Source of the DNA: a virus
Lineage: Duplodnaviria > Heunggongvirae > Uroviricota > Caudoviricetes
Reading direction: 5' to 3' (one strand)
IMG/VR virus record: IMGVR_UViG_3300022910_000004
DNA length: 64,000 nucleotides
Made by a program: the position numbers and the translations under genes. The notes below the pieces were generated by a model. The model did no database searches. It saw only the letters and a list, made by a program, of their open reading frames with translations, and was not told the DNA's origin. Numbering within the stretch: the stretch's first letter is position 1; each line of letters opens with the position of its first letter. Below, piece after piece: positions 1 to 64,000 of this stretch.

Positions 1-315
1 ATAGGAAATAAAATTATGATTCGGGGCAATCATGATGAAAAGTTTACAACTGAACAATGGCTAACGGTATTCAAGTCTGTTGAGAGTTTGGTTAAGTATA
101 AAGAGTATTGGCTGTCACATCCACCAATTCACCCTGCTGAATTACGTGGTAGACAAAATATTCATGGACATGTGCATCACGCTTCCATTAGAAACACTTA
201 TACTAATGTGTATGATGATAGGTATATAAATGTGTCTTGTGAAGCAATAAACGAAACACCAATTTCATTAGATGAAATTCGGTATGGTACTTACTGGAAA
301 AATAAGAGGTGTTAA
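1..315 (+). CDS. calcineurin-like metallophosphoesterase, C-terminal part; gene truncated by window start
   Basis: ORF is open to position 1; GNHD and GHVHH phosphoesterase motifs lie near the start of the translated part, so the N-terminal motifs must be upstream of the window. Confidence 0.5.
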   Translation: MGNKIMIRGNHDEKFTTEQWLTVFKSVESLVKYKEYWLSHPPIHPAELRGRQNIHGHVHHASIRNTYTNVYDDRYINVSCEAINETPISLDEIRYGTYWKNKRC

Positions 316-529
316 TGTGTCAACAAGAATTCTAGTCGAAAAAAGAGGAATTATTAAGTGCCTTCCTAAATATATCCCTCAATATAGTGTAGGTGATGAA
401 TGGTTTGATATTGATACAATTGGATTTTTCAGTCAATGTGAGGCAGAGGCATGTATAGACAACTATCTGGAGGGGAAAGATCCTAGATATCCATATTATA
501 TTTCATACCCAGAAGGACAACCAGCATGA
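272..529 (+). CDS. hypothetical protein
   Basis: 85-aa ORF in the same-strand gene train. Confidence 0.4.
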   Translation: MKFGMVLTGKIRGVNVSTRILVEKRGIIKCLPKYIPQYSVGDEWFDIDTIGFFSQCEAEACIDNYLEGKDPRYPYYISYPEGQPA

Positions 530-819
530 GCTACGTCAAAAGATTATTACTTGGTGGTACTCATGCTGGGGAGGTGGTATCTGTGGATGAGAATAGGGAA
601 CACCTATACATGTCCTCAGTAATTAGATATCCCTCCTTTCACAGTTTGGCTGAAAACAATATATGTAATATGAGTTTGCCGCCAAGAGAATTGTATAGGG
701 AAATGACTCTTCGATCTAGCAAGTATGAGATAAAAGTTTTTGTTTTAGATGGATTAGATCCTATAGAAGAGCTACTTTCTGGGTATCGTCCAATTGCAAA
801 GGTGATAGCTGATGACTGA
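526..819 (+). CDS. hypothetical protein
   Basis: 97-aa ORF; ATGA overlap with upstream gene. Confidence 0.4.
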   Translation: MSYVKRLLLGGTHAGEVVSVDENREHLYMSSVIRYPSFHSLAENNICNMSLPPRELYREMTLRSSKYEIKVFVLDGLDPIEELLSGYRPIAKVIADD

Positions 820-1090
820 AGAACAAAAAGCTCTCCAAAGAGTTGTATGCGCAGCCAATCGTAACAAAGCAGGTTTTGTGCTTCTCGGCGCGAGACACTG
901 GGATAGTTGGATGTGTAAAACCATTGATGCTCTGGGTTATAATGACCATGATTGGGAACAGGGATTTATAGATCAATTTGGAAACTTCCTCACTCGGGAG
1001 GAGGCAGCAGTAATAGCCAAACAGAAAGACCAATTGAAAGGTATGTATAACACTGTTAGTGAAGCTTTATTTAGTGAACACTTATACTAG
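812..1090 (+). CDS. hypothetical protein
   Basis: 92-aa ORF; 4-nt overlap with upstream gene. Confidence 0.5.
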   Translation: MTEEQKALQRVVCAANRNKAGFVLLGARHWDSWMCKTIDALGYNDHDWEQGFIDQFGNFLTREEAAVIAKQKDQLKGMYNTVSEALFSEHLY

Positions 1091-1098
1091 GAGATTGA

Positions 1099-1560
1099 AT
1101 GAGACTTATAGTAGCAGGTGGGCGGGAGTTTAATAATTATAAATTCCTCTCCAAGAAACTGGACCGTATTCTCAGTAATACCAAGGGGCCTATAACCATA
1201 ATTAGCGGGGGTGCTCTTGGGGCTGACAAGCTTGGGGAGGATTATGCAGAAGATAACGATCTATCAATAGTTAGAATGCCTGCTGAGTGGGGTAAATATG
1301 GAAAGTCTGCTGGGTATAAACGTAATAAGCAGATGGCTGAAATAGCCACTCATTGTGTATGTTTCTGGGATGGAGAAAGTAAAGGTACTAAACACATGAT
1401 AGATATTGCTAAGGCTAAAGGATTACCCCTTAGGGTTGTTAAGTATAAGAAGCCCAAGAAAAAGGCTTCTGAGTATTTTATGGGGAATCCTCTGGATTAT
1501 GATATGAATGTTTGGGAAAATCAAATTACTGCCTATGACTTAGGCTATGATTGGGGATAA
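1099..1560 (+). CDS. SLOG-superfamily protein (DUF2493/YspA-like)
   Basis: Rossmann-like IISGGALGAD glycine-rich motif and overall size; assignment from memory. Confidence 0.4.
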   Translation: MRLIVAGGREFNNYKFLSKKLDRILSNTKGPITIISGGALGADKLGEDYAEDNDLSIVRMPAEWGKYGKSAGYKRNKQMAEIATHCVCFWDGESKGTKHMIDIAKAKGLPLRVVKYKKPKKKASEYFMGNPLDYDMNVWENQITAYDLGYDWG

Positions 1561-1783
1561 TATGAATACAAATAAAAAATATGGTGGAAAATTGAAGAAC
1601 TGTACTATGCCTCTTTTAGGAATATGGGTATGGGGTAATCTTTACGATGATCCAAACAAACGCTGGGAAGATGGTAAACAAGTACGTACCAGTGCTGTAG
1701 TGGCAATTGATGAAGAGAACAAGAAAATAGAAACATTAAACACAATTTATGATTATGAGGTAGCTGATTATGGGACCCCGTGA
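1547..1783 (+). CDS. hypothetical protein
   Basis: 78-aa ORF. Confidence 0.4.
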   Translation: MIGDNMNTNKKYGGKLKNCTMPLLGIWVWGNLYDDPNKRWEDGKQVRTSAVVAIDEENKKIETLNTIYDYEVADYGTP

Positions 1784-2130
1784 AGATTATGCAGTGATAT
1801 GCCAACACAACTTAAGTGAACTTACTCGTGAAGTGGAAGAATACCAGAAAAATGGTTGGAAATGCACTGGAGGCATTTGTGTGGTATCTGTTGCAGGATA
1901 TAGTTGTATGTTCTACCAAGCTATGGTTAAAATGATTTTTAGCTAACTGTTCATGAAACATGAACAAGGATATTTAATGAACATAAGAAAGAGATTAAAA
2001 CAAAGAGTTAAACCCTTAACGGAACGACAAAGAAATAGGAGAAGATGTGTAGAATTCTCTTGTATGTTAAGGAGAGTACTGGGGAAAAGATGGACAGTTC
2101 CATTTTCTGGTTATCACCCTTGGGTGGTTT

Positions 2131-2388
2131 GTGAGGCGGAAGTACATGAGTGAAGATCTAAAAGAATTTCAAGCAAAAATGCAAACTACATTAGAATGGG
2201 GCTCAAGTCCAACTATTGAAAATTTAAAGAGTTTGTCTGAAAAGCTGGGATATCCATTACAAGATATACCAACCCCAGTAGATACGAATGCAGTATTCAT
2301 GCATTTAGTGTCTATCCTTGCTGTTAAAATATCTACAGTAGAAAGCGAAGTGAAGTACTTAAGACGCCAATTAAGAAGAATTGGTTAA
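2131..2388 (+). CDS. hypothetical protein
   Basis: 85-aa ORF. Confidence 0.4.
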   Translation: MRRKYMSEDLKEFQAKMQTTLEWGSSPTIENLKSLSEKLGYPLQDIPTPVDTNAVFMHLVSILAVKISTVESEVKYLRRQLRRIG

Positions 2389-2456
2389 ATGGTTCATATA
2401 CAAACCCGTAAACCCTTTATTGGTACATATAAACTACAAATTGGTAAGGAGAGATA

Positions 2457-2609
2457 ATGATTAAAATATTAGGATTTGCTTTATTTGGGTTGGTATACGC
2501 GATAGCTCAACCAAATAAGACATTAAGTGAGTGGTGTACTATAGGATTATTCTTTGTCGGCTGGTGCTCATTGCTGGCTATAGTCGTAGCCTTTATGCCG
2601 ATTAAATAG
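2457..2609 (+). CDS. small membrane protein (50 aa, two hydrophobic segments)
   Basis: ATG at 2457 after an AGGAGA RBS; MIKILGFALFGLVYAIAQ...IGLFFVGWCSLLAIVVAFMPIK; below the ORF-track size cutoff. Confidence 0.35.
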   Translation: MIKILGFALFGLVYAIAQPNKTLSEWCTIGLFFVGWCSLLAIVVAFMPIK

Positions 2610-2618
2610 GAGAATAGA

Positions 2619-3110
2619 ATGAGTAAAGTGGTTTATGCACCAAATCCATCAAGCCATAAAGGGAATGGTATTAATGTATTTCTTGCCGGAAGTATTGATA
2701 TGGGTAAGGCTGAAGACTGGCAACCAGTAGTAGCCAATATCCTAGAACAACTGCAAGAAGTGGGTGAGATATACAACCCTAGAAGATTAGACTTTCAACC
2801 AGATGCAGTACAGTCGATTGATAATGCATATTTCACTCAGCAAGTGCTATGGGAACTAGATCATCTTGAAAAAGCTGATGTAGTATTTATGTACTTAGAT
2901 CCAGCGTCTAAAGCTCCTATATCCCTATTAGAACTTGGATTACTGGCCAGAAGTGATAAGCTGATAGTGTGCTGTCCAAAAGGCTTCTGGCGTAAAGGTA
3001 ATGTGGATGTACTGTGTAACAGAATGGGTATATGCGTACTCGATAAGATGGATACAGCCATAAAAGCTTTGTGCCATATAATTCACTGTAAATATCTTGG
3101 AATCTACTAA
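2619..3110 (+). CDS. nucleoside 2-deoxyribosyltransferase-like protein
   Basis: VFLAGSI near the N-terminus followed by a conserved W, typical of the NDT/Rcl family; GGAGAATAGA RBS before the ATG. Confidence 0.4.
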   Translation: MSKVVYAPNPSSHKGNGINVFLAGSIDMGKAEDWQPVVANILEQLQEVGEIYNPRRLDFQPDAVQSIDNAYFTQQVLWELDHLEKADVVFMYLDPASKAPISLLELGLLARSDKLIVCCPKGFWRKGNVDVLCNRMGICVLDKMDTAIKALCHIIHCKYLGIY

Positions 3111-3349
3111 TGAATAGATCAATGCGTAGACATCACAAACAAAGGATGAAACTAAAGTTCCGTAAAAGGAATAAGCTACACCATTATTGGGCTGATGGGG
3201 TTAAATCTGAAGGAATCTACTGCAAGACTAAATGTACTTGCTCTTGCTTTATGTGTGGTAATCCTAGGAAATGGGGTAAAGGTAGTAATACCAGAACCTT
3301 AACCAAAAGAGAAATCATAGCTAATGAACACCTGAAAGAAGAGAGATAA
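3110..3349 (+). CDS. small basic Cys-rich protein (possible zinc binding)
   Basis: CKTKCTCSCFMCGNPRKWGKG; Arg/Lys-rich N-terminus. Confidence 0.35.
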   Translation: MNRSMRRHHKQRMKLKFRKRNKLHHYWADGVKSEGIYCKTKCTCSCFMCGNPRKWGKGSNTRTLTKREIIANEHLKEER

Positions 3350-3424
3350 GATGCACATATTCCTCATATTTACTTTATTAGCATGTATTGGGGACTATAC
3401 GCATCTATGCTTAAGGGATAACTC

Positions 3425-3979
3425 CTATCCCTTATACCAATCCTTAACTAACTCCTGCCTATACGGATAATACCCAAGAAAGAAATACCTAGGATTAATA
3501 GCAAACATCCTATCCCCATCCTTATCCAATTCAATACCCACTTCCCTAATTAATCCGCTATCCTTCAAAGACTGTAAAGCAGAATAAACAGTAGTACGCC
3601 CACACCCAGTCCCTTTCAATATATCCCCTATACTGGTATACACTAAATTATTATACCCCACCTCTCTCCCTAAGTAGAAGAAGATACAAAGCTCTGAAGG
3701 GTGTACCTGCCTATCAATAGCTAAATCTAATAAACTTCCCCCCACCCATAGGTTATACCTCCTTTTACCAATCTTATAAGCCACAGCCTGATTAAACTTA
3801 ACCCTATTAGTAATGCTCATAATATCCAAGGGCTCTGAATACTCAACATCCCTAGTGATGCTGGTATAAGCCACTCTATCAATTAACTCCCCAGTCTCCT
3901 CATCTAGGCAAGTCTCCATCTGGTTACCATCCTCATCTGTGTAAACCGATAGTACACTAAGTCTATTCATATCCCTCAT
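3425..3979 (-). CDS. winged-helix DNA-binding protein, divergently oriented (candidate replication initiator or regulator)
   Basis: 184-aa ORF on the opposite strand; wHTH-like TGCGRTTVYSALQSLKDSGLI; located directly beside an iteron-containing non-coding region. Confidence 0.55.
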   Translation of the reverse strand: MRDMNRLSVLSVYTDEDGNQMETCLDEETGELIDRVAYTSITRDVEYSEPLDIMSITNRVKFNQAVAYKIGKRRYNLWVGGSLLDLAIDRQVHPSELCIFFYLGREVGYNNLVYTSIGDILKGTGCGRTTVYSALQSLKDSGLIREVGIELDKDGDRMFAINPRYFFLGYYPYRQELVKDWYKG

Positions 3980-3988
3980 TAACCCTCC

Positions 3989-4301
3989 AAAATATCATAG
4001 TGTTCGGTGGAGCGAACAACTCTTAAAATTCACAAATCAAAATATCTATATCTTTCAATAACTTGAAAAAGTGGCCTTTGTTTTGCTTATATAATAAAGC
4101 AACGCATTATTAGCACATGTAATTATCCCATTTTCCCCCCACAGAAATCAACTCATTTATATCTATTAAGAAATATTCTCAGATAGAAAATATCTATAGG
4201 AAGTACCTAAGTAGCGTCTCTCTGGGCATATCTATGGGCGAGGTGCTGAGCACTCCCCCATCGTGACATAAAAAATAATTCTACAATTCTAAAATATCAT
4301 A
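3989..4301. repeat. four direct copies of AAAATATC(A/T)ATA (iterons), plus partial ATCTATAGG copies out to 4640
   Basis: copies start at 3989, 4039, 4187 and 4291; spacings of 50, 148 and 104 bp are near-integral multiples of 10.4 bp; further partial copies at 4159, 4229 and 4631. Confidence 0.5.
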
Positions 4302-4783
4302 AAGGGCTTATTTAGTTTGGCTTAGTTATTGCTAGTGATTGAGCCTTTGATCATACTATAGTCTATACTTATGATAGTAAATCCTTAGATAAGTAATAAC
4401 TAATTGACAATAAACTAGATATAGTATTAGGGATACTAGATATAGGGCTTAACCAACCCCGAGGCTATAGATGAGCAACACATATGAGTGGTACTAGTAG
4501 ATAAGGCTCTATAGAGCGAGTAAATAGCTATAGGATAATAAGCTCTAGGCCTTGATAACACTAGTTTACAGCCATTTTAAGCTATCTGTATAAGACAGTA
4601 TTAGATTAGGTATTAATGAGCTATAAGACTATCTATAGGAGGTTTAAATAATGGTATCTTATGCTTATTCGACGGCATTACTGGCCTAGTGTGTAGATAG
4701 GTAACAAATAAGGGATATAATAGATAAATACTAAAGTATTTAATAAATAATCGAAAATAAATAGACATTTAGTGAAAATTAGC

Positions 4784-4811
4784 TTGCAAAGGGTAAAATA
4801 GGGCGTATAGT
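4784..4811 (+). promoter_or_regulatory. sigma70-like promoter candidate (TTGCAA-16-TATAGT)
   Basis: -35/-10 hexamers with 16-nt spacer at the right edge of the non-coding region, facing the downstream genes. Confidence 0.3.
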
Positions 4812-4878
4812 AACTACATAAGGTAGTTAATAACAGTAAGTAAACAGCAAGATAACCAGTAACAAGAGATAAGACATC

Positions 4879-5007
4879 ATGAAAAGATATTTATTTAGTT
4901 TGATGGTGATTGGTCTAGTAGCTCATGGGATAGGCTCAGTAGGGGCTAGTACAGTGACTAAGTACAATACCAACGTAGACGCTAAAATTGAACAAGCAAC
5001 CAAATAA
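4879..5007 (+). CDS. small secreted/membrane peptide (42 aa)
   Basis: MKRYLFSLMVIGLVAHGIGSVGAS... signal-peptide-like. Confidence 0.3.
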   Translation: MKRYLFSLMVIGLVAHGIGSVGASTVTKYNTNVDAKIEQATK

Positions 5008-5102
5008 GTAATAGGTGATTAAGATGACAGCATTAGTGATTATGACAGTATTGACTTTAGTTGTATTGGCTTCTATTGAAATAACGATCGAGGCTAAATA
5101 AG

Positions 5103-5447
5103 ATGACAACTTCAATTCAAGAGACAATCAAAGTTCTACAAGATCAAGCAGACAGTTGTATTTCTTTCCTTGCAAATCCTTGCCTATGTGATCAACCTTG
5201 TGTAGTGGGTCGTGATGGGCTTTGGATTAGTGATTTGGAAGTTGTAGACGGTAAAACAACAGGGAAGCATTCAATTACTAGTGACGCTACTAAAGCTCAA
5301 CGCTTTACAAGAGCTAACGCCGAAGTAATTGCAAACACTACACAAAACGGTAATGGCTTTTTTAAGGTTCAATCTAAAGCAATGGCTGTACAAGAATGTC
5401 TTGAAAGTACTAAATCAGCTCTATCAATGTTCGACAAAGTAATTTAG
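5103..5447 (+). CDS. hypothetical protein
   Basis: 114-aa ORF. Confidence 0.5.
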   Translation: MTTSIQETIKVLQDQADSCISFLANPCLCDQPCVVGRDGLWISDLEVVDGKTTGKHSITSDATKAQRFTRANAEVIANTTQNGNGFFKVQSKAMAVQECLESTKSALSMFDKVI

Positions 5448-5519
5448 TCTGTTTTCTCGCTAGTCTTGATAACACAGGGCTAGCCGGTAAATTGTACTAA
5501 CAATCACAACAGGTGAATT

Positions 5520-5855
5520 ATGACTACTCAACGTGACATAACTGTAGAAGTATTTAAGGCAAACGGTATTGGCTTCAATCATAACGCCTTTTTAGCTTTC
5601 TGGGATGATGGCTATAGAATTATCGCTATCAGGGATGAACATATAAATATCAATGATTTGTTACTATTAGCCGATAAGCTAAAAGAAAAAACCCGTATCC
5701 GTAAACAGGGCGCATGGGGTTGTGGTATTGCTTTGAATGGTGAGCCTATCTATGAAACTTTTATTTGGGGTTTTGTAGGGGATGATTATATCGGTAGTGG
5801 TTATGATATTGATCACATTACTGAATTGAGCAATAGACACGTGTTTAAGGGCTAA
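5520..5855 (+). CDS. hypothetical protein
   Basis: 111-aa ORF. Confidence 0.5.
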   Translation: MTTQRDITVEVFKANGIGFNHNAFLAFWDDGYRIIAIRDEHININDLLLLADKLKEKTRIRKQGAWGCGIALNGEPIYETFIWGFVGDDYIGSGYDIDHITELSNRHVFKG

Positions 5856-6023
5856 GGTGTAATATGGTAATTCCGAACTTAGAACAATTGATTAGTGTAA
5901 AAAGGGCCGCTAGTGGTTTTAAACTAGATGAGGAAGACATTTATTATCTGAAACAACTAGTCAAAATTATCGAACAACAGCAACAAAGTGCAGGTATAAC
6001 TCCAATCACTATAGGACAATAAA

Positions 6024-6227
6024 ATGGAATCTCTCCTATTAATAATGACCCTCTGTAGCCTCTCCACTGGTCAATGTGACAAGTATATTATTGACCAACA
6101 TCTGACTATAGAGGATTGCAATAAATACCGTATAGACACCCTTATTGCTCACTCTGAGGGTGAAAAGAAGGGCAAGTATGGCGGTTATATACAATCGTTA
6201 GATTGTACAATTGAGGATAATGATTAA
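6024..6227 (+). CDS. hypothetical protein
   Basis: 67-aa ORF. Confidence 0.4.
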   Translation: MESLLLIMTLCSLSTGQCDKYIIDQHLTIEDCNKYRIDTLIAHSEGEKKGKYGGYIQSLDCTIEDND

Positions 6228-6304
6228 TCAACCTTCTAACCTTTCTATAAGAGGTTAGCGGGGTGACTGTTCACCATCCAATTAATTTAAAGGAGATTTA
6301 TTAA

Positions 6305-6640
6305 ATGAAAAATGTATACAAACTATTTTTAGGTTTTGTAATGCTTGGCTTAATGGCTATGAATGCTAGCGCTAACACTTGGGGCGCACCTTGTCAAGTT
6401 TACCCTCATGGTGGTACGGGTGTTAATGCTCATGATTTTTTAAACCCCTCAAACCTTACCAATGCAACAGCAATTGCAAACTTTCACGGCTGGTTTACTT
6501 ACAACATCCAAGCACTTACTAGTGAGCAGTGTCAATCTGGAGCGGTTTGGACTTACTTTACATTTGATAGCAACCCACCACGCAATGGCGTAGGCGCTTA
6601 TACTGGTTATGTGCATTTTATGAGACAAGACTGCCCATAA
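6305..6640 (+). CDS. secreted protein with signal peptide
   Basis: N-terminal LGFVMLGLMAMNASA cleavage-like site; GGAGA RBS. Confidence 0.5.
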   Translation: MKNVYKLFLGFVMLGLMAMNASANTWGAPCQVYPHGGTGVNAHDFLNPSNLTNATAIANFHGWFTYNIQALTSEQCQSGAVWTYFTFDSNPPRNGVGAYTGYVHFMRQDCP

Positions 6641-6761
6641 TTAGTTATTACTAAACAATATAACACAAGGATGTGTTATGACAAAATAGTATTTGCATAG
6701 TTTGTATTTTTAGATAAACTTGTTAACAAGAGATAAGCAATTAACCTACTAGGAAAACATC

Positions 6762-7244
6762 ATGAAAACTAAACAATCTCATATTAAAGCAGTTTTTTCT
6801 AAAAGTGTAAGTAATGCCAAAAATTACTATAATGAAAAAGAGTTAATTTCACTCTATAAGATAATTGATAAAAAGACAGAAACTTGTGTAGTAGATTGTC
6901 GTGTCTATTCAGGGCGTAGTCGTAGTAGTTCCACCCTGTACGCTTCAATTTGGGTTAAGACTGGTGCTAAATGTAAACAACTTCCAAATGATTTTACTAG
7001 CGGTACAAGTTCGGCTGGTGGTTGGGGCTATGACAAAGAAAGCAGCGCAATAGCTGGTGCAATTGCAGATGCTGAAATAGGGCTTTTTGGTACTGCTTAC
7101 CCAAGATCTAGCTATTCTCAAGAAGATAAGAAAATAGATTTTAAGAAACGTGTTTATATTGGTGGTACTGGTTGCCATGAGGAAGCATTACTCGCTATAG
7201 CTTATGCAGCGGGTTATTCTGATTGCATATTAGCTAAATATTAA
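6762..7244 (+). CDS. hypothetical protein
   Basis: 160-aa ORF. Confidence 0.5.
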   Translation: MKTKQSHIKAVFSKSVSNAKNYYNEKELISLYKIIDKKTETCVVDCRVYSGRSRSSSTLYASIWVKTGAKCKQLPNDFTSGTSSAGGWGYDKESSAIAGAIADAEIGLFGTAYPRSSYSQEDKKIDFKKRVYIGGTGCHEEALLAIAYAAGYSDCILAKY

Positions 7245-7293
7245 TACCCAAATTTCCCAATAATCAATTTTTAATATATTAAAGGTAGATCTC

Positions 7294-7758
7294 ATGAAAA
7301 CACAAAAAACTGTAGGATTTTTAAGCCAACATCACATTAACGAAGTTAAAGCGCTTAGAAAGTTGGAGGCTTTTAATTTAGGTATTAAATACAATAAATC
7401 GTCAACTAAACTGCTGACGGTAAAAAGTAGAAAAGAATGTCTTTTTAAAATAGATCAAGATATTAGGGATTTATTTAATAATTCCGATTATTCAAATAGA
7501 ATTGTATTGAATTATCCCCAAAAAAGACAAACAAAACGTAGAATAGTAAATAATGTTTTACATAATTCTACTCTAGCTATTAAAAAGACTTTTGAACAAG
7601 CATTAACAAAAGAATCTTATATTAAAATGTTGGCCTCTCTATACCCCAATGAGTTTTCTAGCTCTGTTAGAGCGCCTAAAGCTGCTATTTGGAACAAATC
7701 AATGGCAGAACGTAAAGCACTGGGCCTTAAAGTTTGGGCTAACCCTTACACACGTTAA
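7294..7758 (+). CDS. hypothetical protein
   Basis: 154-aa ORF. Confidence 0.5.
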   Translation: MKTQKTVGFLSQHHINEVKALRKLEAFNLGIKYNKSSTKLLTVKSRKECLFKIDQDIRDLFNNSDYSNRIVLNYPQKRQTKRRIVNNVLHNSTLAIKKTFEQALTKESYIKMLASLYPNEFSSSVRAPKAAIWNKSMAERKALGLKVWANPYTR

Positions 7759-7850
7759 CTCTAAACTAATAGGAAATTTATACCTTTGTTGAGGTTAGCA
7801 TGTTATATATTTTATTCTTAATATTTTGTATTTATTTTGTTGCTAGCCTA

Positions 7851-7879
7851 TTGACATTCATTTTATTATGGATAATAAT
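7851..7879 (+). promoter_or_regulatory. sigma70-like promoter candidate (TTGACA-17-AATAAT)
   Basis: perfect -35 hexamer in an AT-rich 160-bp gap upstream of the 7919 gene. Confidence 0.35.
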
Positions 7880-7918
7880 GACCTTACTGTATGAAACAAT
7901 TTTAAATCAATTTAGGAA

Positions 7919-8209
7919 ATGATCATGAACAAACCAGCCACTAATGTATATCCTATAACTTCTCGTTTTGAATATAAAATTGTTAATTTAACTGAATTAA
8001 TTCAAGCCTTGCGTATTGCTTACGTTGCTGCTTGCAAGGCTATGGGACTCGCAAGAAAGCTTAAGAATAAAGCAGCTAATGCAAAGCATAGAAGCCGCGC
8101 AACAAGCCTTAAGAATAAGATTTATGGTGAGTTGAGAAAGTACGACAAAGGTACACTTTCAATTTTTGAATCAATAGCTTATCGTGGTGTATTGATTAAT
8201 AAATTTTAA
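7919..8209 (+). CDS. hypothetical protein
   Basis: 96-aa ORF. Confidence 0.5.
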   Translation: MIMNKPATNVYPITSRFEYKIVNLTELIQALRIAYVAACKAMGLARKLKNKAANAKHRSRATSLKNKIYGELRKYDKGTLSIFESIAYRGVLINKF

Positions 8210-8220
8210 TAGGTGATATT

Positions 8221-8436
8221 ATGTGTAATTACAGTCTAAAAGATGCATTAACTCTGGCTTTGCGGGACGGTGTAATAACTGCTTACGAATTTAATCAATG
8301 TGAAGAATTCACAGAAAAGACAATGTATTTTAATTCAAATCCACTAGCTAAAGACAACGGTGAATACTTAGAATTAGAAGAAAAAGTCAAGCCTATAGTT
8401 AATAAAGCTTGGAAAAATTTAGACAATTATATCTAA
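8221..8436 (+). CDS. hypothetical protein
   Basis: 71-aa ORF preceded by the conserved initiation motif TAATAGGTGATATTATG. Confidence 0.5.
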   Translation: MCNYSLKDALTLALRDGVITAYEFNQCEEFTEKTMYFNSNPLAKDNGEYLELEEKVKPIVNKAWKNLDNYI

Positions 8437-8447
8437 TAGGTAATATC

Positions 8448-8621
8448 ATGAATAACACAATTTACAAAATTATTGACCAAAAGAAAAATCAACAAGTCGG
8501 TCGTGATTATCAGGCGCATGAGCATCATTTGGCACTAAACAAAGCGGATAAACTAGACATTCAATGTAAAGAAGTTCGTTATGTTGTTGAAACTTTTCTC
8601 AAACAAGAAACCAAACATTAA
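8448..8621 (+). CDS. hypothetical protein
   Basis: start chosen at the internal ATG preceded by TAATAGGTAATATCATG (same motif as neighbours) rather than the track start 8409. Confidence 0.45.
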   Translation: MNNTIYKIIDQKKNQQVGRDYQAHEHHLALNKADKLDIQCKEVRYVVETFLKQETKH

Positions 8622-8632
8622 CAGGTGGTATC

Positions 8633-8875
8633 ATGGTTGTTTTTTGTAACAGTAAAATGCAGCAAATTTGGGATAAATACTATAGAGATTTACCAGATAG
8701 CCTTTTTATAGCAATTGTGACAGATTATATTAACGATAATTGTTGGCCTAAAAATACTATTTGGAATCTTTTAATAGGATATCAATTTTGTTTAGAAGAC
8801 AACCTATTACCAAAGAATAAAACACTGGACGAAATGATTTCTTTAATGGCTAGATCAAATTTATACAACTTTTAA
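8633..8875 (+). CDS. hypothetical protein
   Basis: 80-aa ORF preceded by TAACAGGTGGTATCATG. Confidence 0.5.
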   Translation: MVVFCNSKMQQIWDKYYRDLPDSLFIAIVTDYINDNCWPKNTIWNLLIGYQFCLEDNLLPKNKTLDEMISLMARSNLYNF

Positions 8876-8885
8876 GGTGAATTAA

Positions 8886-9146
8886 ATGAAAAAACTAACA
8901 GCTTCAAAACTAAATGAAATAGTTGGTTATCCTGTAAAAGTTAATAAGGGCGTGTTTACTGTAGCTAAACCTTATTTCTACAGAACATCAAGCCTAGGTC
9001 AATTTAGAGAACGATTGTCTGAAAAACTACAGGCTGCAAATTTAGAGGTAAAGTTTCTAGACGCGGGTAATGTCTCGAAACCGTTTAAAGGTGGTGCAAA
9101 CGTTTGGAATCAATCACATTATTTTATAAAGGTGGAAATACTATGA
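8886..9146 (+). CDS. hypothetical protein
   Basis: 86-aa ORF. Confidence 0.5.
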   Translation: MKKLTASKLNEIVGYPVKVNKGVFTVAKPYFYRTSSLGQFRERLSEKLQAANLEVKFLDAGNVSKPFKGGANVWNQSHYFIKVEIL

Positions 9147-9313
9147 AACAATCTATGACAAAGCAACAAAAAGAAGCTCATAAAAAATTGCGCAAATCTC
9201 GGAGAAATCCACGAGGCAAGCAATTTTTAGCAGCGTAATTGAGAAGTAAATTTCTCAATCATTTTAAAATTTAACAATTTTGAGTGTTTTACTGCTCAAC
9301 TAGAGGATTTATT

Positions 9314-9634
9314 ATGAGTCATTTAATTATTGGGGAAGGTCAAAACAAAGCTTTATTTTTAGAATTTATTCAGTTTTGTGATAATAAACCTAAAGATGAG
9401 GTTATTAATCATGAAGGTTGGGATGATTGCGCAGTGGGGCAATTCTTTAGTACTAAAAGTGTAGCGTTTATAGGTTATTCTCAGATGCCTTTAGTTGATA
9501 CACTTTTGGGCAGTTTTAAAGGTTCTAAACAATCATTGCATTGGTTAGTTGGTAGTGGGATATGTCCTAGCACTTTTGGAGAATTCACAGAATTTCTAAA
9601 GTCTTATTTACCAAAAATTAACGAAACAGTTTAA
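9314..9634 (+). CDS. hypothetical protein
   Basis: start moved to the ATG after GAGGATTTATTATG (motif also used at 9741 and 10532). Confidence 0.5.
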   Translation: MSHLIIGEGQNKALFLEFIQFCDNKPKDEVINHEGWDDCAVGQFFSTKSVAFIGYSQMPLVDTLLGSFKGSKQSLHWLVGSGICPSTFGEFTEFLKSYLPKINETV

Positions 9635-9641
9635 CTTTATT

Positions 9642-9717
9642 GCGCTGTTAGTTTAATGGATAGAACAGGGGATTTCTAATCCCTCGGCGGCGGGTTCGAC
9701 TCCCCCACGGCGTACCA
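9642..9717 (+). tRNA. tRNA-Arg (anticodon UCU)
   Basis: cloverleaf folded by hand: acceptor GCGCTGT/ACGGCGT (two G-U pairs), D arm GTTT/GAAC, anticodon stem GGGGA/TCCCT with loop TTTCTAA (TCT at 9675-9677), T arm GCGGG-TTCGACT-CCCCC (one mismatch), discriminator A and encoded CCA. Confidence 0.8.
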
Positions 9718-9740
9718 ATTTAATACAACGAGGATTTATT

Positions 9741-9941
9741 ATGAGTAAAACAATTAAAGTGAGCCTTACTACAGTTTATGATAAAAATGGCAAACCTTCT
9801 TTAAAAGAGGGTAGAACTGTGATTCAAAAGGTAGAACATCATTACATATCCGGTAAGGTTTGTACAAATACTGGTGATATCTGGAGCCATGTACCTAATC
9901 CCAATCAAAAAGAATCAAATTATATTGCTATTCGAGATTAA
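9741..9941 (+). CDS. hypothetical protein
   Basis: 66-aa ORF after GAGGATTTATTATG. Confidence 0.5.
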   Translation: MSKTIKVSLTTVYDKNGKPSLKEGRTVIQKVEHHYISGKVCTNTGDIWSHVPNPNQKESNYIAIRD

Positions 9942-9946
9942 CCAAA

Positions 9947-9974
9947 AGCCCGCCTTAGAGCGGGTTTTATTTTA
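9947..9974 (+). terminator. rho-independent terminator
   Basis: GCCCGC-cttaga-GCGGG hairpin followed by TTTTATTTTAT. Confidence 0.6.
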
Positions 9975-10027
9975 TCTTAAGTTTAGTAAACGTTATAGAT
10001 AGTTTATTTATTATAAGATAATGTTCC

Positions 10028-10055
10028 TTGTAAGTTATTGATTTAAGTATATAAT
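10028..10055 (+). promoter_or_regulatory. sigma70-like promoter candidate (TTGTAA-16-TATAAT)
   Basis: consensus -10 hexamer; sits between the terminator and the 10085 gene. Confidence 0.45.
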
Positions 10056-10084
10056 TAGATAAACAAACACAAAGGTATTAAAGA

Positions 10085-10522
10085 ATGTCGGTCTCAAAAA
10101 TATTAAGAATAGTTGATATTAATGGCCAAGGAATGCACAGAGCTGGTGGCACATCTTTGGCTGAGAGAGTAATGTATAACTATTGGATATCAGTAGATAA
10201 CTCCAAACATCCTTTACCTTTTGATGATAAGATTCTCTGGGAATGGTGGGTAGACACAGAAAGTATGGAAGATTGTTTATTTGCTTTCTCTGATAGAGAT
10301 CAGTATTTAAGATGGGTATATGATCCACAATGGAGAAAAGAATTTGAAAATCTTGGGGCTAAACTTTTGGTTATTAGTATAGACGAAGGCGATCATTGCA
10401 AAGGTGAGAGACAAGCTATATACAAAAGGGCTGAAGTTATTGCAGTTAAAGAATTTTCTCCGTATGCTTTTGATGATCCTATTTTAGAAAAAGAAATCAA
10501 CGATTATTTACAAAGTATTTGA
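10085..10522 (+). CDS. hypothetical protein
   Basis: 145-aa ORF. Confidence 0.5.
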   Translation: MSVSKILRIVDINGQGMHRAGGTSLAERVMYNYWISVDNSKHPLPFDDKILWEWWVDTESMEDCLFAFSDRDQYLRWVYDPQWRKEFENLGAKLLVISIDEGDHCKGERQAIYKRAEVIAVKEFSPYAFDDPILEKEINDYLQSI

Positions 10523-10531
10523 GGATTTATT

Positions 10532-10687
10532 ATGATTATATTATATGCTTTAACTGCTGTTTTCCTTTTGTTGGTCGCTTGTACAACAGCACATAACTTC
10601 TCAAGTAGAATTGTGCTCATGCTACCCGCTTTAGTGTTAGGTTTTATTTACGTTAACCTAGTTTATGAAGGGGTGAACAAAATATGA
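10532..10687 (+). CDS. small membrane protein (51 aa)
   Basis: GAGGATTTATTATG start context; hydrophobic MIILYALTAVFLLLVACTT...; ATGA overlap with the next gene. Confidence 0.35.
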   Translation: MIILYALTAVFLLLVACTTAHNFSSRIVLMLPALVLGFIYVNLVYEGVNKI

Positions 10688-11136
10688 AAATTTTAATTGT
10701 CTTTATTTTATTGCTGTTTTCTTCTTGTATGAAAGCTGATGAGCTTTTGTTGGGACAAGAGACATACCATTTTCAAAAGTATATGTGTGCTGGCTGCAAA
10801 CCATACAGAGAAGATAACCCATTAATTGGATATAGCACAGAAAATTATGCGTTTATTGCTATGAAAAATAGCTATGACAATGATAGTATTGTGATTGTAA
10901 GAAAATTTAGCTGGAATTATACAGGCAGAATAAGACCATTTATTGCGGCAGGTTTTGGTACAGGCTATGCGCAATATGCGCCAGCTACTAGTATCGGGAA
11001 TGTGACAGCTCTAGGGTATATGGGTTTTGACTGGCATCCTGATAGAGATAAATGGGGTTATGTTATAACCGTAGTCCCGAGAAAGTTTGTAGGAATAGGC
11101 CTTAGATTTACAATCAATTGGGGGGTTAACCAATGA
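10684..11136 (+). CDS. lipoprotein
   Basis: signal peptide ending in lipobox LFSSC. Confidence 0.5.
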   Translation: MKILIVFILLLFSSCMKADELLLGQETYHFQKYMCAGCKPYREDNPLIGYSTENYAFIAMKNSYDNDSIVIVRKFSWNYTGRIRPFIAAGFGTGYAQYAPATSIGNVTALGYMGFDWHPDRDKWGYVITVVPRKFVGIGLRFTINWGVNQ

Positions 11137-11339
11137 TTGATATGAAAAATACATACTCCTTTATTATTTGGTTATGTGGAGTTATCGGTAAATTTGTCTG
11201 TGATGTTGGCGAATATATTTTGGTGAAAGTTGTTCCTGTAGTTTTTGTGTTGGCAATAAAGTTAATACTATTTATTGTGATGGTTTTCTTTTGTTCGTTA
11301 TTTCTTATTAAACTATTTGATGTCAGTGAAAAACCTTAG
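11133..11339 (+). CDS. small membrane protein
   Basis: two hydrophobic segments; ATGA overlap. Confidence 0.45.
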   Translation: MIDMKNTYSFIIWLCGVIGKFVCDVGEYILVKVVPVVFVLAIKLILFIVMVFFCSLFLIKLFDVSEKP

Positions 11340-11348
11340 GAGGTTATC

Positions 11349-11699
11349 GTGGATTTAGATACACTTATTAAATTAAAAGAAGTTTTATTGACACTTAAAG
11401 CAGGTCAAATTGGAGACAAATTTTTAGGTATTTGTGGCAATATCCCTAGTAATATTAAGGCTGAGTCATTAAAATATTTTTATTCTACTTGGGATAAATG
11501 GCCAGAATACTCTGGGTATATGGGATATCCTGTAAAGCATGGAGAACATTTACCTGTTAGTGCTTTCTTCTATGTTGAGGACTGTTGGGAAGGGGAATAT
11601 GGAGAAGCTAGATATCGTTTAGTTGATTGGTTACTTGAGCAAATAGATAAGGATTTACAAATCCCATCTAAAGATGCCTCTGAAGCTTTAATATATTAA
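11349..11699 (+). CDS. hypothetical protein
   Basis: GTG start after AGGAGG RBS. Confidence 0.5.
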   Translation: MDLDTLIKLKEVLLTLKAGQIGDKFLGICGNIPSNIKAESLKYFYSTWDKWPEYSGYMGYPVKHGEHLPVSAFFYVEDCWEGEYGEARYRLVDWLLEQIDKDLQIPSKDASEALIY

Positions 11700-11780
11700 G
11701 GTAATACCAAAGCTTAGACTAAACGTAAAATCGCCACAAAGCTTTCCTATGAGCTTTAAACACTATTATAAGGAGTACAC

Positions 11781-11981
11781 ATGCAATCGCCTTTATCAGT
11801 ATTTGCTTTATTCATTAAGCTTGTTATCACTTTCTTATTTTTTATGGCTATTGGTTATTTACTAACAGGCACCATAGAACCAAAAGATTGGAACACTATA
11901 ATGAATGTTGATATAACAATTTTATATTGTTTGTGTACTGTTTATATAATATTTTCACATAAGGAAACAAAATCTAAATAA
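11781..11981 (+). CDS. small membrane protein
   Basis: hydrophobic 66-aa ORF; AGGAG RBS. Confidence 0.4.
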   Translation: MQSPLSVFALFIKLVITFLFFMAIGYLLTGTIEPKDWNTIMNVDITILYCLCTVYIIFSHKETKSK

Positions 11982-12398
11982 TATGTGCTATACTGAATAT
12001 AGATTAGTCACTTAATGACTAGACTGGTTTATAAACAGTCTCGGATAGGAGTTTTCTGGGTAAACCTCTTTTGTACTATCTTAAAGTTCATAAAAGGCTC
12101 GAACAAACTTGGGGAAGTGGGACAAATGTCTCAGAGGTGACAAGGCTATGATGCTGACTAAAGCAGAAGCACCTCTCGGAATACAGGATTAGTATTGCTT
12201 GTATTCTATTCCGCACTTGAGATACAGTGTGCTACATGCAATGTAGAGAATTATACGGCTCCATTAGTATAGATTCTGAGAATTCTTCAATGGTTCCTCT
12301 AAGGCTAGTTTAATCTGGTATGAGGGGCTATAGCGGAAGTCTATTCAGAATTTACTCACCATTAGTATAGACTATAATTAATCCAGTCGGAGGTAAGA
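11982..12398 (+). other. 417-nt non-coding, hairpin-rich region upstream of an HNH endonuclease gene (candidate structured RNA / long leader)
   Basis: no ORF of 60 aa or more; multiple perfect hairpins (TAGTCA/TGACTA, GACTG/CAGTC, GAATACA/TGTATTC, CTACAT/ATGTAG); CCATTAGTATAGA repeated at 12261 and 12359. Confidence 0.3.
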
Positions 12399-12956
12399 GT
12401 GGCTACGTTAACCCTAAGTCAATTCAGTGATAAGTTATTCTCTGGATTCTATGGCAGACCCAAAGATCAATCTCTCATTCATCTAAGAAATAATTTCTTG
12501 GTTATGAAGGGTTCTGTTAATAAAAGTAAAGCTGAGTTAGTTAATAAATATATTGAGTCTTCAATAGAAAAGTCAGAGGATGTTTTGGAAACTAAACAAC
12601 AAAGCGCCCTAGAAAGCTCAGAATCGGATTTTGATCTATTGGTTGCTGGTAAGTTAAGCCAATTAAAATGCTCTGCTGAACGCCGTGGTAAAGAGTTTGA
12701 TTTGACGTTTAATGTAGTTAAGCGTTTAATGAAGCGGAAGACTTGTTATTACACAGGGCTTAAATTCCAAGCCTCTCCAAATCTACATCTAACTATTGAT
12801 CGTGTGGATTTTACGAAAGGGTATGTTATTGGGAATGTTGTAGCCTGTAGTAATTGGGCTAACCAAATGAAGAATCAATTAATCGAGCAAGAGGGTAGTC
12901 CTTTATTAGGTAATCCTAGACTGCTTAAAAGATTTCTTAATAAATTAGGAGAATAA
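12399..12956 (+). CDS. HNH-family (homing-type) endonuclease
   Basis: GTG start after GGAGGT; C-terminal CYYTG...LTIDRVD...GNVVACSNWANQMK HNH-like core. Confidence 0.5.
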   Translation: MATLTLSQFSDKLFSGFYGRPKDQSLIHLRNNFLVMKGSVNKSKAELVNKYIESSIEKSEDVLETKQQSALESSESDFDLLVAGKLSQLKCSAERRGKEFDLTFNVVKRLMKRKTCYYTGLKFQASPNLHLTIDRVDFTKGYVIGNVVACSNWANQMKNQLIEQEGSPLLGNPRLLKRFLNKLGE

Positions 12957-13061
12957 TATGGACGATTGGTATGAAGATGCGTTAGACAATGAATGGGACT
13001 TAGAAGATCTCCTTCCAGAAGATGATCTTTTAGACAATGATTTCGATGAAGGGGAATACTT

Positions 13062-13403
13062 GTGAGATGTCTAATTTTTATTATAACCTTGTTGCTGTTT
13101 TCTTGTTCAGAAAAAGAAGAACCATTTTTAGTATGGTCTAAAGTAAAGATGTATGAAGTAGTGGAGATAAATGAGAGTAAGCATGTTTATGGACTTGTTC
13201 TGAAAGATTTTCAAACAGGCGAGTATTGGCAGGGATACTCCATTGGAAAGTCCTGTCGTCCTCCAATGGGCGTTAGATTAGAATTCATTGAGAGGCGCTA
13301 TAAAACAACCACAGAAGATTGGAGAATACTTGTGGGTGTTGAGGAAATGTGTGAGAGGCTATCACAGGGTAAATATAAACTTGATTGGCAAATGGTGTAT
13401 TAG
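13062..13403 (+). CDS. lipoprotein
   Basis: signal peptide with lipobox LLFSC. Confidence 0.5.
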   Translation: MRCLIFIITLLLFSCSEKEEPFLVWSKVKMYEVVEINESKHVYGLVLKDFQTGEYWQGYSIGKSCRPPMGVRLEFIERRYKTTTEDWRILVGVEEMCERLSQGKYKLDWQMVY

Positions 13404-13612
13404 TGAATACAGTGATTATTAATGGTGTGACTTACATACCAAAAGTAGATAAAGATGTTTTTAGGAGAAATCTTGTCGATCTCCTAAACCGCCTAACCTA
13501 CTACGCTAATGCTCCTTCAGATAATGAGAGAACAAAAGGCATGGCAGATGCCTACTACACTGCTGCAAAAGCGCTAGAGAGTATTTTAGATAACTACGTT
13601 GAAATGAAATAA
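13385..13612 (+). CDS. hypothetical protein (TTG start)
   Basis: 75-aa ORF; first codon is TTG. Confidence 0.4.
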   Translation: MANGVLVNTVIINGVTYIPKVDKDVFRRNLVDLLNRLTYYANAPSDNERTKGMADAYYTAAKALESILDNYVEMK

Positions 13613-13623
13613 AGGAGAAGTAT

Positions 13624-13932
13624 ATGATTGATATCACAGGTGTTGATTTAAAAGAATTTGTTAAAAAGGTTTATGAACTATCTAAACCACAAGGTTTAGG
13701 ATTCTTGCATTATGAGTCTGGTGGATTGTCTGATGAAGAAGCCCAGTTTATTGTGGATAACTGCTACAATCCCACAAGATTTGCTGTTGCTATGGATTAT
13801 GTGAAAGGTCGTGCATGTAAAATGACTGTTCATAAAAATGGCGACAAACTTGAGATCAAGGATAGTTGGTATGATCACTCTGAGAATCAATTAAAAGAAT
13901 TGCTCTCTCATTTTGGTTTAGAGGTGGCTTAA
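13624..13932 (+). CDS. hypothetical protein
   Basis: GGAGAAG RBS; 102 aa. Confidence 0.5.
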   Translation: MIDITGVDLKEFVKKVYELSKPQGLGFLHYESGGLSDEEAQFIVDNCYNPTRFAVAMDYVKGRACKMTVHKNGDKLEIKDSWYDHSENQLKELLSHFGLEVA

Positions 13933-14819
13933 TGGAATTATTAAGACCACAATTAGCAGCCTCAGATGTGCCAGACATTTATACAGAAGTTAGTTGGCCT
14001 AAGATTATCCAGCCTAAATTGGATGGTATCTGTTGCTTGGCAGTGAATGGGCAGGCGTATAGTCGTACAATGAAACTGATTCCTAATCAATACGTACAGA
14101 AAGTGTTTAAGGAATTAAACCTTCATGGTACACATGGGGAATTGATGGTACATGGTGACTTCAATGATGTACAGTCTGCGATTATGCGTGAAGAGGGAGA
14201 ACCAGACTTCTACTACGTAATTTATGATAAATGGAATAGTGAAGATCATTATGGATTTAGAAAGGCCCACCTAGAACAATTTTATGTGGAAAATATCTGG
14301 GAGAAAGGGGGATATGAAAAACATATTCATTTAATAAAATCCTTCTACGTAACCAATCCAACAGAGTGTGAGGATAAACTTGAGCAATATATCAATTTAG
14401 GTTATGAGGGCGGAATATTACGTTGCCCCTATAGTCTTTATAAACAAGGTAGACACACCCTTAAGTCTCAGGGACTTTTAAAGCTCAAAAAGTTCTATGA
14501 TGATGAAGCAATCATTATTGGCTATGAGGAAAAGATGACCAATGAGAATGAAAAGGTTAAAGATGAGCGTGGCTATTCTAAACGTTCAAGTCATAAAGAG
14601 AATATGGTCCCTGCTGGCGTACTTGGAGCATTAATCGTTAAGTGGAAAGATGTTGAGTTTAAAATTGGTAGTGGGTACAACGATGAGCAGCGTAAAACTC
14701 TTTGGGATACCAGAGATGCGCTAATTGGACTCCCTGTCACATTCAAGTATCAAGAATTGTCTAAATATAAAGTACCAAGATTTCCTGTATTTAAGGGAAT
14801 TCGATTAGAGTATGTATAG
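13932..14819 (+). CDS. lig: ATP-dependent DNA ligase
   Basis: motif I KLDG (QPKLDGICCL), motif III GELMV, motif IV EGGILR, motif V LLKLKK. Confidence 0.85.
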   Translation: MELLRPQLAASDVPDIYTEVSWPKIIQPKLDGICCLAVNGQAYSRTMKLIPNQYVQKVFKELNLHGTHGELMVHGDFNDVQSAIMREEGEPDFYYVIYDKWNSEDHYGFRKAHLEQFYVENIWEKGGYEKHIHLIKSFYVTNPTECEDKLEQYINLGYEGGILRCPYSLYKQGRHTLKSQGLLKLKKFYDDEAIIIGYEEKMTNENEKVKDERGYSKRSSHKENMVPAGVLGALIVKWKDVEFKIGSGYNDEQRKTLWDTRDALIGLPVTFKYQELSKYKVPRFPVFKGIRLEYV

Positions 14820-14876
14820 CTATTTATAATTTAAGCAAGTAGTATTACCCTCCCCAAGAAAAACTGAGGAGGGATT

Positions 14877-15113
14877 ATGCAATTAGATGAGAAAATAGTC
14901 AAAATTGATAATGGAGACCTCTATCAAATTAGTGATTTGTCTCCCTTAGAGATAGAAATAATTTGTAAAAGGTATTGTTTACTCGAAAGACAAGTCAATA
15001 GTTTGATAGCTACAAATAAGAATCTAGTAGATGCCTGCCTTTTGTATAAAGAGTCTATTGACAAGCTTATTCAAGAGAGTGACAACTTTAAGAAATCTAT
15101 CAAATATAATTAA
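14877..15113 (+). CDS. hypothetical coiled-coil protein
   Basis: GAGGAGGG RBS. Confidence 0.45.
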   Translation: MQLDEKIVKIDNGDLYQISDLSPLEIEIICKRYCLLERQVNSLIATNKNLVDACLLYKESIDKLIQESDNFKKSIKYN

Positions 15114-15121
15114 ATCCTTAT

Positions 15122-15158
15122 AGCCCTGCTTACAGAAATGTAATGTGGGGCTTTTTAT
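15122..15158 (+). terminator. putative rho-independent terminator
   Basis: AGCCCT...GGGGCT stem with long loop followed by TTTTTATT. Confidence 0.4.
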
Positions 15159-15275
15159 TGCCTAAAATTTCACTTAAATCAGCAAAAGTTTAGGTAAATT
15201 ACTTACATATATCTAATTAGTATTAAACGGATGTCAAGCTAGTTTTATATATTATTTAAATCAGTAAAAATAAAT

Positions 15276-15304
15276 TTGACTTACTTTTAGTTATTAGTTA
15301 ATCT
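15276..15304 (+). promoter_or_regulatory. sigma70-like promoter candidate (TTGACT-17-TAATCT)
   Basis: AT-rich 220-bp gap with upstream A/T tracts. Confidence 0.45.
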
Positions 15305-15339
15305 GGCATCTCTAAATTAGTGACGAAGGAGTTATGAAT

Positions 15340-16299
15340 ATGAATCAGATTGTTAATCTCGTGCCAAAGAAGAGTGAACAGTTTGTACCTTGGGAAGGAC
15401 TAGGTACTAAAATAAATGTAAAGGATTCATTGAAGACGACCATGAAAAACGCTGGCTTAGACTGGCAAGCGAAGCGTACCCCTAACTTATACGCTGTATC
15501 CGCAGATACCATCATAAAAGGTAGTAAATCTGTAATATATCGTTCAGATAATAATCTAGAGTTAGGCGTTGTTACTGATAAGTACAAAATTGCACAGCCA
15601 GAGGATATTGTTAAGCTCTATAAAGATTTGATCGATCTTAAAGGTTGGAAATTGGATGTACTTGGCACCCTAGATGGCGGAAAGCGTATCTGGGCTTTGG
15701 CCAAAACAGACTCATCTTTCTTTGCTGGAAATGATGAAGAGGATATTGTTGACATTCATTTGTTACTAACTACCACATTTGATGGGAATAGTAGCACTCA
15801 AGGTAAGTTTATTGGTTTGAGAAATATTTGTGGACAAAGTTTAAGTCTTGCAGTGGGTGAAAACTCTGGACTAACAAAAATACGATTAAATCATAAGGCT
15901 GAATTTAATCCTAAATTTATGACACAAAAATTGAATGTGTTGCCGAAAGCTTCAGAGGTATTTGAAGGACAAGTGGCAACGTTATGTAATAAGCCTATCA
16001 ATGATGCCCAAGCGGCGAGATTTTTGATAGATATGCTGGAAGGTGAAGGTGCAGACCCTGATGATTTATCAGTAAGACAGAGAAATCTTGTACTGAAAGT
16101 GCTCGAATTATATCAGGGCAAGGGTATTGGTAGCAAGTTTAAGTCCTCAAGAGGCACAGCTTGGGGTTTACTCAACGCACTGACACAACATGTAGATTAT
16201 GATGTTGGACTTAACACCAATAACATTATTCGCTCAGCTTGGTTTGGTTTAGGGGAAACCCTCAAAATCAAGGCAATGACCAAACTACTTAAAATTTAA
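15340..16299 (+). CDS. DUF932-family phage/plasmid protein
   Basis: N-terminal ...VPWEGLGT...AGLDWQAK pattern characteristic of DUF932 (from memory); start placed at the second ATG for RBS spacing. Confidence 0.45.
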   Translation: MNQIVNLVPKKSEQFVPWEGLGTKINVKDSLKTTMKNAGLDWQAKRTPNLYAVSADTIIKGSKSVIYRSDNNLELGVVTDKYKIAQPEDIVKLYKDLIDLKGWKLDVLGTLDGGKRIWALAKTDSSFFAGNDEEDIVDIHLLLTTTFDGNSSTQGKFIGLRNICGQSLSLAVGENSGLTKIRLNHKAEFNPKFMTQKLNVLPKASEVFEGQVATLCNKPINDAQAARFLIDMLEGEGADPDDLSVRQRNLVLKVLELYQGKGIGSKFKSSRGTAWGLLNALTQHVDYDVGLNTNNIIRSAWFGLGETLKIKAMTKLLKI

Positions 16300-16332
16300 T
16301 TATATCATTTAATGCTAATTGGAGGACTTATT

Positions 16333-16626
16333 ATGTCTAATTTACTTTGCACAGCTTGCAATCAACGTAAGAAAGAAGAGAATTTCAGTCAACAATCTAT
16401 TTTAAATAATACCCCAGTATGTGCAGGATGCGATGTAAAGATGCTAATGAGGAGAATAGAAATCTCTAAGGATACTATTATGGCGGCTAAGAAGCAACAA
16501 CAAGCTGTTGTTGAAGTGGCTAAGACCCTTGATAGTCCTCCTAAAAAGCCTATTAAAACAACTTCACTCGCTTTGCTGAAGGGGATATTGCAGGGAGGTG
16601 AAGGGGCTTTAATAAATGCTTCTTGA
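16333..16626 (+). CDS. zinc-ribbon protein
   Basis: CTACNQ...CAGCD. Confidence 0.45.
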   Translation: MSNLLCTACNQRKKEENFSQQSILNNTPVCAGCDVKMLMRRIEISKDTIMAAKKQQQAVVEVAKTLDSPPKKPIKTTSLALLKGILQGGEGALINAS

Positions 16627-16653
16627 CAGTATGTAATTTTTTTACTAATCTAA

Positions 16654-16684
16654 ATAAGCGGCAATTAAGCCGCTTATTTTATTC
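16654..16684 (+). terminator. rho-independent terminator
   Basis: AAGCGGC-aatta-GCCGCTT followed by ATTTTATT. Confidence 0.7.
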
Positions 16685-16699
16685 AGGGGATTTTATATT

Positions 16700-16903
16700 A
16701 TGATAAGAATATTTTTAGGAATTTATTGGAAATGGAGATTGAGTAAAAATTATAAGCAATTGGAAATACTGAAAAAGCTAAGAAGTGATTGTTCCCCTTA
16801 TCCCCATTTGATGGAAGAAGTAGAAGAATTGATCTTTGAATGCAAAAAACTTGTACTTATCGCGGAAAGAGAATCTCTTAAATATAGAGGCTCTGTTATA
16901 TAA
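16700..16903 (+). CDS. hypothetical protein
   Basis: 67-aa ORF. Confidence 0.4.
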   Translation: MIRIFLGIYWKWRLSKNYKQLEILKKLRSDCSPYPHLMEEVEELIFECKKLVLIAERESLKYRGSVI

Positions 16904-16984
16904 TTATTTAATCTAAGATATTAGTTGAATTTCTTTATCAGATTCATTACAATTACTTAACTTAAACAGTCAGAGGTTTACAAA

Positions 16985-17296
16985 ATGAATGCTTATAAAA
17001 TGTCAATCTCAGAACGTAGAGCACTTCTGGATTCCAGTCTAAAACGTGGGCGTATTGCCAGTATTGCATGGAAAAAAGCTTCTGGTGAGGCTACTAAACG
17101 TAATTTTACGGAAAAGTGTCTTGATGGATTTAGAGATGGTATAGAAAATGCAAAACCTAATCCAGTCAAAGACAAGCCTGAACTCTATACCGCTTGGGAT
17201 TTATCTAAAAGAGATTGGTCAAATGTAAATCTGAACAACTTGATAAGTGTAGCTCTTGATGGGGAGACATGGGAATTTGGGGCAGAAGATGTCTGA
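16985..17296 (+). CDS. hypothetical protein
   Basis: 103-aa ORF. Confidence 0.45.
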   Translation: MNAYKMSISERRALLDSSLKRGRIASIAWKKASGEATKRNFTEKCLDGFRDGIENAKPNPVKDKPELYTAWDLSKRDWSNVNLNNLISVALDGETWEFGAEDV

Positions 17297-17618
17297 GAAT
17301 CCTTATATTGAAACAGTAATAACTAACACTATTCGTAAGTACAATCCTAATTACGGTGATAATAGGGTTTGTGAATGTGGTCATACTTATGACAGGCATT
17401 TTGATTCATATGAAAATATGAGCCCAGTCGGTTGTAAGTATTGCCCCTGTGGCACTTTCGTAGAGGCGAATCTCATACTTAGGCATACACCTTTTGATAT
17501 TTATCAAGTACCTAATGAGTGCGTATTTGTTCTTGATATTGTGAATTGGATTAATAAGCAAGAGGACAAAGAAGTCTACACTAAACTTTTGGTTGCTTTG
17601 GGTGAGGAGATTTACTAA
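17289..17618 (+). CDS. Cys-rich (zinc-binding?) protein
   Basis: CECGHTYDRH...CKYCPCG. Confidence 0.45.
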   Translation: MSENPYIETVITNTIRKYNPNYGDNRVCECGHTYDRHFDSYENMSPVGCKYCPCGTFVEANLILRHTPFDIYQVPNECVFVLDIVNWINKQEDKEVYTKLLVALGEEIY

Positions 17619-18076
17619 TGCCAGTAGAAATAATTAAGGGTGACCTTCTTGATGCCTTCGATAGAGGTGAAGTTGATATAATTGGCCATGTAGTAAATTG
17701 TCAAAGTGTGATGGGATCAGGAATTGCTTTAGCTATTAAGAATCGTTACCCAAATGTTTATAAAAGTTATTTAGATTCATTCCCAGAAGCATTGAAAGAG
17801 GGTGTGACAAAAGACTTAATGCTTGGTCACGTTGAAGTTATTGATGGTGTTGCAAATATGTATGCCCAATTTAAATACGGGGCAGACAAGCGGCATTTAA
17901 ATTATGGAGCTATATCTCAATGTCTTTCGAGTCTGGCTATGTATGGAGATAAGAGTTACATCTTTGGCTTTCCTTATAAAATGGGTTGTGATCGAGCTGG
18001 TGGGGATTGGTCTGTTGTTTTAGAAATGATAGAATATTACTTTAACGATGTTAGAGTTAAAATCTATGAACTATAA
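17618..18076 (+). CDS. macro-domain protein, TARG1/OARD1/DarG-like (ADP-ribose binding or hydrolase)
   Basis: IIGHVVNCQSVMGSGIALAIK matches the HxxNxxxxMGAGIA macro-domain signature. Confidence 0.65.
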   Translation: MPVEIIKGDLLDAFDRGEVDIIGHVVNCQSVMGSGIALAIKNRYPNVYKSYLDSFPEALKEGVTKDLMLGHVEVIDGVANMYAQFKYGADKRHLNYGAISQCLSSLAMYGDKSYIFGFPYKMGCDRAGGDWSVVLEMIEYYFNDVRVKIYEL

Positions 18077-18737
18077 ACTCTATCAAATGTCTCCATCCAT
18101 CTTCGTTGTTGAAATGGATAATGCCGAAGATCTTGCACATACATTTTTAAGAGTGCAGGAATTTTATGAAAGTGAGAATGATGATTTCAGAGAAGGCGTT
18201 TTTACCATTGAAGAGTACAAGAAGTGGTATTGTACTCAAAGTTATGATGGGACATTTAGCTATGCCAAAGATTGGGTCGGATTTAATATCCATTCAAGTG
18301 TAATTGAACGGTGTTATGCTTGTTCCAGAGAATTCACTAAAGATGATATTTTCTTTTTAAGCATTTGTGCCAGCATAAAGAACCAAATAGGGGATAATGG
18401 ATACTATTTGTGTGGTATTAAAACATGTGATAAAGAAACTTTAGACCATGAGTTGGCTCATGCGCTGTTTAGTACTAATTTAGAATATCGACAAGTAATG
18501 ATTGATGCAGTGTTAGCAATAGATCGTTTGAATTTAGATGTTATTTTCACTACCTTACAAGATGAGGGATATTCGTTTTCTGTTGTTATAGATGAAACAC
18601 AGGCACATTTAAGTACTGGTCTGGTGAATATCCCAGAAACAGAGTATTTGTTAGGGTTAAGAAAACAATTTAGCAGTATCTTCAATAAGTTTATAAAAGA
18701 ACTTGGAGATCCTATATTAATAATGAGAGGAGCATAA
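18066..18737 (+). CDS. HExxH zincin-like protein (SprT/DUF45-like metallopeptidase?)
   Basis: DHELAHALF motif; several Cys; start ambiguous (18048, 18066 or 18087). Confidence 0.4.
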   Translation: MNYKLYQMSPSIFVVEMDNAEDLAHTFLRVQEFYESENDDFREGVFTIEEYKKWYCTQSYDGTFSYAKDWVGFNIHSSVIERCYACSREFTKDDIFFLSICASIKNQIGDNGYYLCGIKTCDKETLDHELAHALFSTNLEYRQVMIDAVLAIDRLNLDVIFTTLQDEGYSFSVVIDETQAHLSTGLVNIPETEYLLGLRKQFSSIFNKFIKELGDPILIMRGA

Positions 18738-18741
18738 TTTA

Positions 18742-18999
18742 ATGAATAAGGCACTAATTTTAATGATGATTACTCTTTGTCTTGTAGGCTGTGGAGACAA
18801 GTCTTATACAGATGATAGTGAAAATTATAAATTACCACCAGAACTCTCTGCATGTAAAGTTTACTATCTAGGTCAAGGCGGACTGCAAACAGGAATAACA
18901 GTAGTGCATTGCCCAAGAGCAGATACTACAACGTCTTATACACAGTCTTGTGGAAAAGGTTGCACAAGACATATTAATACTACAGTGGCGAGCTATTAA
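18742..18999 (+). CDS. lipoprotein
   Basis: lipobox LVGC. Confidence 0.5.
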   Translation: MNKALILMMITLCLVGCGDKSYTDDSENYKLPPELSACKVYYLGQGGLQTGITVVHCPRADTTTSYTQSCGKGCTRHINTTVASY

Positions 19000-19000
19000 T

Positions 19001-19948
19001 ATGAATTTAATTATGAAATGCCTATTCGGTAGCCACCTTTATGGTTTGAACACACCCACTTCAGATAAAGACTATAAAGGAATCTATTTGCCAGACAAAG
19101 ACAATTTGTTGCTTGGAAATTATGCCAAGCATTATTCTGAATCTACAGGTAATGATAAGACTAAGAATACTAAAGATGATATTGACGTGGAGATATTTTC
19201 TCTTCCCTATTTTATAGAACTTGCCTGTAAAGGCGAGACTGTAGCTTTGGATATGCTTCATGCAAGAGAGGAAATGTTTGAGTCTAATATTGGTGAAATA
19301 TGGTGGGAGCTAAAAAATAGACGTAAGATGTTCTACACCAAAGATATGAAGTCCTATATTGGCTATGCTCGTAAGCAGGCTAATAAGTACGGTATCAAAG
19401 GTAGTCGTATGGGGTCTGTTGAAGGAGCTATGAAAGCTTTAGCTAAACTAACACCCAATTGGAAATTGAGTCAGGTTTGGGACAACTTGCCCACAGATGA
19501 GTTTTTAATAAAAGTTACTATGAATGATAAATCCTCTGCAAAACCTTTAAATTTTTATGAGGTATGTGGCCGAAAGTACCAAGACACTTTATTTGTTTAC
19601 CAAGCTTATGAGCTTATAGAGGGGATCTATAAAGAGTATGGGGATAGGGCTAGACAAGCTAAGAATGATGAGGGCGTGGATTGGAAAGCTGTTAGTCATG
19701 CACTAAGGGCTTCTTACCAAATGCTTGGTATTTTGAATGATGGAGATTTTGAATATCCTCTCCCCCAAACAGAATTTTTGTTGGCGGTAAAAACAGGGCA
19801 GCTTAACTTTGTAAATGAAGTTCAGCCAGAATTAGATTCTCTTATCGTTAAGATCGAAAAGATGTCAGCGGAAAGTAGTTTACCAAATAAAGTTGACAGG
19901 AATTATTGGGATCAATGGTTATTAAATGTTTATAGAGAATATCTTTAG
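19001..19948 (+). CDS. Pol-beta-fold nucleotidyltransferase (unknown substrate)
   Basis: GSHLYGLNTPTSDKDYKG (GS...[DE]x[DE]) plus downstream DIDVE; start placed at the ATG following the stop of the lipoprotein gene. Confidence 0.5.
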   Translation: MNLIMKCLFGSHLYGLNTPTSDKDYKGIYLPDKDNLLLGNYAKHYSESTGNDKTKNTKDDIDVEIFSLPYFIELACKGETVALDMLHAREEMFESNIGEIWWELKNRRKMFYTKDMKSYIGYARKQANKYGIKGSRMGSVEGAMKALAKLTPNWKLSQVWDNLPTDEFLIKVTMNDKSSAKPLNFYEVCGRKYQDTLFVYQAYELIEGIYKEYGDRARQAKNDEGVDWKAVSHALRASYQMLGILNDGDFEYPLPQTEFLLAVKTGQLNFVNEVQPELDSLIVKIEKMSAESSLPNKVDRNYWDQWLLNVYREYL

Positions 19949-19957
19949 GAGAAAACA

Positions 19958-20830
19958 ATGACAATACAATTATTCATAGATGGGGTAGAAGTTCCTGTAA
20001 AAAAGATTAAATTTTCTGATGGGGGATCTAATGTAAAATTAGAAGTTCCTGAAGGATTATCTCCAAGAAGATACATATGCATTACAGTTGACCCAATTAC
20101 ACCCGCAGATAACTATTTGTGGGAAATCGGTTTGGTTATGTATGCTTTGGAGGTATTGTTTCCAGATTACGAAACAAAGACTATTATAAATTTACCATAT
20201 CTACCTCACGGCAGAGCAGATAGAGTGTTTGAAAGAGGTAATCCATGCCCTCTAGAATGTTTCTTTGATGAATTCCTTTGTTGGGAATTAGATAATATTG
20301 AGATTCATTTAACTGATCCGCATAGTGACTTTTATAAAAATTATGCAGATAATCTCGCTTTTGAAGTGAAAGAGCAGTACCAATGTTTTAGAGATACAGT
20401 TTTTGGATTCCAGTCTGGAGATTATTTAATAAGTCCTGATAAGGGGGCCAAGACTAAGATTCATCAACTTCAACAGTACTTAGATTCTCGCTGGGTGGCT
20501 TCATTTGTTGTTGAGGCGGAAAAAGTGAGAGATCCATCCAACGGTAAAATATTAGAAACTACTTTACCTGAAGGTATTGATCTTACTAATAAGGTATGTT
20601 ATATTGTCGATGACATTTGTGATGGAGGTGGAACATTCATCCCTCTCGCTGAGAAGCTTAAAGAAGCTGGAGCAAAAGAAGTTCATTTGTACGTCACTCA
20701 TGGCATATTCGCTAAAGGTTTGGATTTGTTTAAAGGTAAAATAGATAAGCTTCATGTATACCAAATAGTAAGTAATTATGTTACAATGATTGATATTATG
20801 AACTTTAATCAGGGGAAAGAGGTAAAATGA
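19958..20830 (+). CDS. ribose-phosphate pyrophosphokinase homolog (Prs-like; candidate ADPR-PP synthetase of NARP1 type)
   Basis: PRPP-binding loop YIVDDICDGGGT; divergent N-terminus lacking canonical Prs motifs. Confidence 0.65.
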   Translation: MTIQLFIDGVEVPVKKIKFSDGGSNVKLEVPEGLSPRRYICITVDPITPADNYLWEIGLVMYALEVLFPDYETKTIINLPYLPHGRADRVFERGNPCPLECFFDEFLCWELDNIEIHLTDPHSDFYKNYADNLAFEVKEQYQCFRDTVFGFQSGDYLISPDKGAKTKIHQLQQYLDSRWVASFVVEAEKVRDPSNGKILETTLPEGIDLTNKVCYIVDDICDGGGTFIPLAEKLKEAGAKEVHLYVTHGIFAKGLDLFKGKIDKLHVYQIVSNYVTMIDIMNFNQGKEVK

Positions 20831-21105
20831 TTATGTTTAGCGATCACTGCCAAAAATGTGGACACAGCCTAGAGTGTATGGCCGGTGAATCTGCACACCC
20901 CTCTAATTGGTATTGTCCAAACAAGAATTGTGAGAAAGACGCTCAAGAACTTAAGATAAAATATCTTAAAAGTAAACGAGATCACCTAATTGATGAAGCA
21001 CAGAAGGCAGCACATGCCTACTTCGTTGAGTGTGATATTGGGAAGGAGCGTGAAAAGGCTGGCGAGATATATGAAAATATCCGTACTGCTGGAAGAGTTT
21101 ATTAA
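20827..21105 (+). CDS. zinc-ribbon protein
   Basis: CQKCGH...CPNKNC. Confidence 0.45.
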   Translation: MIMFSDHCQKCGHSLECMAGESAHPSNWYCPNKNCEKDAQELKIKYLKSKRDHLIDEAQKAAHAYFVECDIGKEREKAGEIYENIRTAGRVY

Positions 21106-21136
21106 CAATTAAGTAAATTTATATTAGGAGATAATT

Positions 21137-22858
21137 ATGCCATTAGCACAAACAGATAGTTATAAGCTTTCACACAAAGGGTTTATGAATAAAGGTACAA
21201 CTAAGCTTTATTCAAATATGACCGCCCGTTCTGGCAAACATTTCCCCGTCCTGCAAGATCGTTGGGATGGTAAAGTAGTAGTATTTGGATTTCAAAAGTT
21301 TGTCATTGAATTCCTGATTAATGAGTGGAACAGTAAGTTCTTTCAAATGCCTAAACATAAGGCTATTAAGAAATTCAAACGCCTTGTAGATGCTTACCTT
21401 GGTAAAGATGCTGTTGATATGGCACACTTCGAAGCTTTGCATGATATTGGTTATTTACCTTTGCACATCAAGTCTATTGATGAAGGTAATCGTGTAAATA
21501 TTAAAGTTCCTTTGTGGACTATTACAAATACTCATCCAGATTTTGCATGGTTAGTGAACTATCTCGAAACTGTGATGTCTTGTGAGTGCTGGAAACCAAT
21601 TACCACAGCTACGATTATCTCTGAATATCGTAAACTGATTAATGAATATGCACTAAAGACCACTGGCAGCTTAATGGGCACACAGTTCCAGATTCATGGT
21701 TTTGAATTCCGTGGAATGGCAAATCGTCAAGATGCAGCAAGCTGTGCAGCCGGAATGTGCTTATCTACAAATGGTACAGATACAATTCCAGCTTTAGAAT
21801 TAATTGAAGAGTACTACTTCACTGATATTGAGAAGTACTTTGTGGCAACTTCTGTGCCAGCAAGCGAACACTCTATTGCGTGTCTTGGAACTGCTGTACA
21901 AGGTGAATTAGAATCCTATCGTAAATGGATTACTGTAGACTATCCTACTGGCATTGTAAGCTTGGTAAGCGATACCTACGATTATTGGAAAGTACTAACA
22001 GAGTATCTCCCAATTCTTAAGCCCGATATTCTTGCTCGTCCAGTTAATGAGATTGGTTTGAGTAAAGTAGTTATTCGTCCTGATTCTGGTAACCCTGCGG
22101 ATATTATTTGTGGAGATGTTTTCACAGATTTAACTAAAGACTGTAAAGATTTTGACACTTTCAAACGTTGGGCGTTAGAAATCATTCGGGAAGAAGTGGG
22201 AGATGATACTCCTCATGGAGAGTGTGGTGAATGTAACCCAAACAAAATCTTCAAATGGCAAGATAAGTACTATGATGTACATGCAGAAATTGAATGGAAT
22301 CGTTATGATAAACAATACTATTATATGGAGGACGAACGCATCACTAGTGTGGAAGAAATTGAACTTACACCAGAACAAAAAGGCTCTGTAGAACTCCTCT
22401 GGGAGACCTTTGGAGGCACTGTAACAGAGCAGGGATACAAAGTATTAGACAGTCACATAGGATTGATCTATGGTGATTCTATTACACTTAAAGTGGCTTT
22501 AGATGTAATGGAACGATTAGCAGCCAAAGGATTTGCCTCAACAAACATAGTGTTTGGTGTAGGCAGTTATACAATGCAGTATCTAACTCGTGATAGCTTA
22601 GGTATGGCAGTTAAAGCCACCTATGGCGAAGTTGATGGTGTTGGTTATGAGTTGTTTAAAGATCCAATTACTGATAGCGGTATGAAGAAGTCAGCAAAAG
22701 GATTGTTACGTGTGGAAAAAGAGGGAGATGATTACGTTCTATATGATCAGCAAACTCTAGAGCAAGAGGCTACAGGGGAATTAACTTCTCTGTTTTTGAA
22801 TGGGAAATTGATGAAACAAACTACATTCGAAGAATGTCGTAATCGTCTTTGGAAATAA
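21137..22858 (+). CDS. nadV: nicotinamide phosphoribosyltransferase family protein (NadV/Nampt-like; candidate Namat)
   Basis: 573 aa; type-II PRTase RPDSGNPADI motif; adjacent to Prs-like gene. Confidence 0.75.
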   Translation: MPLAQTDSYKLSHKGFMNKGTTKLYSNMTARSGKHFPVLQDRWDGKVVVFGFQKFVIEFLINEWNSKFFQMPKHKAIKKFKRLVDAYLGKDAVDMAHFEALHDIGYLPLHIKSIDEGNRVNIKVPLWTITNTHPDFAWLVNYLETVMSCECWKPITTATIISEYRKLINEYALKTTGSLMGTQFQIHGFEFRGMANRQDAASCAAGMCLSTNGTDTIPALELIEEYYFTDIEKYFVATSVPASEHSIACLGTAVQGELESYRKWITVDYPTGIVSLVSDTYDYWKVLTEYLPILKPDILARPVNEIGLSKVVIRPDSGNPADIICGDVFTDLTKDCKDFDTFKRWALEIIREEVGDDTPHGECGECNPNKIFKWQDKYYDVHAEIEWNRYDKQYYYMEDERITSVEEIELTPEQKGSVELLWETFGGTVTEQGYKVLDSHIGLIYGDSITLKVALDVMERLAAKGFASTNIVFGVGSYTMQYLTRDSLGMAVKATYGEVDGVGYELFKDPITDSGMKKSAKGLLRVEKEGDDYVLYDQQTLEQEATGELTSLFLNGKLMKQTTFEECRNRLWK

Positions 22859-22879
22859 TTAAATATCGGGAGTAGTAAA

Positions 22880-23101
22880 ATGGGACTTAATGTTTTTGGT
22901 AAATTGCTAACTGTGGATGATGCTATCTCTTCTTTACAAAAGACAGTAGATAAGCTGAAAGATGTTATTGGCGTTCGTGATAATGCTATAACAGAAAACA
23001 CAGCTAAAGTGGCCGACCTTCAGAGGGAAGTTGCAGAACATCAATCTGAAAAGGAAAGAGCCCAAGCAATTTTAGAAAAATTAACTAATTTGTTAAGTTG
23101 A
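22880..23101 (+). CDS. coiled-coil protein
   Basis: 73-aa heptad-rich ORF. Confidence 0.4.
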   Translation: MGLNVFGKLLTVDDAISSLQKTVDKLKDVIGVRDNAITENTAKVADLQREVAEHQSEKERAQAILEKLTNLLS

Positions 23102-23111
23102 GGAGATAATT

Positions 23112-23327
23112 GTGGTGGACCCTGTTGAAATAAAAGCCTCTAGGGATAGGGTTGCCAGAAGACTAGAGCGACTTAACTCTTTAAAAGATAAGATAGAAAA
23201 TAGACACTCTGGAAGAGAAATTTGGTTTACCTACCATGCTGGTTGGGATCTTGGATATCTTAAAGGGCAAATCTCTATTTTAGAGGAAATGGAAGATTTG
23301 CTCAATGATCTTGTTAGAGATAGTTAA
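23112..23327 (+). CDS. hypothetical protein (GTG start)
   Basis: GAGGAG RBS then GTG. Confidence 0.4.
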   Translation: MVDPVEIKASRDRVARRLERLNSLKDKIENRHSGREIWFTYHAGWDLGYLKGQISILEEMEDLLNDLVRDS

Positions 23328-23343
23328 TAAAGAATTTAAGTTA

Positions 23344-23373
23344 TAGACAAAGCTTAAGTAAAGGTGTTATAAT
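23344..23373 (+). promoter_or_regulatory. extended -10 promoter candidate (TAGACA-18-TGtTATAAT)
   Basis: TGnTATAAT at 23365-23373. Confidence 0.4.
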
Positions 23374-23404
23374 AAATTTTATTTTAAACTAAGGAGAATA
23401 GATT

Positions 23405-24289
23405 ATGAATGAACAATCCGTATCAAAACTTGCTAAATGGGGAATTATTTCTATTATAGCAATTATTGTGCTCGCTGTGTTAAGTCCATTTAACACTGTC
23501 CCCACTGGTACTCGTGGTGTAGTAACTCAGTTTGGTGCTATTAAAGGTATTGAACAAGAGGGTTTAGTAATCCTACCTCCTTGGCAAAAACTCTCTGTAT
23601 TCAATACACGAGCAGAAGAAGCCACTATCGAGAAGGCTGTAGGGGCTACAAGTGATACACAACCAGTATTTGTTAGTCTTACTGTACGCTATAATGTCTT
23701 CCCAGACCGTGTAGCAGAAGTATATGAGAAATACTCTCGTGATGGAGACTTGTCTTCATATGTACAGACAGCAACTGCTGAAGTATTTAAGGCAGTAACA
23801 GCCAAATACACTGCACCAGACCTTATTAGTCAACGTGCAAAAGTATCAACTGATATTGTAGAAGCTTTGTCTAAGAAACTGTCTTTATATGGTGCAAACG
23901 TAATAAACGTTGATATGCGTAACTTTGAGTTTTCTGCCACTTATATGACAGCAATTAATCAAAAGGTTACTCAAGAGCAATTACGATTAGTAGCAGAGAA
24001 TCAACTGAAGACGGTGGAAGCAGAGCAAAAGCAGAAAGTTGCTATTGCTGAAGCAGAAGCTAATGCCGCTCGTGCAAAGGCTGATGGTGAATCTTACGCT
24101 AACTTAAAGATTGCATCAGCTCAAGCTGAAGCACTACGAATTCAGAATGCTGCATTAGCTCAAAATAAAGATGTGTTAGAGCTTCGTCGTATTGAAGTAG
24201 AAATGAAAAAAGCTGAAAATTGGAATGGTGCCCTACCACAAAATATTTATGCTGGTGCCCCAATTCCCTTTATGAACTTTCCTAAATAA
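23405..24289 (+). CDS. SPFH/band-7 (prohibitin/HflKC-like) membrane protein
   Basis: N-terminal TM then TGTRGVVTQFGAI...LPPW core; Ala/Glu-rich coiled coil at C-terminus. Confidence 0.65.
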   Translation: MNEQSVSKLAKWGIISIIAIIVLAVLSPFNTVPTGTRGVVTQFGAIKGIEQEGLVILPPWQKLSVFNTRAEEATIEKAVGATSDTQPVFVSLTVRYNVFPDRVAEVYEKYSRDGDLSSYVQTATAEVFKAVTAKYTAPDLISQRAKVSTDIVEALSKKLSLYGANVINVDMRNFEFSATYMTAINQKVTQEQLRLVAENQLKTVEAEQKQKVAIAEAEANAARAKADGESYANLKIASAQAEALRIQNAALAQNKDVLELRRIEVEMKKAENWNGALPQNIYAGAPIPFMNFPK

Positions 24290-24334
24290 GTAAGGATCGC
24301 TTAAGATAGAATAGGATTAATAATAGAGTTACTA

Positions 24335-24362
24335 GATGCTTCGTAAGAGGCATCATTTTTAA
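24335..24362 (+). terminator. putative terminator
   Basis: GATGCTTC...GAGGCATC imperfect hairpin then ATTTTTA. Confidence 0.35.
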
Positions 24363-24408
24363 ATGCTTAATGAGTTTTTAAGAATGATAAACAAATAGGA
24401 GTACAGAT

Positions 24409-25119
24409 ATGGCAAATAGTCTTGGCGATAGAATGAAGGGTTATGAACATGTTAATCGTAACTTCTTGATTAAAAGAATGCCTGTGGTTATCCGTTTGGA
24501 TGGAAAAGCTTTCCACACTTACACTAAAAACTGTGGAAAGCCTTATGACTCAGATTTGCATATTGTTCGTAAGGCGACTCTGGAACATCTTTGCAAAGAA
24601 ATACAAGGTGTTATTATAGGGTATTCTCAGTCAGATGAGATATCCCTTGTTCTTAAAGACTGGCAGACATTCAACACTTCTGCTTGGTTTAACAATAACA
24701 TCCAGAAAATTTGCAGTGTATCGGCCTCAATGTGTACGATGAGGTGGAATAGTGCAGTTAATTTCATGAACTATGATATTGGGCATATTGTTTTAGAGCC
24801 TTGTGCTATGTTTGACTCAAGAGTGTTCAATCTTCCCAAAGAGGAAGTAGTGAATTATTTAATCTGGAGGCAACAAGATTGGGAACGTAACTCTGTCCAA
24901 ATGTTGGCCCAAAGCTTATACTCTCACAAAGAGTTACAAGGTAAAAGCTGCTCCCAATTGATTACTAAAATCGAAGAGGAATTTAATATTATCTGGGGAA
25001 ATTTTTTGCCTTGGAAAAAGCAAGGTGAAATTTGGTTTGGTGGGAAAACACAAGAGAGTTTTCTTTTTAAGAATAATCGTGTCCTTATTGAGGAAGAACT
25101 TAATTTGGAGTTGAATTGA
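24409..25119 (+). CDS. tRNA-His guanylyltransferase Thg1-like protein (3'-5' nucleotide addition)
   Basis: RLDGKAFH and GYSQSDEISLVL match the Thg1 catalytic core. Confidence 0.7.
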   Translation: MANSLGDRMKGYEHVNRNFLIKRMPVVIRLDGKAFHTYTKNCGKPYDSDLHIVRKATLEHLCKEIQGVIIGYSQSDEISLVLKDWQTFNTSAWFNNNIQKICSVSASMCTMRWNSAVNFMNYDIGHIVLEPCAMFDSRVFNLPKEEVVNYLIWRQQDWERNSVQMLAQSLYSHKELQGKSCSQLITKIEEEFNIIWGNFLPWKKQGEIWFGGKTQESFLFKNNRVLIEEELNLELN

Positions 25120-26276
25120 TGAAACGCTATTGGACATCTTTGCTCGCCACTTATGTTTTAGACTGGACAGTCCCTAATGCTATACGGGAGATTGTCCAAA
25201 ACTGTCTGGATGACCCAAGTACATTTGAATATGATCTTAGTGGCCCTACTATCGAGCTTACCTCTAAAGGTGTTCAATTAAACCCTGCTACACTCCTTAT
25301 GGGGGCTTCTGGCAAGCGAGGGGACCCTACGGTAGTGGGTGGCAAGGGAGAGGGCTACAAAGACGCGCTATTGGTCTTATTGAGGAACGGACATAAGGTC
25401 ACTATTAAGAATGGTAACAAGCTATGGATACCTTCTTTTGAATACACTGAGATGTTTGATCAAGAAGTCTTGTGTGTTACAGAGACAGACCTAGAAGATA
25501 ATGAGGACCTCACTTATCTTATTGAGGGGATAACTCCAAAGCTTAGAGATAGTATCATTCATGATTGCCTATACTTACAAGATGACCTTGGTGAAGTTAG
25601 GGAAGGTAGTATTGGTAGGATATTAGTTGATAGGCCCAATAAACTCTACGTAGGTGGCCTATTCGTCACAGACATAACAGGACATAAATATTCTTATGAT
25701 TTTGCTCCTGCATACCTCCCTTTAAACAGGGATCGTAAGTCTGTTGATAGTTGGAACTTGGCCGCTAATACCACCAAATTGCTGGAAGAGGCTTTTCCGC
25801 CTAAAGAAGTGGCAGAGATGGTCAGAGATCGTGTTCGAGATACTGGAGGTTATTACGCCAGTATAAAAAGCCAAGCCGTGGCCGAAGAGGCTTATAACTT
25901 GGTTAAAAAAGAACATGGAGATACTGTTGTTATTGCATCTAATACAGATGAAGAGCAACAACTTAAGAAGTCTGGGTATGATAATGTAAAAACTATCTAC
26001 GATGATAATTATAGACAGCTAGTAAAATCTAGTGTAGAATACCAAAGCAATGTTAATAAATTAGAAGTTAAAGTGTTAGAGGAAGATAAGCGTACACCCA
26101 TTGAAATGTTAGAAGAATTCTATTTAGCTATTGAAGATTGTCTTGATTTTGAGGGGCGAGACTTATTTGACGATTTGATGGACACTTTTAATGATCGTGG
26201 TGTAGTGTTTCTTCGTAAAGCAAGTCAAGTTACAGCCAAGACCACATTAAAAGAAGAGGAAGAAATTCCTTTTTAG
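25116..26276 (+). CDS. GHKL/Bergerat-fold ATPase-like protein
   Basis: N-box EIVQNCLD (ExxxNxxD) and glycine-rich GGKGEGYKDALLV. Confidence 0.4.
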   Translation: MMKRYWTSLLATYVLDWTVPNAIREIVQNCLDDPSTFEYDLSGPTIELTSKGVQLNPATLLMGASGKRGDPTVVGGKGEGYKDALLVLLRNGHKVTIKNGNKLWIPSFEYTEMFDQEVLCVTETDLEDNEDLTYLIEGITPKLRDSIIHDCLYLQDDLGEVREGSIGRILVDRPNKLYVGGLFVTDITGHKYSYDFAPAYLPLNRDRKSVDSWNLAANTTKLLEEAFPPKEVAEMVRDRVRDTGGYYASIKSQAVAEEAYNLVKKEHGDTVVIASNTDEEQQLKKSGYDNVKTIYDDNYRQLVKSSVEYQSNVNKLEVKVLEEDKRTPIEMLEEFYLAIEDCLDFEGRDLFDDLMDTFNDRGVVFLRKASQVTAKTTLKEEEEIPF

Positions 26277-26290
26277 TATAGGAGATAACA

Positions 26291-27475
26291 ATGACACCTT
26301 TTGAGCAACAAGGTTGGACTAAAGATAGTCTATTTACCGTAGATAACAGTTCATACTTCAGACAAGGTGAGATTATTTGGCTACATAAAGATGATAAATC
26401 AAGTAGTCCATATTTTACAAATGGTGAGATGACATTTTCCAAATGTCTATCTGGGCTAAAGTACTTAGGAGAAAAAGGTAAAATGAGTAGAGATAAAATT
26501 ACGGATAAATCTTCTTATAAGCCAAACTCTATGCCAGACATTACTAAGTTTAAGCATACTGCGGTAGTAAAGTTCTATACTGATGGAAGATTATATGGAA
26601 AAGAATATCATTATCTATGTGATGACTCTATCTTAAGGAAGTATATAGATAGCGATGGCCCTTTTGACCATACTGCTATTGTTAGTGGCGAGTCTAAGAA
26701 AATTTCAGTTAGATCGGTATTACCAAATTATCTTTCTGAAAAGGCGACTAAGGCTCTTCCAGAGGTAGCCTTTACATCACCAATCTTGACAGATTCAGTA
26801 AAAATTAAGGTTACAGTATCTAACCCTAATGAGTTAAAAGTAGGTAGTAGAGTTAAGATAAGAAAGGGTACAAGATATTATGGAAATTCTACCAGAAATC
26901 CGGCAGAGGTTGAAGGTACTGTTAACGAAATTAAATCTTCCGGTTGGTTTCATGTTATATGGGATAATGAGGAATCAGAAGATTATGAATATCCAGATTT
27001 AGAATTGGTTGAAAATAAAGTAGAAAAAGATTTGAAAATATCTTCATCTAATGCTAAAGTGGAATCTAGTGCTTCACAATCTGTAAAGCTGGTTTGGGAT
27101 AAAGAGTACTTAATGAGAGTTGGTGGTTATTGGAAAATGCCTGATAATATGGGTGTTTCTGAAACAGATGTTAAACTTAAACAAGAGGATGTTAATATGG
27201 GTGTACGTAGAACAGTAACAATTGAATTGATTGACGATGATAAGGGCTTGGATGTATCTGATGCTCTTGTTGCATCTTACGAAAATGTCTTGATTGAGAC
27301 AGATACTGAAAGTGCAATTCGTGAGATTTTGATGACCAAGAATGTTGCCAAGAAATTGGAAGAACACAATGTTAAACGCATGGCTACAGTAGATTTAGAT
27401 ATTCTTAATCGTACAGGTAATGAAGTTAAGCTCCGTTCAGTACAGCTTAATCAACTTCGTTGGAATGTAAAATAA
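26291..27475 (+). CDS. hypothetical protein (394 aa)
   Basis: GGAGA RBS; no recognisable motif. Confidence 0.5.
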   Translation: MTPFEQQGWTKDSLFTVDNSSYFRQGEIIWLHKDDKSSSPYFTNGEMTFSKCLSGLKYLGEKGKMSRDKITDKSSYKPNSMPDITKFKHTAVVKFYTDGRLYGKEYHYLCDDSILRKYIDSDGPFDHTAIVSGESKKISVRSVLPNYLSEKATKALPEVAFTSPILTDSVKIKVTVSNPNELKVGSRVKIRKGTRYYGNSTRNPAEVEGTVNEIKSSGWFHVIWDNEESEDYEYPDLELVENKVEKDLKISSSNAKVESSASQSVKLVWDKEYLMRVGGYWKMPDNMGVSETDVKLKQEDVNMGVRRTVTIELIDDDKGLDVSDALVASYENVLIETDTESAIREILMTKNVAKKLEEHNVKRMATVDLDILNRTGNEVKLRSVQLNQLRWNVK

Positions 27476-27507
27476 GCTAAACTAAAAGGTAGTATCATAG
27501 TAAAACA

Positions 27508-27538
27508 CAAAGGCCAGTAAATGGCCTTTGTCGTTTCT
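27508..27538 (+). terminator. rho-independent terminator
   Basis: AAAGGCCA-gtaaa-TGGCCTTT then GTCGTTTCT. Confidence 0.55.
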
Positions 27539-27565
27539 GTAACTTAGAAAAATAGGAGATATTGT

Positions 27566-27967
27566 ATGTATCAAGATTCTAATAGCTATTATTTGAGTGA
27601 ATATTATAAAGAGCAGGAAGAGTCAGAAAATAGATTTTTACTGAGTCTGCCTGAAGTTCGATCAGCTTGTGTAGATCTTGCAAAGAATATTATGAATGGC
27701 TACGCCGATAGTGACTCTTATCACTGGGCTTACGGTCCCTATTTTGATAGTGATACAGGAGAATATGATTCGGAACTATTAGCCGTATTAGAAGACTGGT
27801 ATCAAGATGACTTAGACCCTCTAGATGAACCATTACTAAGAGTATATGCAGTAGATGCATTACAAGCTGCTGTAGACATCCTTTACAATATGAGTATTGA
27901 TGACATACTTGAAGATGGATATCCCTTTAGTAAATTATTAAATGAGGTAGTTGAAAAGAATGAGTAA
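27566..27967 (+). CDS. highly acidic protein (candidate DNA mimic/anti-restriction)
   Basis: 133 aa with dense D/E/Y runs (DSDSYHWAYGPYFDSDTGEYDSE...). Confidence 0.45.
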   Translation: MYQDSNSYYLSEYYKEQEESENRFLLSLPEVRSACVDLAKNIMNGYADSDSYHWAYGPYFDSDTGEYDSELLAVLEDWYQDDLDPLDEPLLRVYAVDALQAAVDILYNMSIDDILEDGYPFSKLLNEVVEKNE

Positions 27968-28190
27968 AAGACTTTATACATATGAACTGAAGGACAAAGA
28001 ATATCCTGAAGATATTGTGAAAGTAGTCTATACTTCGAATAGTTGCAGTTGTTCTTATGATTGTTATGAAGATGAGTTGGACTTCTATATTGAAGATGAG
28101 TGGTATGGCAAAATAGAATTAAGGGGCAAACAGAAAGAAATAATCTTTGGGTTACTTACTTCTGAGTATGATATAAAGGAAATTAAGTAG
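27951..28190 (+). CDS. hypothetical Cys-containing protein
   Basis: 79-aa ORF. Confidence 0.45.
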   Translation: MKRMSKRLYTYELKDKEYPEDIVKVVYTSNSCSCSYDCYEDELDFYIEDEWYGKIELRGKQKEIIFGLLTSEYDIKEIK

Positions 28191-28201
28191 GAAGGTGAGA
28201 T

Positions 28202-29896
28202 ATTAGCTGTATAGAAAAGATAAAGCATGAAGTAGATCATTGTACTTCTGCGAAAGGATTACAGGTCTTTTATGATGATGGTAGAGGTAAATACACTGGT
28301 TATTGTTTCTCTTGTGCAGCCAAAGGATTAGAGGCGTACGTAGAAAACCCTTATGACGAAGGGTATGAGCCAGAACCACCAAAGAAAAAGACTAAGGAAG
28401 AAATTGATGCAGAGATTCGGGAGATTAAAGAGTTAAAACACCCTGAATTTACTTATAGAGGGATTCCTAAAGAATACTTTAAAAAGGCAGGCGTAAGATT
28501 AGCTTATAGTGAGTTTGATGGATTAACTCCAAATTCTTTTAACTTTCCTTACTCTTTAGGGGGAAATCTAAAAGGTTACAAAACAATTTTACTGAATAAA
28601 AAATTGCATTGGTCGGTAGGAGAAATTGTTGGTTGTGATCTTTTTAACTGGGAAGTTGCGAAGAAGAGAGGAACCAAGCGTTTATATGTGACGGAAGGGG
28701 AATGGGATTGTCTTTCCTTGGAGTACATGCTAGACCATACGTTTGGGCAGAATGGAAAGTATAGACATGCTGTTGTCTCTATTCCTCATGGAGCCGGTAG
28801 TGCCGCCCCTACCTTAGGGAGAATGCGTAAGGAAATAGAGGAACTGTTTGATGAAATTGTTTTAGTATTTGACAATGATGAAGCTGGGGTTAATGCGGTT
28901 AAAGAAGTTCAAAAAGTATTGCCAAATGTTCTAGAAGCTCCACATGTCACTGGTGTTAAGGACGCTAATGAGGCATTACAGTCTGGCGATTATAAAAGCT
29001 TTATTGAATTTGTTAAATGGAAAGCTCGTAAACCTCCAATACAAGGTGTGGTTACAGTTAGTCAGGCAATGGAAAGGGGAATTACCAAACCTGAGTCTGG
29101 TTTATCTCATCCTTGGGAAAAATTATCGACCGTAATGTATGGTCAAAGATTTGGGGAGGCTACTTGTGTTGCTGGATGTGTAGGCGGTGGTAAAACAGCC
29201 ATAGCTCATGAATCTAGTGCTCACAATGCAAATTTCCATAAATTGCCAAGCTTCGTCGCTTTGCTGGAAGAAGATAATATCAAAACCTGTTGGAACATTG
29301 CAGCTAAGATAGATTCTATTCCTTATAACAGACCGGAAGTCTTTGAGAAAAACAAAGAACAATACTATGAGACTATGAAGAGCTTGGAAGATAAGATCTT
29401 TATGTGGAATAGTCAAGGGAATTCTAGTTACAGATTTGATTTACCAGAAATACTGAATGCTATTCGATTTAATAATGCAGAGTATGGATGCAAATTTGCT
29501 TATATCGATAACATGACCAGATTAGTGGATACGATGCCAACAGCAGAAGCTAATGAGTTTATCAACAGATACTCAAGTGAAATTGCAAATTTGGCTAGTG
29601 AATTAGATATGCATATTTATGTGCTATCACATTTGAATCCTCCTAAATTTGGTCGAAGTCATGAAGAGGGTGGAGAGGTATTGCCAGCTCAACTTACAGG
29701 AAGTAGGGGTATCATGAGATCGTTCTCTAACATTATAGGATTTGAGAGAAATAAATTTGGAGAGACCAAACACAATTCTTTCTTGTCTCTTATAAAAAAT
29801 AGAGATTATGGTAATGAGCAAAAAATTAAATCTCAGTACAACCCTGACACAGGAAGATTAAAGGAATATGAATGGGAAGGAGAAACTTTATGGTAG
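28202..29896 (+). CDS. bifunctional primase-helicase (T7 gp4-like); N-terminal zinc-binding domain encoded upstream of the first ATG
   Basis: open frame from stop at 28196-28198; HC(x17)CFSC zinc-finger at 28230-28320; Toprim VTEGEWD and VFDNDEAG; Walker A AGCVGGGKTA; no ATG/GTG/TTG before 28604. Confidence 0.8.
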   Translation: MSCIEKIKHEVDHCTSAKGLQVFYDDGRGKYTGYCFSCAAKGLEAYVENPYDEGYEPEPPKKKTKEEIDAEIREIKELKHPEFTYRGIPKEYFKKAGVRLAYSEFDGLTPNSFNFPYSLGGNLKGYKTILLNKKLHWSVGEIVGCDLFNWEVAKKRGTKRLYVTEGEWDCLSLEYMLDHTFGQNGKYRHAVVSIPHGAGSAAPTLGRMRKEIEELFDEIVLVFDNDEAGVNAVKEVQKVLPNVLEAPHVTGVKDANEALQSGDYKSFIEFVKWKARKPPIQGVVTVSQAMERGITKPESGLSHPWEKLSTVMYGQRFGEATCVAGCVGGGKTAIAHESSAHNANFHKLPSFVALLEEDNIKTCWNIAAKIDSIPYNRPEVFEKNKEQYYETMKSLEDKIFMWNSQGNSSYRFDLPEILNAIRFNNAEYGCKFAYIDNMTRLVDTMPTAEANEFINRYSSEIANLASELDMHIYVLSHLNPPKFGRSHEEGGEVLPAQLTGSRGIMRSFSNIIGFERNKFGETKHNSFLSLIKNRDYGNEQKIKSQYNPDTGRLKEYEWEGETLW

Positions 29897-29905
29897 AGGA
29901 ACACT

Positions 29906-32038
29906 TTGAAAAAGATAACAAACTGGGCTAATGCTTCTGTAGCAGACTTAGAATCGGATGGTTTACTGGATGAAGCCACCAAGATCCATGTTTTATCATT
30001 TAAACTATCTGATAAGACAATTAAAAGTATTGAGGGAGATAATAAAGAGCGGCTGATTGCCTTCTTCAAATATCATATAGATAATAATATTCCAATTGTT
30101 ATGCATAATGGTATTTGCTTCGATGTGCCTTTAGCAGAAGAAATCTTAGGAATTGATTTATCTAACCTAATGGTTATTGATACTTTAGCAGTGAGTTGGT
30201 ATCTCAATATTGAACGTCAGAAACATGGTTTAGATTCGTTCTTAGAGGACTATGGAATTGCCAAACCTAAAATTGACGATTGGGAAAATCTTACTTACGA
30301 AGAGTATAAATTTAGATGTGAAACAGACGTTGAGATTAACTACGAACTTTGGGAGGATTTAAAAGATCGTTTAATCGATATGTATGAAAGAGTGAAGCTT
30401 GCTGTTGATATTGGTGATGTAGACGGTAAGCGAGTGGAGGGAGAAGTTTGTCATATCGATCAGTACAAACAGTCAAGTTCTGTTGAAGATTACATTGATA
30501 GGATTTTACAATTTCTTTGCCACAAAATGGATATAAGTCGTCTGAAGGAAAAGACACGATTCAAGGCTGATGAGGAAGCAATTGATGCAGGTATTGCTGA
30601 GCTAGAAGGATTTATTGATGCTGCTGCAAAAGAGCTTGAGAGTGTAATGCCTCAAGTGCCCAAATACACTAAGAAAAACAAGCCAAAAGACTGTTACAAG
30701 AAGAATGGTGAGTTGAGTGTATCAGGATCTAACTGGGAAGCAGCACTAGCTAAGATTGGTCAGAAGGATGATGATGGAAATGAACTTGTCATTGTGGTCA
30801 GTGACATTGAATTGAAAGTTCTTAACAAGTATGAGCCCCCAAATATTAATGGTAGTCAACAAATTAAAGACTTCCTATTTTCTAAAGGCTGGGTGCCAGA
30901 AACATTTAAGTACGACATTAAGGATAGCGATAAGACAGCTTGGGTTGAAAGTGGTTATAAAAAGCATCTTAAACCTGTGCCAAGGAAGATCCCACAAATT
31001 AACAGGGATGGTGACGATGGTAAGGAGCTGTGCCCTTCTGTATTAAGGCTAGCAGAGGTTGTGCCAGAGATTATGGCCTATGCCAAGTACAGTGTGATAA
31101 AGCATCGCTATGGCGTGCTGAAGGGTTTTAAAAGGGATTTGTCAGAGGATGGATTTCTAGTAGCAAGAAATGGAGGATTTACCAATACGCTGAGGGAAAA
31201 GCATAGGGAATTGGTTAATTTAGTATCAGTAAGTAAACCCTTCGGAAAATATATCCGTGGAAGTTTAATTTCTGAGAAAGGGAAGATTTTGTGTGGTAGT
31301 GATATGAGCAGTCTGGAAGACAGAATTAAACATAATTTCATGATACCTCATGACCCTGAGTATGTTGAGATTATGTCGGTCAAAGGTTATGACCCTCATT
31401 TGCAGCTAGCAGTACTTGCTGGATTACTTTCTCCCGCAGAGGAGGCTCGATACAAAGAGCTTAAGAAAAGGGATGATTTATCTCCAGAGGAGAAAGCAGA
31501 ATTCACAAAGTTAGGGATTATTAGACAGACAGGTAAAGGTGGAAATTATGCTTGCCAGTATGGAAGTGGCGCAGAGACTTTATCAAGACAATCTAAGATT
31601 CCATTAGCGACAGCTAAAAAGGTTGTAGAAGGTTACAAACAAATGAATTGGTCAATCGAAGCTATTGCTGATGATCAGTGTGTGATAACAGATGCTAGGG
31701 GACTTAAATGGTTAATTAATCCTATCAATGGTTTCTGTTACAACATTCGTAGTAACAAAGATAGATTCTCTACTCTATGTCAAGGAACAGGAAGTTTCAT
31801 GTTTGATATGTGGGTGGACAGATTCTTAGAAAAAATGAAAGAGAAATGGTCTGTAAAAAGATTATCAGGACAGTTTCATGATGAATTAGTGGTTTCATTT
31901 AGAGACACAGAAGAAAACAAGCTCGCTGTAAAAGAGATGTTAAATGCTGCTGTGGAAGAAGTGAATACAACTTTCATGCTGAGAAAGAAACTTGGTTGTG
32001 ATGTACAATTTGGTACACGATATTCAGAGATTCACTAA
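29906..32038 (+). CDS. family A DNA polymerase with N-terminal 3'-5' exonuclease (TTG start)
   Basis: Exo DLESDGL and MHNGICFD; motif A CGSDMSSLEDRI, motif B KGGNYACQYGSG, motif C QFHDELV. Confidence 0.85.
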   Translation: MKKITNWANASVADLESDGLLDEATKIHVLSFKLSDKTIKSIEGDNKERLIAFFKYHIDNNIPIVMHNGICFDVPLAEEILGIDLSNLMVIDTLAVSWYLNIERQKHGLDSFLEDYGIAKPKIDDWENLTYEEYKFRCETDVEINYELWEDLKDRLIDMYERVKLAVDIGDVDGKRVEGEVCHIDQYKQSSSVEDYIDRILQFLCHKMDISRLKEKTRFKADEEAIDAGIAELEGFIDAAAKELESVMPQVPKYTKKNKPKDCYKKNGELSVSGSNWEAALAKIGQKDDDGNELVIVVSDIELKVLNKYEPPNINGSQQIKDFLFSKGWVPETFKYDIKDSDKTAWVESGYKKHLKPVPRKIPQINRDGDDGKELCPSVLRLAEVVPEIMAYAKYSVIKHRYGVLKGFKRDLSEDGFLVARNGGFTNTLREKHRELVNLVSVSKPFGKYIRGSLISEKGKILCGSDMSSLEDRIKHNFMIPHDPEYVEIMSVKGYDPHLQLAVLAGLLSPAEEARYKELKKRDDLSPEEKAEFTKLGIIRQTGKGGNYACQYGSGAETLSRQSKIPLATAKKVVEGYKQMNWSIEAIADDQCVITDARGLKWLINPINGFCYNIRSNKDRFSTLCQGTGSFMFDMWVDRFLEKMKEKWSVKRLSGQFHDELVVSFRDTEENKLAVKEMLNAAVEEVNTTFMLRKKLGCDVQFGTRYSEIH

Positions 32039-32047
32039 GGAGTTAAT

Positions 32048-32251
32048 GTGAGTAATAGACGACATAAACATAATGTCAAAGAGAAATTTGTTGGTGATGT
32101 GCCTAAGGCTTCTATTGGTTTAGGTGATCACATGACAAGGGATGGTTTCTATCACCCAACTAAAGGGTGGCGGAAACTTCGCAAGGAAGTAAGCTGGAAC
32201 TTTCTAAATAAACTGTTAAGTAAATTAAATTTAAATAAAGAGACAAACTAA
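32048..32251 (+). CDS. small basic protein (GTG start)
   Basis: 67-aa ORF. Confidence 0.4.
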   Translation: MSNRRHKHNVKEKFVGDVPKASIGLGDHMTRDGFYHPTKGWRKLRKEVSWNFLNKLLSKLNLNKETN

Positions 32252-33159
32252 TGAGTTATATACCTAAATCACAAGGCAGTGCAAAACAAGCTGGATCATA
32301 TTCTAACGTAGCTCCAAATGGAGTTGCTTATAAATTTCCAATTCCAGAGGCAGGGAACCAATCAGCTCGTATTAGCTTGATTGTGGACGTTGGTACACAA
32401 AAGCGCGAAGACTTTGTTGATGAAGCGACTAAAGTTGTCACCCCACAAAAACCATGTCAACAAGTAGTTATATTTGCTGACCTAGTAGATCAAGTGGTTG
32501 ACTACGGTGGTGATATTGGAGAAAAACAATATCGTTTAATGCTAAATAAAAATTTCCGTGGAGATATTCAGGGAGTAAACTTCACTGCTGTTCCACCACG
32601 AGATGCTGAGGGTAAATTAATTGAAGGTAAGGTGTGGACATTCCATCCACAAAACTTGCTTACTAAGATTGCCAAGGCAACAGGTAATGATCATATTCTA
32701 GGTACTGATGCCAATAACAATATGAATATTGCAGAATTACTTGGTGCAGCATTCTACGCTGATGTTGAAGTGACAAGTACCAAAGATAAGAATGGTAAAA
32801 AAGACGATAAAGGAAATGTTATTGTTTACAATAACGTTAACTTTAAAGGTGCTAGCAAATTGCCAATGGTTAAAGGTAAACCAGTAGAAGTTGAAGAACT
32901 CACTACTAAGCCACTTATTATAAACCATAACAACGTTACTAAAGAAACCTTAGTGTTCTTGCGTGGCAAAGTAATTGCAATGATGAAAGCTGCTCCTGAA
33001 TATGAAGGAAGTGTTTTACAGAAGCTTTTAGAATCTCCAGAAGCATCTAAGCCTGTAGAAGAAGATGAGCCACAAGCCCCAGCAGCTAAACCTGCTAAAG
33101 CTGCAAAGGCAAAAGCTGCTCCAGCAGAAGACCAAGGGGATGACGATAGTCCATTCTAA
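32251..33159 (+). CDS. ssb: single-stranded DNA-binding protein (candidate)
   Basis: Pro/Ala/Lys-rich linker and acidic C-terminal tail EDQGDDDSPF (compare SSB DDDIPF); sits between polymerase and exonuclease. Confidence 0.55.
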   Translation: MSYIPKSQGSAKQAGSYSNVAPNGVAYKFPIPEAGNQSARISLIVDVGTQKREDFVDEATKVVTPQKPCQQVVIFADLVDQVVDYGGDIGEKQYRLMLNKNFRGDIQGVNFTAVPPRDAEGKLIEGKVWTFHPQNLLTKIAKATGNDHILGTDANNNMNIAELLGAAFYADVEVTSTKDKNGKKDDKGNVIVYNNVNFKGASKLPMVKGKPVEVEELTTKPLIINHNNVTKETLVFLRGKVIAMMKAAPEYEGSVLQKLLESPEASKPVEEDEPQAPAAKPAKAAKAKAAPAEDQGDDDSPF

Positions 33160-33172
33160 TTAGGAGATAAGT

Positions 33173-33382
33173 ATGAGTAAGTTAGTGGCAGTATTTTCGC
33201 TCGCTATCTTACTTATTCTTTACTACCCAAGTTTAGTAATTATAACACTTATTGATGCAGTGTTTGAGTACAATCCATTATTAACAAGCAGTTTTATCTT
33301 ATTGCTTGTTAATTTTTGGAATGACAATAGTGTTTATGTTGGATCATATTGGGAATATATAAAGGATAAGTGGAATGAGTAA
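33173..33382 (+). CDS. small membrane protein
   Basis: hydrophobic 69 aa. Confidence 0.4.
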   Translation: MSKLVAVFSLAILLILYYPSLVIITLIDAVFEYNPLLTSSFILLLVNFWNDNSVYVGSYWEYIKDKWNE

Positions 33383-34373
33383 GGGATTGATAGCAGTGGT
33401 TGATGCTGATTATATCAAGCATACGGCTGCATCTGCGGGAGAAAGAAGGGCAGTACAAGTAACTCATAGAGCTACTGGAGTGATTAGAGAGTTTGCAAGT
33501 AGAACAGAATTCTATGGTCACTGGGCCAAGAAGTCTGGGGGTTGGTTAGCTGAAGAAAATAAGAACAGAACTTCTCCTTATTTGGTAGAAGAGTTCGATT
33601 ATGAAGATGTTCAGTATCCAGAACCTTTAGAAAATGTTTTGCACACAGCGAAATTAATGTGGGAAGGTTGTGGAAATTCTATTGGTGCAACTAAGTCTTA
33701 TGGATTCTTGGGTGAAGGCGAAAGTTTTCGTGTAGCCCGTTCTACAGTAGAACATTATAAGGGTAAACGAAGTGATTTAATAAAACCAATTCATTTGCAA
33801 GATGTACACGATTATCTTGAGAAAAGATTTAAATGTGAAATCGTTCGAGACATTGAAGCAGATGATCGAGTTGTACAAGAGTGCTATCAGCAAGACAATA
33901 AAATTATTGTTGGAGTAGATAAAGATTACTATGCTCAGCCTATCAAGTTCATGAATATGAACAGAATTGATGAGGGCATTCAAAATGGTGATCAGTTTGG
34001 AAAACTTTGGTTGACTGAAAAAGGTGATGTACGTGGTATTGGGAGAATGTTTCTCTACTTCCAAGTAGCATTTGGAGACGATTCTGATTGCTATCATGCT
34101 AATTCTGGTACAGAAACTAAGTGGGGTGAGAAGTCTGCATATAAAGCTTTGGTAGATTCAGTAGATGACAAATCAGCTTTAGAAAATTTAATTGGTGTTT
34201 ATAAGAAACTTTATCCAGAGCCTACTATTATTGAGGGGTGGAGAAGAGATAAATTAAATATCGATTGGTTGTACATGATAAGAGAAAATTTTGATCTAGC
34301 TCGTATGCTAAGATTTGAAAATGACAAAGTGGATATCAAAGATATCTTTGATAAATTGAAAATAGAATATTAG
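33375..34373 (+). CDS. 5'-3' exonuclease, T7 gene 6-like
   Basis: acidic-cluster pattern VVDADYIKH...EADDRV...VGVDKDY and C-terminal ARMLRFEN resemble T7 gp6 (from memory). Confidence 0.6.
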   Translation: MSKGLIAVVDADYIKHTAASAGERRAVQVTHRATGVIREFASRTEFYGHWAKKSGGWLAEENKNRTSPYLVEEFDYEDVQYPEPLENVLHTAKLMWEGCGNSIGATKSYGFLGEGESFRVARSTVEHYKGKRSDLIKPIHLQDVHDYLEKRFKCEIVRDIEADDRVVQECYQQDNKIIVGVDKDYYAQPIKFMNMNRIDEGIQNGDQFGKLWLTEKGDVRGIGRMFLYFQVAFGDDSDCYHANSGTETKWGEKSAYKALVDSVDDKSALENLIGVYKKLYPEPTIIEGWRRDKLNIDWLYMIRENFDLARMLRFENDKVDIKDIFDKLKIEY

Positions 34374-34382
34374 GAATAATGA

Positions 34383-34589
34383 ATGACTAAATTAGAAGAA
34401 ATTCAAAAGCAACACAACGAAGCTTTGTTTTTGCAGAAACATCATGAAGAGCTTTCTAAAAGCTTCCTTCGTAATACAGTTGTTTTGGAGGGGATGTATC
34501 AGCAAGAACAACAACGTTTAGCGGCTGAGCAAGAAGCTGCACAGGCAGAAGAAACAGTTATTACTTCCTCTTCTGAGGACTATAAATAG
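34383..34589 (+). CDS. small coiled-coil protein
   Basis: 68-aa ORF. Confidence 0.4.
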   Translation: MTKLEEIQKQHNEALFLQKHHEELSKSFLRNTVVLEGMYQQEQQRLAAEQEAAQAEETVITSSSEDYK

Positions 34590-34598
34590 GATTTATTT

Positions 34599-35126
34599 AT
34601 GGATAAGTGGGAGCCTTGGAAATGGTATCCACAAGTCTGGAAGAATAAAACAGCTTTTTTCACTTATCTCAGAGGATCTTTGAGAAAGGCTGTTTGGAAT
34701 CAGAGCCCCATTAAGATTATATTTAAAAATGGGGCATGTTCCAAACCTCCAGAAGGGTATACAGGGAGAGCCAAGTCAGGCGCTTATTGTGCATTGAGTG
34801 GTGAATGGGAAGGTAAAAGTAAGTTAGAGGTAGATCATATCTCTGGCAATGTGTCAATTAATGATGAATCAGAAATACTAGAGTTTTTGAAGCACTTAAT
34901 TCCTCCCCCAAACAGTTTGCAATTAGTTACACCAGAAGCACACAAAGCAAAAAGTTATGCAGAAAGACAGGGACTAAGTTTTGATGAAGCAACTGTGCAG
35001 AAGAAAGCTATTGCAATCTTAAAAGAGCAAAGTGGAAAGCCTTGGTTAATTGAGCGGGGAATTGTTCCAGCTAGTTCTGCTCCGAAACGAAGAGAACAGA
35101 TAGTTAATTACCTTAAGGAGAATTAA
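34599..35126 (+). CDS. HNH/endonuclease-VII-like nuclease (candidate junction resolvase)
   Basis: CALSG...LEVDHISGN...NLQLVTPEAHKAK HNH core. Confidence 0.5.
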   Translation: MDKWEPWKWYPQVWKNKTAFFTYLRGSLRKAVWNQSPIKIIFKNGACSKPPEGYTGRAKSGAYCALSGEWEGKSKLEVDHISGNVSINDESEILEFLKHLIPPPNSLQLVTPEAHKAKSYAERQGLSFDEATVQKKAIAILKEQSGKPWLIERGIVPASSAPKRREQIVNYLKEN

Positions 35127-35473
35127 TGAAATACAAATACAGTAAGTTAGCTAGGAAAATATGTACGGGGTTATCTTGGGAGTGCTTAATAGACTATCAA
35201 GCTAAGTTTAATTTTTGCACAGGCAAAACTGCTGGGGCTATTTTAGGTTTGATCTCAGAAGCGATGCTAAACCCAGAAACATATTTTGATATAAGATCAA
35301 AATTGAAAGTTACAGAACAGCAGTTTAATGCCATAGGTGGAATTCAGGATCATTTGAAAACAATAATCTCAAAATTACAGTTTGATTTTATTTTCATAGA
35401 GGGTTATACAATAGTATATAAACCTTATGGATATGTAACTAGAGATTGGATGATAGTAGATGAAACAAATTAA
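35126..35473 (+). CDS. hypothetical protein
   Basis: 115 aa; ATGA overlap. Confidence 0.45.
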   Translation: MKYKYSKLARKICTGLSWECLIDYQAKFNFCTGKTAGAILGLISEAMLNPETYFDIRSKLKVTEQQFNAIGGIQDHLKTIISKLQFDFIFIEGYTIVYKPYGYVTRDWMIVDETN

Positions 35474-35846
35474 ACCCTTTGAAACATGGATAATCCGGCA
35501 TAAAGAAACAAGACAAATTTGGTCTGCACCTTCAGGTAAAACAAGTTGGAAAGCCACAGGTCATGCTAAAAATGCTTGGGCCTCAATGATTAGTGGATAT
35601 AATACAGTATATCAACAACAACGTTGTGAAGAGCTTGGTGTAGAAAAAGTATTTGATAGACAATATAAAGATGTCAATTACTATCGAGTTCCTTATTTTG
35701 ATGAGCAAAGTGTTTATGAATTAGTTAAGCTCGAAACAAGTACATTAGATAGATTAACCATTGCGGAGAATTTATTGAAAATGTGTTTGGGGAGAGTTGA
35801 AAATTTAGAATTAGAAAATTCAATAAAGGAATTTCTAAATGTCTAA
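35460..35846 (+). CDS. hypothetical protein
   Basis: 128-aa ORF. Confidence 0.45.
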   Translation: MKQIKPFETWIIRHKETRQIWSAPSGKTSWKATGHAKNAWASMISGYNTVYQQQRCEELGVEKVFDRQYKDVNYYRVPYFDEQSVYELVKLETSTLDRLTIAENLLKMCLGRVENLELENSIKEFLNV

Positions 35847-36024
35847 ATTAATATTTCATGTCCCTGAAAGTGGTGGATATACAGTTGCTACCCTTAATGA
35901 TGAAGAAGTATATCGTGGAGATGATAGAGCAGGACCACTTTTATGGGAGATTCTTAAGTGGTATGGCATTGGATATGAAACACGAGAGTACAGAGATATT
36001 CTCTATGAGGAGAAATTTAGTTGA
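35839..36024 (+). CDS. hypothetical protein
   Basis: 61-aa ORF. Confidence 0.4.
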   Translation: MSKLIFHVPESGGYTVATLNDEEVYRGDDRAGPLLWEILKWYGIGYETREYRDILYEEKFS

Positions 36025-37028
36025 ATGAAATTAAAAACAGTTTAAAGGATGAAGATACTCGTTTAAAAGTTGCAAAGATGGCAGAAACAGAAACGGGTAT
36101 TGCCATATCAGAAAAACTTGGAATTGCTCAAAGAACCATTTATGATTTCCTAGCAAAAAATACTTGGGATAAATGGTGGGAATGGTATGAGAACATGTCT
36201 TCTTCTACAGAAGATGATTTAGAAATCAGTGTTCAAGCTAAAGCTGAAATAACTCATAAACCAATTAAGTTTCCTTATGAAAAGTTCAAATCAAGAGAAA
36301 TTCATAAGAGAGATATAAACGAAGATAATAGTAGGGTATTGCTTATTTCTGATATGCACATTCCCTATCATCACCCAGATACATTAAAGTTTTTAAGTCA
36401 CTTGAAGGATAAATACAATCCAACAAGAATTATCTGTTTAGGGGATGAGCTTGATAAACATGCTTTAAGTTTCCATGATAGTGATCCAGATTTACCAAGC
36501 GCTGGTGACGAATTGAAATTAGCCTTGCCGGTTATTCAAGAGTTGAAGAAATTGTTTCCTGTAATGGATATTCTTGAGAGTAATCATGGCAGTTTGGTTT
36601 ATCGTAAAGCTAAGCATCATGGAATACCAAGACAGTATTTAAAAAGCTACAACGATGTGTTAGGTGTTGATGATCAGTGGCAATGGTGGTTTGATATGAC
36701 TATCGATCTACCTAATGGAAGTAAGTGTTATCTACATCATGGCAAGTCTTCTGACGTAGTTCAATTGTCCCAACAAATGGGCATGAATGCTATTCAAGGA
36801 CATTACCATGAGAAGGCTTATGTTGGGTACTGGGCAAATCCAAATGGATTGTTTTGGGGATTACAGGCTGGTTGTTTAATTAATGATTCTACATACGCAT
36901 TTAATTACAACAATTGCAATATTAAAAGACCAATTATTAGTACAGCTTTAATCATCGATTCTATGCCTGTACTAGAGCCAATGATTTTAGATCAGAATGG
37001 TGATTGGATACAGGAAAATAAATTATGA
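36021..37028 (+). CDS. calcineurin-like metallophosphoesterase
   Basis: DMH, GDELD, SNHG, HHGK and GHYH motifs in canonical order. Confidence 0.65.
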   Translation: MNEIKNSLKDEDTRLKVAKMAETETGIAISEKLGIAQRTIYDFLAKNTWDKWWEWYENMSSSTEDDLEISVQAKAEITHKPIKFPYEKFKSREIHKRDINEDNSRVLLISDMHIPYHHPDTLKFLSHLKDKYNPTRIICLGDELDKHALSFHDSDPDLPSAGDELKLALPVIQELKKLFPVMDILESNHGSLVYRKAKHHGIPRQYLKSYNDVLGVDDQWQWWFDMTIDLPNGSKCYLHHGKSSDVVQLSQQMGMNAIQGHYHEKAYVGYWANPNGLFWGLQAGCLINDSTYAFNYNNCNIKRPIISTALIIDSMPVLEPMILDQNGDWIQENKL

Positions 37029-37735
37029 GTCTTAAAATGGGAGCACTAAATAATACCAAAGTGATCTTATTAAATGGCCCTAAGCTATGTGGAAAGGACA
37101 TAGCTGTTTCTCACCTCAAAAAGGTGGGGATACCCTTAGTGGTTAGGGAGTGCAAAGATAGCTTACATAAAATCACTCAACAACTATTCTGTGTGTCAGA
37201 AGAAAGATATTGGGAAATATATAATAATCGGGAGACTAAAGAACTCCCTTTACCAGAATTTAGTTTAGACATTAATTCTATTGAGCTTGATAAGCTTGGT
37301 GATATTCTGAAATATGACTTGTCTAATAGAGTAGGTAGAGCATTTAGAAAAGATGCAGGAATTATTTTTTACCACAATATTAATTTGTCTGTCCGCGAGG
37401 CGGTAATTTATGTCTCTGAATTAATTTGTAAACCAAGATTTGGTGATGAGTATTTTGGTAAAGCAAGAGCTAATGCTATTCAGGACAATGAAATTGTTAT
37501 TGATGGTAGTTGTGGTTTTAAAGAAGAACTTGCTCCATTGATTAAGAAAGTTGGAATGGAAAATATCCTACTGATAAAAATTTATAGAGGCGGTTGTACT
37601 TTTGACGGTGATAGCAGAAATTACATTCCAGATGGTGTAATTCACAACACTAAGATAATTGGAAACAATTTTAGTGAGGACTCTTATTTGGAAAGTATTG
37701 AACAAGCAGTGAGAGAATTTTTATGTCTACAATAG
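37025..37735 (+). CDS. deoxynucleoside monophosphate kinase (T4 gp1-like)
   Basis: P-loop LNGPKLCGKD and overall collinearity with T4 dNMP kinase (from memory). Confidence 0.55.
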   Translation: MSLKMGALNNTKVILLNGPKLCGKDIAVSHLKKVGIPLVVRECKDSLHKITQQLFCVSEERYWEIYNNRETKELPLPEFSLDINSIELDKLGDILKYDLSNRVGRAFRKDAGIIFYHNINLSVREAVIYVSELICKPRFGDEYFGKARANAIQDNEIVIDGSCGFKEELAPLIKKVGMENILLIKIYRGGCTFDGDSRNYIPDGVIHNTKIIGNNFSEDSYLESIEQAVREFLCLQ

Positions 37736-38274
37736 CAATAGATGTAGACTGCACTATTTGTGACACTGGTGATTGGTGGCTTGCTTACTTATGGGAGAAG
37801 TATCGACTAACCCCTGAAGGGGAAAGTATTTGCAATTTTAATGGAGTTAAACCTTACAACTTATCTGAAATGTTTCAGTTGAATGGGGATGATCCACTGA
37901 AATTCTTTAAGAGTCCTACAGTATACGATGGTAGAAGCCCAAGAAAAGACGCTTTAGAGTGGATTCCAAAACTTAAGGAATTAGGGCATAAAATAGTATT
38001 TGTCTCAAGGATAATTCCTGAACATGCACTATCTAAAACTAACTTTCTAAATAAATGGTTTGACCATGATGGAATTATATTCACTGCCACTAAACAATAC
38101 ATCAAAGCTAATATCTTTATTGACGACTGCTATGAAGTATTAAATACACTAAGTGACGAAACATTAAGTATAAAGTTTAGACTGGACTATATGGAAAAGA
38201 TAAAACCCACTAGACCTTATCTTATTCAGTTTAATTGGGAACAAATCTACAATCACATAAGGGGCTTAAGTTGA
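37723..38274 (+). CDS. HAD-family 5'(3')-deoxyribonucleotidase
   Basis: motif I DVDCT and motif IV IFIDD. Confidence 0.65.
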   Translation: MSTIAIDVDCTICDTGDWWLAYLWEKYRLTPEGESICNFNGVKPYNLSEMFQLNGDDPLKFFKSPTVYDGRSPRKDALEWIPKLKELGHKIVFVSRIIPEHALSKTNFLNKWFDHDGIIFTATKQYIKANIFIDDCYEVLNTLSDETLSIKFRLDYMEKIKPTRPYLIQFNWEQIYNHIRGLS

Positions 38275-38816
38275 AGCAAAGAATACTGAAATGGATGTGT
38301 GCCATAGGGCAAAACCCCTATGAGCTTATAGGATTAGATAAGGGGCTCTTACTACAAAGGTTTAAGTCGAGATATGAACTTAAGATAGAAGAGCTTCAGG
38401 AGCAACTGGAGGCCCTTGAAGAGGGTAATTTTGTTGAGTTTCTTGATGGTATTCTGGATGAATACGTCTACTTATCTCAAGACATGGTGGAGTTGGAAGC
38501 CTTGGGGTTTAAGGTGAATGAAGCGTTTAACGCTGTCTTAGATAATAATGAGACTAAATTGACCACCTCAGAGGACTACATATTAATTCAACATGCCTTG
38601 AAAGTTAAAGATGCTGGAGAGAATAACTGGTACGTAGATGCTAACGTATTCAATGATGAAACTTATTACTGTCTAAAGAACCACAGTAATGATAAAGTGG
38701 CTAAATTCATTGATCATGAGAAGCCGGATATCAGTCAATTTGTACCTATCTCTTTACAAAACTTAACACAGGCTGAAAGCGATACCAGACTCCCCTCAAT
38801 AGGAAATGTGTCGTGA
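38271..38816 (+). CDS. hypothetical protein (start uncertain: TTG 38271 overlapping upstream stop, or ATG 38235)
   Basis: AAGGGG RBS 6 nt before the TTG. Confidence 0.35.
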   Translation: MKQRILKWMCAIGQNPYELIGLDKGLLLQRFKSRYELKIEELQEQLEALEEGNFVEFLDGILDEYVYLSQDMVELEALGFKVNEAFNAVLDNNETKLTTSEDYILIQHALKVKDAGENNWYVDANVFNDETYYCLKNHSNDKVAKFIDHEKPDISQFVPISLQNLTQAESDTRLPSIGNVS

Positions 38817-38849
38817 ATATAGCAAATAAAAAGACGGGAGGAAAATATA

Positions 38850-39896
38850 TTGAAATACCTGAGTGAAGTGAGGGGACGATCGGGTACAGTTGCTCGTGTG
38901 GTAGCCTATTCCCAAGCGGCAAGTAGTGGGACCAACTTGATCACATTTGAGTACGAAGCTTATCGTGGGATTTTGGCAGAGTTAAACACTCATTGTATGT
39001 TGCCTAAGAACGCTGAAAGCTCTCGTGCAGTTCCTATTAAGAAGCGTATAGAGGCGATTAGGAATAGTCCTTATGTTCCTATTGTCTTTGGGTCTAATAA
39101 GGCTGGAATGCAGGCTGGGGAAGAAATAGATACCTTAGTAAAAGTATTTAATCCAGAATATGATCCAGAACTTGGGGATGATGGTTACCGTACAAAAGAG
39201 GTTGCGTGGAAAGTTTCTGCTAACAGAGTAGCGGATATCATGCAAGCTTGGGAAGATGCTGGATATCATAAGCAAATCGTTAATCGTATTGGTGAAGCCT
39301 TTACTACAGTGAAGGGTGTCCTCACTGCTACTGAATGGGATAACTTCTGGCACCTTCGTAGAGATGAGATGGCTGATCCGGCTATTAAAGAATTAGCTGA
39401 TTGTATGTGGAAGGCTAAGAAAGAAGTTGAAGATAATGGATTGATTGAAACACTTCAGGCTGGGGAATGGCATACTCCTTATGTGAAACATGCTCGTTGT
39501 CCTGAAAGTGGTAAATTTGATTACATCTTAGAAACAGATGTTGAAGGGGTATTTAAGTCTTTAACTTTAGAAGAAGCTTTAAAAATATCTTCAGTAGCTT
39601 GTGGACAAGTTAGTTTTAGAAAGCTCGATACTTCAGAAGAAACTGTAGAACGTGTCTGGGATAGATTGATGGGTGGTGCAATTATCCATGCTTCTGTTAC
39701 ACAACATCAAGGGACTCCTATGAGTATTCCTGTATATAGTGAGCAAGTAGATACATGGGAAGGTCTCTTTAATGAGGATGGTATTACTCATATAGATAAG
39801 AATTATCAGAAGTGGTCAGCACAGTTCAAACATTGGATTATGTTTAGAAAGACCATTCCTAATGAAGTATGTTTAAATTATGTAGAAGGTGAATAG
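38850..39896 (+). CDS. ThyX-like (flavin-dependent thymidylate synthase family) protein, divergent (TTG start)
   Basis: segments NAESSRAV and W..LRRDEMADPAIKELA align with ThyX blocks NELSGRY and LR.D..A..EI from memory, but canonical RHR is THC here. Confidence 0.35.
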   Translation: MKYLSEVRGRSGTVARVVAYSQAASSGTNLITFEYEAYRGILAELNTHCMLPKNAESSRAVPIKKRIEAIRNSPYVPIVFGSNKAGMQAGEEIDTLVKVFNPEYDPELGDDGYRTKEVAWKVSANRVADIMQAWEDAGYHKQIVNRIGEAFTTVKGVLTATEWDNFWHLRRDEMADPAIKELADCMWKAKKEVEDNGLIETLQAGEWHTPYVKHARCPESGKFDYILETDVEGVFKSLTLEEALKISSVACGQVSFRKLDTSEETVERVWDRLMGGAIIHASVTQHQGTPMSIPVYSEQVDTWEGLFNEDGITHIDKNYQKWSAQFKHWIMFRKTIPNEVCLNYVEGE

Positions 39897-39899
39897 AAT

Positions 39900-40337
39900 A
39901 TGCCAGTGAATTATCTTAGCTTCAAGGATTTAGAGAAAGTATTAGGATTTAAGAGCGCAAAAGAAACAAACAATATCAAAGAGTTTGAAAGAATTATATT
40001 TGAAAATGGGGCTGATATAACTAAGCCCTATAAAATAGAAGATTGTTTTCATCGCCCTCGCACAAGCAACATTGCTTATAATGGACTTCGTGTGGTATTC
40101 CAAGAACGATTGGACAGAGATTGGGTGACAGGCAAAGCAGCTTCTTTAGATGCTTATGTAGAAGCTTCTGGAGATATCTCAATGGTTAGGGAATTACAAT
40201 CCCTTAATCCAAGAAATGATACTTCGTGGGATGAAGAAAAACATTTGAGTATTGAAATCCCTGAGGACACTCCTTTTGACAAAGAAGCGCCTGAACTAGA
40301 AAACAAAGAAGCAGTAATATTGAGGGAAATTGATTGA
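39900..40337 (+). CDS. hypothetical protein
   Basis: 145-aa ORF. Confidence 0.45.
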   Translation: MPVNYLSFKDLEKVLGFKSAKETNNIKEFERIIFENGADITKPYKIEDCFHRPRTSNIAYNGLRVVFQERLDRDWVTGKAASLDAYVEASGDISMVRELQSLNPRNDTSWDEEKHLSIEIPEDTPFDKEAPELENKEAVILREID

Positions 40338-42181
40338 TTAAAGATAAAGATTCAGTAGTAGAGTATAACGGTATCCTTATTGATTATTCCAGAGATAAGT
40401 TGATACCGGAAAAAGGTCTGGTCCTCCTTACGAAAAAGGGATTTTATAAAAAGGAACATGAAGACTCTCCACAAGAGTCTTTTGCAAGAGCTGCAACTTG
40501 TTATTCTTTTGGTGATTATGATTTTGCTCAACGAATCTATGACTATGCAAGTCGAGGCTGGTTTACTTTCGCCTCTCCTGTGCTCTCTAATGCAGTGGAT
40601 GTTGACTGGCCTTCTTTTAGAAATCATCAGTTTGATGAAGCTGGTGAATGGTTAGAGGAAAACGTAACTCCAGATGGTTTACCAATTTCTTGTTTCTTGA
40701 GTATGATCACTGACAATAAAAAAGGTCTAGTGGATTCAAGTACAGAAACACGTTGGTTGAGTATGATGGGAGGCGGCATTGGAATTTATGCTAACAACAG
40801 AGCCCCTGATGAAAAGTCTACAGGAGTTATGGCTCATTTACGTGGATACGATGCTGATGCTTTATCGTATAAGCAGACAGAATCTCGTAGAGGAAGTATC
40901 GCTGTATATTTAGATATCGATCATCCAGAAATATTATCTTTCTTGGAGATGCGTAATCCAGTTGGTGGTGATGCTAATAAGAAATGCTTTAACCTCAACA
41001 ATGCGATAAACATAACTGATAAGTTTATGAGAGCTGTTATCAAAGGTGAAGAGTATGAATTGGTTGATCCTAAGCACGGAAATACAGGAAGAAAATTAAG
41101 TGCTCGTGAAGTTTGGAAAATGATTCTTCAATCTCGTTATGAGACTGGTGAGCCTTACTTAAACTTTATCGACACAATTAATAAAAGTATTCCTAGTTGG
41201 ATTACCAAACCCACTTACAAAGTTGTGCAAAGTAATCTATGTAATGAAATTACTTTAATGACAAGTAAGAAGCGTACAGCGGTTTGTTGTTTATCAAGTT
41301 TAAATTTAGATAAATATGACGAATGGAAAGAGACAACAATAGTACAAGATATTGTTAGACTTCTTGACAATGTACTGGAATACTTTATTCGATTAGCTCC
41401 CCCAGAGTTAAACAAAGCTGTTTACTCAGCAAGTAAAGAGAGGGCAATTGGTTTAGGTACTTTAGGTTTTCATTCTTACTTACAAAGTAAACGTATTCCT
41501 TTTGAATCTGGGGGAATGAACAGTGCAGCTAGCGAAACTTATAAAATATTCTCGTATATAAAAAGAGAAGCTGTTAAAGCCAGTAAGCAATTGGCAACTG
41601 AGCGTGGTGAGTGTAGTGATTGTGCTGGCAGTGGGATGCGTAATAGTCACTTAATGGCAATTGCCCCCAACGCTTCAAGCAGTGATATGGTAGGTGTATC
41701 TCCTAGTTGTGAACCTCTATCAGCTAATGCATTTTTATCTGAAGGAAGAGCTGGTAGTTTCTTGATTAAGAACCACCACCTCAAAAGTGAGTTACAAGAG
41801 TTGGGACTTGATACAGAGGAATTCTGGGATCAAGTTGAAAGGGAGAAGGGAAGTATTCAAGGAATTAAAGGTCTTCCTGATTGGATGTATGCAGTCTATA
41901 AAACTTTTGGTGAAATTGATCCAAAATGGATTATTGAACTAGCCTCAATTAGACAGCCTGAGGTATGTCAAGGAATGTCTAACAACATTAAAGTTAGAAA
42001 GGATATTACTCTACAAAAAATGAGTGACATTCATATACTTGCTTGGTGGAAGGGACTAAAAGGTTTGTATTATTGTCGAGCAGAAAAACCTGTACAGACA
42101 TATAATGTGGATACATCTCAACCCTTAAACAAGGTGAATGTAGAAATTAATTTTGAGGAGTGTATTTCATGCTCGGGTTAA
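40334..42181 (+). CDS. nrdA: ribonucleoside-diphosphate reductase large subunit (class I, no ATP cone; TTG start)
   Basis: SNLCNEIT catalytic motif, YYCRAE, C-terminal CISCSG redox pair. Confidence 0.85.
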   Translation: MIKDKDSVVEYNGILIDYSRDKLIPEKGLVLLTKKGFYKKEHEDSPQESFARAATCYSFGDYDFAQRIYDYASRGWFTFASPVLSNAVDVDWPSFRNHQFDEAGEWLEENVTPDGLPISCFLSMITDNKKGLVDSSTETRWLSMMGGGIGIYANNRAPDEKSTGVMAHLRGYDADALSYKQTESRRGSIAVYLDIDHPEILSFLEMRNPVGGDANKKCFNLNNAINITDKFMRAVIKGEEYELVDPKHGNTGRKLSAREVWKMILQSRYETGEPYLNFIDTINKSIPSWITKPTYKVVQSNLCNEITLMTSKKRTAVCCLSSLNLDKYDEWKETTIVQDIVRLLDNVLEYFIRLAPPELNKAVYSASKERAIGLGTLGFHSYLQSKRIPFESGGMNSAASETYKIFSYIKREAVKASKQLATERGECSDCAGSGMRNSHLMAIAPNASSSDMVGVSPSCEPLSANAFLSEGRAGSFLIKNHHLKSELQELGLDTEEFWDQVEREKGSIQGIKGLPDWMYAVYKTFGEIDPKWIIELASIRQPEVCQGMSNNIKVRKDITLQKMSDIHILAWWKGLKGLYYCRAEKPVQTYNVDTSQPLNKVNVEINFEECISCSG

Positions 42182-42393
42182 ATACAGCAAAAGACTTCTT
42201 TGGACAGGAGTTAAAAGTTGGAGACAAAGTGGCAAGTCTAATAAAAGATTATCGAGGCTTGACTAAAGCAGAAGTGATAAAGATAACACCTCAAAATATT
42301 AGAGTGACATATAAAACTCACAACAATTATGTCAGAGAGTATCTTTGTCCTTCTGATTGGGTAGTTAAGGAACCAGATAATGTCAATATTTGA
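42160..42393 (+). CDS. small ORF overlapping the nrdA end
   Basis: 77-aa ORF. Confidence 0.3.
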   Translation: MYFMLGLNTAKDFFGQELKVGDKVASLIKDYRGLTKAEVIKITPQNIRVTYKTHNNYVREYLCPSDWVVKEPDNVNI

Positions 42394-43384
42394 AGAAAGT
42401 TTAAGTTATAGACCTTTTAAATACCCATTTGCAGTCGAGGCGGAAAAGAAGCAATTCATTGATACTTACTGGCATGAGGGGCAAGTAGATTTACAGGATG
42501 ATTTAAGGCAGTACTACTCCAAGGATGGATTAAAAACCCCTAACTGTACACATGAATACAACAAATATATTTTAGATACATCTTTGTTATTCTTTACTCA
42601 GTTAGATATGAATGTAGCTCAGGGATATGTAGACTTATTACCTTACACAAAGAATAATGAAATTAAAACTTTATTTATTCAACAGGCAGCAAAGGAAGTA
42701 CGTCATCAAAGGGCTTACGCATTAGCTGGGGAAACGTTTGGGTTTACGGATGCAGACTGGAATGCATTCAGACAGTATAAGGAAATGACTAGTAAGATTG
42801 ATGTGATGTCTTTTAGTAGTCTGCCGTTAAGCACTCCTCTTGGGTACGCCCTAAAGCTTACACAAGTGCTTTTAGGGGAGGGTATAGGATTGTTCGCTCA
42901 ATTCACTGCCCTCTTGAACAAGAAGCGTTATGGATTACTAATAGGCTTTAATGACATTAATCAATGGAGTTTATTGGATGAGTTTCTTCATGTTGAGAAT
43001 AACCTTGCTGTTCTTAAGCATGTTATTCCAGACTTGACTGAAGCAGAGAAGACCGACCTCATTCAAACGACTAAAGTTATGGTAGACGATTTTGTTGCGG
43101 CAGAACATGCCATCATTGATCTCTACTACGAGAAGGGTAGTTTGGAAGGAATTGATAAGGAGGACTTCAAGAACTACATTAAGTACTTAGGAAAGAATAT
43201 CCTATTTAAGGCAGGTTATATTGGAAGTCTTGAAGTTCCAGTAAACCCTTTAAAGTGGATGGATAGTATGCTAAGTGCTGAAAGGCATGGGGCATTCTTT
43301 GAGAAACGTGTTACAGACTATTCTCACAAGAAGCTTGAAGGTGAAATAGATTATAGTAAATACCAAATCTTACTTGACAGCTAG
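42380..43384 (+). CDS. nrdB: ribonucleoside-diphosphate reductase small subunit
   Basis: 334 aa; KEVRHQ iron-ligand motif; follows nrdA. Confidence 0.75.
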   Translation: MSIFEESLSYRPFKYPFAVEAEKKQFIDTYWHEGQVDLQDDLRQYYSKDGLKTPNCTHEYNKYILDTSLLFFTQLDMNVAQGYVDLLPYTKNNEIKTLFIQQAAKEVRHQRAYALAGETFGFTDADWNAFRQYKEMTSKIDVMSFSSLPLSTPLGYALKLTQVLLGEGIGLFAQFTALLNKKRYGLLIGFNDINQWSLLDEFLHVENNLAVLKHVIPDLTEAEKTDLIQTTKVMVDDFVAAEHAIIDLYYEKGSLEGIDKEDFKNYIKYLGKNILFKAGYIGSLEVPVNPLKWMDSMLSAERHGAFFEKRVTDYSHKKLEGEIDYSKYQILLDS

Positions 43385-43402
43385 TTAAGTATAGGCGATA
43401 CT

Positions 43403-43441
43403 AGCCCCATATGACTTAGGTTGTGTGGGGCTTTTCGTTTT
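43403..43441 (+). terminator. putative rho-independent terminator
   Basis: AGCCCC...GGGGCT stem then TTTCGTTTTT. Confidence 0.45.
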
Positions 43442-43454
43442 TGGAGGATAGTGA

Positions 43455-43718
43455 ATGGTTATCGAAACTTACAATCTTAAATCTAATGGATCATTTTCTA
43501 TATTTAATGATCCTTATGACAAAGAGCAACACCCTAATCAACGGGGTGGATTAGACAAGTATATTGATGTACTAGATCATAGAACTGGGGAAATTAATTC
43601 TGTAAAGCTCTACATTAATAGTAAAGGGCTTCATTTTAAAAAGAATGGTTCACATTACTTATCAGAGTTTATTTTAGATTCTATATACGTTCCTTATCAA
43701 ATTGAGGTGTTGGTATGA
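43455..43718 (+). CDS. hypothetical protein
   Basis: GGAGGA RBS. Confidence 0.45.
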   Translation: MVIETYNLKSNGSFSIFNDPYDKEQHPNQRGGLDKYIDVLDHRTGEINSVKLYINSKGLHFKKNGSHYLSEFILDSIYVPYQIEVLV

Positions 43719-44017
43719 GTTCAGTAAAAGAGGATAAAGTGAAGCCTAGACTCAAGGTTAGCCTAACAGTAACTTCTTATCTGACTAAGACTGGTTTTGA
43801 GCTAAAGAAGTCGTTATACTTCTACAAGAACCCCAATCCTGAATACCTAATTGATGCCTTCAAAGAATGGGCTAAAGAGCGTGGATTGTATGCTATCACT
43901 AATCTTCATCTGCTTGATGATGGAATATACGAATTGGTAATAAGAAATATATCTTATGATTGGGATACTGGCACTCCTGATGACTGGGAATTTGAATTAA
44001 TTGAGTGGAGGGACTAA
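43715..44017 (+). CDS. hypothetical protein
   Basis: 100-aa ORF. Confidence 0.45.
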   Translation: MSSVKEDKVKPRLKVSLTVTSYLTKTGFELKKSLYFYKNPNPEYLIDAFKEWAKERGLYAITNLHLLDDGIYELVIRNISYDWDTGTPDDWEFELIEWRD

Positions 44018-45207
44018 TGGATATTGAAAAAATACAAAAATTTATAACTTCAGCAGAATCATTGAAGCGTAAAGTCACTACTGAATCGGCTGCTACATTT
44101 ATTGAAGCATCGCTTTACGTAACGAAAGAATTTATTGCTGAAATTACAGCATTGCAAGACCGCCTGTGCGCTGCTGAAAGTCGAATAACCGAATGGTTTT
44201 GTGAATCGTGCAATACAGTTTATCCGGCACCAAAAGGGTTCAACCTATTATGCAAGTGTGGGGATGGCACATTAAAGCCATCCAGCATGATTGAGCGGGA
44301 ATTGGTTAGACGTTTAGAGAATAGCCACATTGAGTGTAAGTCAATCTCTGATGACCGCGACCGCTTGCAGTCAATTGTCGATGAAGCGCAGGGGCAAGAG
44401 CCATTTGACTTTGACAGGATTACCAATGCCATCCACGACCTTTGCCTCAGTACTGATGCAGGAGTAGTGCCATCATGGAAAGATATTAATTCAATTCTTT
44501 GTTCACAAAAACTCTACGCCCTTCCTCCAATACCAGCTAAGCAAGTGCCAGATGGATATGTGCACGTGGATGAGGTCATTCAGCTTTGCAGAGACTTTAG
44601 TAGTCGCACCGGCTCAATCTATATCGGTGATGTTGAGGCGGCCTTAACGGGCATGCTGCAATCGCACCCAGAGCCAAAGCAATCAGTCGAGATAAATGAC
44701 CAAGAAATGCGCGAAGCTTATGAGTTGGCGTGCATGAAAAAATATGAATCGAATTTGGCCAGATGCTTTCTTCGGCTATATACGCCAGATAAGCAATCAG
44801 TCGAGATAAGCGGCGGGGGTGATGAACTTATCGGGTATATTCACGAAATTGACCTTGAGCATTTAAAAGAGACAGGTAAAGGCAAAATATATCGCGATGA
44901 AATCCTTGATTCATTAGCGGTTTATTCTAGGCCATCCCCCAATAAGGCAGATGTGCCGGAAGAAATTAGAAAGGAAATATTGATTGATGCGATTCGCTCA
45001 ATAGAGAAAAGTCACTTTAGAACAGTTGATGATCATGGTGCGAGCGAGCATGCACAAATTGTGCTAGGCCACTTACGTGGTCTTGCTGGATTACCGATGG
45101 TTTTTAAAAGCGACTTACCTGCATGGGATGGTGAAAAATATGCCATGCCCGAAAATAGTAATTTGTTGGCTAATTGTAAGCCGCTCCCACCGCTAAAGGA
45201 TGAGTAA
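44017..45207 (+). CDS. GC-rich (about 48%) horizontally acquired gene; zinc-ribbon protein of unknown function
   Basis: CESCN...CKCGDG; codon usage rich in GCG/CGC/CCG unlike flanks; internal repeat KQSVEI appears twice; C-terminus PLKDE duplicated downstream. Confidence 0.55.
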   Translation: MDIEKIQKFITSAESLKRKVTTESAATFIEASLYVTKEFIAEITALQDRLCAAESRITEWFCESCNTVYPAPKGFNLLCKCGDGTLKPSSMIERELVRRLENSHIECKSISDDRDRLQSIVDEAQGQEPFDFDRITNAIHDLCLSTDAGVVPSWKDINSILCSQKLYALPPIPAKQVPDGYVHVDEVIQLCRDFSSRTGSIYIGDVEAALTGMLQSHPEPKQSVEINDQEMREAYELACMKKYESNLARCFLRLYTPDKQSVEISGGGDELIGYIHEIDLEHLKETGKGKIYRDEILDSLAVYSRPSPNKADVPEEIRKEILIDAIRSIEKSHFRTVDDHGASEHAQIVLGHLRGLAGLPMVFKSDLPAWDGEKYAMPENSNLLANCKPLPPLKDE

Positions 45208-45208
45208 T
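45193..45208. repeat. direct repeat copy 1 (CTAAAGGATGAGTAAT)
   Basis: perfect 16-bp match with 45366-45381; contains the stop codon of the GC-rich gene. Confidence 0.8.
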
Positions 45209-45209
45209 T

Positions 45210-45380
45210 ATGAGAAAGTTTTTAATCATGACATTAGTAAAAATGCGTTGGATCTATTTTCACATTCACCCAAGCTATTTTAAATTTACAGTCAATGGTG
45301 AGCCGCATTTTCAAAACTTAAAGAACAACACAATACATAGTAATTATGTTTGGGTGGATGAACCACTAAAGGATGAGTAA
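45210..45380 (+). CDS. 56-aa ORF ending in the same PLKDE-stop as the upstream GC-rich gene (possible remnant or displaced gene end)
   Basis: in-frame ATG at 45210; C-terminus VDEPLKDE; lies between the two 16-bp repeats. Confidence 0.3.
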   Translation: MRKFLIMTLVKMRWIYFHIHPSYFKFTVNGEPHFQNLKNNTIHSNYVWVDEPLKDE

Positions 45381-45381
45381 T
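45366..45381. repeat. direct repeat copy 2 (CTAAAGGATGAGTAAT)
   Basis: contains the stop of the 56-aa ORF and the ATG of the 45373 gene. Confidence 0.8.
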
Positions 45382-45729
45382 ATGGAATGTGGAAATGATC
45401 TTGCTAAACTCTACTACGAGGCCCATATTACTATCGAACCTGTATTTGATGATAGACGCTTAGCTGCTTCTGCTATTGCTATTTCGTATGGCTTTAAATT
45501 AGCAGATCTTCTTATGAAGAAACGTTCTGAAGATACAGAGGAACGTTCAGCTAAAGACACATTTATGACAGGTCATAGCAAAAGTAGGCTTGACATTGAA
45601 TCTAGAACAAGAGATACTATCCTTCACCTTCAAAGGGCTGGTTACAAAGTTTGGCGATACAAGATAGAAGATACTTTACTTGATAGCCGAATTAAAGATG
45701 TTTTTAACTTACTAGGAGATGAAAAATGA
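45373..45729 (+). CDS. hypothetical protein
   Basis: 118-aa ORF. Confidence 0.45.
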   Translation: MSNMECGNDLAKLYYEAHITIEPVFDDRRLAASAIAISYGFKLADLLMKKRSEDTEERSAKDTFMTGHSKSRLDIESRTRDTILHLQRAGYKVWRYKIEDTLLDSRIKDVFNLLGDEK

Positions 45730-46025
45730 AAAAGATATTTTTACTGTTGATTTGCTTTATCCCAATGTTTACCTTAGCTGATACTATCCCTGCTGGTTAT
45801 TGTCAGGTAGAAGTGTGTAATAGAATTGAACGCTTTAGTTTAGACCCCTTCTCTCACCTAAAGGATCGTATTGGAGAAAGTTGTGTAGTCACTCTTGTTA
45901 GTAAAGAAGATGCTGTTGCTGATAAGAAGTTAAGCTCTGAGTCTCGTTGGTATCAGGGATCTACTATCAACCCAACTAAAGAAAGTGTTACTCGGGTTAA
46001 AAGAGTTATTCTTTGTGGGGAATAG
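45726..46025 (+). CDS. secreted protein with signal peptide
   Basis: MKKIFLLLICFIPMFTLA. Confidence 0.45.
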   Translation: MKKIFLLLICFIPMFTLADTIPAGYCQVEVCNRIERFSLDPFSHLKDRIGESCVVTLVSKEDAVADKKLSSESRWYQGSTINPTKESVTRVKRVILCGE

Positions 46026-46026
46026 T

Positions 46027-46230
46027 GTGATTCTTATTACCTATTTAGAAGAGTGGGCTTACGACAGCAAAGGTAGAAAATCTCATAAACTAACTTCACC
46101 AAAAATTATGGTGAGTCATGGGGTAGATCCAACCACTTCAAATAATGTTATAGTTCCTCAAGAGAGTTTAGACTATTACATTCATATAGGTGCTAAACTT
46201 GGATTAGATGGAGAGTACCATTTATGCTAA
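46027..46230 (+). CDS. hypothetical protein (GTG start; alternative start 45985)
   Basis: ORF continues from 45985 and overlaps the upstream gene. Confidence 0.3.
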   Translation: MILITYLEEWAYDSKGRKSHKLTSPKIMVSHGVDPTTSNNVIVPQESLDYYIHIGAKLGLDGEYHLC

Positions 46231-46436
46231 ATATTACAAGAGATAAATTAGAAGAGTTCCTTGCTAAGCTTAGGCTTGAGTGCAGCAAAAGGGGAGAAGC
46301 TCATGTTAGTTGGGGAGTGATTGGGCCTACTTTAATCGTTGATATCATTATTGATGGATTAAGGGATAGCTATTGCATTTACAACTCAGCTAATGGTGGG
46401 GTGACATTTGATCGCATTTGGAACGGTGTTATCTAG
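46224..46436 (+). CDS. hypothetical protein
   Basis: 70-aa ORF. Confidence 0.4.
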   Translation: MLNITRDKLEEFLAKLRLECSKRGEAHVSWGVIGPTLIVDIIIDGLRDSYCIYNSANGGVTFDRIWNGVI

Positions 46437-46448
46437 GAGAATACTTGT

Positions 46449-46727
46449 ATGATGATGAAATATGTTTGTTTTATTAATGAAGATGCTAACATAGAAGAAA
46501 TATTCCTATTTCCTAAAGTAGTTCATCATGACTGCTTTTCAGAGGATATTGATTTTATGAGAAATCAGAGTTATGGTGATTGGAACAGAATTGCTAGACG
46601 ACCAGTGTCGGCAGGCTTTGTTAGGTTTGTAGGAGGTAAGGTTGTTTGTTTTGGCAGAAGTGAAACCTTAAAATTATCCTCAAGACCAATAGATACTGAA
46701 ATTCTGAATAAACAACTGGGAGGTTAG
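46449..46727 (+). CDS. hypothetical protein
   Basis: 92-aa ORF. Confidence 0.4.
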   Translation: MMMKYVCFINEDANIEEIFLFPKVVHHDCFSEDIDFMRNQSYGDWNRIARRPVSAGFVRFVGGKVVCFGRSETLKLSSRPIDTEILNKQLGG

Positions 46728-46728
46728 T

Positions 46729-46941
46729 ATGAGAGATAAAGAAGTTCACGTATTCACAGAGAAAGGTGGGATGATAGCGCAAGGCCTTCCAATTGCTGAG
46801 GCAAGAAAAATAGCTAATAAGTATGCTAGGGAGAATATTGGGCAATCAGCTCACATATTCGGCATCGTAGAATCTCATTTATGTCCTGAAGTTCCACCAA
46901 CTGTCACTAAAGGATATTGGGCTCAACCGCAGGAGGAATAA
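46729..46941 (+). CDS. hypothetical protein
   Basis: 70-aa ORF. Confidence 0.4.
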   Translation: MRDKEVHVFTEKGGMIAQGLPIAEARKIANKYARENIGQSAHIFGIVESHLCPEVPPTVTKGYWAQPQEE

Positions 46942-46945
46942 TCCT

Positions 46946-47509
46946 ATGTGGTATAAAGTAAATTTTATAGTAAAGTATTGTCTATTCTGGCTCATTATCT
47001 TCTTATCATTAGATATAGTAGATAAGAGAGGAGAAATTCAAGACTACTTTAATACTCTACCTAATAACTCAGAGGTTGAGGAGTTGCATTTTCAGAACAC
47101 CTTAGCACTTGCTCAAGAGGAATTGGAAGAGAAGAAGCAAATACATTGTATGGCTGAGGCCGTCCTATACGAGGCTTACAGCGAGTCTAGAAAAGGGAAG
47201 GCTATGGTAGCCCAAACGATTTTAAATCGCTCCAAAGCTTACAGGAAGAGCCCATGCTGGGTTGTTAATGAGAAGAGGAATGGATATTGGCAATTCTCTT
47301 ACCATTATGACTTTAAGAAGAGGGATAAGTATGGGAAAAAGGACTGGAGAATGGCTGAGAATATTGCCGAAGAAGTGTTAGACAAGAACCATGTAACATC
47401 TGTTATGTTCTATAAGAGATGTGACACAGAGAATTCTGGATTTGATGGTCTTATACTACATTCAGTAATTGGTAATCATTGTTTTTATAAAGAGGATAGA
47501 AAGGCATGA
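46946..47509 (+). CDS. membrane-anchored cell-wall hydrolase (SleB/Hydrolase_2-like)
   Basis: N-terminal TM (FIVKYCLFWLIIFLSL) then AVLYEAYSESRKGKAMVAQTILNR...WQFS core. Confidence 0.5.
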   Translation: MWYKVNFIVKYCLFWLIIFLSLDIVDKRGEIQDYFNTLPNNSEVEELHFQNTLALAQEELEEKKQIHCMAEAVLYEAYSESRKGKAMVAQTILNRSKAYRKSPCWVVNEKRNGYWQFSYHYDFKKRDKYGKKDWRMAENIAEEVLDKNHVTSVMFYKRCDTENSGFDGLILHSVIGNHCFYKEDRKA

Positions 47510-47712
47510 ATAAAGATACAATACTGTTTGTAGAAGATACTGAGAGAGTATTTCATAAACTTCCTTTAGGTTTGGTAGACAAGATTTGGTGGGCGGAGAA
47601 TATTCTTTGGGTTGAATTTTCCAATAGTAGTAGAGGATCTGTCCATATAAATTACCAAGAGTGGAGTAGGCTTCAGGAAAAGCTCAGACATCTTAGGAAT
47701 AATGTGTTATGA
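47506..47712 (+). CDS. hypothetical protein
   Basis: 68-aa ORF. Confidence 0.4.
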   Translation: MNKDTILFVEDTERVFHKLPLGLVDKIWWAENILWVEFSNSSRGSVHINYQEWSRLQEKLRHLRNNVL

Positions 47713-47936
47713 GTCATACCGTAATTCTTAGTCTAACAGACCAAAAAGGTAGTCTCTACTATTTTGAGGGAAATTTCTATCATCCTATTGATTTGGTAGG
47801 GAGATCTATTGGTCAAGTTAAACGTGGTATTAGGGACTTCTGGAAGGCGAATAAAGAGAAGATAAAAGCTGATCGTGCCTTGCCTACATACAAAACGTTA
47901 GTACAAATATTTGACGAGCAATACCCAGAGGGATAA
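47709..47936 (+). CDS. hypothetical protein
   Basis: 75-aa ORF. Confidence 0.4.
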   Translation: MSHTVILSLTDQKGSLYYFEGNFYHPIDLVGRSIGQVKRGIRDFWKANKEKIKADRALPTYKTLVQIFDEQYPEG

Positions 47937-47938
47937 TT

Positions 47939-48208
47939 ATGACAATCGTAAATATAAATGAAAAATATCGAGTGAATATCGATGAGTGGAATCACACTTT
48001 GGAGAAATTCCGTGAGGGTGGGATAATTACTGTAGGTAAAAATATAGGACAGATGAGAGAGTCTACTTGGGAAACTGAGGGATATTACCCCAGCCTTCGT
48101 CAATGCTTGAGACGAGTCTGTGTATTAGAAAGTTTAGATGGTAATACAATATCATTAACTGAATACATCGACAAGCTTGAATTACTTCTTGGGGCATTAG
48201 AGCCATGA
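47939..48208 (+). CDS. hypothetical protein
   Basis: 89-aa ORF. Confidence 0.4.
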   Translation: MTIVNINEKYRVNIDEWNHTLEKFREGGIITVGKNIGQMRESTWETEGYYPSLRQCLRRVCVLESLDGNTISLTEYIDKLELLLGALEP

Positions 48209-48381
48209 ATATTGACAGATTAACATTAGGAGTTCTACTAATATTATCTAGTACTTGGGGAGGGAGTTATCTAACCTCTCTCATATACAAAACTTGGTTA
48301 TTATTTCCTGTGATATTTACTTCTGCAATGATATTTATTGTAGGTCTTATTATTTGTATAACTAAAGAGATTAAATGGTGA
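48205..48381 (+). CDS. small membrane protein (58 aa)
   Basis: two hydrophobic segments; ATGA overlap. Confidence 0.3.
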   Translation: MNIDRLTLGVLLILSSTWGGSYLTSLIYKTWLLFPVIFTSAMIFIVGLIICITKEIKW

Positions 48382-48560
48382 AAGTAGATAAAAATAAAGT
48401 ATTAGTAAAGAAAGTTGCAATGGCGATGAAATATGTTAAGCAAGGATGTCCCTTAAAGGATTTTCTGGAACATGATGAAATCGAGGAAGCATTAAAATTG
48501 CTGGTGGTAACGCACAAGTCTTTAGAAATTTTACAGGGTAAATCTTAATTGGAGATAGAT

Positions 48561-48800
48561 ATGAATAAAGAGTACAATTGTTATTTGGATAACACTAATG
48601 ATCCTATGGTTGAACATGAAGGAGAGTTTTATCCATTCTCTGGAAGTATTTGTGGATTTGAAAATACTGAGGAGGGATGGCAGGATATTATAACTTGGTT
48701 TATTCATAAATACCCTGATCTTCTCGCTTGCAATGAAGGGATTAAAGAAGCTCTTTCTCCACTGACATTTATTAAGACTATTTCAATTACAGTCCAATAA
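48561..48800 (+). CDS. hypothetical protein
   Basis: ATG after GGAGA RBS (track start 48549 is a TTG). Confidence 0.45.
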   Translation: MNKEYNCYLDNTNDPMVEHEGEFYPFSGSICGFENTEEGWQDIITWFIHKYPDLLACNEGIKEALSPLTFIKTISITVQ

Positions 48801-48802
48801 AA

Positions 48803-48832
48803 AAGCCCCAAGACCGTTAAGTCAAGGGGCTT
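48803..48832. terminator. bidirectional terminator hairpin between convergent plus- and minus-strand blocks
   Basis: AAGCCCC...GGGGCTT stem; A-run on the left gives a T-run for minus-strand transcripts. Confidence 0.6.
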
Positions 48833-48860
48833 AATAAAACATTCTTATTATTTATTGTAA

Positions 48861-49418
48861 TTATTCTTCAGGAGGAGTTCTTGTATTCTCGTACACTGCA
48901 TTAGCATGGAAGAGAACAGACTCCGTTGTTGCACTTGATGTAAAATTAAAAATATTAAAATATACACCATCATTAGTCATATATAGTTCAGCCCATTGTG
49001 GTACATAAGGTTGATCATGGTCTTTCTGCATACGTCTTTGTGCGTTTAAAATTATTGCCCCAGAACTCGAAAACTCTAAAGGGATATCACAAACTTTTAT
49101 AGCACTTGCTGCTACTGTATGCGAACCTATGTTCACACTAACCTCAATTTGAGCACTAACTAAATTCCCATATCGTGTACAAGAAACAACAGCACTCCCT
49201 GACAAACCAGATTCACTAAAGTTATTTGAGAAAAATGCATCCAATTCAACAGGAGCACTTCCTCCACCGCCAGTAGGATCTCTCCATTCAGCTTGAAATG
49301 GAGTACTCGATACTTTAGTTAGTACTTGTCCATCTTCACCATCTGATGGGATTCCTACAAAACTGTCTATCTGATCCCCTGTTGGTACATTAGGTACTAT
49401 TACATCAACAATACTCAT
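48861..49418 (-). CDS. virion/tail-associated protein (hypothetical)
   Basis: 185 aa, Gly/Ser-rich; last gene of the minus-strand block. Confidence 0.4.
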   Translation of the reverse strand: MSIVDVIVPNVPTGDQIDSFVGIPSDGEDGQVLTKVSSTPFQAEWRDPTGGGGSAPVELDAFFSNNFSESGLSGSAVVSCTRYGNLVSAQIEVSVNIGSHTVAASAIKVCDIPLEFSSSGAIILNAQRRMQKDHDQPYVPQWAELYMTNDGVYFNIFNFTSSATTESVLFHANAVYENTRTPPEE

Positions 49419-49756
49419 AATCTACTAACTCCTGTATCATATGCAACAGTGTAGGTTTCACTCCTATCACCATCTGTATCTGATGCATTGTAAACCCAGC
49501 AATCAATTACCCCTTTAAAATTTTTAGAATTAGTAACTGAAGGGGGAAGATTAAGATCTACTGCCCCTGTGGCAGGGGTAAATGTTACATAAGGAGAGCT
49601 TTCATTCCAGCTCCCTAAAACTGCTGGTGATGTCTTAAAAGGACGTATCTGAATTAATACAGAGTATCCTGTTAAATCTTTTGGTGTTGTTGAATTTATT
49701 TTGAATCGCCATCCCATTTGGAATTCACAGCCTTCAACCATTTGTACTGTCTGCAT
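49415..49756 (-). CDS. hypothetical protein
   Basis: 113-aa ORF. Confidence 0.4.
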   Translation of the reverse strand: MQTVQMVEGCEFQMGWRFKINSTTPKDLTGYSVLIQIRPFKTSPAVLGSWNESSPYVTFTPATGAVDLNLPPSVTNSKNFKGVIDCWVYNASDTDGDRSETYTVAYDTGVSRL

Positions 49757-50043
49757 TACTTTTTCCTTTCACTATCTATACTTTGTTGGATAGCATCCAT
49801 TCTCTGTTGCTGCGAGATGTTATAATTACTTTGATTTATATCAAGTCTATTTATCTGCCTTTGCAAATCTTGTCTGTCCGATTCAAACTGTTTCTTTAAA
49901 TCATCCTTGATTTGATTTATTCTTGTTGTGTCATTCCATTGAAGCACTGTTTGAGAGCACACATAGAATACAGCCAAAATAAAACAGTAGCTAATTACCT
50001 TCTCTACTAATTGCCATATCACTCTTACTGCTCCTGCCGACAA
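49756..50043 (-). CDS. membrane coiled-coil protein
   Basis: N-terminal TM then Gln-rich coiled coil. Confidence 0.4.
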   Translation of the reverse strand: MSAGAVRVIWQLVEKVISYCFILAVFYVCSQTVLQWNDTTRINQIKDDLKKQFESDRQDLQRQINRLDINQSNYNISQQQRMDAIQQSIDSERKK

Positions 50044-50044
50044 G

Positions 50045-50389
50045 CTATTCTTTCCTGCTTGTTCCCCTAATTAAAAGTAATATCGTATCAAGCTTAGCTT
50101 GCGTATCACTCGACATAGATTCCATTCTTCGGGTAAGCCTATCTTCTAAGGCTCTACCTTTCTCTTCTGTAAATGCAGCCCCTTGCATTGCATACATACG
50201 ACTATCCAATGTGTTAATGGCATTTTGTTGGTATCCAATTACCAAGACCATAGCACCTATTGCAACTTTCTCTAATATTCCAGAAAGCTGACTCTTGTCT
50301 TTAGATCCATCATTTCCCATTTGTTGAGCCATTGTATAATTTCTCTTTAGCTTTTTTCCAATCACGTATTGCGTTAAAGGAGGCTTCAT
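50045..50389 (-). CDS. single-TM membrane protein (possible holin/antiholin)
   Basis: VAIGAMVLVIGY hydrophobic segment; start uncertain. Confidence 0.35.
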   Translation of the reverse strand: MKPPLTQYVIGKKLKRNYTMAQQMGNDGSKDKSQLSGILEKVAIGAMVLVIGYQQNAINTLDSRMYAMQGAAFTEEKGRALEDRLTRRMESMSSDTQAKLDTILLLIRGTSRKE

Positions 50390-50594
50390 ATTTAAAAATA
50401 CAGGAAGTATTCTCTACATAACCTGTAGCCAATTGTCTTATTGTTTCTCCAGCATCTTTTGCCTGACAAGGGCTCACCAATAAACTATCTGGAATTAGAA
50501 CTGGTACTTCCTTTGTCTTGTATGTTGTGCATCCTAGTATTGATGATAATATCGTCAGGAAGCTTAGCATCAATATCAATCTCAGAGGCTTCAT
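50310..50594 (-). CDS. o-spanin (outer-membrane lipoprotein)
   Basis: lipobox SSILGC; two further Cys; start embedded in the i-spanin 3' end in another frame. Confidence 0.55.
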   Translation of the reverse strand: MKPLRLILMLSFLTILSSILGCTTYKTKEVPVLIPDSLLVSPCQAKDAGETIRQLATGYVENTSCIFKYEASFNAIRDWKKAKEKLYNGSTNGK

Positions 50595-50931
50595 TTTGTT
50601 TACCTGTTGGATTACTAATTACCGGCTTGGTACAAGGTTTGGAAGGGATATTATTAAGCTTTTTAATAAGCTCTTGTTTCTCTGCTTCCAAGCCTAGTAC
50701 TTTCTCTTGTTTGTCTGTTGAAATGGCATCATCTTGCTTAGCACCTTCTACAACTTTAGCTTTACTCTCAACAGACTCTTTATAGTCAGCTTGTAGCTTC
50801 GTATGCTTCTCTTGGAGAACTTTTAAGTCTGATTTAGTACTAAGGTATAGGAAACCCATAAGTGAGCCAAAAACGACAGCTACGAGAGTAATAACAAGTA
50901 ATATCTCTGTAGTTAATCCTTGCATGAACAA
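50485..50931 (-). CDS. i-spanin
   Basis: N-terminal TM then long charged coiled coil; overlaps the o-spanin gene. Confidence 0.55.
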   Translation of the reverse strand: MFMQGLTTEILLVITLVAVVFGSLMGFLYLSTKSDLKVLQEKHTKLQADYKESVESKAKVVEGAKQDDAISTDKQEKVLGLEAEKQELIKKLNNIPSKPCTKPVISNPTGKQNEASEIDIDAKLPDDIIINTRMHNIQDKGSTSSNSR

Positions 50932-51170
50932 TCCTCCTCTTGGGACTCTTGTTTAATAAAACTGCCAATCAATCCCATAACAGCCAACACCCCTGAGATA
51001 GCGCACATTACCCAGAAGGGCATGTAGTCCATGAAAGGGATGATTGCACCGAAACCAACAGAAGAGATGGCAATAAGTAAGTGAGTTATGAAACTATATC
51101 TTTTAAAGACTTTCTTCCAATTGGTTTCGATCTTCTGTCTCATTTTTAAACCTTTATTTGGTCCATGCAA
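50913..51170 (-). CDS. holin candidate (two TMDs, charged C-terminus)
   Basis: FITHLLIAISSVGFGAIIPF and FWVMCAISGVLAVMGLIGSFI then QESQEEDCSCKD. Confidence 0.5.
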   Translation of the reverse strand: MHGPNKGLKMRQKIETNWKKVFKRYSFITHLLIAISSVGFGAIIPFMDYMPFWVMCAISGVLAVMGLIGSFIKQESQEEDCSCKD

Positions 51171-51435
51171 ATTGTTGTACAGTTATGCTGTAAGTACCAG
51201 CAGATACACCACTGATTATCAAACTATCAATTGAAGCTGGGGATAGGGTAAAAGATTTATGCCCTGCCTCAAGAGTTAGGGTTTCATAAGTGGTAGACCC
51301 TTTTGGTCTAATCTGTACTACTGTAGGAGCGCTAGTTGTAAATCCCTCAAGAGTCACTTGTGTAATTAATAAAGAGGGACTTAAAGTAATTGTAGGAGAT
51401 GTACCGCCTGTATAGGCGATTGTTTGTGTTTTCAT
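51154..51435 (-). CDS. hypothetical Thr/Ser-rich protein
   Basis: 93-aa ORF. Confidence 0.4.
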   Translation of the reverse strand: MKTQTIAYTGGTSPTITLSPSLLITQVTLEGFTTSAPTVVQIRPKGSTTYETLTLEAGHKSFTLSPASIDSLIISGVSAGTYSITVQQFAWTK

Positions 51436-51446
51436 TATATTTCCTA

Positions 51447-53300
51447 TTAATTTAAGTAGGTAATTAAACCACCAGATGACATGAATTTGAGAGTTTTCTG
51501 TAATGAGCCTGTAGATGAACTTCCACCTAACACCACTGAGATAACTCCTCCAGCCGATTTGGTCACTGTAGCTTGGGTAACAATACCTGTTGCTGCTCTA
51601 CGTATCCAAATTGTCTGAGATCCAACAAAGTCTGTTACTATTTGACTATTTGCATTTATTTGGTTATTGGCAACACCTTGTGCAGCAGCGGTATTGAAAG
51701 TAACTTGATCACCATTAGCGAGAGTCATATAGTAATGTAAGTAGGTATTATCAGTAGCGACAGGGCTGGCTATTGTCTGGTAAGACTCTCCAGTTGCTGT
51801 AACGACGTTTATCGTACTTGTTGCTGTTTTTGCTCCATCTCCTACAAGCACTGCCTTGCCTGATCCATAACTAGGTATCACAGCACCATTGACACGTTGT
51901 GTCATTGTGAAGCTACCAGCACCTGAGGGTGCGCTAATTGCTGAAACAGCAACCCCATCAATTGTCATGGAGGTTAGAGTACCTAACACTGTGGTTGTTA
52001 TTGAACCACTTTGTCCATAACTAATGTTGGTAGGAAGGGAACTGATAGAAGCATTAAGAGCATCAATTGTCGCCCTAAGATCAGTAGCCATAACAATGTG
52101 CATTGGCTTAGCTGGATGTAATCCATCAATTGTTGCATAGCCAGTTGTTGGGGTGCCTACGTATGTATCTTGAATCCAGAGTAATGGATTGTTTACACCC
52201 CTTGTACCATTCATAGCACAAACAGCATTAATGTTGGTTCCTACTTCACCATCCATTGCAGCGTTAAATAGAATTGCATCTCCGCCTACATCCCAACCAG
52301 CACCAGTTACTGTTTGGTTAATCTCGTATTTCCAACCATCAGTTGAACTTGTTCTTGGCAGTAATTTCGTACGAATAATCTTCTGTACGCCATAACCTTT
52401 TAACTTAGTCCAAATAGCTCTTACCAATGTTGTCATTGTTGCTAAACTAGTAAAGTTACCAGTAGCTGTAAAGTCATTGGTCCCGTATTCATCCACAGCA
52501 TAAGTGGCGTATTTTGACCAGTATGCAAGACGATCTGAGGTGGCAGTGTTAAAGCTTTGTGCAGTTGTAGAAGATCTACAGAAGTTACAACCAGCTAATA
52601 TCCTACTAGGTGATCCATCCCCGATTAAAGCACGGTTAAAGAATCCATAAGCAATTGGGTTAGCTGAATCATCCCCAACCCCAGCACCAATACTATCTCC
52701 ATAACCATACACAATAGGGTCTGGGTTACCAATAGGCGTTCCCAGCATTATAGGACACCAAGAAGATGTTGGAAGTAAAGGAGTAGTACCTGTATAAGAG
52801 AAAGTACCAACAGCATCAACACTACTAACTACTGTATCATTTGCAGAGTTGGTCCAATAAACTTGTGTACCCGCCATAGCACTGGTATTACGAAGATCCA
52901 TTTGAGCCAGTTTAAGTCCTGTAGATGCAAGACTAAGTTTAGCTTTTAACCAGACAGTAGTGCCTCGATCAAATTTTGCTAAACCTAAAGAGGCTGCTGT
53001 AATACTATCTGTTTGACTATCATTAAGCCCAGCAGTAATTACCCATGTTCTAGATCCACCCTTGGTGACAGGAACTGTGTTCACTCCATTCTCAACAGCC
53101 ATTGAGACTATTGTAATGCTGTTACTAATGTTTGTAGTATTGCTACCACCACGCTGCCAACCCATATCAGAAAATCTGATATCAGACCAATCACCACTAC
53201 CAAAAGTGAATGGCCATCTTATGTATATTTCGTTTGAAGATGCTAGGGTGACTTCTGAAGAGAGTACGCCGTTCTGTAACGATGCGTAATATAATGTCAT
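51447..53300 (-). CDS. tail spike/fiber with SGNH (GDSL) esterase domain
   Basis: block I GYGDSIGAG, block III GTND, block V DGLHP; long Thr/Ser/Gly-rich beta-type flanks. Confidence 0.65.
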   Translation of the reverse strand: MTLYYASLQNGVLSSEVTLASSNEIYIRWPFTFGSGDWSDIRFSDMGWQRGGSNTTNISNSITIVSMAVENGVNTVPVTKGGSRTWVITAGLNDSQTDSITAASLGLAKFDRGTTVWLKAKLSLASTGLKLAQMDLRNTSAMAGTQVYWTNSANDTVVSSVDAVGTFSYTGTTPLLPTSSWCPIMLGTPIGNPDPIVYGYGDSIGAGVGDDSANPIAYGFFNRALIGDGSPSRILAGCNFCRSSTTAQSFNTATSDRLAYWSKYATYAVDEYGTNDFTATGNFTSLATMTTLVRAIWTKLKGYGVQKIIRTKLLPRTSSTDGWKYEINQTVTGAGWDVGGDAILFNAAMDGEVGTNINAVCAMNGTRGVNNPLLWIQDTYVGTPTTGYATIDGLHPAKPMHIVMATDLRATIDALNASISSLPTNISYGQSGSITTTVLGTLTSMTIDGVAVSAISAPSGAGSFTMTQRVNGAVIPSYGSGKAVLVGDGAKTATSTINVVTATGESYQTIASPVATDNTYLHYYMTLANGDQVTFNTAAAQGVANNQINANSQIVTDFVGSQTIWIRRAATGIVTQATVTKSAGGVISVVLGGSSSTGSLQKTLKFMSSGGLITYLN

Positions 53301-53336
53301 TATTTAATCCTTGTAGTAAAGCATTTACATGCTAAT

Positions 53337-53864
53337 TTAATTATCTTCATTAATACTCACTTCCCCTAAACACCATTTCATTTCTTTATCGCGTCTAGTA
53401 ACTATCCCCGAACAGTTATTATCAAGATTATGACAATCTAAAGTTTGTCCATTTCGTTTAACTTTAGTCCATCTAACCAACTCTCTACAAGCAGCTATAT
53501 GATCCCCCTCATTAAGTTTTCTTAACATAGTAGAATTAGTACAATTAGCTATTCCTACGTTGTAACAAAACGAGAGTATGCCAGCATGTTCATAATTACT
53601 TAACCAAGGCACACGAACAAATTTAGATAACTCTTGATCATGTTTAGTAAGATCTTCAGCAAACTGTTTATCACATTGTTCTTTAGTGAATGTTTGTCCA
53701 AGCTTAAGTTCTTTCCCTGTATGCCCATAGCAGCTTGTGAGGATGCCTATAGGATCTAAGTAAGTTTGCATTACTAATCCTTCTGAAGGGGCTATTAAAT
53801 AAGCCCCAGACAGTGCTACAGCGCCTGCAACACCTAATGCTGCAAGTCTTTTATAAAGGCTCAT
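53337..53864 (-). CDS. SAR endolysin (T4 lysozyme family with signal-anchor-release domain)
   Basis: Gly/Ala-rich N-terminal TM LAALGVAGAVALSGAYLIA; catalytic E-x8-D-x5-T (SEGLVMQTYLDPIGILT). Confidence 0.75.
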   Translation of the reverse strand: MSLYKRLAALGVAGAVALSGAYLIAPSEGLVMQTYLDPIGILTSCYGHTGKELKLGQTFTKEQCDKQFAEDLTKHDQELSKFVRVPWLSNYEHAGILSFCYNVGIANCTNSTMLRKLNEGDHIAACRELVRWTKVKRNGQTLDCHNLDNNCSGIVTRRDKEMKWCLGEVSINEDN

Positions 53865-53880
53865 TTTGATTACCTAAATT

Positions 53881-54639
53881 TTAAAGGTCACTGAATTTCT
53901 TACCAGCACCTGCGTTATAAATTGCAGTGATATCTGAACTTGACAATAATTGTCCACCCCAAACACCGATACTATCCATGTCAATAGATATTCCGCTAGA
54001 TGGATTGTTTATCTCACAGTCACCAAATATTATTCTTGCTGGTGCAGAATTGGGTTCATTAGCAGGTACACTATTACGAGTGATAGAAGTTAAAGATCCA
54101 CTACCTTGAGGTCCCCAATACCAACTAGTTCCTAAACCACCAGCGTTAGGATGAGATTGATAAGCAAAGAAATACCAAGTACTTGTGCTAAATGTTCCGG
54201 TTAAAAGAGTGGAGTAACTAAAGACTCTGTAAGTACCAAGAGCATTTTGTCTAGCTGCAAGAAACCCTAAATCGGTTCCCGATGAATCTTGAAACAGAAC
54301 AAGTCTACAATCGTTACTATTCGTGAAATTTGTAGCATTTAGTTTTGCCCAAAAACAAACAGTTGATGCATATCTGAAAGTGTTACCTGATCCACCAAAA
54401 TCTATTGGAGCAGGTGGTTGATATCTAACACTACCATGAGAAGATTTCATGTAACTTCCTAACCCAGCATTTACTGGGAAGGAAGAAGATGTTGATATAC
54501 TATTAGCAGCATATGGAGTTATACTATTATAAGAATCTGTAGTACTAGCTCCATCCAACCACATTATCAATCCGTTATAGAGTGGATGTCCAGATGTGAA
54601 AGTAGGTAACAAACTTATTCCTGTACTAACTCCAGCCAT
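53881..54639 (-). CDS. tail fiber-associated protein
   Basis: Gly/Ser/Thr-rich 252 aa; ATGA overlap with the long fiber gene. Confidence 0.4.
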   Translation of the reverse strand: MAGVSTGISLLPTFTSGHPLYNGLIMWLDGASTTDSYNSITPYAANSISTSSSFPVNAGLGSYMKSSHGSVRYQPPAPIDFGGSGNTFRYASTVCFWAKLNATNFTNSNDCRLVLFQDSSGTDLGFLAARQNALGTYRVFSYSTLLTGTFSTSTWYFFAYQSHPNAGGLGTSWYWGPQGSGSLTSITRNSVPANEPNSAPARIIFGDCEINNPSSGISIDMDSIGVWGGQLLSSSDITAIYNAGAGKKFSDL

Positions 54640-57600
54640 TATTTATTATCCTTAGAAGATAAGTATCCTCTCCAAGCATTACTACCAGCTTTAGTGAACA
54701 CTAAGATATCAGTACCAGAAGCAGTAAGCACTGGAGCAACACCACCAGCCCAACGTGTACCAGCAGGCCATGTCATAGTATAAGAACCACCATTCGTTAA
54801 TTCTAAAGTTAAAGCATAAACTCTAGTGAAAGTGCTTGGTGAAGGGAATGTCCATGTTGTATTTCCATTCACTGTAGCAATGACATGAACACCACTAGAT
54901 GCAGTAATACTAACAGAACCACTCACACTTCCAAGACTTTGGAAAAGTTGTTCTGGTGTAGTAATCTGAGTATCAATTTTTGAGTTTGCTGTAGTAGCAG
55001 TGTTACTTGCAGATGCTGCTAAACTATATGCAGAAGCTACAGCAGTATCACTTGCAGCAATTGCACCTGTTAAACTAGTAACAGAGTTAGTAAGTTGTGT
55101 TATACCATACGCTGAAGTAGAAGCTACAGGAAGACGAGACGTTGAAACCGTACCCGATGAAAGAGCACTAGCATTTAAACTAGTAAGACCTGAGCCATTT
55201 CCTGAGAAAATTCCTCCACTAGAAGTGATGTTACCACCAACTATATAGTTTCCAGCCTGTGTAAATATGAAAGCAGAACCAGCAGTACTTGCTGTACCAA
55301 AGTGTATTCCAATAGAATCATTTCCACCATAACCGGCACTACCACCAAAATAACTCAACCCTACACCTAATGAAGATGCAAATCTCCAAATTGGGTTTTG
55401 TGCGTTAGCTATGTAAACGTCACTTAAGAATCCACCACCAGCAGAAGCTTGAACATATCCACCAACAGCAAACACATTTCTCTGATACGTGTCACCAGAA
55501 CCATCGCGTTGAACTACTGTGGAAGCAGATGACGATGTGCTGATACCAAAAGCAAGTCTGCTGTTAGATAGAGTACCAGAAGTAATATTGCTCGCATTAA
55601 GATTTGTTAAATTTGCTCCATCCCCTTGTAATCCGTTTACTTGAACACTTCCATTAGAAATAACAATTCTGTTATTTGCATTAGCATCACATAGTCTGAA
55701 ATTTGTATTATCCCAAACAAGTAAACCTCGACTTACTCCACCTTTTTGTAAATTAAGAACGCCATTTGTAGCACCAGTATTCAATACTAAAGTATCTACA
55801 GCACTAGTAGCATTATAAAAAGTAGCACCATTGGTAGAAGTAATAGCACCAGCAACATCTAAAGTACTATTCATTACCACTGGAGAAAGAAATTTAATAT
55901 TTCTAGATTGGTTAGAGAACCCCATTTCTCCATTACCAGCACCCATACCCATCCATGCAACTTCAGCATTAGTGTTATCATGAAAACTATGATAAGCAAG
56001 CATAGAGGTTGCAGGACTATTGTTATCTGTAAATATTAAGGTAGGAGCAGTACTTGTTAAATTTAAACTAGCCGCTGTTACACTTGTATCAACTTCAATA
56101 GACCCAGTTTTTAAGCCACCACCAGAACCACTTGTACCTCGTAACTGGAAATATCCAGCAGCATCAAAGTAAAGTGTACCAGCACCAGCAGCACCTGTTT
56201 TATAAAAACCTATTAATGGTTGGTTTGCTGAGTCAGATTTAACTAGCATTCCACCATCTGTATAAGTGAGCGTACCATTACCTGTATAATCAGTAACAAA
56301 TTTACTGTTAGAGGTTATTACTCCATTTGTTGCTATATTTAAACGAAGAGCACCACTAGTGTAGAAATTTATTGGTAAGTAACTTCCTGTACCTGTCTTG
56401 GTTGCAGAAATTGCTGTATTAGTACCATCTGTATAAAATTGTCCGAGAGAAGAATTACTTGCATCAGAAGAACTATAAGTATTAAAAACCCCAGAAGTAC
56501 CTGTTCCGTTAGGAATTACACCAACACCTGTTGAAGAGTTTGCATTACTTGTTTGAAAAAGAGGTCTATTCGAATGAGTAGCATTATTAAAATCACCCAA
56601 TATTCTCTTAGCGCTTCCAGATAATGTCAAATTACCATTTAAGTCAACGTTAGTAAAATTACCAGTAGATCTTGTAGTGGCACCAATACTTGTGCCATTA
56701 ATTATCCCACCAGAGATAGTAACGTTGTTTGCATTTTGTAATGCAATAGTACCAAGATTACCTGTAGTACCTAAACGTGTGTCTACTGTAGTAACATCAA
56801 TTGCACCAATATCAGCAGCAGTGATGCTCAGCAAGTGCGTATGAGTTGTTCCTGTTACACTGTTTGTCGATGATGCAGAAATTGTAGAAGGTGTACCAAG
56901 TGTAAATGTTCTGTTAGCAGATAGATCTCCACCACCAGTCAAACCATTACCTGCTGTCAATGTTCTTGTAGTAGGGGTCGATCCTAAGTCAGCATTAGTT
57001 AATACTACAGTTCCAGTATATCCATTTACACTATTTACAACACCTGTACCACCTGTAGAAGAGTTAATAGTTACTGTATCACCAGTTTGAGTAAAAGAAA
57101 TATTACTACCAGCAATCAAACTTTTTATTTGTAAATCAACACCAACTTTTCCACTTACTAAACTTGCTGTACCAGCACCAACCGAAGAAATAGTGTTAGC
57201 TTCTGCACCAGCAGAGATTCCAGCTAATTTACTTTTCTCTGTGGTTGTATAATCTTCGGTAGAAAGACCTTTACCACTTACTACATCAACTTTACCATCT
57301 AAAGCTGTTTGCAATCCCGTAACATCTGCAATAATGTGTGTGTGTGCTGAAGGTGTGAAAGTAGATGGTTTACCAGTGATGTCGGCCCAAGCTACTGAAC
57401 CTGAAACAGAAGAAGGAACTAGCGTAGTCCCATTAAATTCATAATGAGATTCGTCAGCTTTCATTATAAGCTCAAACCCTCTAGGCAGAGCTGTATTGTA
57501 CCAAACACCATTACCACTAAAGTAAACGTGATTATCAGTTGTTAAAAAGTATGCTAATCCATCAGAAGCAGGAGTGGTAGAAATTGAACTAACAATTCCA

Positions 57601-57725
57601 TCTAATCGTCTATTAAGCAAAAAAGAAAACTTTAATAAGTTTTCATTCATGCCTGTGCCCCAAGCATTATCCCCATCACTCCATCCCCATTTGGTTTGGA
57701 AGAATGGATCTGTCATTTGTGTCAT
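54639..57725 (-). CDS. long tail fiber protein
   Basis: 1028 aa; extreme Gly/Thr/Ser/Asn content with repeated GxTGxxG segments. Confidence 0.65.
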   Translation of the reverse strand: MTQMTDPFFQTKWGWSDGDNAWGTGMNENLLKFSFLLNRRLDGIVSSISTTPASDGLAYFLTTDNHVYFSGNGVWYNTALPRGFELIMKADESHYEFNGTTLVPSSVSGSVAWADITGKPSTFTPSAHTHIIADVTGLQTALDGKVDVVSGKGLSTEDYTTTEKSKLAGISAGAEANTISSVGAGTASLVSGKVGVDLQIKSLIAGSNISFTQTGDTVTINSSTGGTGVVNSVNGYTGTVVLTNADLGSTPTTRTLTAGNGLTGGGDLSANRTFTLGTPSTISASSTNSVTGTTHTHLLSITAADIGAIDVTTVDTRLGTTGNLGTIALQNANNVTISGGIINGTSIGATTRSTGNFTNVDLNGNLTLSGSAKRILGDFNNATHSNRPLFQTSNANSSTGVGVIPNGTGTSGVFNTYSSSDASNSSLGQFYTDGTNTAISATKTGTGSYLPINFYTSGALRLNIATNGVITSNSKFVTDYTGNGTLTYTDGGMLVKSDSANQPLIGFYKTGAAGAGTLYFDAAGYFQLRGTSGSGGGLKTGSIEVDTSVTAASLNLTSTAPTLIFTDNNSPATSMLAYHSFHDNTNAEVAWMGMGAGNGEMGFSNQSRNIKFLSPVVMNSTLDVAGAITSTNGATFYNATSAVDTLVLNTGATNGVLNLQKGGVSRGLLVWDNTNFRLCDANANNRIVISNGSVQVNGLQGDGANLTNLNASNITSGTLSNSRLAFGISTSSSASTVVQRDGSGDTYQRNVFAVGGYVQASAGGGFLSDVYIANAQNPIWRFASSLGVGLSYFGGSAGYGGNDSIGIHFGTASTAGSAFIFTQAGNYIVGGNITSSGGIFSGNGSGLTSLNASALSSGTVSTSRLPVASTSAYGITQLTNSVTSLTGAIAASDTAVASAYSLAASASNTATTANSKIDTQITTPEQLFQSLGSVSGSVSITASSGVHVIATVNGNTTWTFPSPSTFTRVYALTLELTNGGSYTMTWPAGTRWAGGVAPVLTASGTDILVFTKAGSNAWRGYLSSKDNK

Positions 57726-57743
57726 AGCATCTCTCTTATAATA

Positions 57744-58604
57744 TTAATTTCCAATAGCGAGAAAGCTCACCGCTATTATACTTGGCCCACTTGCATCTCT
57801 GTGAAAGTTTGTAGTGAATCCGTTTTTCGATATGTTGTATGCAGACAAACTTACATCACCACGACCAATAGATTGGGCATAGTTCAAGTTAACCACAAAA
57901 CAATTTGTAGGGAAGCTTAAGCTAGTAAATACATCAGCGTCTTTGTTTGCGTTAATTTGCCCCCATTGCATTCTGAATCCTAACAACCATGAAGGAAACT
58001 GAATGTACCCATTTGAGGCAAGGTTGGCAGAAAACCCTAATTTAAATTTCTTAGGGGTTAAGTATTTATTATCATCAGTTGCAGTAATAGCATCTGAATC
58101 ATCAGCTTTAATTAATCCTGCCGCAGAAGCAGCAGCAGCTTGCGTAGTAGCTGTAAATACATTCTTACCCGCAGTACCACCACCAAGCAACGTTAATAAG
58201 TTATTAGCATTTGGAGAAGAGAGCAAACTTAGAAAATATGAGCTATACAATGAAGCAGCAACAGCACCAGATTTATCTAATGTCTTATGCCATGCAGATT
58301 CAGAAAGATCTGCTACAGGATCTGTTCCAGTATTATCTACTTTACAGATATAAAAATTTCCATCACTCCCTTGCACCCAGCTTTTATTAGCTATATATGG
58401 TGTAGATGCATCCCATAAATTCATACCATGCTGATTGTTGTGCGCAATTGCTTGGTCTTGTTTGTTATCAAGCCAGTTAAACCACTCTCTTGGTGGTTCT
58501 TCAATAATCCAGCCTTGTATAATCTTTGCATCAGATGGAGTTGTTTTAACTCCACCACTACTCCAGATTTTATTTATGTCTGAAGGTTTTGTAATTTCTG
58601 CCAT
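57744..58604 (-). CDS. tail fiber protein, paralog A
   Basis: N-terminal about 100 aa (ITKPSDINKIW...WVQGSDGN.Y.CKV) shared with the adjacent gene; divergent C-terminus. Confidence 0.55.
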   Translation of the reverse strand: MAEITKPSDINKIWSSGGVKTTPSDAKIIQGWIIEEPPREWFNWLDNKQDQAIAHNNQHGMNLWDASTPYIANKSWVQGSDGNFYICKVDNTGTDPVADLSESAWHKTLDKSGAVAASLYSSYFLSLLSSPNANNLLTLLGGGTAGKNVFTATTQAAAASAAGLIKADDSDAITATDDNKYLTPKKFKLGFSANLASNGYIQFPSWLLGFRMQWGQINANKDADVFTSLSFPTNCFVVNLNYAQSIGRGDVSLSAYNISKNGFTTNFHRDASGPSIIAVSFLAIGN

Positions 58605-58616
58605 TACTTTTTCCTA

Positions 58617-59258
58617 TTAAAGTGGGATAACACTATCAAAGAATAAATCGCCACTTGCGCCCGTATTGTATATTTTAACTGTGCCATCAGTACCTATAAG
58701 AGAGTAAGAAGGTCCAGCGCCACTGGCGATGTTGGTTAGAGATGCTCTTCGTGCAGCAGTTGGTCTATAAGCTGTTGGAAGAGTAAAGGTAGTAGTACCG
58801 TCTGTTCTTGTACCACCAGATATAGATCCATAAATATGTAATGAATTATTAAAAAATCTATATCTTAAACTTACGTTAGTCCAAGAGTTGGATAAGGTAG
58901 GAGTTTGTTCAGGACCAGCACCAGTACGATATATTGGAATACCCCAATAAGTAAAAGTAGTATCTGTTGTAGGGTTTTGGTTGGTGTTAGTTACTTTACA
59001 AGGATAGATATTTCCATCACTACCTTGAACCCAACTAGTACCAGCTTGATATTCTGTAACATCATCCCAAATAGGAACACCGTGTTGATTTATATGCGCA
59101 ATTGATTGATCGATTTTATTAATCATCCAATTGAATTGTTGCAGAGTAGGGATCTCTACAATATATCCTAAAGCTATTTTTGCATCGTCTGGAGAATGCT
59201 TGTCACCAGTAGCAGCCCATATTTTATTTATGTCTGAAGGTTTTGTAATATTAGTCAT
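58617..59258 (-). CDS. tail fiber protein, paralog B
   Basis: same conserved N-terminal domain; different C-terminal domain. Confidence 0.55.
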   Translation of the reverse strand: MTNITKPSDINKIWAATGDKHSPDDAKIALGYIVEIPTLQQFNWMINKIDQSIAHINQHGVPIWDDVTEYQAGTSWVQGSDGNIYPCKVTNTNQNPTTDTTFTYWGIPIYRTGAGPEQTPTLSNSWTNVSLRYRFFNNSLHIYGSISGGTRTDGTTTFTLPTAYRPTAARRASLTNIASGAGPSYSLIGTDGTVKIYNTGASGDLFFDSVIPL

Positions 59259-59267
59259 AATTTCTCA

Positions 59268-60068
59268 TTAATACTCTGTAGCTAAATAGCCACCTATGTC
59301 CACTGTAACTGCATCTGTTCCCCAGTTATAGCCGTATAAATACCCATATCCACTAATTACGTTTTCATCCCCAAAGCCCTTGGCATTTGGAACACCCTGA
59401 AATGCAAATACATTGCGTGCATCGTAATGCCCAAAATTAGATTTAACACCAATTGTCTTTGGGATTAATCGTGAAGGGTATCCACTAGAGTAAGAAACAT
59501 AATTAAGTAAAATTCTTTCAAATTTAGAAAGCACTCTACCAAAAAGTAAAGTGAATGATGCAGTGCCCTCTTGCAGTTGTGCAGGCGTATTCTCACCAAA
59601 TAAAAAGTTAACAAACGCAATAAGTTCTTCTGGAGTAGATGCTGTATTATTTTTTAGTATTTTAGCTTTAATAAAAAGTCTGAAAGAATTATCATCTAAA
59701 AGAATGTTTCCTCCAGAGGGTCTTCCATTACTATAGAATGGAGCCCCTGAACCAGCAACACTTAAACTTGAGAACCCACTCAAACCATCTACAGTAAGCC
59801 CCAAAAAAGAGAAAAAATTGTATAGGTCTGCTTGAATAAGTTCTCTATTCTGTCCAACAATTCTTCCAACAATATCTAGTTGTTCACCAACTGCTTCATC
59901 AATACTTCTCATTTGAAGTAGTTGCTTAAACATTTCTTGAACATTTTCTTGCTCCCCAACTAAGAGTTGCAAGTATCTATCGAAGACATCTTTATTTTTA
60001 AATTGTTGAGTAACTTCTAATCTAGCTTCTTCTAGAAAATCGTTTTCAACAATATCTGGTATAGCCAT
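59268..60068 (-). CDS. baseplate wedge/tail fiber attachment protein (gpI-like?)
   Basis: position between gpJ-like and fibers. Confidence 0.35.
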   Translation of the reverse strand: MAIPDIVENDFLEEARLEVTQQFKNKDVFDRYLQLLVGEQENVQEMFKQLLQMRSIDEAVGEQLDIVGRIVGQNRELIQADLYNFFSFLGLTVDGLSGFSSLSVAGSGAPFYSNGRPSGGNILLDDNSFRLFIKAKILKNNTASTPEELIAFVNFLFGENTPAQLQEGTASFTLLFGRVLSKFERILLNYVSYSSGYPSRLIPKTIGVKSNFGHYDARNVFAFQGVPNAKGFGDENVISGYGYLYGYNWGTDAVTVDIGGYLATEY

Positions 60069-60080
60069 TGTGATTTCCTA

Positions 60081-61541
60081 TTAGGTTGTGATATTTATAT
60101 TCACAGACTCAAAGCTAGCTATTGCATTAAAATCTATTGCTATGTTTGCCCCACTACTTGGGGATGGTGAAGTTCCAATATATAAATGATTTACTTGGTG
60201 ACCAAGAACACTATTTATTGGTGTATATAATCTTGATGTAATTACGTCATCGCCCACGTTAAAATTATCAGAGGCATATTTTATAATTGCATTTTGAATA
60301 TCTTCATTCCCTGTTGCAGGATAAACTGTAGGATCTATTGTAAGATCTATATCAACATAAATTGTAACTGGATTTGGAATTTCAAAATAAATTGTATGTT
60401 GAAATCCTTGGCTGTCTAAAATAGTTACAGGAGTATTACCAACAGGCCCAATACCTAAAGGCTTATTTCTCCAAATGGCTTCTGCAATGTCCGGCAGAGA
60501 ACCACCAGTAACAACAGCCATAAAACTATGAGGGGCTAGGTTATACGAGCCTGATAGTGCTAAAGGTTCATCTGTATCGTTTTCATAAACTCTAACATCT
60601 TCTACAGTATCAACAGAGAAAAGGGCAGAGTACAAACTATCAAGGATATTTGAACTTCTTAAGTACTTTGTGTTTCTGAATCTAACTCTCAACTCTTCGT
60701 CTGATTCTCTCACTCTTCCTTCAGCAGCAGCTAATGGGTTTGTTACGCTATCCCATCCTAAAACTGGGGTTTGTATAGTGGTAAGAGTATTTGCTTGTTG
60801 AGAGATAACACCAACTTCATCTGCTTGCAAATTACCAATTTTACTAACTTTAGTAATGGTAATATTATCTGAAGGAGTAAAAGTACTAACTTGGAACGGA
60901 TCTGTTTTAGTAATAACTAAAGTGGTTCCATCAATAGTACTAGTAACTGTTGGATGAGCTGTTAAAATGTTTGAAGATAATCCTGCCAATATTTCAGCAA
61001 CTGTAGCTGACCCATCGGAGGTGTAAGTAATCGTATTTACTGTAGAAGAAGTCGTAGAATAATTTATTGTGTAAGTAAAACTATTTACTGCCACAACACT
61101 GATAGTAATTGCTGAGGCATTGTAATTATTAAGTGCAACACTGCCTACAGTGTAAAATCTATTTCCTGTAGTGGTATCACTAACATAACTATTTGCTGGA
61201 ATCAGTGTACCGTTAGATCCTGAAAATAAACCTAATGCAGTTGATCTCGCTTCTGCTAATCGTGTTATTCCACCATAAGCAACTAAGTTATCTAGTGGTA
61301 TGCCTGTAGCTGTATTAGGATCGAAGGCAGAATAGACGGCTTGTCCTAATTCCCATAGTTGAGCATCACCTACAGAATCTAAATTTATTAGTCTACCAAT
61401 TGTCGAACTATCTGAAGTATCCACAACATCAGTTGGGCCTACCAGATCTTGAAATATGCCTACAGCTCTTGCTCTTTGTTCTGTTAGAATATCTTCTAAA
61501 CGTTTTATGACAAAGCCTGTAGAGGTTACGCCAAAGGCCAT
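60081..61541 (-). CDS. baseplate J-like protein
   Basis: 486 aa following gpW-like gene; N-terminal pattern consistent with Baseplate_J. Confidence 0.5.
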   Translation of the reverse strand: MAFGVTSTGFVIKRLEDILTEQRARAVGIFQDLVGPTDVVDTSDSSTIGRLINLDSVGDAQLWELGQAVYSAFDPNTATGIPLDNLVAYGGITRLAEARSTALGLFSGSNGTLIPANSYVSDTTTGNRFYTVGSVALNNYNASAITISVVAVNSFTYTINYSTTSSTVNTITYTSDGSATVAEILAGLSSNILTAHPTVTSTIDGTTLVITKTDPFQVSTFTPSDNITITKVSKIGNLQADEVGVISQQANTLTTIQTPVLGWDSVTNPLAAAEGRVRESDEELRVRFRNTKYLRSSNILDSLYSALFSVDTVEDVRVYENDTDEPLALSGSYNLAPHSFMAVVTGGSLPDIAEAIWRNKPLGIGPVGNTPVTILDSQGFQHTIYFEIPNPVTIYVDIDLTIDPTVYPATGNEDIQNAIIKYASDNFNVGDDVITSRLYTPINSVLGHQVNHLYIGTSPSPSSGANIAIDFNAIASFESVNINITT

Positions 61542-61551
61542 AAAAGCTCCA

Positions 61552-61914
61552 TTAAGGTGTTGGTGTGATTGTTATGGGGGCTGTAACTTGTCCAGTCTTT
61601 AATCTAACACTGAATGTACAACTATAAACTCTATTGCTTAGAGTAGAGGAGAAGGAAACTATCTCTTTAACAGCTTCCTCTTTTAAAATTTCTTGTTGGT
61701 AAATTAGATCAACATCTGCTTTACCAATCTTGGTGCCGAATATTCGTTGCCAGTAAGGAACTCCATAATTAACATCAAACCCATATTCAGATCTGAAAGT
61801 AAGTAATCTTATGGAAAGCCTCTGAGCTGTAACTTCAGGAGGTTCAATTGTCGCCTTGACCTCCCCATTAATAAACAACAAATCATTGGTTTCTTTGTCT
61901 AAAAGTAAATCCAT
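61552..61914 (-). CDS. baseplate wedge protein gpW/gp25-like
   Basis: DLLFINGEV...RLSIRLLTFRSEYGFDVNYG matches the GPW/gp25 signature. Confidence 0.6.
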   Translation of the reverse strand: MDLLLDKETNDLLFINGEVKATIEPPEVTAQRLSIRLLTFRSEYGFDVNYGVPYWQRIFGTKIGKADVDLIYQQEILKEEAVKEIVSFSSTLSNRVYSCTFSVRLKTGQVTAPITITPTP

Positions 61915-61923
61915 ATTGATCTC

Positions 61924-62661
61924 TTAAATAGGTGTGGATGTAACCGCAGGATCTGTACCAGCCTTAGCAACGAATGGATGAGTGTGATTGATAAGTGATT
62001 TACCACCAGCCTGCACATCCCCAGTGGCAGTGAGTCCACCGTTCAAACTTATATCTCCGTTCCAAGTAGTGTTATCTGCATCTACTGTAAGATTAGGTGT
62101 TTCTATGTGGGCAGATTGAGTAGCGTTAACTTCAGCAGTTTTACAATTGATTACAACACCGCCATTTGACTTTAGTCTAACTTCGACTTCATCAGCAGTT
62201 CCAAGATTATGGACAAGTACTGTATCTTTTGTTGAGTGTGGGTTAGTATGTTTCTTAGGATCGTTAACAGCTTTCTTCTGAGGAAAGAGTCCTAAAATGG
62301 CCATTGCATCTTTCTTATTGAATCTGGCCCAGTTCAATGGGTTAGCTGGTATGCCAGACCCCTGTTTAAAGCTCTCCAGAGCCCTCATAGAGAAGACTAA
62401 GAGAACGGTATCCCCTACGTTCACAGGAAGAATTAAAGCGCTTGTAGAGGTAGCTGGGAAGATATAAGGCACACCCAATATCTGGGGCCTTTCTGTGTGT
62501 GTAGAATCGACATTGGCTATATTAATTAAGGGTTGAACATCTATAAGTTGTTCTGCCTCACTTCTTACAGCAAGTATCACAGCCGGTATAGCTGTGTACA
62601 TGTCTGAAGTATGGAAATTGAAAGCATTGTTTAATACTTCCTGTAAAGAGATATCTCTCAT
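61924..62661 (-). CDS. baseplate central spike (gpV-like)
   Basis: 245 aa; position upstream of gpW; C-terminal Gly-rich with HTH metal-type motif. Confidence 0.45.
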   Translation of the reverse strand: MRDISLQEVLNNAFNFHTSDMYTAIPAVILAVRSEAEQLIDVQPLINIANVDSTHTERPQILGVPYIFPATSTSALILPVNVGDTVLLVFSMRALESFKQGSGIPANPLNWARFNKKDAMAILGLFPQKKAVNDPKKHTNPHSTKDTVLVHNLGTADEVEVRLKSNGGVVINCKTAEVNATQSAHIETPNLTVDADNTTWNGDISLNGGLTATGDVQAGGKSLINHTHPFVAKAGTDPAVTSTPI

Positions 62662-62662
62662 T

Positions 62663-63676
62663 TTAACCCTCTTGTGGGAACTCTAACTCAGGGCTTTGTT
62701 CAGCCTCTTCATCAGCTCTTCTTTCTGCGTCTGTAGAGATGGACTGTAGAACTTGAATATTAGCTTGGGATATTTCTGTCCCTCTGATATCCATGTACCA
62801 ATCATTGCCTCTGTAGTCTCCTGTATATCGGATTTCATCTACGATATACCAGCCCTTAATAATGTCGTCTTCAACTTTAATTATTTGACCACAGATGATC
62901 TCGGTATCAATTAATTTTCTAAACTGAATTCCACGTAACGCTGACTTATCAGTTATGGCTTTTTTGCCTTTATCACCTGTAACCGAAAATACATTATCGA
63001 TAAGACCTGTCTCTTTAGAGATCACAGGGGCATCACCAAAACTCTCATTCCAAGTGGTGCGCTTATTATTAACGTACAAAGTATTTCCATGAGTGTGCCA
63101 CTCTAAACCATAAGTAGCTGCCAACTCATTTAGCATTTGTGTAGGATTACCAGAGAGTGGGTATCCATAAATAACAGAGTTGTTTAAGTTAGTCCCAGAG
63201 AATACTCCACGACTAATCCCCTCTGTATTGGGGGCTCCATTCACTTTTGCTTTAACTTTAAAAGTTTTGAATATTGCTTTAACAACATCCTTAACTGTTT
63301 TGCCAGAAGGGACTAAACCAGACAGTTGGGTTTGAGTAAGGTCTACGTAACCTTCCCCCATAACTATCTGTGTAACTCTATCTGCCCCAACTTTTTTAGT
63401 GCTTGATCTTACGATTTGTCCTGAAAACAATTCTTGCAAGTCACCATCATTGTAAGCAACTTTAAATTGAGCAGCTAAGAAATCGTTATCCTCTAAAATT
63501 TTTACTTCATCATCATTAAGGTTATAAATTTCTATTGCTGCTGAGTTTGTTCTTTGACTGTTATCAGAGGTCCTACTTATATCAAATGTTATTTGATGAT
63601 TCTCTATAAGTAGGCCGTCATTAGAATTAACATCACCTACAATTAAACTGTATTTTCTGTTAATTTGTAATGGCAT
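62663..63676 (-). CDS. baseplate hub protein (candidate)
   Basis: 337 aa preceding the spike gene. Confidence 0.35.
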   Translation of the reverse strand: MPLQINRKYSLIVGDVNSNDGLLIENHQITFDISRTSDNSQRTNSAAIEIYNLNDDEVKILEDNDFLAAQFKVAYNDGDLQELFSGQIVRSSTKKVGADRVTQIVMGEGYVDLTQTQLSGLVPSGKTVKDVVKAIFKTFKVKAKVNGAPNTEGISRGVFSGTNLNNSVIYGYPLSGNPTQMLNELAATYGLEWHTHGNTLYVNNKRTTWNESFGDAPVISKETGLIDNVFSVTGDKGKKAITDKSALRGIQFRKLIDTEIICGQIIKVEDDIIKGWYIVDEIRYTGDYRGNDWYMDIRGTEISQANIQVLQSISTDAERRADEEAEQSPELEFPQEG

Positions 63677-63677
63677 T

Positions 63678-63947
63678 TTAAGTACTCAAATTATAATAAG
63701 ATAGGGTGTAATACTGTCCAAGATTTTCTGGATACAATTTATAATACTCAGTGCTAGGAGAACCTAAGCTCTCAAGCATGAAATACCCATTTAGATCAGG
63801 AATAACATAATCGAAAGTAAGAGGGTAGTAGGGTGTTAGTCCTATACCAGATACAATCAAGTTTCCAACAGAGTCTTTTAAAGACATCATATACAATTGC
63901 ATTTTTTCATTGTAGATAAATACAAGAGTATATGAATTTTGTTCCAA
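63678..63947 (-). CDS. tail/baseplate-associated protein
   Basis: 89-aa ORF; ATGA-type coupling to the hub gene. Confidence 0.3.
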   Translation of the reverse strand: MEQNSYTLVFIYNEKMQLYMMSLKDSVGNLIVSGIGLTPYYPLTFDYVIPDLNGYFMLESLGSPSTEYYKLYPENLGQYYTLSYYNLST

Positions 63948-64000
63948 GGATATTTTATAGGAATAGTAGGGTAGGTCATAAAGCGGACATGAAGTTTGAA

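Follow-up and report, generated by a model that had tools for sequence, protein, structure and literature searches.

A putative replication-origin cassette with a RepL/pHW126-related winged-helix protein in a large uncultured phage

The window analyzed here is a 64,000-nt stretch of a Caudoviricetes virus. At one of its loci, a lone backwards-facing gene encodes a 184-aa Rep-like winged-helix (wHTH) protein. Comparison with related loci suggests that this gene and its upstream region most likely form a replication-origin/initiator cassette. More specifically, we propose with moderate confidence that the protein is a phage initiator of the RepL/pHW126-pIGRK class, and that a core of ~450 bp upstream of the gene (about 4000-4460) is its cis-acting target. 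What is observed directly is that the protein has Rep homologues, that the sites are conserved, multi-copy, and of one orientation, and that the core is linked to the gene. The original prediction for this DNA had proposed an initiator-dependent origin or an autoregulated locus; this is still the best-supported reading, given the protein homology, the conserved oriented sites, and a unique 12-mer, whereas helical phasing, GC skew, and a Pfam match of the window protein itself fail as supports or are uninformative.

The predicted minus-strand ORF at 3425-3979 is present. Its product starts with a three-stranded beta unit carrying a D..TGE motif, followed by helices, a wHTH at about residues 94-161 in the C-terminal half, and a C-terminal motif DR..(V/I)NP.YFF.G.YP.R.....W. 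The AF2 model (pLDDT 91) contains a single wHTH. The HMM search suggested originally gave a divided answer: the window protein scores below every Pfam cutoff and does not match Rep_3, but members of its family match RepL. For the window protein, RepL (PF05732) scores 14.2 bits (E 0.032; gathering cutoff 20.3), TrmB 19.4 bits (cutoff 25.6), and MarR_2 14.5 bits (cutoff 27). RepL is matched by 10 of the 31 family members at E ≤0.1, and one of them, P0033, reaches 30.6 bits, above the cutoff of 20.3. Judged by these profile matches, the family is RepL-related, though Pfam's own cutoff leaves the window protein outside RepL. Rep_3 in Pfam is matched neither by the window protein nor by the family members, and Phage_rep_O gives sub-threshold matches in only two of the 31. 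Eleven of the 13 PHROG families matched by family members are replication initiators, and structural neighbours in BFVD include proteins annotated as RepL or replication proteins, some from crAss-like phages. Profile matches in PDB cover only ~35 residues of the HTH, at E 1e-3 or worse.

The closest link to characterized proteins comes from profile-profile comparison. The 31-member alignment of the family (A1) was compared with the single ORF present on a plasmid of 1,459 bp (hhalign probability 96.7%, E 4e-10) and with an alignment of six Rep proteins of pIGRK-like small plasmids (A3; 97.8%, E 7e-13). The latter match extends over 107 columns (window residues 69-181) and takes in the wHTH together with its wing and the NP.(Y/F)..G motif that comes next; under global, permissive settings the alignment is colinear up to the N-terminal TGE motif (~98%). 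Identity between the phage protein and a pIGRK-like plasmid Rep is only ~19%. By this profile evidence, the window protein is a remote homologue of the experimentally characterized pIGRK/pHW126-type plasmid Rep proteins. The A3 alignment itself is tied to pIGRK by description: its member L070 (2,345 bp, with MobV) carries a tandem array of four to five 22-bp repeats, and inverted repeats cover its promoter, which fits the published description of pIGRK (PMC6854812).

The longest ORF-free stretch of the window is indeed the predicted one at 3980-4878, with 956 nt lacking an ORF of at least 60 aa (the next largest is 417 nt), and the small 42-aa (4879-5007) and 25-aa (5025-5101) ORFs reported beyond it are both present. 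The gene and its upstream region contain the following elements.

3425..3979, minus strand: gene of the 184-aa Rep-like winged-helix protein (ORF, AF2 model, family alignment, hhalign, PHROGs)
within 3977-3990, minus strand: ribosome-binding site GGAGG
3989..3999, minus strand: site TATGATATTTT adjoining the ribosome-binding site (window lineage only)
4039..4050, minus strand: exact 12-mer TATAGATATTTT in the 5' leader (degenerate in locus L002)
4061..4102, minus strand: conserved leader block (alignment across 8 loci)
4061-4074, minus strand: ..CCACTTTTTCAAGT of the leader block
4083-4102, minus strand: hairpin/palindrome TTGCTT-TATTATAT-AAGCAA of the leader block
4122..4151, minus strand: predicted sigma-70-type promoter of the wHTH gene, TTGATT, 18 nt, TG-n-GATAAT (promoter scan, alignments)
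4128-4146, minus strand: conserved G-rich box TTCTGTGGGGGGAAAATGG, overlapped by the predicted promoter
4156-4166, minus strand: site ATAGATATAAA, with its neighbour directly upstream of the -35 element
4170-4180, minus strand: site GAGAATATTTC, directly upstream of the -35 element; aligned with CAGGATATTTTC of L002 and L005
4187..4198, minus strand: proximal conserved site TATAGATATTTT
4226-4236, minus strand: site CATAGATATGC
4236-4259, minus strand: conserved palindrome-like block GGGGGAGTGCTCAGCACCTCGCCC preceding site CATAGATATGC
4267-4291, minus strand: AT-rich tract TAGAATTGTAGAATTATTTTTTATG after the distal site, of low duplex stability
4291-4301, minus strand: distal conserved site TATGATATTTT (alignments, relatives)
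4317-4337, minus strand: box TAG(C/T)AaTAACTA, copy 1, CACTAGCAATAACTAAGCCAA
4392-4406, minus strand: box TAG(C/T)AaTAACTA, copy 2, CAATTAGTTATTACT
4414-4424 and 4435-4445, plus strand: ACTAGATATAG pair, 21 bp apart (window lineage only)
4446..4456, minus strand: box TTGGTTAAGCC, outer limit of the conserved core (alignment, relatives)
4457..4878, no strand assigned: poorly conserved, CTATAG-rich distal half (identity to L002, word counts)
4694-4721, plus strand: candidate rightward sigma-70 promoter TAGATA-N16-TATAAT (promoter scan)
4784-4811, plus strand: candidate rightward sigma-70 promoter TTGCAA-N16-TATAGT (promoter scan)

The words singled out originally are commoner inside 3980-4878 than elsewhere: there are six copies of CTATAG there, against 13 in the remaining 63 kb (~31-fold), TAGATA is ~11-fold enriched compared with the rest of the window, and six of the window's 25 copies of TAGATAT fall inside. 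The predicted starts of AAAATATC at 3989, 4039, 4187, and 4291 hold (four of 16 copies in the window; shuffle mean 6.5). They were described as four clean copies of AAAATATCWATA; this is true of 4039 and 4187, but at 3989 and 4291 the sequence is AAAATATCATA, shorter by one base. The tandem CTAGATATAG pair also exists, though it starts at 4415 and 4436 rather than at 4425 and 4446, a shift of 10 nt. Three further minus-strand sites (4156-4166, 4170-4180, and 4226-4236) bring the total to seven dispersed same-strand sites of 11-12 bp, with 14-104 bp between neighbours. In the ACTAGATATAG pair, TAGATAT is oriented opposite to the proximal sites. The exact 12-mer TATAGATATTTT has two occurrences in 64 kb, both at the rep-like locus. 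Since the sites are restricted to one locus in 64 kb, the protein is not a genome-wide regulator.

The proximal site of the window is a partial palindrome, ATAGA-TATTT-TCTAT, located ~35 bp upstream of the -35 element. No site overlaps the -35 or -10 element of the predicted promoter; others abut the -35 element or fall in the leader. Site words were not found inside the gene (3425-3979), and neither TRF nor a repeat finder detected a tandem repeat array in the region. The 22 least stable stretches of 60 bp in the 64 kb include three from the region; low-stability tracts are not unique to it. The proposed placement of the sites on one helical face is not statistically significant: the Rayleigh p for the four listed sites is ~0.06 at 10.4-10.5 bp per turn and 0.39 at 10.6, it is ~0.3 for all seven same-strand sites, and ~0.85 for the distal-to-proximal spacing that the relatives conserve.

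About ten metagenomic relatives with 26-66% protein identity show that the cassette is conserved. In every one of them, a non-coding region of 0.8-1.4 kb is followed by the wHTH gene, regardless of the orientation of the neighbours. In L064 the neighbours are reoriented and there is no divergent operon, yet a 975-nt non-coding region is kept with the gene; in L067 the cassette holds together at 26% protein identity. In ten upstream regions, GATATTT occurs 23 times in the orientation of the gene and once in reverse, with ~2 expected per strand; many of the compared loci are closely related, and these counts are therefore not independent. The sites are conserved in position down to 26-38% protein identity, and AGATATTT of the proximal site is invariant in all eight aligned loci.

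Conservation is concentrated in the proximal part of the region. In the block at -150..-330, identity to L002 is 74%, against 54% for third codon positions in the wHTH gene; the distal half (4457-4878) is at 51%, no higher than those third positions. An nhmmer profile trained without the window has a single match in it, at 4059-4324 (E 6e-29); the same profile also matches L060 and L061, which were not used in training, and L067 weakly. Several individual blocks have recognizable counterparts. In relatives, the leader block corresponds to TTTGCTATATTATATAAAGC...CACTTTTTAG, TTTACT-N17-TATAAT lies just 3' of the G-rich box, and the palindrome-like block has the consensus GGTGCTnAGCACCtCtCC(t/c)(a/g)TAGATATGG. 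The box TAG(C/T)AaTAACTA is duplicated in L002 and L057 too. In the window, GGTTAA[GA]C does not occur anywhere in the remaining 63 kb; most relatives with long enough upstream sequence have one or two copies upstream of the gene. CTATAG enrichment is limited to two lineages, the window and L057.

DnaA boxes differ between lineages. Only L063 has a cluster of them, with three exact boxes upstream of the gene, in one orientation and within ~80 bp (shuffle p ~1e-4), and these are the only exact ones in that 7.3-kb locus; in the window region there are no exact boxes and none above background. Homologues were found neither in cultured phages (tblastn with four family members, and no DNA match) nor in the bacterial genomes of GTDB. 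Vibrio phage 1.170.O is the nearest cultured relative, and it is organized differently.

Other known types of element were considered and rejected. A T4 MotA box at TTGCTTTA (within 4083-4102) has no -10 element at the required distance; an IHF site has a perfect match in L002 only and is not conserved; and a TubR-type centromere or a TerS/pac site would have neither TubZ nor terminase nearby and differs in the arrangement of sites.

Several replication systems resemble the locus in part. Rep_3-type initiators have two winged-helix domains and contiguous iterons of 17-22 bp. The phage cassette differs from this class in the single wHTH of its protein, the absence of contiguous iterons, and, in the window, the absence of exact DnaA boxes; no match to two-winged-helix initiators of this type was found. 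Still, the order of elements at iteron theta origins (pPS10, R6K gamma, F, P1 oriR), namely (DnaA boxes), AT-rich DNA, direct repeats, rep promoter, and rep, is present in L063, and in the window too, minus the DnaA boxes. Lambda O/DnaD-like proteins (HTH_36, Phage_rep_O) share the wHTH subtype, and several family members match them weakly, below threshold. In lambda O-type initiators the wHTH is N-terminal, and the lambda origin lies inside the gene; the phage protein instead has a C-terminal wHTH, and the interior of its gene contains no sites. The RepL proteins of pSN2-type staphylococcal plasmids and of crAssphage are, like the phage protein, small wHTH proteins of ~150-190 aa, and some family members pass the RepL threshold, the window protein being below it. 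Little is known of how RepL itself works.

The pHW126/pIGRK/pIGMS31 plasmids provide a close parallel: their Rep is small, with a conserved single wHTH behind a variable N-terminus, and profile-profile comparison shows it to be homologous to the window protein; upstream, the order is conserved boxes, direct repeats, promoter/operator, and rep. According to the published studies, Rep proteins of the pHW126 family bind iteron-like repeats and an operator upstream of rep. In the pIGRK REP module, Rep binds the iterons, the CR, and the operator, switches on the origin in trans, and acts as a repressor of its own promoter (PMC6854812; 10.1101/2022.12.05.519187); a distant relationship of these proteins to pSN2 RepL is described in the latter (10.1101/2022.12.05.519187). 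The differences concern the DNA. The pHW126-type plasmids have four 20-bp iterons in tandem, separated by 2-nt spacers, and the phage has dispersed sites of 11-12 bp; inverted repeats of 8-9 bp lie over the plasmid promoter, and the phage has a partial palindrome, ATAGA-N5-TCTAT, upstream of the -35 element. Seven small plasmids share conserved boxes (AAGATACAGAAGG; TAGTTATC..GATAACT) that the phage core lacks. A TAGATA core common to the phage sites and the plasmid CR is found in only two of the seven small plasmids, probably by chance. The replicons differ as well: the phage belongs to a class of roughly 130 kb with its own primase-helicase and PolA, and the pHW126 family consists of plasmids of 1-3 kb.

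The locus had also been regarded as undescribed. This holds for this phage group within the literature searched, but crAssphage carries repL with a predicted upstream origin: Ori-Finder predicted an origin directly upstream of one repL, the coverage maximum lies there, and the main account of that work reports no iteron analysis (PMC10983915).

For the initiator reading, we infer protein binding, autoregulation, and origin firing as follows. Leftward transcription of the rep-like gene would start at a sigma-70-type promoter of its own (4122-4151). The protein would bind the (T)ATAGATATTT(T) sites, all in one orientation, which lie on both sides of this promoter and reach ~170 bp further upstream. 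By analogy with the plasmid homologues, occupancy of the sites near the promoter and in the leader may autoregulate rep. A nucleoprotein complex on the upstream sites and conserved boxes could then destabilize or nick the adjacent low-stability DNA, and the opened DNA could be used for replication start by the T7-like primase-helicase and PolA of the phage (28604-32038), with possible assistance of host DnaA in some lineages (L063). Among the points against this reading are the sites, which are short, irregularly spaced, and non-tandem, where the plasmid homologues have four 20-bp iterons; the sub-threshold Pfam scores of the window protein, the non-significant phasing, the lack of a DnaA box above background in the window, and the GC skew also count against it. 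The suggested inversion of cumulative GC skew at the locus is not seen: the skew rises from 1 to ~49 kb and turns at the gene-strand switch, and near 3-4 kb it dips only over the reversed gene. Because GC skew follows the gene strand, it is uninformative for the origin.

A less probable explanation is that the protein is only an autoregulated winged-helix repressor or activator timing its own gene and perhaps early neighbours, with the sites being operators and no origin present. Since the plasmid Rep proteins are also transcription factors, and proven autorepressors (PMC6854812), homology cannot separate an initiator from a regulator. There are sites next to the predicted promoter, within the leader, and by the ribosome-binding site, the proximal site is a partial palindrome, and the divergent rightward genes give a layout like a phage genetic switch. 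However, the candidate rightward promoters (4694-4811), which face the genes starting at 4879, are 250-450 bp or more away from the sites, and L064 keeps its long non-coding region without any divergent operon to control. The sub-threshold Pfam and PDB matches are to MarR, TrmB, and CRP-type regulators, but membership in these families was rejected due to Pfam scores under the cutoffs and PDB matches limited to the HTH, and the PHROG neighbours are replication proteins. With no copies of the sites elsewhere in the 64 kb there is no regulon, and the purpose of a regulator acting only on itself is not evident. An operator needs far less than ~450 bp and the five or more kinds of conserved box present in them, and the DnaA-box cluster of L063 also speaks against a pure regulator.

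Two other explanations were considered. That the region is an ordinary long AT-rich early-promoter/terminator spacer separating divergent transcription units, in which the words are compositional, TA- and TAG-rich because stop codons are tolerated, and without a specific role, is very improbable for the region as a whole, and the two halves differ in this respect. For 4457-4878 it is plausible: this half is as diverged as neutral sites, its sigma-70-like promoters do not exceed the chance rate (8 found, 8.7 expected), and the CTATAG enrichment is confined to two lineages. For 4000-4460 it is largely refuted by the selective conservation of the proximal core in the identity comparison and the nhmmer profile, the 23:1 strand bias of the sites and their conserved positions at low protein identity, and the restriction of the exact 12-mer to the rep-like locus. 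It is likewise very improbable that the core is a non-coding RNA or a long structured leader, with the words being RNA motifs or promoter elements. The conserved blocks with variable spacers between them, the strict orientation, and hairpin-capable segments such as GGTGCTnAGCACC and GGGGTTAAACCCC, which sometimes need G-T pairs on the gene-sense strand, would agree with an RNA. But Rfam 15 has no match in 3300-5200 even at E 10 (in the whole window, only a tRNA), sliding MFE z-scores never fall below about -2.5 on either strand, RNAalifold gives no consensus structure on either strand (E of 0), and the putative stems are not kept between the near-identical loci L002, L003, and L004. A -10-like hexamer within GATATTTTAGAAT could mark a second, upstream promoter; it has neither a conserved -35 element nor a TG extension, and this candidate was rejected.

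A bolder version of the initiator reading, which we regard as rather unlikely, is that a clade of large uncultured myovirus-like phages, virulent by appearance, has conserved a RepL/pHW126-like, plasmid-type mini-replicon (a Rep gene plus its upstream origin) as a self-contained cassette, which either fires a lytic origin or maintains a plasmid state. In the lytic case, site-specific nicking or melting would hand the DNA to the T7-like primase-helicase; alternatively, the cassette could serve low-copy plasmid maintenance in a carrier state or a phage-plasmid, as argued for crAssphage. If so, the dispersed short oriented sites would represent a new origin grammar for the RepL/pHW126 Rep class.

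Origins and initiators are not known for most large uncultured phages. If the cassette is an origin, it would provide a testable origin/initiator pair for the whole clade and link the poorly understood RepL/pHW126 Rep class of 1-3 kb plasmids to genomes of roughly the 130-kb class. The profile of 4059-4324 would then be a portable DNA signature for finding such origins in metagenomes, and the cassette would bear on the question of whether "virulent-looking" phages carry plasmid-style replicons.

The 184-aa winged-helix (wHTH) protein lies in a portion of a large tailed phage with a G+C content of about 36%; metagenomes hold near-identical contigs (IMG/VR UViG_3300005577_000040 and one ENA contig). 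The window also codes for ribonucleotide reductase, NAMPT, and baseplate/tail genes. Compared with PolA of the Vibrio and Shewanella myoviruses, whose genomes measure about 130-140 kb, its PolA shows no more than 55% identity. All genes between nt 16 and about 48 kb are rightward, the wHTH gene being the sole exception. At about 48.2-49.4 kb, where rightward replication/metabolism genes give way to leftward tail/baseplate genes, the gene strand flips and so does the trend of the cumulative GC skew; an ORF-free gap of 340 nt (48209-48548) lies near this switch. The features concerned are:

3425-3979, minus strand, wHTH gene
3980-4878, non-coding region, the longest ORF-free stretch in the window
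4879-5007, plus strand, 42-aa signal-peptide-like ORF (MKRYLFSLMVIGL...) bordering the non-coding region on its far side
9642-9717, plus strand, tRNA-Arg(TCT) gene within the early region
28604-29896, T7-like primase-helicase
29906-32038, PolA

Homologues of the protein are rare, with 34 representatives among 1.8 billion proteins and none found in cultured phages or GTDB genomes. Loci were recovered at 66%, 53%, 45%, 44%, 40%, 38%, 36%, and 26% protein identity. In all loci with enough sequence, 0.8-1.4 kb without ORFs precedes the wHTH gene. This region is kept where the flanking genes are antiparallel (the window and relatives L002, L057, and L067) and also in L064, where the upstream genes are co-oriented. 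Gene and non-coding region thus behave as one cassette that moves as a unit. Between the window and L002, the relative at 66% protein identity, the block at -150 to -330 is 74% identical, with 54% identity at codon position 3 of the wHTH gene and 51% in the distal non-coding half. L002 also has, in its early-gene block, a 340-aa gene (11467-12489) matching Pfam Gad1 (PF25705). Comparison of eight loci revealed several blocks retained in unchanged order and orientation:

TTGGTTAAGCC, conserved block
TAGCAaTAACTA box, duplicated
TATGATATTTTAGAATT, distal site block
GGTGCTnAGCACCtCtCC-TAGATATGG block
cTTATAGATATTTTcT, proximal site block, within which AGATATTT is invariant
TTCTGGAGGGGAATTGG block
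predicted sigma-70 promoter
TATTATATAAAGC..CACTTTTT, leader block

A DNA profile trained on the relatives alone gave a single match in the 64-kb window (4059-4324, E 6e-29) and also picked up loci left out of training. In 10 upstream regions, GATATTT occurs 23 times in gene orientation and once in reverse, about 2 per strand being expected. The distal half (4457-4878) shows no conservation and probably just carries rightward promoters. L058 and L059, which encode the same homologue, have the proximal roughly 250 nt upstream in common and are unrelated farther out, and many short contigs break off inside the non-coding region, which points to a distal part that is hypervariable, recombines, or interrupts assembly.

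The repeated words that led to the original prediction of iterons are present and enriched: CTATAG occurs 6 times in the region vs 13 times in the remaining 63 kb, and the region holds 6 of 25 window copies of TAGATAT and 4 of 16 copies of the 8-mer AAAATATC. Among the four predicted 12-mers, those at 4039 and 4187 match as written, whereas those at 3989 and 4291 lack one base; the CTAGATATAG pair exists, but starts at 4415 and 4436 rather than 4425 and 4446. Three further same-strand sites lie at 4156, 4170, and 4226. The proposed placement on one helical face found no support (Rayleigh p about 0.06 for the four original sites, a value that shifts with the helical repeat assumed, about 0.3 for all seven, and about 0.85 for conserved spacing across relatives). 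A copy of the site with one mismatch, TGTAGATATTTT, lies on the minus strand at 2326-2337 within a plus-strand ORF, about 1.1 kb past the wHTH gene's 3' end, and may be due to chance.

At the cassette edges, the 42-aa ORF is conserved in L002 (6949-7077, MKRYIFSLIVLGL...). Similar small ORFs starting with MKRY/MKK hold the same position, at the far end of the non-coding region, in the distant relatives L063 and L067, so the 42-aa ORF may be part of the cassette. At the other edge, where the wHTH gene meets the convergent 3110-3349 ORF, the wHTH stop codon is spanned by a perfect inverted repeat of 8 bp, AAGGGATA-ACTCC-TATCCCTT (3413-3433); since no T-run follows on either strand, this repeat does not qualify as a canonical terminator.

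Against Pfam, the window protein has only sub-threshold wHTH matches. RepL is matched by 10 of 31 family members, one above the cutoff, and the PHROG matches of the family are nearly all replication initiators. The decisive link is the distant member P0033, which matches the sole ORF of small enterobacterial plasmids (1.0-2.0 kb). When the profile of the phage family was compared with that of six such plasmid proteins (probability 97.8%, E 7e-13), the match did not stop at the HTH but also took in the wing and a common NP.(Y/F)..G motif. Rep of the pHW126 family, regarded as distantly related to pSN2 RepL, binds iterons, a conserved region, and an operator upstream of rep, and experimentally activates its origin in trans and represses its own promoter (PMC6854812; bioRxiv 10.1101/2022.12.05.519187). 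In all seven small plasmids examined (L069, L070, L075-L079; 1.3-2.9 kb), the promoter of the wHTH gene is covered by TAGTTATC..GATAACT inverted repeats, and a AAGATACAGAAGG box lies at about -120; annotations of this gene range from hypothetical to MarR and even 'lipoprotein'. Tandem 22-bp iterons occur in L070 alone (2,345 bp, MobV), and together with its promoter inverted repeats they match the description of pIGRK. The plasmid REP-module family is characterized by tandem iterons and conserved DNA boxes; the phage cassette lacks both and thus falls outside the strict family.

The main rival explanation, a purely regulatory role of the protein, seems rather unlikely. The exact site is found nowhere else in the 64-kb window; this speaks against a regulator that acts genome-wide. 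The GC skew does not invert at the locus, as an origin had been expected to show; it follows gene strand and therefore neither supports nor refutes an origin. When the 64 kb are ranked by duplex stability in 60-bp windows, 3 of the lowest 22 fall within the non-coding region. An RNA function gained nothing from an Rfam search (no match), from folding energies on both strands (nothing exceptional), or from a search for a consensus structure (none found). Upstream of its wHTH homologue, L063 has three exact DnaA boxes (TTATCCACA, TTATACACA, TTATCCACA; 1071-1150) in one orientation over about 80 bp, the only ones in this 7.3-kb locus; in the window, the region upstream of the gene has none. The contig end of L063 (1-110) consists of a 27-nt unit, GTAGCGGAGCTTGCAGCTYGGTNGCCA, repeated four times in tandem, which probably caused the assembly break.

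The most likely reading, to which we give about an even chance, is a RepL/pHW126-like initiator gene with a cis-acting origin/operator region. For crAssphage, a repL gene next to a predicted origin had been proposed earlier (PMC10983915). In the phage studied here, the protein would bind the oriented (T)ATAGATATTT(T) sites, repress the promoter of its own gene, and ready nearby DNA for the phage replisome.

Follow-up and report, generated by a model that had tools for sequence, protein, structure and literature searches.

The question raised by this locus is what occupies the 417 nt (positions 11982–12398) between the stop codon of a 66-aa open reading frame (ORF; 11781–11981, with its own stop at 11979–11981) and the GTG at 12399 with which a 185-aa ORF begins. 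The locus lies in a 64,000-nt stretch of uncultured-phage DNA, analyzed as a whole and hereafter called the window, which can be described as tightly packed because only six stretches of at least 200 nt in it are free of ORFs of at least 60 aa. A preliminary description had proposed for the gap a self-splicing intron with its homing endonuclease, a structured leader or riboswitch-like element controlling the nuclease, or an independent noncoding RNA (ncRNA). We conclude, with a probability of about 0.75, that a structured ncRNA of ~370 nt is encoded in the gap by a free-standing gene on the plus strand and that it belongs to a family not described in Rfam 15. Judged from the genome comparisons below, this RNA would be neither an intron nor, in all likelihood, a dedicated control region of the HNH-like gene that follows it.

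The gap and its hairpins

The features that had drawn attention to the gap hold up on inspection. All of the perfect stem-loops claimed there ("at least four") are real, and five can be located (Table 1). Hairpins alone prove little, because the folding energy of the region is only mildly unusual (z = −2.2 for the plus strand, −2.7 for the minus strand); its G+C content is 0.40–0.42 at 12000–12300, versus 0.366 for the window. Just two short ORFs lie in the gap, of 41 aa on the plus strand and 42 aa on the minus strand, and the start region of the former is gone in the related contig L006. A tRNA gene is found 2.3 kb upstream of the RNA.

The 13-nt box reported to be duplicated, CCATTAGTATAGA, does occur in two exact copies 98 nt apart, the only exact copies within the 64-kb window, and both are retained in the related contigs L006 and L245. 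When the region was shuffled 5000 times with its dinucleotides preserved, 0.24% of the shuffles contained an exact direct repeat of at least 13 nt. The second copy ends 27 nt before the GTG, and the GGAGGT described there is likewise in place.

Table 1. Features of the locus, numbered from the first letter of the window
Feature	Coordinates	Strand	Remarks
Extended −10 promoter TGCTATACT (TGn + TATACT)	11986–11994	+	Read from sequence; overlaps end of upstream ORF
Type A structured ncRNA gene	12001–12372	+	~370 nt; 15 helices, conservation, promoter
H1	12005–12010/12016–12021	+	Variable 5′ portion (12005–12040); perfect stem-loop TAGTCA/TGACTA (12005–12021)
H2	12022–12026/12036–12040	+	Variable 5′ portion; changes on both sides; perfect stem-loop GACTG/CAGTC (12022–12040)
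5′ domain	12041–12178	+	H3–H7; covariance model R2, alignment A15
H3 with inner hairpin	12043–12048/12076–12081	+	
Invariant UCUUAAAG	within 12041–12178	+	In 5′ domain
H4	12086–12089/12101–12104	+	
H5	12118–12123/12128–12133	+	Perfect stem-loop TGGGAC/GTCTCA (12118–12133)
H6	12134–12139/12170–12175	+	Encloses conserved GGCUAUG and H7
H7	12152–12155/12162–12165	+	
Three consecutive hairpins	12179–12246	+	H8, H9, H10; both-side change counts from the manual structural alignment
H8	12179–12187/12198–12206	+	8 of 9 pairs changed on both sides; 9-bp stem (12179–12206)
H9	12212–12217/12226–12231	+	6 of 7 pairs changed on both sides
H10	12232–12237/12241–12246	+	4 of 6 pairs changed on both sides; perfect stem-loop CTACAT/ATGTAG (12232–12246)
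Box 1, CCATTAGTATAGA	12261–12273	+	Just 5′ of 3′ domain, overlapping its outer stem
3′ domain	12270–12354	+	Long three-tier hairpin, terminator-like; model R1, alignment A14
Outer stem J	12270–12280/12344–12354 plus 12285–12288/12336–12339	+	
Stem K	12290–12299/12322–12331	+	10 bp
Stem L	12305–12308/12315–12318	+	
Sigma-70-like site TTTACT, 16 nt, TATAAT	12351–12378	+	Before HNH-like gene; this genome only
Box 2, CCATTAGTATAGA	12359–12371	+	Last conserved block of type A RNA, at junction with HNH-like gene
HNH-like/Srd-like ORF	12399–12956	+	185 aa; GTG start; GGAGGT at 12388–12393

Conservation, covariation, and parts of the RNA

Relatives of the RNA, located by protein-context look-ups and pattern scans and confirmed by nhmmer, are found in eight other uncultured-phage contigs (L006, L245, L132/L133, L131, L221, L223, and L217), so that the family comprises nine contigs in all, from one group of uncultured myoviruses. 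They represent three full-length sequence types (A, B, and C) plus one 5′-only variant, that of L217; type A comprises three genomes, the window, L006, and L245. Over the core of the RNA (12041–12371) the window and L006 are 91.6% identical, as against 65–67% for the flanking ORFs, and comparison with a 98%-identical twin contig gives one difference in the 377 nt of RNA versus 34 in 2211 nt of flanks. Wider searches added little: neither megablast nor blastn matched the region, or types B, C, and D, to any GenBank phage, and a degenerate 3′-domain pattern run on metagenome, genome, and viral collections recovered the known contigs plus L223, its 17 other metagenome hits being chance matches by nhmmer and its three genome-collection hits presumably so. 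A scan of viral contigs with the 14-mer CCGCACTTGAGATA gave chance matches among the matches listed; the 19-nt matches in L037 and L051, also among those listed, both fall inside a DNA polymerase gene and were rejected. As model R3 recovered neither the L217 variant nor a structured gap in L246, these two are not claimed as full members.

MAFFT combined with RNAalifold misaligned the helices of the divergent types and returned a poor consensus; the sequences were hence aligned by hand, helix by helix, with pairs counted by script and cross-checked against model-made alignments. The manual alignment contains 15 helices and 100 pairs, of which 62 are changed on both sides, a count that reflects few independent events because just six distinct full-length sequences in three clades underlie it; 99.1% of its pairs are standard, a percentage inflated, here as below, because the alignments were fitted to structure. 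Sliding the same alignment as a control leaves 39–45% standard pairs and 8–10 pairs changed on both sides. Alignments A14 and A15 were made by models built from the window alone. For the 3′ domain (A14), 98.2% of cells pair and 18 of 29 pairs are changed on both sides; for the 5′ domain (A15) the corresponding values are 99.3% and 16 of 29. None of 500 shuffles reached either result, and slid controls are 37–52% paired. Model R2, which likewise knows only the window, finds type B with E = 3e-15 and type C with E = 0.03–0.07, at the expected coordinates, and the 3′-domain model R1 finds them with E = 3e-9 and 0.006–0.013, respectively; the single-sequence models missed type C with default filters and found it with filters off. 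Taken together, the alignments show compensatory changes keeping some 15 helices intact through the divergence of the three types.

The same alignments bear on whether the locus might instead act as DNA, for example as a replication origin, packaging site, or recombination hotspot, or be a decaying pseudogene, its hairpins being incidental. Hairpins and a direct repeat 98 bp apart would suit a DNA element, as would the exchange of cassettes in the mosaic early region around it. Pairing, however, is kept through G-U wobble on the plus strand only: G-U cells outnumber A-C cells by 50 to 2 in the manual alignment, which assigns the RNA to the plus strand, and model scores are strongly asymmetric, at 108–120 bits on that strand versus 16–21 bits on the minus strand. 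Nor would a pseudogene be expected to retain 92% conservation beside such diverged neighbors, and no ORF is common to the RNA types. We regard the DNA-level and pseudogene readings as highly improbable. The covariation, the strand asymmetry, the nucleotide-level conservation, and a conserved promoter all speak for the independent ncRNA that had been listed among the candidates.

That promoter stands directly upstream of the RNA in every type. In L006 the TGnTATACT of the window is kept as TGTTATACT despite diverged flanks, while types B, C, and D have at the equivalent place TTGACA, a spacer of 16–18 nt, and TAnnnT. From its position, transcription in the window would start near 12001. We set the 5′ end of the RNA by the promoter and its 3′ limit by the end of conservation with L006 and L245, identity with both collapsing just past ...TATAGAC. 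The fold so delimited begins with the two hairpins H1 and H2, continues with the branched 5′ domain and the row of hairpins H8–H10, and closes with the long three-tier hairpin of the 3′ domain. H1 is missing in L006; in types B, C, and D its stem is different each time, with a conserved loop UYUAAC...GACAYU. The H4 loop and the H6 internal loop offer a possible "kissing" contact (GGCU/GGCU in type A, AGCAC/GUGCU in type B, GCCA/UGGC in type C), which we keep as a lead because its register differs between types and the loops are inconsistently aligned.

The 3′ hairpin has a conserved internal loop, UAAGG...UAU, between stems K and L, and is followed in types B and D by a U-run (UUUUGUU or UUUUUU) that is weak in types A and C; a simple scan of 11300–13500 found no Rho-independent terminator. 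In type A this hairpin is bracketed by the two boxes, a duplication that is conserved and confined to that type: the AUUAG part of box 1 aligns with type B, and box 2 is missing from types B and C. That the 85 nt separating the boxes might be a mobile element whose insertion had duplicated its target site was considered and rejected, because types B and C have the same 3′ domain without the repeat.

The RNA and the HNH-like gene

The ORF downstream of the RNA had been called an HNH endonuclease, a label that stands in part. It matches PHROG 3118, "HNH endonuclease," at 2e-26, and the best PDB folds for its AF2 model (pLDDT 83; two strands then a helix at residues 131–163) are HNH-like, if weakly so, namely PacI HNH (E = 0.023, probability 1.00, TM 0.36–0.46) and the Gme HNH nickase (E = 0.05). 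The ORF also matches the PHROG families "Srd anti-sigma factor" (3e-21) and "endonuclease VII." Curated profiles, on the other hand, lend the label no support: at E up to 1 the HNH families of Pfam give no match, there is no NCBIfam match, and no PDB sequence matches either. In the motif T-I-D-R-V-D, Arg135, invariant in 28 of 28 aligned relatives, takes the place where the catalytic His is expected. T4-like phages have free-standing homing endonuclease cassettes, the seg and mob genes, which this neighbor ORF (though not the RNA) resembles in being small, in having an HNH-like fold, in being present or absent between close relatives, and in lying between conserved genes, the cassette being more similar between L131 and L132 than its surroundings; it differs from them in the invariant Arg that replaces the catalytic His. 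From this distribution alone we infer that the ORF may be homing. Both the HNH and the Srd labels of its PHROG families recall T4, and T4 Srd stimulates RNase E, according to a statement in PMC7430671 that cites Qi et al., 2015.

How tightly the RNA and this gene are linked can be read from their distribution. The RNA lies directly 5′ of the HNH-like ORF, on the same strand, in the window, L006, L245, L132/L133, and L131. The preliminary description had proposed a comparison with related genomes, and this finds two contigs, L221 and L223, that have the RNA but no HNH gene, a different gene being downstream; in L217 the HNH homologue is four ORFs away. Conversely, ~85 loci (L007, L135, L216, L219, and 79 viral HNH-family loci) have the gene without the RNA. 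L131 and L132 share 83% identity in the HNH cassette as against 58% in the RNA. Overall, the gene that follows the RNA may be HNH-like, a 62-aa ORF, a 125-aa ORF, or another small ORF, depending on the genome. Because the RNA and the HNH-like gene evolve separately and occur apart, we consider an intron ruled out and a dedicated leader unlikely.

An intron would nonetheless have been the familiar explanation. The DNA polymerase intron of phage SPO1, with I-HmuI, combines a group I intron and an HNH homing endonuclease, and self-splicing phage introns that carry or abut a homing endonuclease gene classically look like this, with a structured RNA beside an HNH-family ORF. The locus shares with that arrangement its phage setting, a structured RNA of similar size (~350 nt would fit a group I core), the adjacent ORF, and a patchy distribution. 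Yet this RNA interrupts no gene and has its own promoter, and the ORF lies outside it, not in a loop. As the preliminary description had itself suspected, the flanking ORFs are not halves of one gene; they are complete, with their own stop codons, and cannot be exons of a single gene because they differ between genomes (both the upstream and the downstream genes differ among the window, L221, L223, and L217). The 15 supported helices are all local or nested, and no P3/P7-like long-range pairing is seen by eye. The group I model (RF00028) matches neither the window region nor four relatives, and there is no group II match in Rfam for the window region or relatives, even at E up to 10 for the former, the RNA being just ~370 nt long; Pfam or PHROG scans reveal no reverse transcriptase in the ORFs at 11349–11699, 11781–11981, 12399–12956, 12958–13065, and 13062–13403. 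We give the intron almost no credence.

The covariance-model scan that had been suggested as a check is negative for other families as well. Rfam 15 has no match for five divergent members of the family: the window gives none at gathering score, the region 11600–13100 gives no meaningful match at E up to 10, and L131, L132, L217, and L006 give no meaningful match at E up to 1. Known riboswitch and leader classes and HEARO are without a match in the window region or relatives, and no model of GOLLD, ROOL, OLE, raiA, or other large bacterial or phage ncRNAs in Rfam matches. A negative scan and relatives that have the RNA but not the HNH gene are two of the outcomes that the preliminary description had named beforehand as refuting, and they count here against the intron and the leader.

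A cis-acting leader or attenuator deserves more thought. Here the RNA would be a long 5′ untranslated region that controls the downstream gene (the HNH-like one in the window) by alternative folding of the 3′ hairpin, as in a terminator/antiterminator switch or in ligand sensing. Each of the three type A genomes has an HNH-like gene starting about 27–40 nt past the conserved block, with no conserved promoter between; the sigma-70-like site of the window (Table 1) is of doubtful function because neither L006 nor L245 retains its −10 hexamer. The 3′ domain is, moreover, terminator-like, a pairing of 12248–12257 with 12266–12276 competes with its outer stem, and an alternative partner for the 5′ strand of stem K is conceivable, since the GCUAU of its 3′ strand recurs in the internal loop of H6. 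These competing pairings, however, are limited to type A and lack covariation support, the downstream gene is not constant between genomes, in types B and C the gene after the RNA is preceded by a consensus promoter of its own, and no riboswitch or leader family matches. The leader proposed for the nuclease is thus largely set aside, and we judge it unlikely; within type A, expression of the HNH-like gene may rely on read-through from the RNA, which would be a cis effect there.

Could the RNA instead be a functional partner of the HNH-like protein, either as a guide or scaffold or as its recognition target, with the boxes as sites? The precedent is HEARO (HNH Endonuclease-Associated RNA and ORF), or omega RNA, which lies upstream of IscB. 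Here, too, a structured RNA of a few hundred nucleotides directly precedes an HNH-related ORF of the same orientation, the conserved boxes bracket the 3′ hairpin, and the closest HNH homologues are those with the RNA upstream. Unlike in HEARO, there are no IS200/IS605 ends and no model match, and the protein, at 185 aa, has neither RuvC nor PLMP parts and carries Arg for the catalytic His. RNA and protein each occur without the other, and they evolve at opposite rates in different genome pairs. These phages also have several paralogues of the protein, and chance adjacency is therefore not rare. A dedicated partnership is, in our estimate, very improbable, and we would likewise call it a long shot that the type A RNA works with the degenerate HNH-like protein using the duplicated boxes as recognition sites.

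Proposed role and place among known RNAs

For the free-standing RNA gene that we favor, the following course of events would be consistent with its features. Host sigma-70 RNA polymerase would transcribe the RNA early in infection, the 3′ hairpin would end or protect the transcript, and the RNA would act in trans as a stable folded molecule, perhaps binding proteins as a scaffold or decoy or assembling from RNA alone, and would not serve to switch any single gene. As for the HNH-like ORF, it would be a separate selfish or mobile cassette that has repeatedly arrived just downstream of the RNA gene and, in type A, is probably expressed by read-through from it.

To our knowledge, covariation supports more than a dozen helices in only a few RNA classes of bacteria and phages, namely RNase P, tmRNA, group I and II introns, OLE, GOLLD, ROOL, and HEARO, and each of these has proved to be a ribozyme, a guide, or an unusual assembly. 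The present RNA belongs to none of these families, and "new" is meant here in the sense that no described family matches.

ROOL and GOLLD, large "ornate" ncRNAs of phages and prophages, are Rfam families (Kretsch et al., 2025; PMC12286853). Like them, the RNA described here is phage-encoded, free-standing, and built of many helices, and it is defined by covariation only, with no known protein partner. It matches neither model, and it differs further in its length (~370 nt versus about 580 and over 800), in having no established pseudoknots among its supported helices, and in its restriction to nine contigs of one phage group. By analogy we entertain, tentatively, the possibility that it represents a new class of large, complex-folded phage RNA with its own biochemical role, comparable to ROOL and GOLLD. 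Such an RNA would be made early from a strong host-type promoter; it might be a ribozyme, form an assembly of RNA only, serve as the scaffold of a ribonucleoprotein, or act as a decoy for a host nuclease or defense system.

With its ~370 nt the RNA is within reach of in vitro transcription, chemical probing, and cryo-EM; it has a recognizable promoter, and the three divergent types can be used for the design of compensatory mutants. The family is rare so far, being confined to nine contigs from one group of uncultured myoviruses. In these phages a structured RNA gene would serve as a landing place for a mobile HNH-like cassette, an arrangement that can mislead annotation into calling an intron.

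The gap and its relatives

The preliminary description had drawn attention to a stem-loop-rich non-coding gap of 417 nt, and the stretch 11982–12398 is indeed without a plausible ORF, contains the stem-loops, and is bounded by a 66-aa membrane-type ORF (stop codon 11979–11981) and a 185-aa ORF whose GTG start at 12399 sits, as described, behind GGAGGT. Both strands have an only mildly unusual folding energy (z = -2.2 and -2.7), and hairpin density by itself is therefore unconvincing; G+C content is 0.40–0.42 against 0.366 for the window. That the gap holds an independent ncRNA gene (~12001–12372, + strand) is nonetheless well supported by covariation and G-U strand asymmetry among related sequences, few in number and falling into three clades.

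Beyond a 98.4% identical twin contig in IMG/VR, relatives from other samples were reached via homologues of the 185-aa protein, and their RNAs were sorted into four sequence types. In type A, the uncultured-phage contig L006 encodes a 66% identical homologue with the same gap upstream; window 12041–12371 is 91.6% identical to it as DNA, as against 65–67% for the ORFs on either side. L245 is a third type A member. In type B (contigs L132/L133) and type C (L131), ORF-free gaps of 560–600 nt precede the HNH homologues; by nhmmer, type B is linked both with the window (E = 8e-10) and with type C (~1e-5). Type C gained L221 and L223 from pattern scans, while type D (L217) shares the 5' part of the RNA only. 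At L217:1018–1375 the homology with types B and C covers H1–H4, the conserved H1 loop and UCUUUAAAG; the other ~250 nt differ in sequence, yet again form hairpins with a clear terminator at the end, and a Thg1-like gene lies downstream.

Structure and transcription of the RNA

Because MAFFT misaligned the divergent types, six distinct sequences were aligned by hand, helix by helix, giving 15 helices and 100 base-pair columns (principal features are tabulated below). Standard pairs fill 99.1% of cells, and 62 pairs show changes in both partners; with the 3' partners slid by 1–3 columns as a control, these values become 39–45% and 8–10. G-U cells outnumber A-C cells by 50 to 2, and so it is the RNA of the + strand that folds.

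Since a hand alignment is biased towards its own structure, covariance models served as an independent check, two being built, with the hand-derived structure, from the window and its twin only (5' domain, 12041–12178; 3' domain, 12266–12358). With filters off, they recover type B (E = 3e-15 and 3e-9) and all three type C sequences (E = 0.006–0.07); the matches coincide exactly with the hand-alignment placement, and each is the best match outside types A and B. In the model-made alignments 99.3% and 98.2% of cells are paired, 16/29 and 18/29 pairs change on both sides, and none of 500 shuffles reaches the observed values on any measure. A candidate loop-loop contact joins the H4 loop (12090–12100) to the H6 internal loop (12144–12149): GGCU/GGCU in type A, AGCAC/GUGCU in B and GCCA/UGGC in C. 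It changes on both sides between types, its register not being fixed.

Features of the RNA gene (window coordinates; L006 is a type A relative)
Feature	Position	Strand	Remarks
Extended -10 promoter TGCTATACT	11986–11994	+	Kept in L006 despite diverged surroundings
H1	12005–12021	+	Variable 5' hairpin
H2	12022–12040	+	5' hairpin
H3	12043–12081	+	Invariant UCUUAAAG next
H4	12086–12104	+	
H5	12118–12133	+	
H6	12134–12175	+	Conserved GGCUAUG and H7 inside
H8	12179–12206	+	
H9	12212–12231	+	
H10	12232–12246	+	
Variable linker	12247–12269	+	
3' hairpin J-K-L	12270–12354	+	Three tiers; conserved internal loop UAAGG/UAU

At the place equivalent to the promoter, types B, C and D have TTGACA, a 16–18 nt spacer and TAnnnT. 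A U-run follows the 3' hairpin in types B and D; because it is weak in types A and C, and a simple terminator scan found none in the window, the transcript ends are putative.

The duplicated 13-nt box CCATTAGTATAGA was correctly reported: it is exact at 12261 and 12359, brackets the 3' hairpin, and is identical at both copies in all three type A genomes, a repeat of such length appearing in 0.24% of the region's dinucleotide shuffles. Conservation ends right after the second box, which makes that box part of the conserved element. The box repeat is absent from types B and C, the first box aligning partly (AUUAG) with type B. The segment 12248–12257 can pair with the first box, and such pairing would come at the expense of the 3' hairpin's outer stem. 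The boxes could be protein sites, switch parts or a recombination scar; the idea that the 3' domain was inserted and is flanked by a target-site duplication was rejected, this domain being ancestral. The type A RNA contains three copies of the octamer AUUAGUAU / ATTAGTAT (H8 loop, 12188–12195; boxes, 12263–12270 and 12361–12368), the H8 copy being altered in L006.

The RNA and its HNH-like neighbour

The downstream product had been called an HNH endonuclease, a name that is partly borne out. PHROG hits for the protein carry the labels HNH endonuclease, Srd anti-sigma factor and endonuclease VII, and Pfam, NCBIfam and PDB sequences give no match. In its AlphaFold model (pLDDT 83), residues 131–163 form a strand-strand-helix unit, and the best structural matches, weak ones, are the HNH enzymes PacI and Gme (E = 0.02–0.05). 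HNH enzymes carry Asp-His at the catalytic motif; here Asp-Arg takes that place in 28/28 aligned relatives. Given these weak matches and this substitution, the protein appears, as modelled, HNH-like in fold and is of doubtful catalytic competence. T4 Srd, with which it shares a domain by PHROG label, works by stimulating RNase E (PMC7430671). Two HNH-like/Srd-like paralogues lie within 2 kb in L132 (3001–3588, 4182–4760) and in another contig, L134 (118–705, 2021–2599); in this group of phages the family has expanded. Two nt past the HNH-like stop codon begins a very acidic 35-aa ORF (MDDWYEDALDNEWDLEDLLPEDDLLDNDFDEGEYL, 12958–13065), with no family match.

A self-splicing intron with its homing endonuclease, the first of three readings proposed earlier, would account for such a neighbour; it is rejected, as the Rfam check for intron or other models gave nothing meaningful in the gap region at E up to 10, the RNA has its own promoter, and its neighbours change. 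A dedicated leader or riboswitch controlling the nuclease would suit type A, where the HNH-like start codon lies 27–40 nt past the conserved block and, a good -10 hexamer preceding the gene in the window only, expression by read-through is likely. This second reading is unlikely, since the RNA occurs with other downstream genes and types B and C have a separate promoter (TTGATA, 17 nt, TAAGAT) in a 130-nt A+T-rich spacer before the next gene. The comparison with relatives lacking the HNH gene, suggested at the outset, is informative: in L221 and L223 the RNA is followed by unrelated 62-aa and 125-aa ORFs. In L217 the HNH homologue lies four small ORFs away from the RNA, and the protein occurs without the RNA in four contigs (L007, L135, L216, L219) and at 79 further viral loci (nhmmer and a further model, R3). 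Between L131 and L132 the HNH cassette is 83% identical in nucleotides and the RNAs 58%, the reverse of window versus L006. RNA and HNH-like gene are thus neighbours, not one unit, and patchy distribution and cassette-like conservation fit the 185-aa ORF being a mobile element. At L216:399–640 the promoter of L132's type B RNA is kept (ACTTGACAGAAyCAAGGTAGGTG), followed not by the RNA but by ~200 nt of unrelated sequence plus an additional 95-aa ORF, which shows that the RNA gene is open to loss or replacement.

Known families and the phage group

The independent RNA matches no described family. Across the whole window, Rfam 15 finds only a tRNA-Arg (anticodon TCT, 9642–9717), 2.3 kb upstream of the RNA gene, in a region whose L006 equivalent also carries a tRNA (619–691); four relatives of the element were likewise negative, and GenBank phage genomes contain no similar DNA for any sequence type. 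The closest counterparts of the RNA, in kind, are ROOL and GOLLD, two large phage RNAs (PMC12286853); HEARO/omega RNA resembles it in gene arrangement only. Further long window stretches without an ORF of at least 60 aa (3980–4935, 956 nt; 28191–28603, 413; 48209–48548, 340) match neither domain model. A 54.6-kb phage contig that also encodes RNA ligase, L246, has a G+C-rich, well-folded ORF-free gap of ~500 nt (5954–6461; MFE -143 kcal/mol, z = -2.3) behind a TTGACA-type promoter, with a 58-aa ORF and a more distant HNH-family homologue (P0013) following closely. Neither Rfam nor R3 matches the gap; it may be a second, unrelated structured RNA beside the same protein family.

Vibrio and Shewanella myoviruses, with ~54% amino-acid identity in DNA polymerase, come closest among cultured phages; other products of the window include baseplate proteins, ribonucleotide reductase and NAD-salvage enzymes. 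We infer early, host-type transcription, which would be the one functional clue to the RNA. NAD-salvage genes (nicotinamide phosphoribosyltransferase, ribose-phosphate pyrophosphokinase-like), RlaP, Thg1 and RNA ligase recur in the group (window 21137–22858; downstream regions of L007 and L131), and point to its investment in nucleotide and RNA repair.

What the first reader, a model, noticed from the sequence alone, without database searches (positions are those of the whole stretch)
17618..22858. Contiguous ADP-ribose/NAD+ island: TARG1-like macro - HExxH protein - lipoprotein - nucleotidyltransferase - Prs-like - Zn-ribbon - Nampt-like
A Prs homolog with only the PRPP-binding loop conserved, next to a 573-aa Nampt-family enzyme, fits the two-enzyme NAD+ reconstitution pathway (Adps plus Namat, NARP1-type) reported for phages that overcome NAD+-depleting defences. 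A classical NadV + Prs salvage pair is the alternative. Here it is physically extended by a DarG/TARG1-like macro domain (ADP-ribose removal), an HExxH metallopeptidase-like protein, a Pol-beta-fold NTase and a small Zn-ribbon protein, all co-oriented and tightly spaced. Taken together this looks like a composite module for clearing ADP-ribose adducts or signals and rebuilding NAD+. The macro + NTase + HExxH extension is, to my knowledge, not described.
Basis: partly seen in the sequence, partly recalled or inferred. Interest (0 to 1): 0.75.

Follow-up and report, generated by a model that had tools for sequence, protein, structure and literature searches.

The report
Phage NAD+ rebuilding operon, interrupted
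This stretch of a marine phage genome carries a recently described three-enzyme kit (macro-domain phosphatase, Adps, Namat) that rebuilds NAD+ after bacterial defences destroy it. The four other genes sitting among them look like unrelated passengers, not parts of a larger new machine.

Summary
All seven ORFs exist at the stated coordinates. The Prs-like and Nampt-like proteins are Adps and Namat of NARP1, not ordinary Prs/NadV salvage enzymes.
- The Nampt-like protein matches the solved SpβL1 Namat far better than cellular Nampt. It has the Namat adenine-clamp motif (GSYTMQYLTRD).
- The Prs-like protein falls below NCBI's Prs cut-off, as validated Gary Adps does. It keeps 13 of 19 mapped ICP1 Adps substrate/catalytic residues, with two more conservatively replaced.

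The macro protein's closest phage relatives (42-44% identity) are NARP1-adjacent macros already catalogued as Adpp, the ADPR-1''-phosphate phosphatase of "NARP1-AP" (Osterman et al., bioRxiv January 2026). It lacks the TARG1/DarG catalytic lysine and aspartate. So the macro extension is already described.

The rest of the proposed extension is not conserved with NARP1.
- The NTase is a T4 NrdC.11-type RlaP, an RNA 3'-end repair family, found in about 1,500 phage records, at least 217 of which cannot carry Adps by the counts.
- The HExxH protein belongs to a large unannotated zincin-like family, never next to NARP1 in 12 other contexts.
- The lipoprotein lies elsewhere in the one Felixounavirus genome examined.
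- The Zn-ribbon protein is an ORFan.

Co-orientation and tight spacing extend well beyond the island. Verdict: a new, interrupted member of a known system. Interest is low to moderate.

The parts
17618..18076 (+). Adpp-like macro-domain protein (predicted ADPR-1''-phosphate phosphatase), 152 aa
   Evidence: phrog_335 'phosphatase' 1.6e-41. The best phage hits, at 42-44% identity, are macros inside or next to NARP1 operons of Vibrio phages 1.063.O, K354 and 184E37 and Rheinheimera phage Barba19A. Those macros are listed as NARP1-associated in Table S1 of Osterman 2026. It is 28-29% identical to validated Gary Adpp, and the mutated His24 is conserved. TARG1/DarG catalytic Lys is replaced by Gln84, and TARG1 D125 by Ala127.
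19958..20830 (+). Adps (ADP-ribose pyrophosphokinase, Prs-like), 290 aa
   Evidence: phrog_619 5e-62. It scores 76.4 bits against TIGR01251, below the 113-bit cut-off, as does validated Gary Adps at 99.9 bits. 13 of the 19 mapped ICP1 Adps residues are identical (F19, R86, F91, H122, D161, K189, I198, D218, D219, I220, C221, D222, F227). V195 to L199 and S220 to T226 are conservative. C197 to T201, A218 to G224, A219 to G225 and F223 to P229 differ. Gary K192, whose mutation abolishes function, corresponds to K189.
21137..22858 (+). Namat (nicotinamide ADP-ribose transferase, Nampt-like), 573 aa, with an 85-aa lineage-variable insert (about 22114-22378)
   Evidence: Best PDB matches are SpβL1 Namat 9W5X/9W5W at 3.7e-131, against about 1e-57 for human NAMPT. 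The selectivity-clamp helix motif GSxΦxΦxΦTRD is present as GSYTMQYLTRD with aromatics at positions 3 and 7. Xanthomonas Nampt has GGALLQKVDRD. The catalytic His (Gary H243) is conserved in SEHSIAC. The insert is variable among Namats and is swapped in the near-identical relative.
18048..18737 (+). HExxH zincin-like protein of unknown function, 229 aa. Probable insertion, not part of NARP1-AP.
18742..18999 (+). Small lipoprotein, 85 aa. Probable passenger gene.
   Evidence: Lipobox LVGC is visible in the sequence. phrog_902 4e-9. Homologues occur in 556 phage records, many of them Felixounavirus and Vibrio phages. In the one Felixounavirus examined, phage JH2, it lies between the DNA polymerase and DNA ligase genes, not beside NARP1.
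19001..19948 (+). RlaP-family (T4 NrdC.11-type) Pol-beta nucleotidyltransferase, 315 aa. Probable RNA-repair gene, not part of NARP1-AP.
   Evidence: PF10127 1.3e-12 and phrog_388 3e-98. It is about 44% identical to homologues in 1,517 phage records, mostly T4-like. The two homologue loci inspected (L008, L011) hold no Adps or Namat homologue. Cellular RlaP adds 1-2 NMP to RNA 3' ends, and T4 NrdC.11 is a named family member. It is absent from 9 other NARP1 loci.
20827..21105 (+). Cys4 Zn-ribbon ORFan, 92 aa, between Adps and Namat
   Evidence: Among 5.8 billion proteins the only match is the 100%-identical copy, which comes from the same phage lineage. It has no Pfam or PHROG hit. The same slot holds HNH endonucleases or Adpp in other phages.

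Best explanation
The functional unit is a NARP1-AP anti-defence pathway split by insertions.

When a host defence destroys NAD+, the phage rebuilds it in three steps:
1. The macro protein (Adpp) removes the 1''-phosphate from ADPR-1''-phosphate, the product of RES-type (aRES) NADases. This yields ADPR.
2. Adps transfers pyrophosphate from ATP to ADPR, giving ADPR-PP.
3. Namat joins ADPR-PP to nicotinamide, giving NAD+.

Against ordinary NADases (TIR, SIR2, DSR and similar) steps 2 and 3 suffice.

The ancestral layout was probably macro-Adps-Namat, as in Rheinheimera phage Barba19A. The HExxH protein, lipoprotein and RlaP NTase were later inserted between macro and Adps, and a Zn-ribbon ORFan between Adps and Namat. 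These four genes most likely act independently. The NTase probably works in RNA/tRNA 3'-end repair.

The enzymatic steps are shown for homologues in the literature. Here they are inferred from homology, motif and residue conservation, and gene neighbourhood.
For: Namat:
- PDB 9W5X at 3.7e-131, against about 1e-57 for human Nampt.
- Clamp motif present.
- Catalytic His conserved.

Adps:
- Below the Prs cut-off, like validated Adps.
- 13 of the 19 mapped ICP1 residues identical, including catalytic K185 (window K189). Two more are conservatively replaced.

Macro:
- The nearest relatives are NARP1-embedded macros catalogued as Adpp.
- His24 conserved.
- The pathway is validated for Vibrio phage Gary.

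Co-inheritance:
- All three proteins have close relatives in a shared set of phages. Barba19A gives 42/46/62% identity for macro/Adps/Namat. Vibrio 1.063.O and K354/184E37 are also among the best hits.
- This fits the three genes travelling as a module.

Insertions:
- The Adps-Namat slot holds HNH endonucleases in H101 and 1.063.O.
- A 97%-identical relative carries one more small ORF between the NTase and Adps.
- No homologue of the four extra genes occurs in 9 other NARP1 loci.
- Interrupted NARP1 operons are already tabulated.
Against: - No biochemistry was done on these proteins.
- The macro is only 28-29% identical to the one tested Adpp. It belongs to a subclade (motif PFKMGCDRAGG) that has not itself been assayed.
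- Homologous macros occur in many phage records without NARP1. There are 1,804 macro records against 1,300 Adps records, and 654 against 178 for Escherichia phages. Family membership alone therefore does not prove the Adpp role.
- The macro lies 4 genes upstream of Adps. That is outside the ±2-gene window used to define NARP1-AP.
- The seven genes may be co-transcribed. No convincing internal terminator was found, but the scan has no power.
Confidence: 0.8

Rival explanations
1. All seven genes form one composite ADP-ribose/NAD+ module. The HExxH protein and/or the NTase would act as extra feeder or processing enzymes for NARP1. This would be analogous to Adpp and to the RyR-domain glycosidase RyDEP.
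For: There is precedent: NARP1 neighbours can be feeder enzymes, as with Adpp and RyDEP. The seven genes are contiguous and overlapping. The order is kept in one near-identical relative. Some HExxH homologues sit next to MazG, NUDIX or Nuc_deoxyri_tr2 genes.
Against: - None of the four extra genes has a homologue in 9 other NARP1 loci.
- None of 12 other HExxH contexts holds Adps, Namat, macro or RlaP genes.
- The RlaP NTase occurs in about 1,500 phage records. Counts for Escherichia and Klebsiella phages show most of those lack Adps, and the family has a demonstrated RNA substrate.
- The one Felixounavirus examined places the lipoprotein elsewhere.
- The only relative that keeps the order is 97% identical, so it is not independent evidence.
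- Tight packing is genome-wide.
Confidence: 0.07
2. The pair is ordinary salvage. The Prs-like enzyme makes PRPP and the Nampt-like enzyme makes NMN, as a NadV-type route.
For: The Nampt-like protein passes NCBIfam NF006629, 'nicotinate phosphoribosyltransferase', at 489 bits against a 405-bit cut-off. Namat keeps some NAM-PRPP activity in vitro according to a section heading in PMC12774641.
Against: - Validated Gary Namat passes the same model, so the model does not discriminate.
- The adenine-clamp motif is present, whereas Xanthomonas Nampt lacks it.
- The match to solved Namat is far better than to Nampt.
- The Prs-like protein is below the Prs cut-off and carries Adps-type donor-loop residues, DDICD...TF.
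- No NMN adenylyltransferase was seen among the annotated ORFs of the window.
Confidence: 0.04
3. The macro protein works independently of NARP1 as an ADP-ribosyl hydrolase. It might reverse DarT-type DNA ADP-ribosylation or protein ADP-ribosylation. Alternatively it might clear Appr-1''-p produced during RNA repair. In either case its position near NARP1 would be incidental.
For: - Its best NCBIfam hit is DarG, at 49 bits.
- The profile matches SCO6735, DarG and TARG1 structures better than Poa1p.
- Homologous macros occur in many phage records lacking NARP1.
- RNA-repair-type genes are nearby: the RlaP NTase and Thg1.
Against: - The DarG hit is far below the 250-bit cut-off, and validated Gary Adpp gives the same weak hit.
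- The TARG1/DarG catalytic Lys and TARG1 Asp are not conserved.
- The closest relatives are all NARP1-embedded.
- The macro, Adps and Namat share a set of closest-relative phages.
Confidence: 0.12

Closest known systems
NARP1-AP (Adps + Adpp macro phosphatase + Namat) of Vibrio phage Gary; Osterman et al., bioRxiv 10.64898/2026.01.28.702374
   Same: The same three protein families are present. The residues whose mutation abolishes function in Gary are conserved: Adps K192 (window K189), Namat H243 and Adpp H24. The macro's nearest relatives are in that paper's Table S1.
   Different: Gene order is macro ... Adps ... Namat rather than Adps-Adpp-Namat. The macro lies 4 genes (1.9 kb) upstream of Adps, outside the paper's ±2-gene criterion. 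Four unrelated genes are interspersed. The macro is only 28-29% identical to Gary Adpp and belongs to a different, untested subclade.
NARP1 (Adps + Namat) of SpβL1, Bas63 and ICP1; Osterman et al. 2024; structures in PMC12774641 and PMC13586617
   Same: The Namat clamp motif and catalytic core are present. The Adps acceptor and donor residues are largely conserved.
   Different: Namat carries an 85-aa insert that is absent from SpβL1 Namat. A Zn-ribbon ORFan separates the two genes.
macro-Adps-Namat operon of Rheinheimera phage vB_RspM_Barba19A
   Same: This is the closest overall relative of the three core proteins, at 42%, 46% and 62% identity. The order, with the macro upstream, is the same.
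   Different: In Barba19A the three genes abut, with no intervening genes. Its Namat lacks the insert.
TARG1/OARD1 and DarG macrodomains
   Same: They share the macrodomain subclass. The profile E-values are 3e-14 for TARG1 and 2.5e-16 for 5M3I. I identify 5M3I as the M. tuberculosis DarG macrodomain from memory.
   Different: The catalytic Lys (TARG1 K84) is an invariant Gln, and TARG1 D125 is Ala. There is no DarG C-terminal domain and no DarT partner.
RlaP / T4 NrdC.11 nucleotidyltransferases (PF10127); Carruthers et al., bioRxiv 10.64898/2025.12.29.696909
   Same: The NTase matches PF10127 above its cut-off and is about 44% identical to T4-like phage homologues.
   Different: No RNA ligase gene is adjacent here. 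The phage clade (cluster 5 in that paper) has not been assayed.

Membership tests
Namat (NARP1) | [quoted passage not shown] | tested here: met
   The window has GSYTMQYLTRD. SpβL1 Namat has GSFTYQYNTRD. Xanthomonas Nampt has GGALLQKVDRD.
Namat (NARP1) | Closer to solved Namat than to Nampt | tested here: met
   9W5X/9W5W at 3.7e-131, against about 1e-57 for human NAMPT and 2e-49 for Xanthomonas Nampt.
Namat (NARP1) | An Adps homologue in the immediate vicinity | tested here: met
   Adps ends 307 nt upstream, with one small ORF between.
Namat (NARP1) | Makes NAD+ from ADPR-PP plus nicotinamide | not testable with these tools
   Needs an enzyme assay.
Adps (NARP1) | Prs-like fold that falls outside canonical ribose-phosphate diphosphokinase | tested here: met
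   TIGR01251 gives 76.4 bits against a 113-bit cut-off. Validated Gary Adps gives 99.9 bits, also below.
Adps (NARP1) | ICP1 Adps substrate and catalytic residues: F18, R87, F92, H121, D161, K185, D212, D213, C215, D216, S220, F221 | tested here: met
   The window has F19, R86, F91, H122, D161, K189, D218, D219, C221, D222, T226 and F227. A218/A219 become G224/G225 and F223 becomes P229, as in Barba19A.
Adps (NARP1) | A Namat homologue within ten genes (true of 97% of the Adps clade) | tested here: met
   Namat is two genes downstream.
Adpp (NARP1-AP) | Macro-domain protein within two genes of a NARP1 system (the paper's operational definition) | tested here: not met
   The macro is four genes upstream of Adps. 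Its closest homologues do meet the criterion.
Adpp (NARP1-AP) | Homology to catalogued or validated Adpp with the mutated His24 conserved | tested here: met
   42-44% identity to Table S1 macros and 28-29% to Gary Adpp. His24 is invariant in the 8-sequence alignment.
Adpp (NARP1-AP) | Dephosphorylates ADPR-1''-phosphate to ADPR | not testable with these tools
   Needs an enzyme assay. The profile reaches Poa1p at 4e-11.
TARG1/DarG-type ADP-ribosyl hydrolase | Catalytic lysine (TARG1 K84, DarG equivalent) and TARG1 D125 | tested here: not met
   These positions align to the invariant Gln84 and to Ala127. The DarG NCBIfam model gives 49 bits against a 250-bit cut-off. The identity of the TARG1 catalytic residues is from my own knowledge.
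RlaP NTase (PF10127) | Match to the Pfam model above the gathering score | tested here: met
   48.3 bits against a 23-bit cut-off, and phrog_388 at 3e-98.
RlaP NTase (PF10127) | Adjacent RNA ligase or RNA-repair operon | tested here: not met
   No RNA ligase was found among the neighbouring ORFs. A Thg1-like gene lies 4.5 kb downstream and an ATP-dependent ligase 4.2 kb upstream.
Zincin metallopeptidase (e.g. M34 ATLF-like / SprT-like) | HExxH plus a downstream third ligand, and a significant match to a curated family or fold | tested here: inconclusive

The most novel reading that the evidence does not exclude
The HExxH zincin-like protein belongs to a large, entirely unannotated family (at least 2,800 clusters). 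This protein and/or the NrdC.11-type RlaP NTase may have been recruited into this lineage's NARP1-AP operon as further accessory enzymes. They could, for example, release or process additional ADPR-derived substrates, or counter a host factor that targets the pathway. That would make this a third kind of extended NARP1, after Adpp and RyDEP.
Probability: 0.07. Interest if true: 0.7.

Novelty: new member of a known kind. Interest (0 to 1): 0.27.

Why it matters
The finding adds a divergent marine-phage example of NARP1-AP. It shows that the macro phosphatase can be separated from Adps and Namat by inserted genes. Neighbourhood rules such as 'within two genes' therefore under-count this counter-defence.

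It also flags an untested Adpp subclade (motif PFKMGCDRAGG). That subclade is shared with phages of Vibrio and Rheinheimera, so RES-type NAD+ depletion may be a relevant pressure in marine hosts.

The proposed new biology, a macro + HExxH + NTase composite, is not supported.

Tried and rejected
- A megablast of the island against INPHARED found no match. The phage has only protein-level relatives there.
- Promoter and terminator scans were at shuffle expectation and could not define transcription units.
- The word-indexed protein search suggested the HExxH family was tiny, with 11 hits. The exhaustive profile search overturned this, with 2,808 clusters.
- Pfam on HExxH family members and on longer fused forms gave nothing.
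- The afdb50 fold library was unavailable. The BFVD search gave only one uncharacterised Megaviridae match.
- I tested whether NTases recur next to NARP1. Shewanella phage 1/40 gp99 and ICP1 ORF223 are nearby Pol-beta NTases. They are not homologous to each other or to the window NTase, so I rejected this as a conserved feature.
- I looked for a RyR/RyDEP domain among the island and flanking proteins and found none.
- I considered a lipoprotein-NARP1 link because the lipoprotein is common in Felixounavirus, the genus of Bas63. I rejected it after inspecting the genome of phage JH2.
- GC and GC3 content of the inserted genes gave no sign of recent foreign origin.

Full report
**Observation.** The seven co-oriented ORFs are real and lie at the stated coordinates:
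- macro, 17618-18076
- HExxH protein, 18048-18737
- lipoprotein, 18742-18999
- Pol-beta NTase (ORF from GTG 18950; the homology-supported ATG is at 19001; ends 19948)
- Prs-like, 19958-20830
- Cys4 Zn-ribbon, 20827-21105
- Nampt-like, 21137-22858

Profile searches confirm the family calls:
- The macro is phrog_335 'phosphatase' at 1.6e-41.
- The NTase is RlaP/PF10127 at 1.3e-12 and phrog_388 at 3e-98.
- The Prs-like protein is phrog_619 at 5e-62.
- The Nampt-like protein is phrog_448 at 1.7e-176.
- The HExxH and Zn-ribbon proteins match nothing.

First, 35 of the 36 ORFs of at least 120 aa from position 1 to about 47.5 kb are on the + strand. Second, gaps of 31 nt or less run from 16985 to 23327, across 12 genes. 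Orientation and spacing therefore do not delimit an island. GC content is uniform, and promoter/terminator scans are at chance level.

**Context.** The window is the early/middle region of a phage. It holds DNA ligase, primase-helicase, DNA polymerase, RNR, thymidylate synthase, dNMP kinase and MazG-like genes, followed by tail and baseplate genes on the other strand. Its DNA polymerase is 50-55% identical to those of 130-140-kb marine Vibrio and Shewanella phages. One IMG/VR contig (3300005577_000040) is about 97% identical over this region. No INPHARED genome matches at the DNA level.

**The core is NARP1.** The Nampt-like protein matches the crystal structures of SpβL1 Namat (9W5X/9W5W; identified) at 3.7e-131. 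Human NAMPT scores about 1e-57.

The structural paper defines a Namat-specific selectivity-clamp helix, GSxΦxΦxΦTRD. [quoted passage not shown] The sequences at this site are:
- window: GSYTMQYLTRD
- SpβL1 Namat: GSFTYQYNTRD
- Gary Namat: GSFTYQYVTRD
- Xanthomonas Nampt: GGALLQKVDRD

The catalytic His, whose mutation (H243A) kills Gary Namat, is conserved.

The Prs-like protein scores 76.4 bits on TIGR01251 against a 113-bit cut-off. The validated Gary Adps also falls short, at 99.9 bits. I aligned it with ICP1 Adps, the enzyme whose structures define the mechanism (UniProt F1D1Q1). Of the 19 substrate and catalytic residues mapped, 13 are identical: F19, R86, F91, H122, D161, K189 (the catalytic Lys; Gary K192), I198, D218, D219, I220, C221, D222 and F227. 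Two more are conservative replacements: V195 to L199 and S220 to T226. The remaining four differ: C197 to T201, A218/A219 to G224/G225, and F223 to P229. The classical Prs + NadV salvage alternative is therefore unlikely.

**The macro domain is the described Adpp extension.** Osterman et al. (bioRxiv, January 2026) report that 15% of NARP1 phages carry a Macro protein in the operon. In Vibrio phage Gary this protein (Adpp) dephosphorylates ADPR-1''-phosphate, the product of RES-domain (aRES) NADases, to ADPR. That lets NARP1 overcome aRES. They name the three-gene pathway NARP1-AP.

The window macro's best phage hits sit inside or beside NARP1 operons:
- Adps-HNH-hyp-macro-Namat in Vibrio phage 1.063.O
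- Adps-macro-Namat in Vibrio phages K354 and 184E37
- macro-Adps-Namat in Rheinheimera phage Barba19A

These are 42-44% identical to the window macro, and all are listed in that paper's Table S1. Identity to the assayed Gary Adpp is 28-29%, with the mutated His24 conserved. The window protein belongs to a subclade sharing the motif PFKMGCDRAGG. This subclade has not itself been assayed.

A profile of eight NARP1-linked macros, the window protein among them, gives these matches:

| PDB target | E-value |
|---|---|
| BT1257 | 1e-22 |
| SCO6735 | 7e-21 |
| 5M3I (which I take to be a DarG macrodomain) | 2.5e-16 |
| TARG1 | 3e-14 |
| Poa1p | 4e-11 |

However, the TARG1 K84 / DarG catalytic Lys position is an invariant Gln, and TARG1 D125 is Ala. 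The DarG NCBIfam score is 49 bits against a 250-bit cut-off, and Gary Adpp gives the same weak hit.

One caveat remains. Homologous macros occur in many phage records without NARP1: 1,804 macro records against 1,300 Adps records, and 654 against 178 for Escherichia phages. Here the macro also lies four genes from Adps, outside the paper's ±2-gene rule. What supports linkage is congruence. Macro, Adps and Namat have close relatives in a shared set of phages. Barba19A gives 42%, 46% and 62% identity respectively, and its three genes abut.

**The other four genes are not conserved with NARP1.**

- *NTase.* It is a T4 NrdC.11-type RlaP. Homologues at about 44% identity occur in 1,517 phage records, mostly T4-like. 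The two homologue loci inspected (L008, L011) hold no Adps or Namat homologue, and by the counts most Escherichia and Klebsiella phages with the NTase lack Adps. Cellular RlaPs add one or two NMPs to 3'-OH ends of damaged RNA, and T4 NrdC.11 is a named family member. A Thg1-like tRNA-His guanylyltransferase lies 4.5 kb downstream.

- *Lipoprotein.* It belongs to phrog_902 and occurs in 556 phage records. In the one Felixounavirus examined, phage JH2, it lies between the polymerase and ligase genes.

- *Zn-ribbon protein.* Its only match among 5.8 billion proteins is a 100%-identical copy from the same phage lineage.

None of these four has a homologue in nine other NARP1 loci examined. The NARP1 operon is visibly a site of insertion. 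HNH endonucleases sit between Adps and Namat in H101 and 1.063.O. The 97%-identical relative has one more 88-aa ORF between the NTase and Adps. Small Pol-beta NTases lie upstream of NARP1 in Shewanella phage 1/40 and ICP1. They are not homologous to each other or to the window NTase.

**Mechanism, with shown and inferred steps marked.** These steps are shown in the literature for homologues:
1. aRES converts NAD+ to nicotinamide plus ADPR-1''-P.
2. Adpp converts ADPR-1''-P to ADPR.
3. Adps converts ADPR plus ATP to ADPR-PP plus AMP.
4. Namat converts ADPR-PP plus nicotinamide to NAD+.

NARP1-AP also counters canonical NADases. Assigning these steps to the window proteins is an inference. It rests on homology, motif and residue conservation, and neighbourhood. 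The historical scenario is also inferred: an ancestral macro-Adps-Namat layout later split by insertions.

**Novelty and verdict.** The core finding (NARP1) and its macro extension (NARP1-AP) are both already known. This locus is a new, divergent and interrupted member. The claimed undescribed macro + NTase + HExxH composite is not supported by conservation. The recent discoveries of Adpp and RyDEP as NARP1 feeder enzymes leave it a small residual probability, which I put at about 7%. Interest is low to moderate.

Noticed in passing
window 22114-22378 (Namat aa ~326-413); L004 12347-12488: Namat carries an 85-aa insert rich in aromatic and Cys residues, the longest of nine Namats compared. In the relative's Namat, which is identical over almost all of the rest of its length, an unrelated 47-aa segment replaces it. 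Insert length ranges from 0 to 85 aa across phages. This could reflect cassette-like exchange or diversifying selection at one surface loop.
   Followed up: partly
window 19424-19634 (NTase aa ~140-220): The central segment of the RlaP NTase is strongly diverged from the relative, while both flanks are almost identical. This is a second local mosaic patch.
   Followed up: no
L004 9928-10194: The 97%-identical IMG/VR relative has an extra 88-aa ORF between the NTase and Adps that is absent from the window.
   Followed up: no
window 18048-18737 and P0013-P0158: The HExxH protein represents a large family with no annotation or Pfam model: 2,808 50%-identity clusters, 1,479 of them at E ≤ 1e-30. 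Its model is confident. RNA/tRNA-related genes recur among its neighbours: Thg1 in L026, PTH2 and TROVE in L017, RLIG1 and SpoU in L016, and 2H-SAK in L029.
   Followed up: partly
window 24409-25119 and 23405-24289: There is a Thg1-like tRNA-His guanylyltransferase (PF04446 8e-29). There is also an SPFH/Band-7 protein flanked by the best promoter-like site (23344-23373, 11 of 12 matches) and a terminator-like hairpin (24335-24354).
   Followed up: no
L008 (Klebsiella phage vB_KpM_FBKp34, 35290-46219): An NrdC.11-type RlaP NTase, a macro 'putative phosphatase' and a WGR-domain poly(ADP-ribose) polymerase gene lie within about 6 kb of one another.
   Followed up: no
L012 9402-10955 (phage H101); L013 8865-10448 (Shewanella phage 1/40): The Namat homologues next to Adps in these phages have divergent clamp motifs, GSWGFLDRASRD and GSYANLQNNTRD. 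The published motif may therefore not cover all NARP1 Namats.
   Followed up: no
window 17289-17618: A 109-aa Cys-rich protein (phrog_24688 4e-29) has a stop codon overlapping the macro start codon. It is as tightly coupled to the macro gene as the flagged genes are.
   Followed up: no
L031 26402-26815 (ICP1 ORF223); L013 7292-7984 (Shewanella 1/40 gp99): Small Pol-beta NTases with a GGxxRD...DLD motif lie just upstream of NARP1 in two other phages. They are not detectably homologous to each other or to the window NTase.
   Followed up: yes
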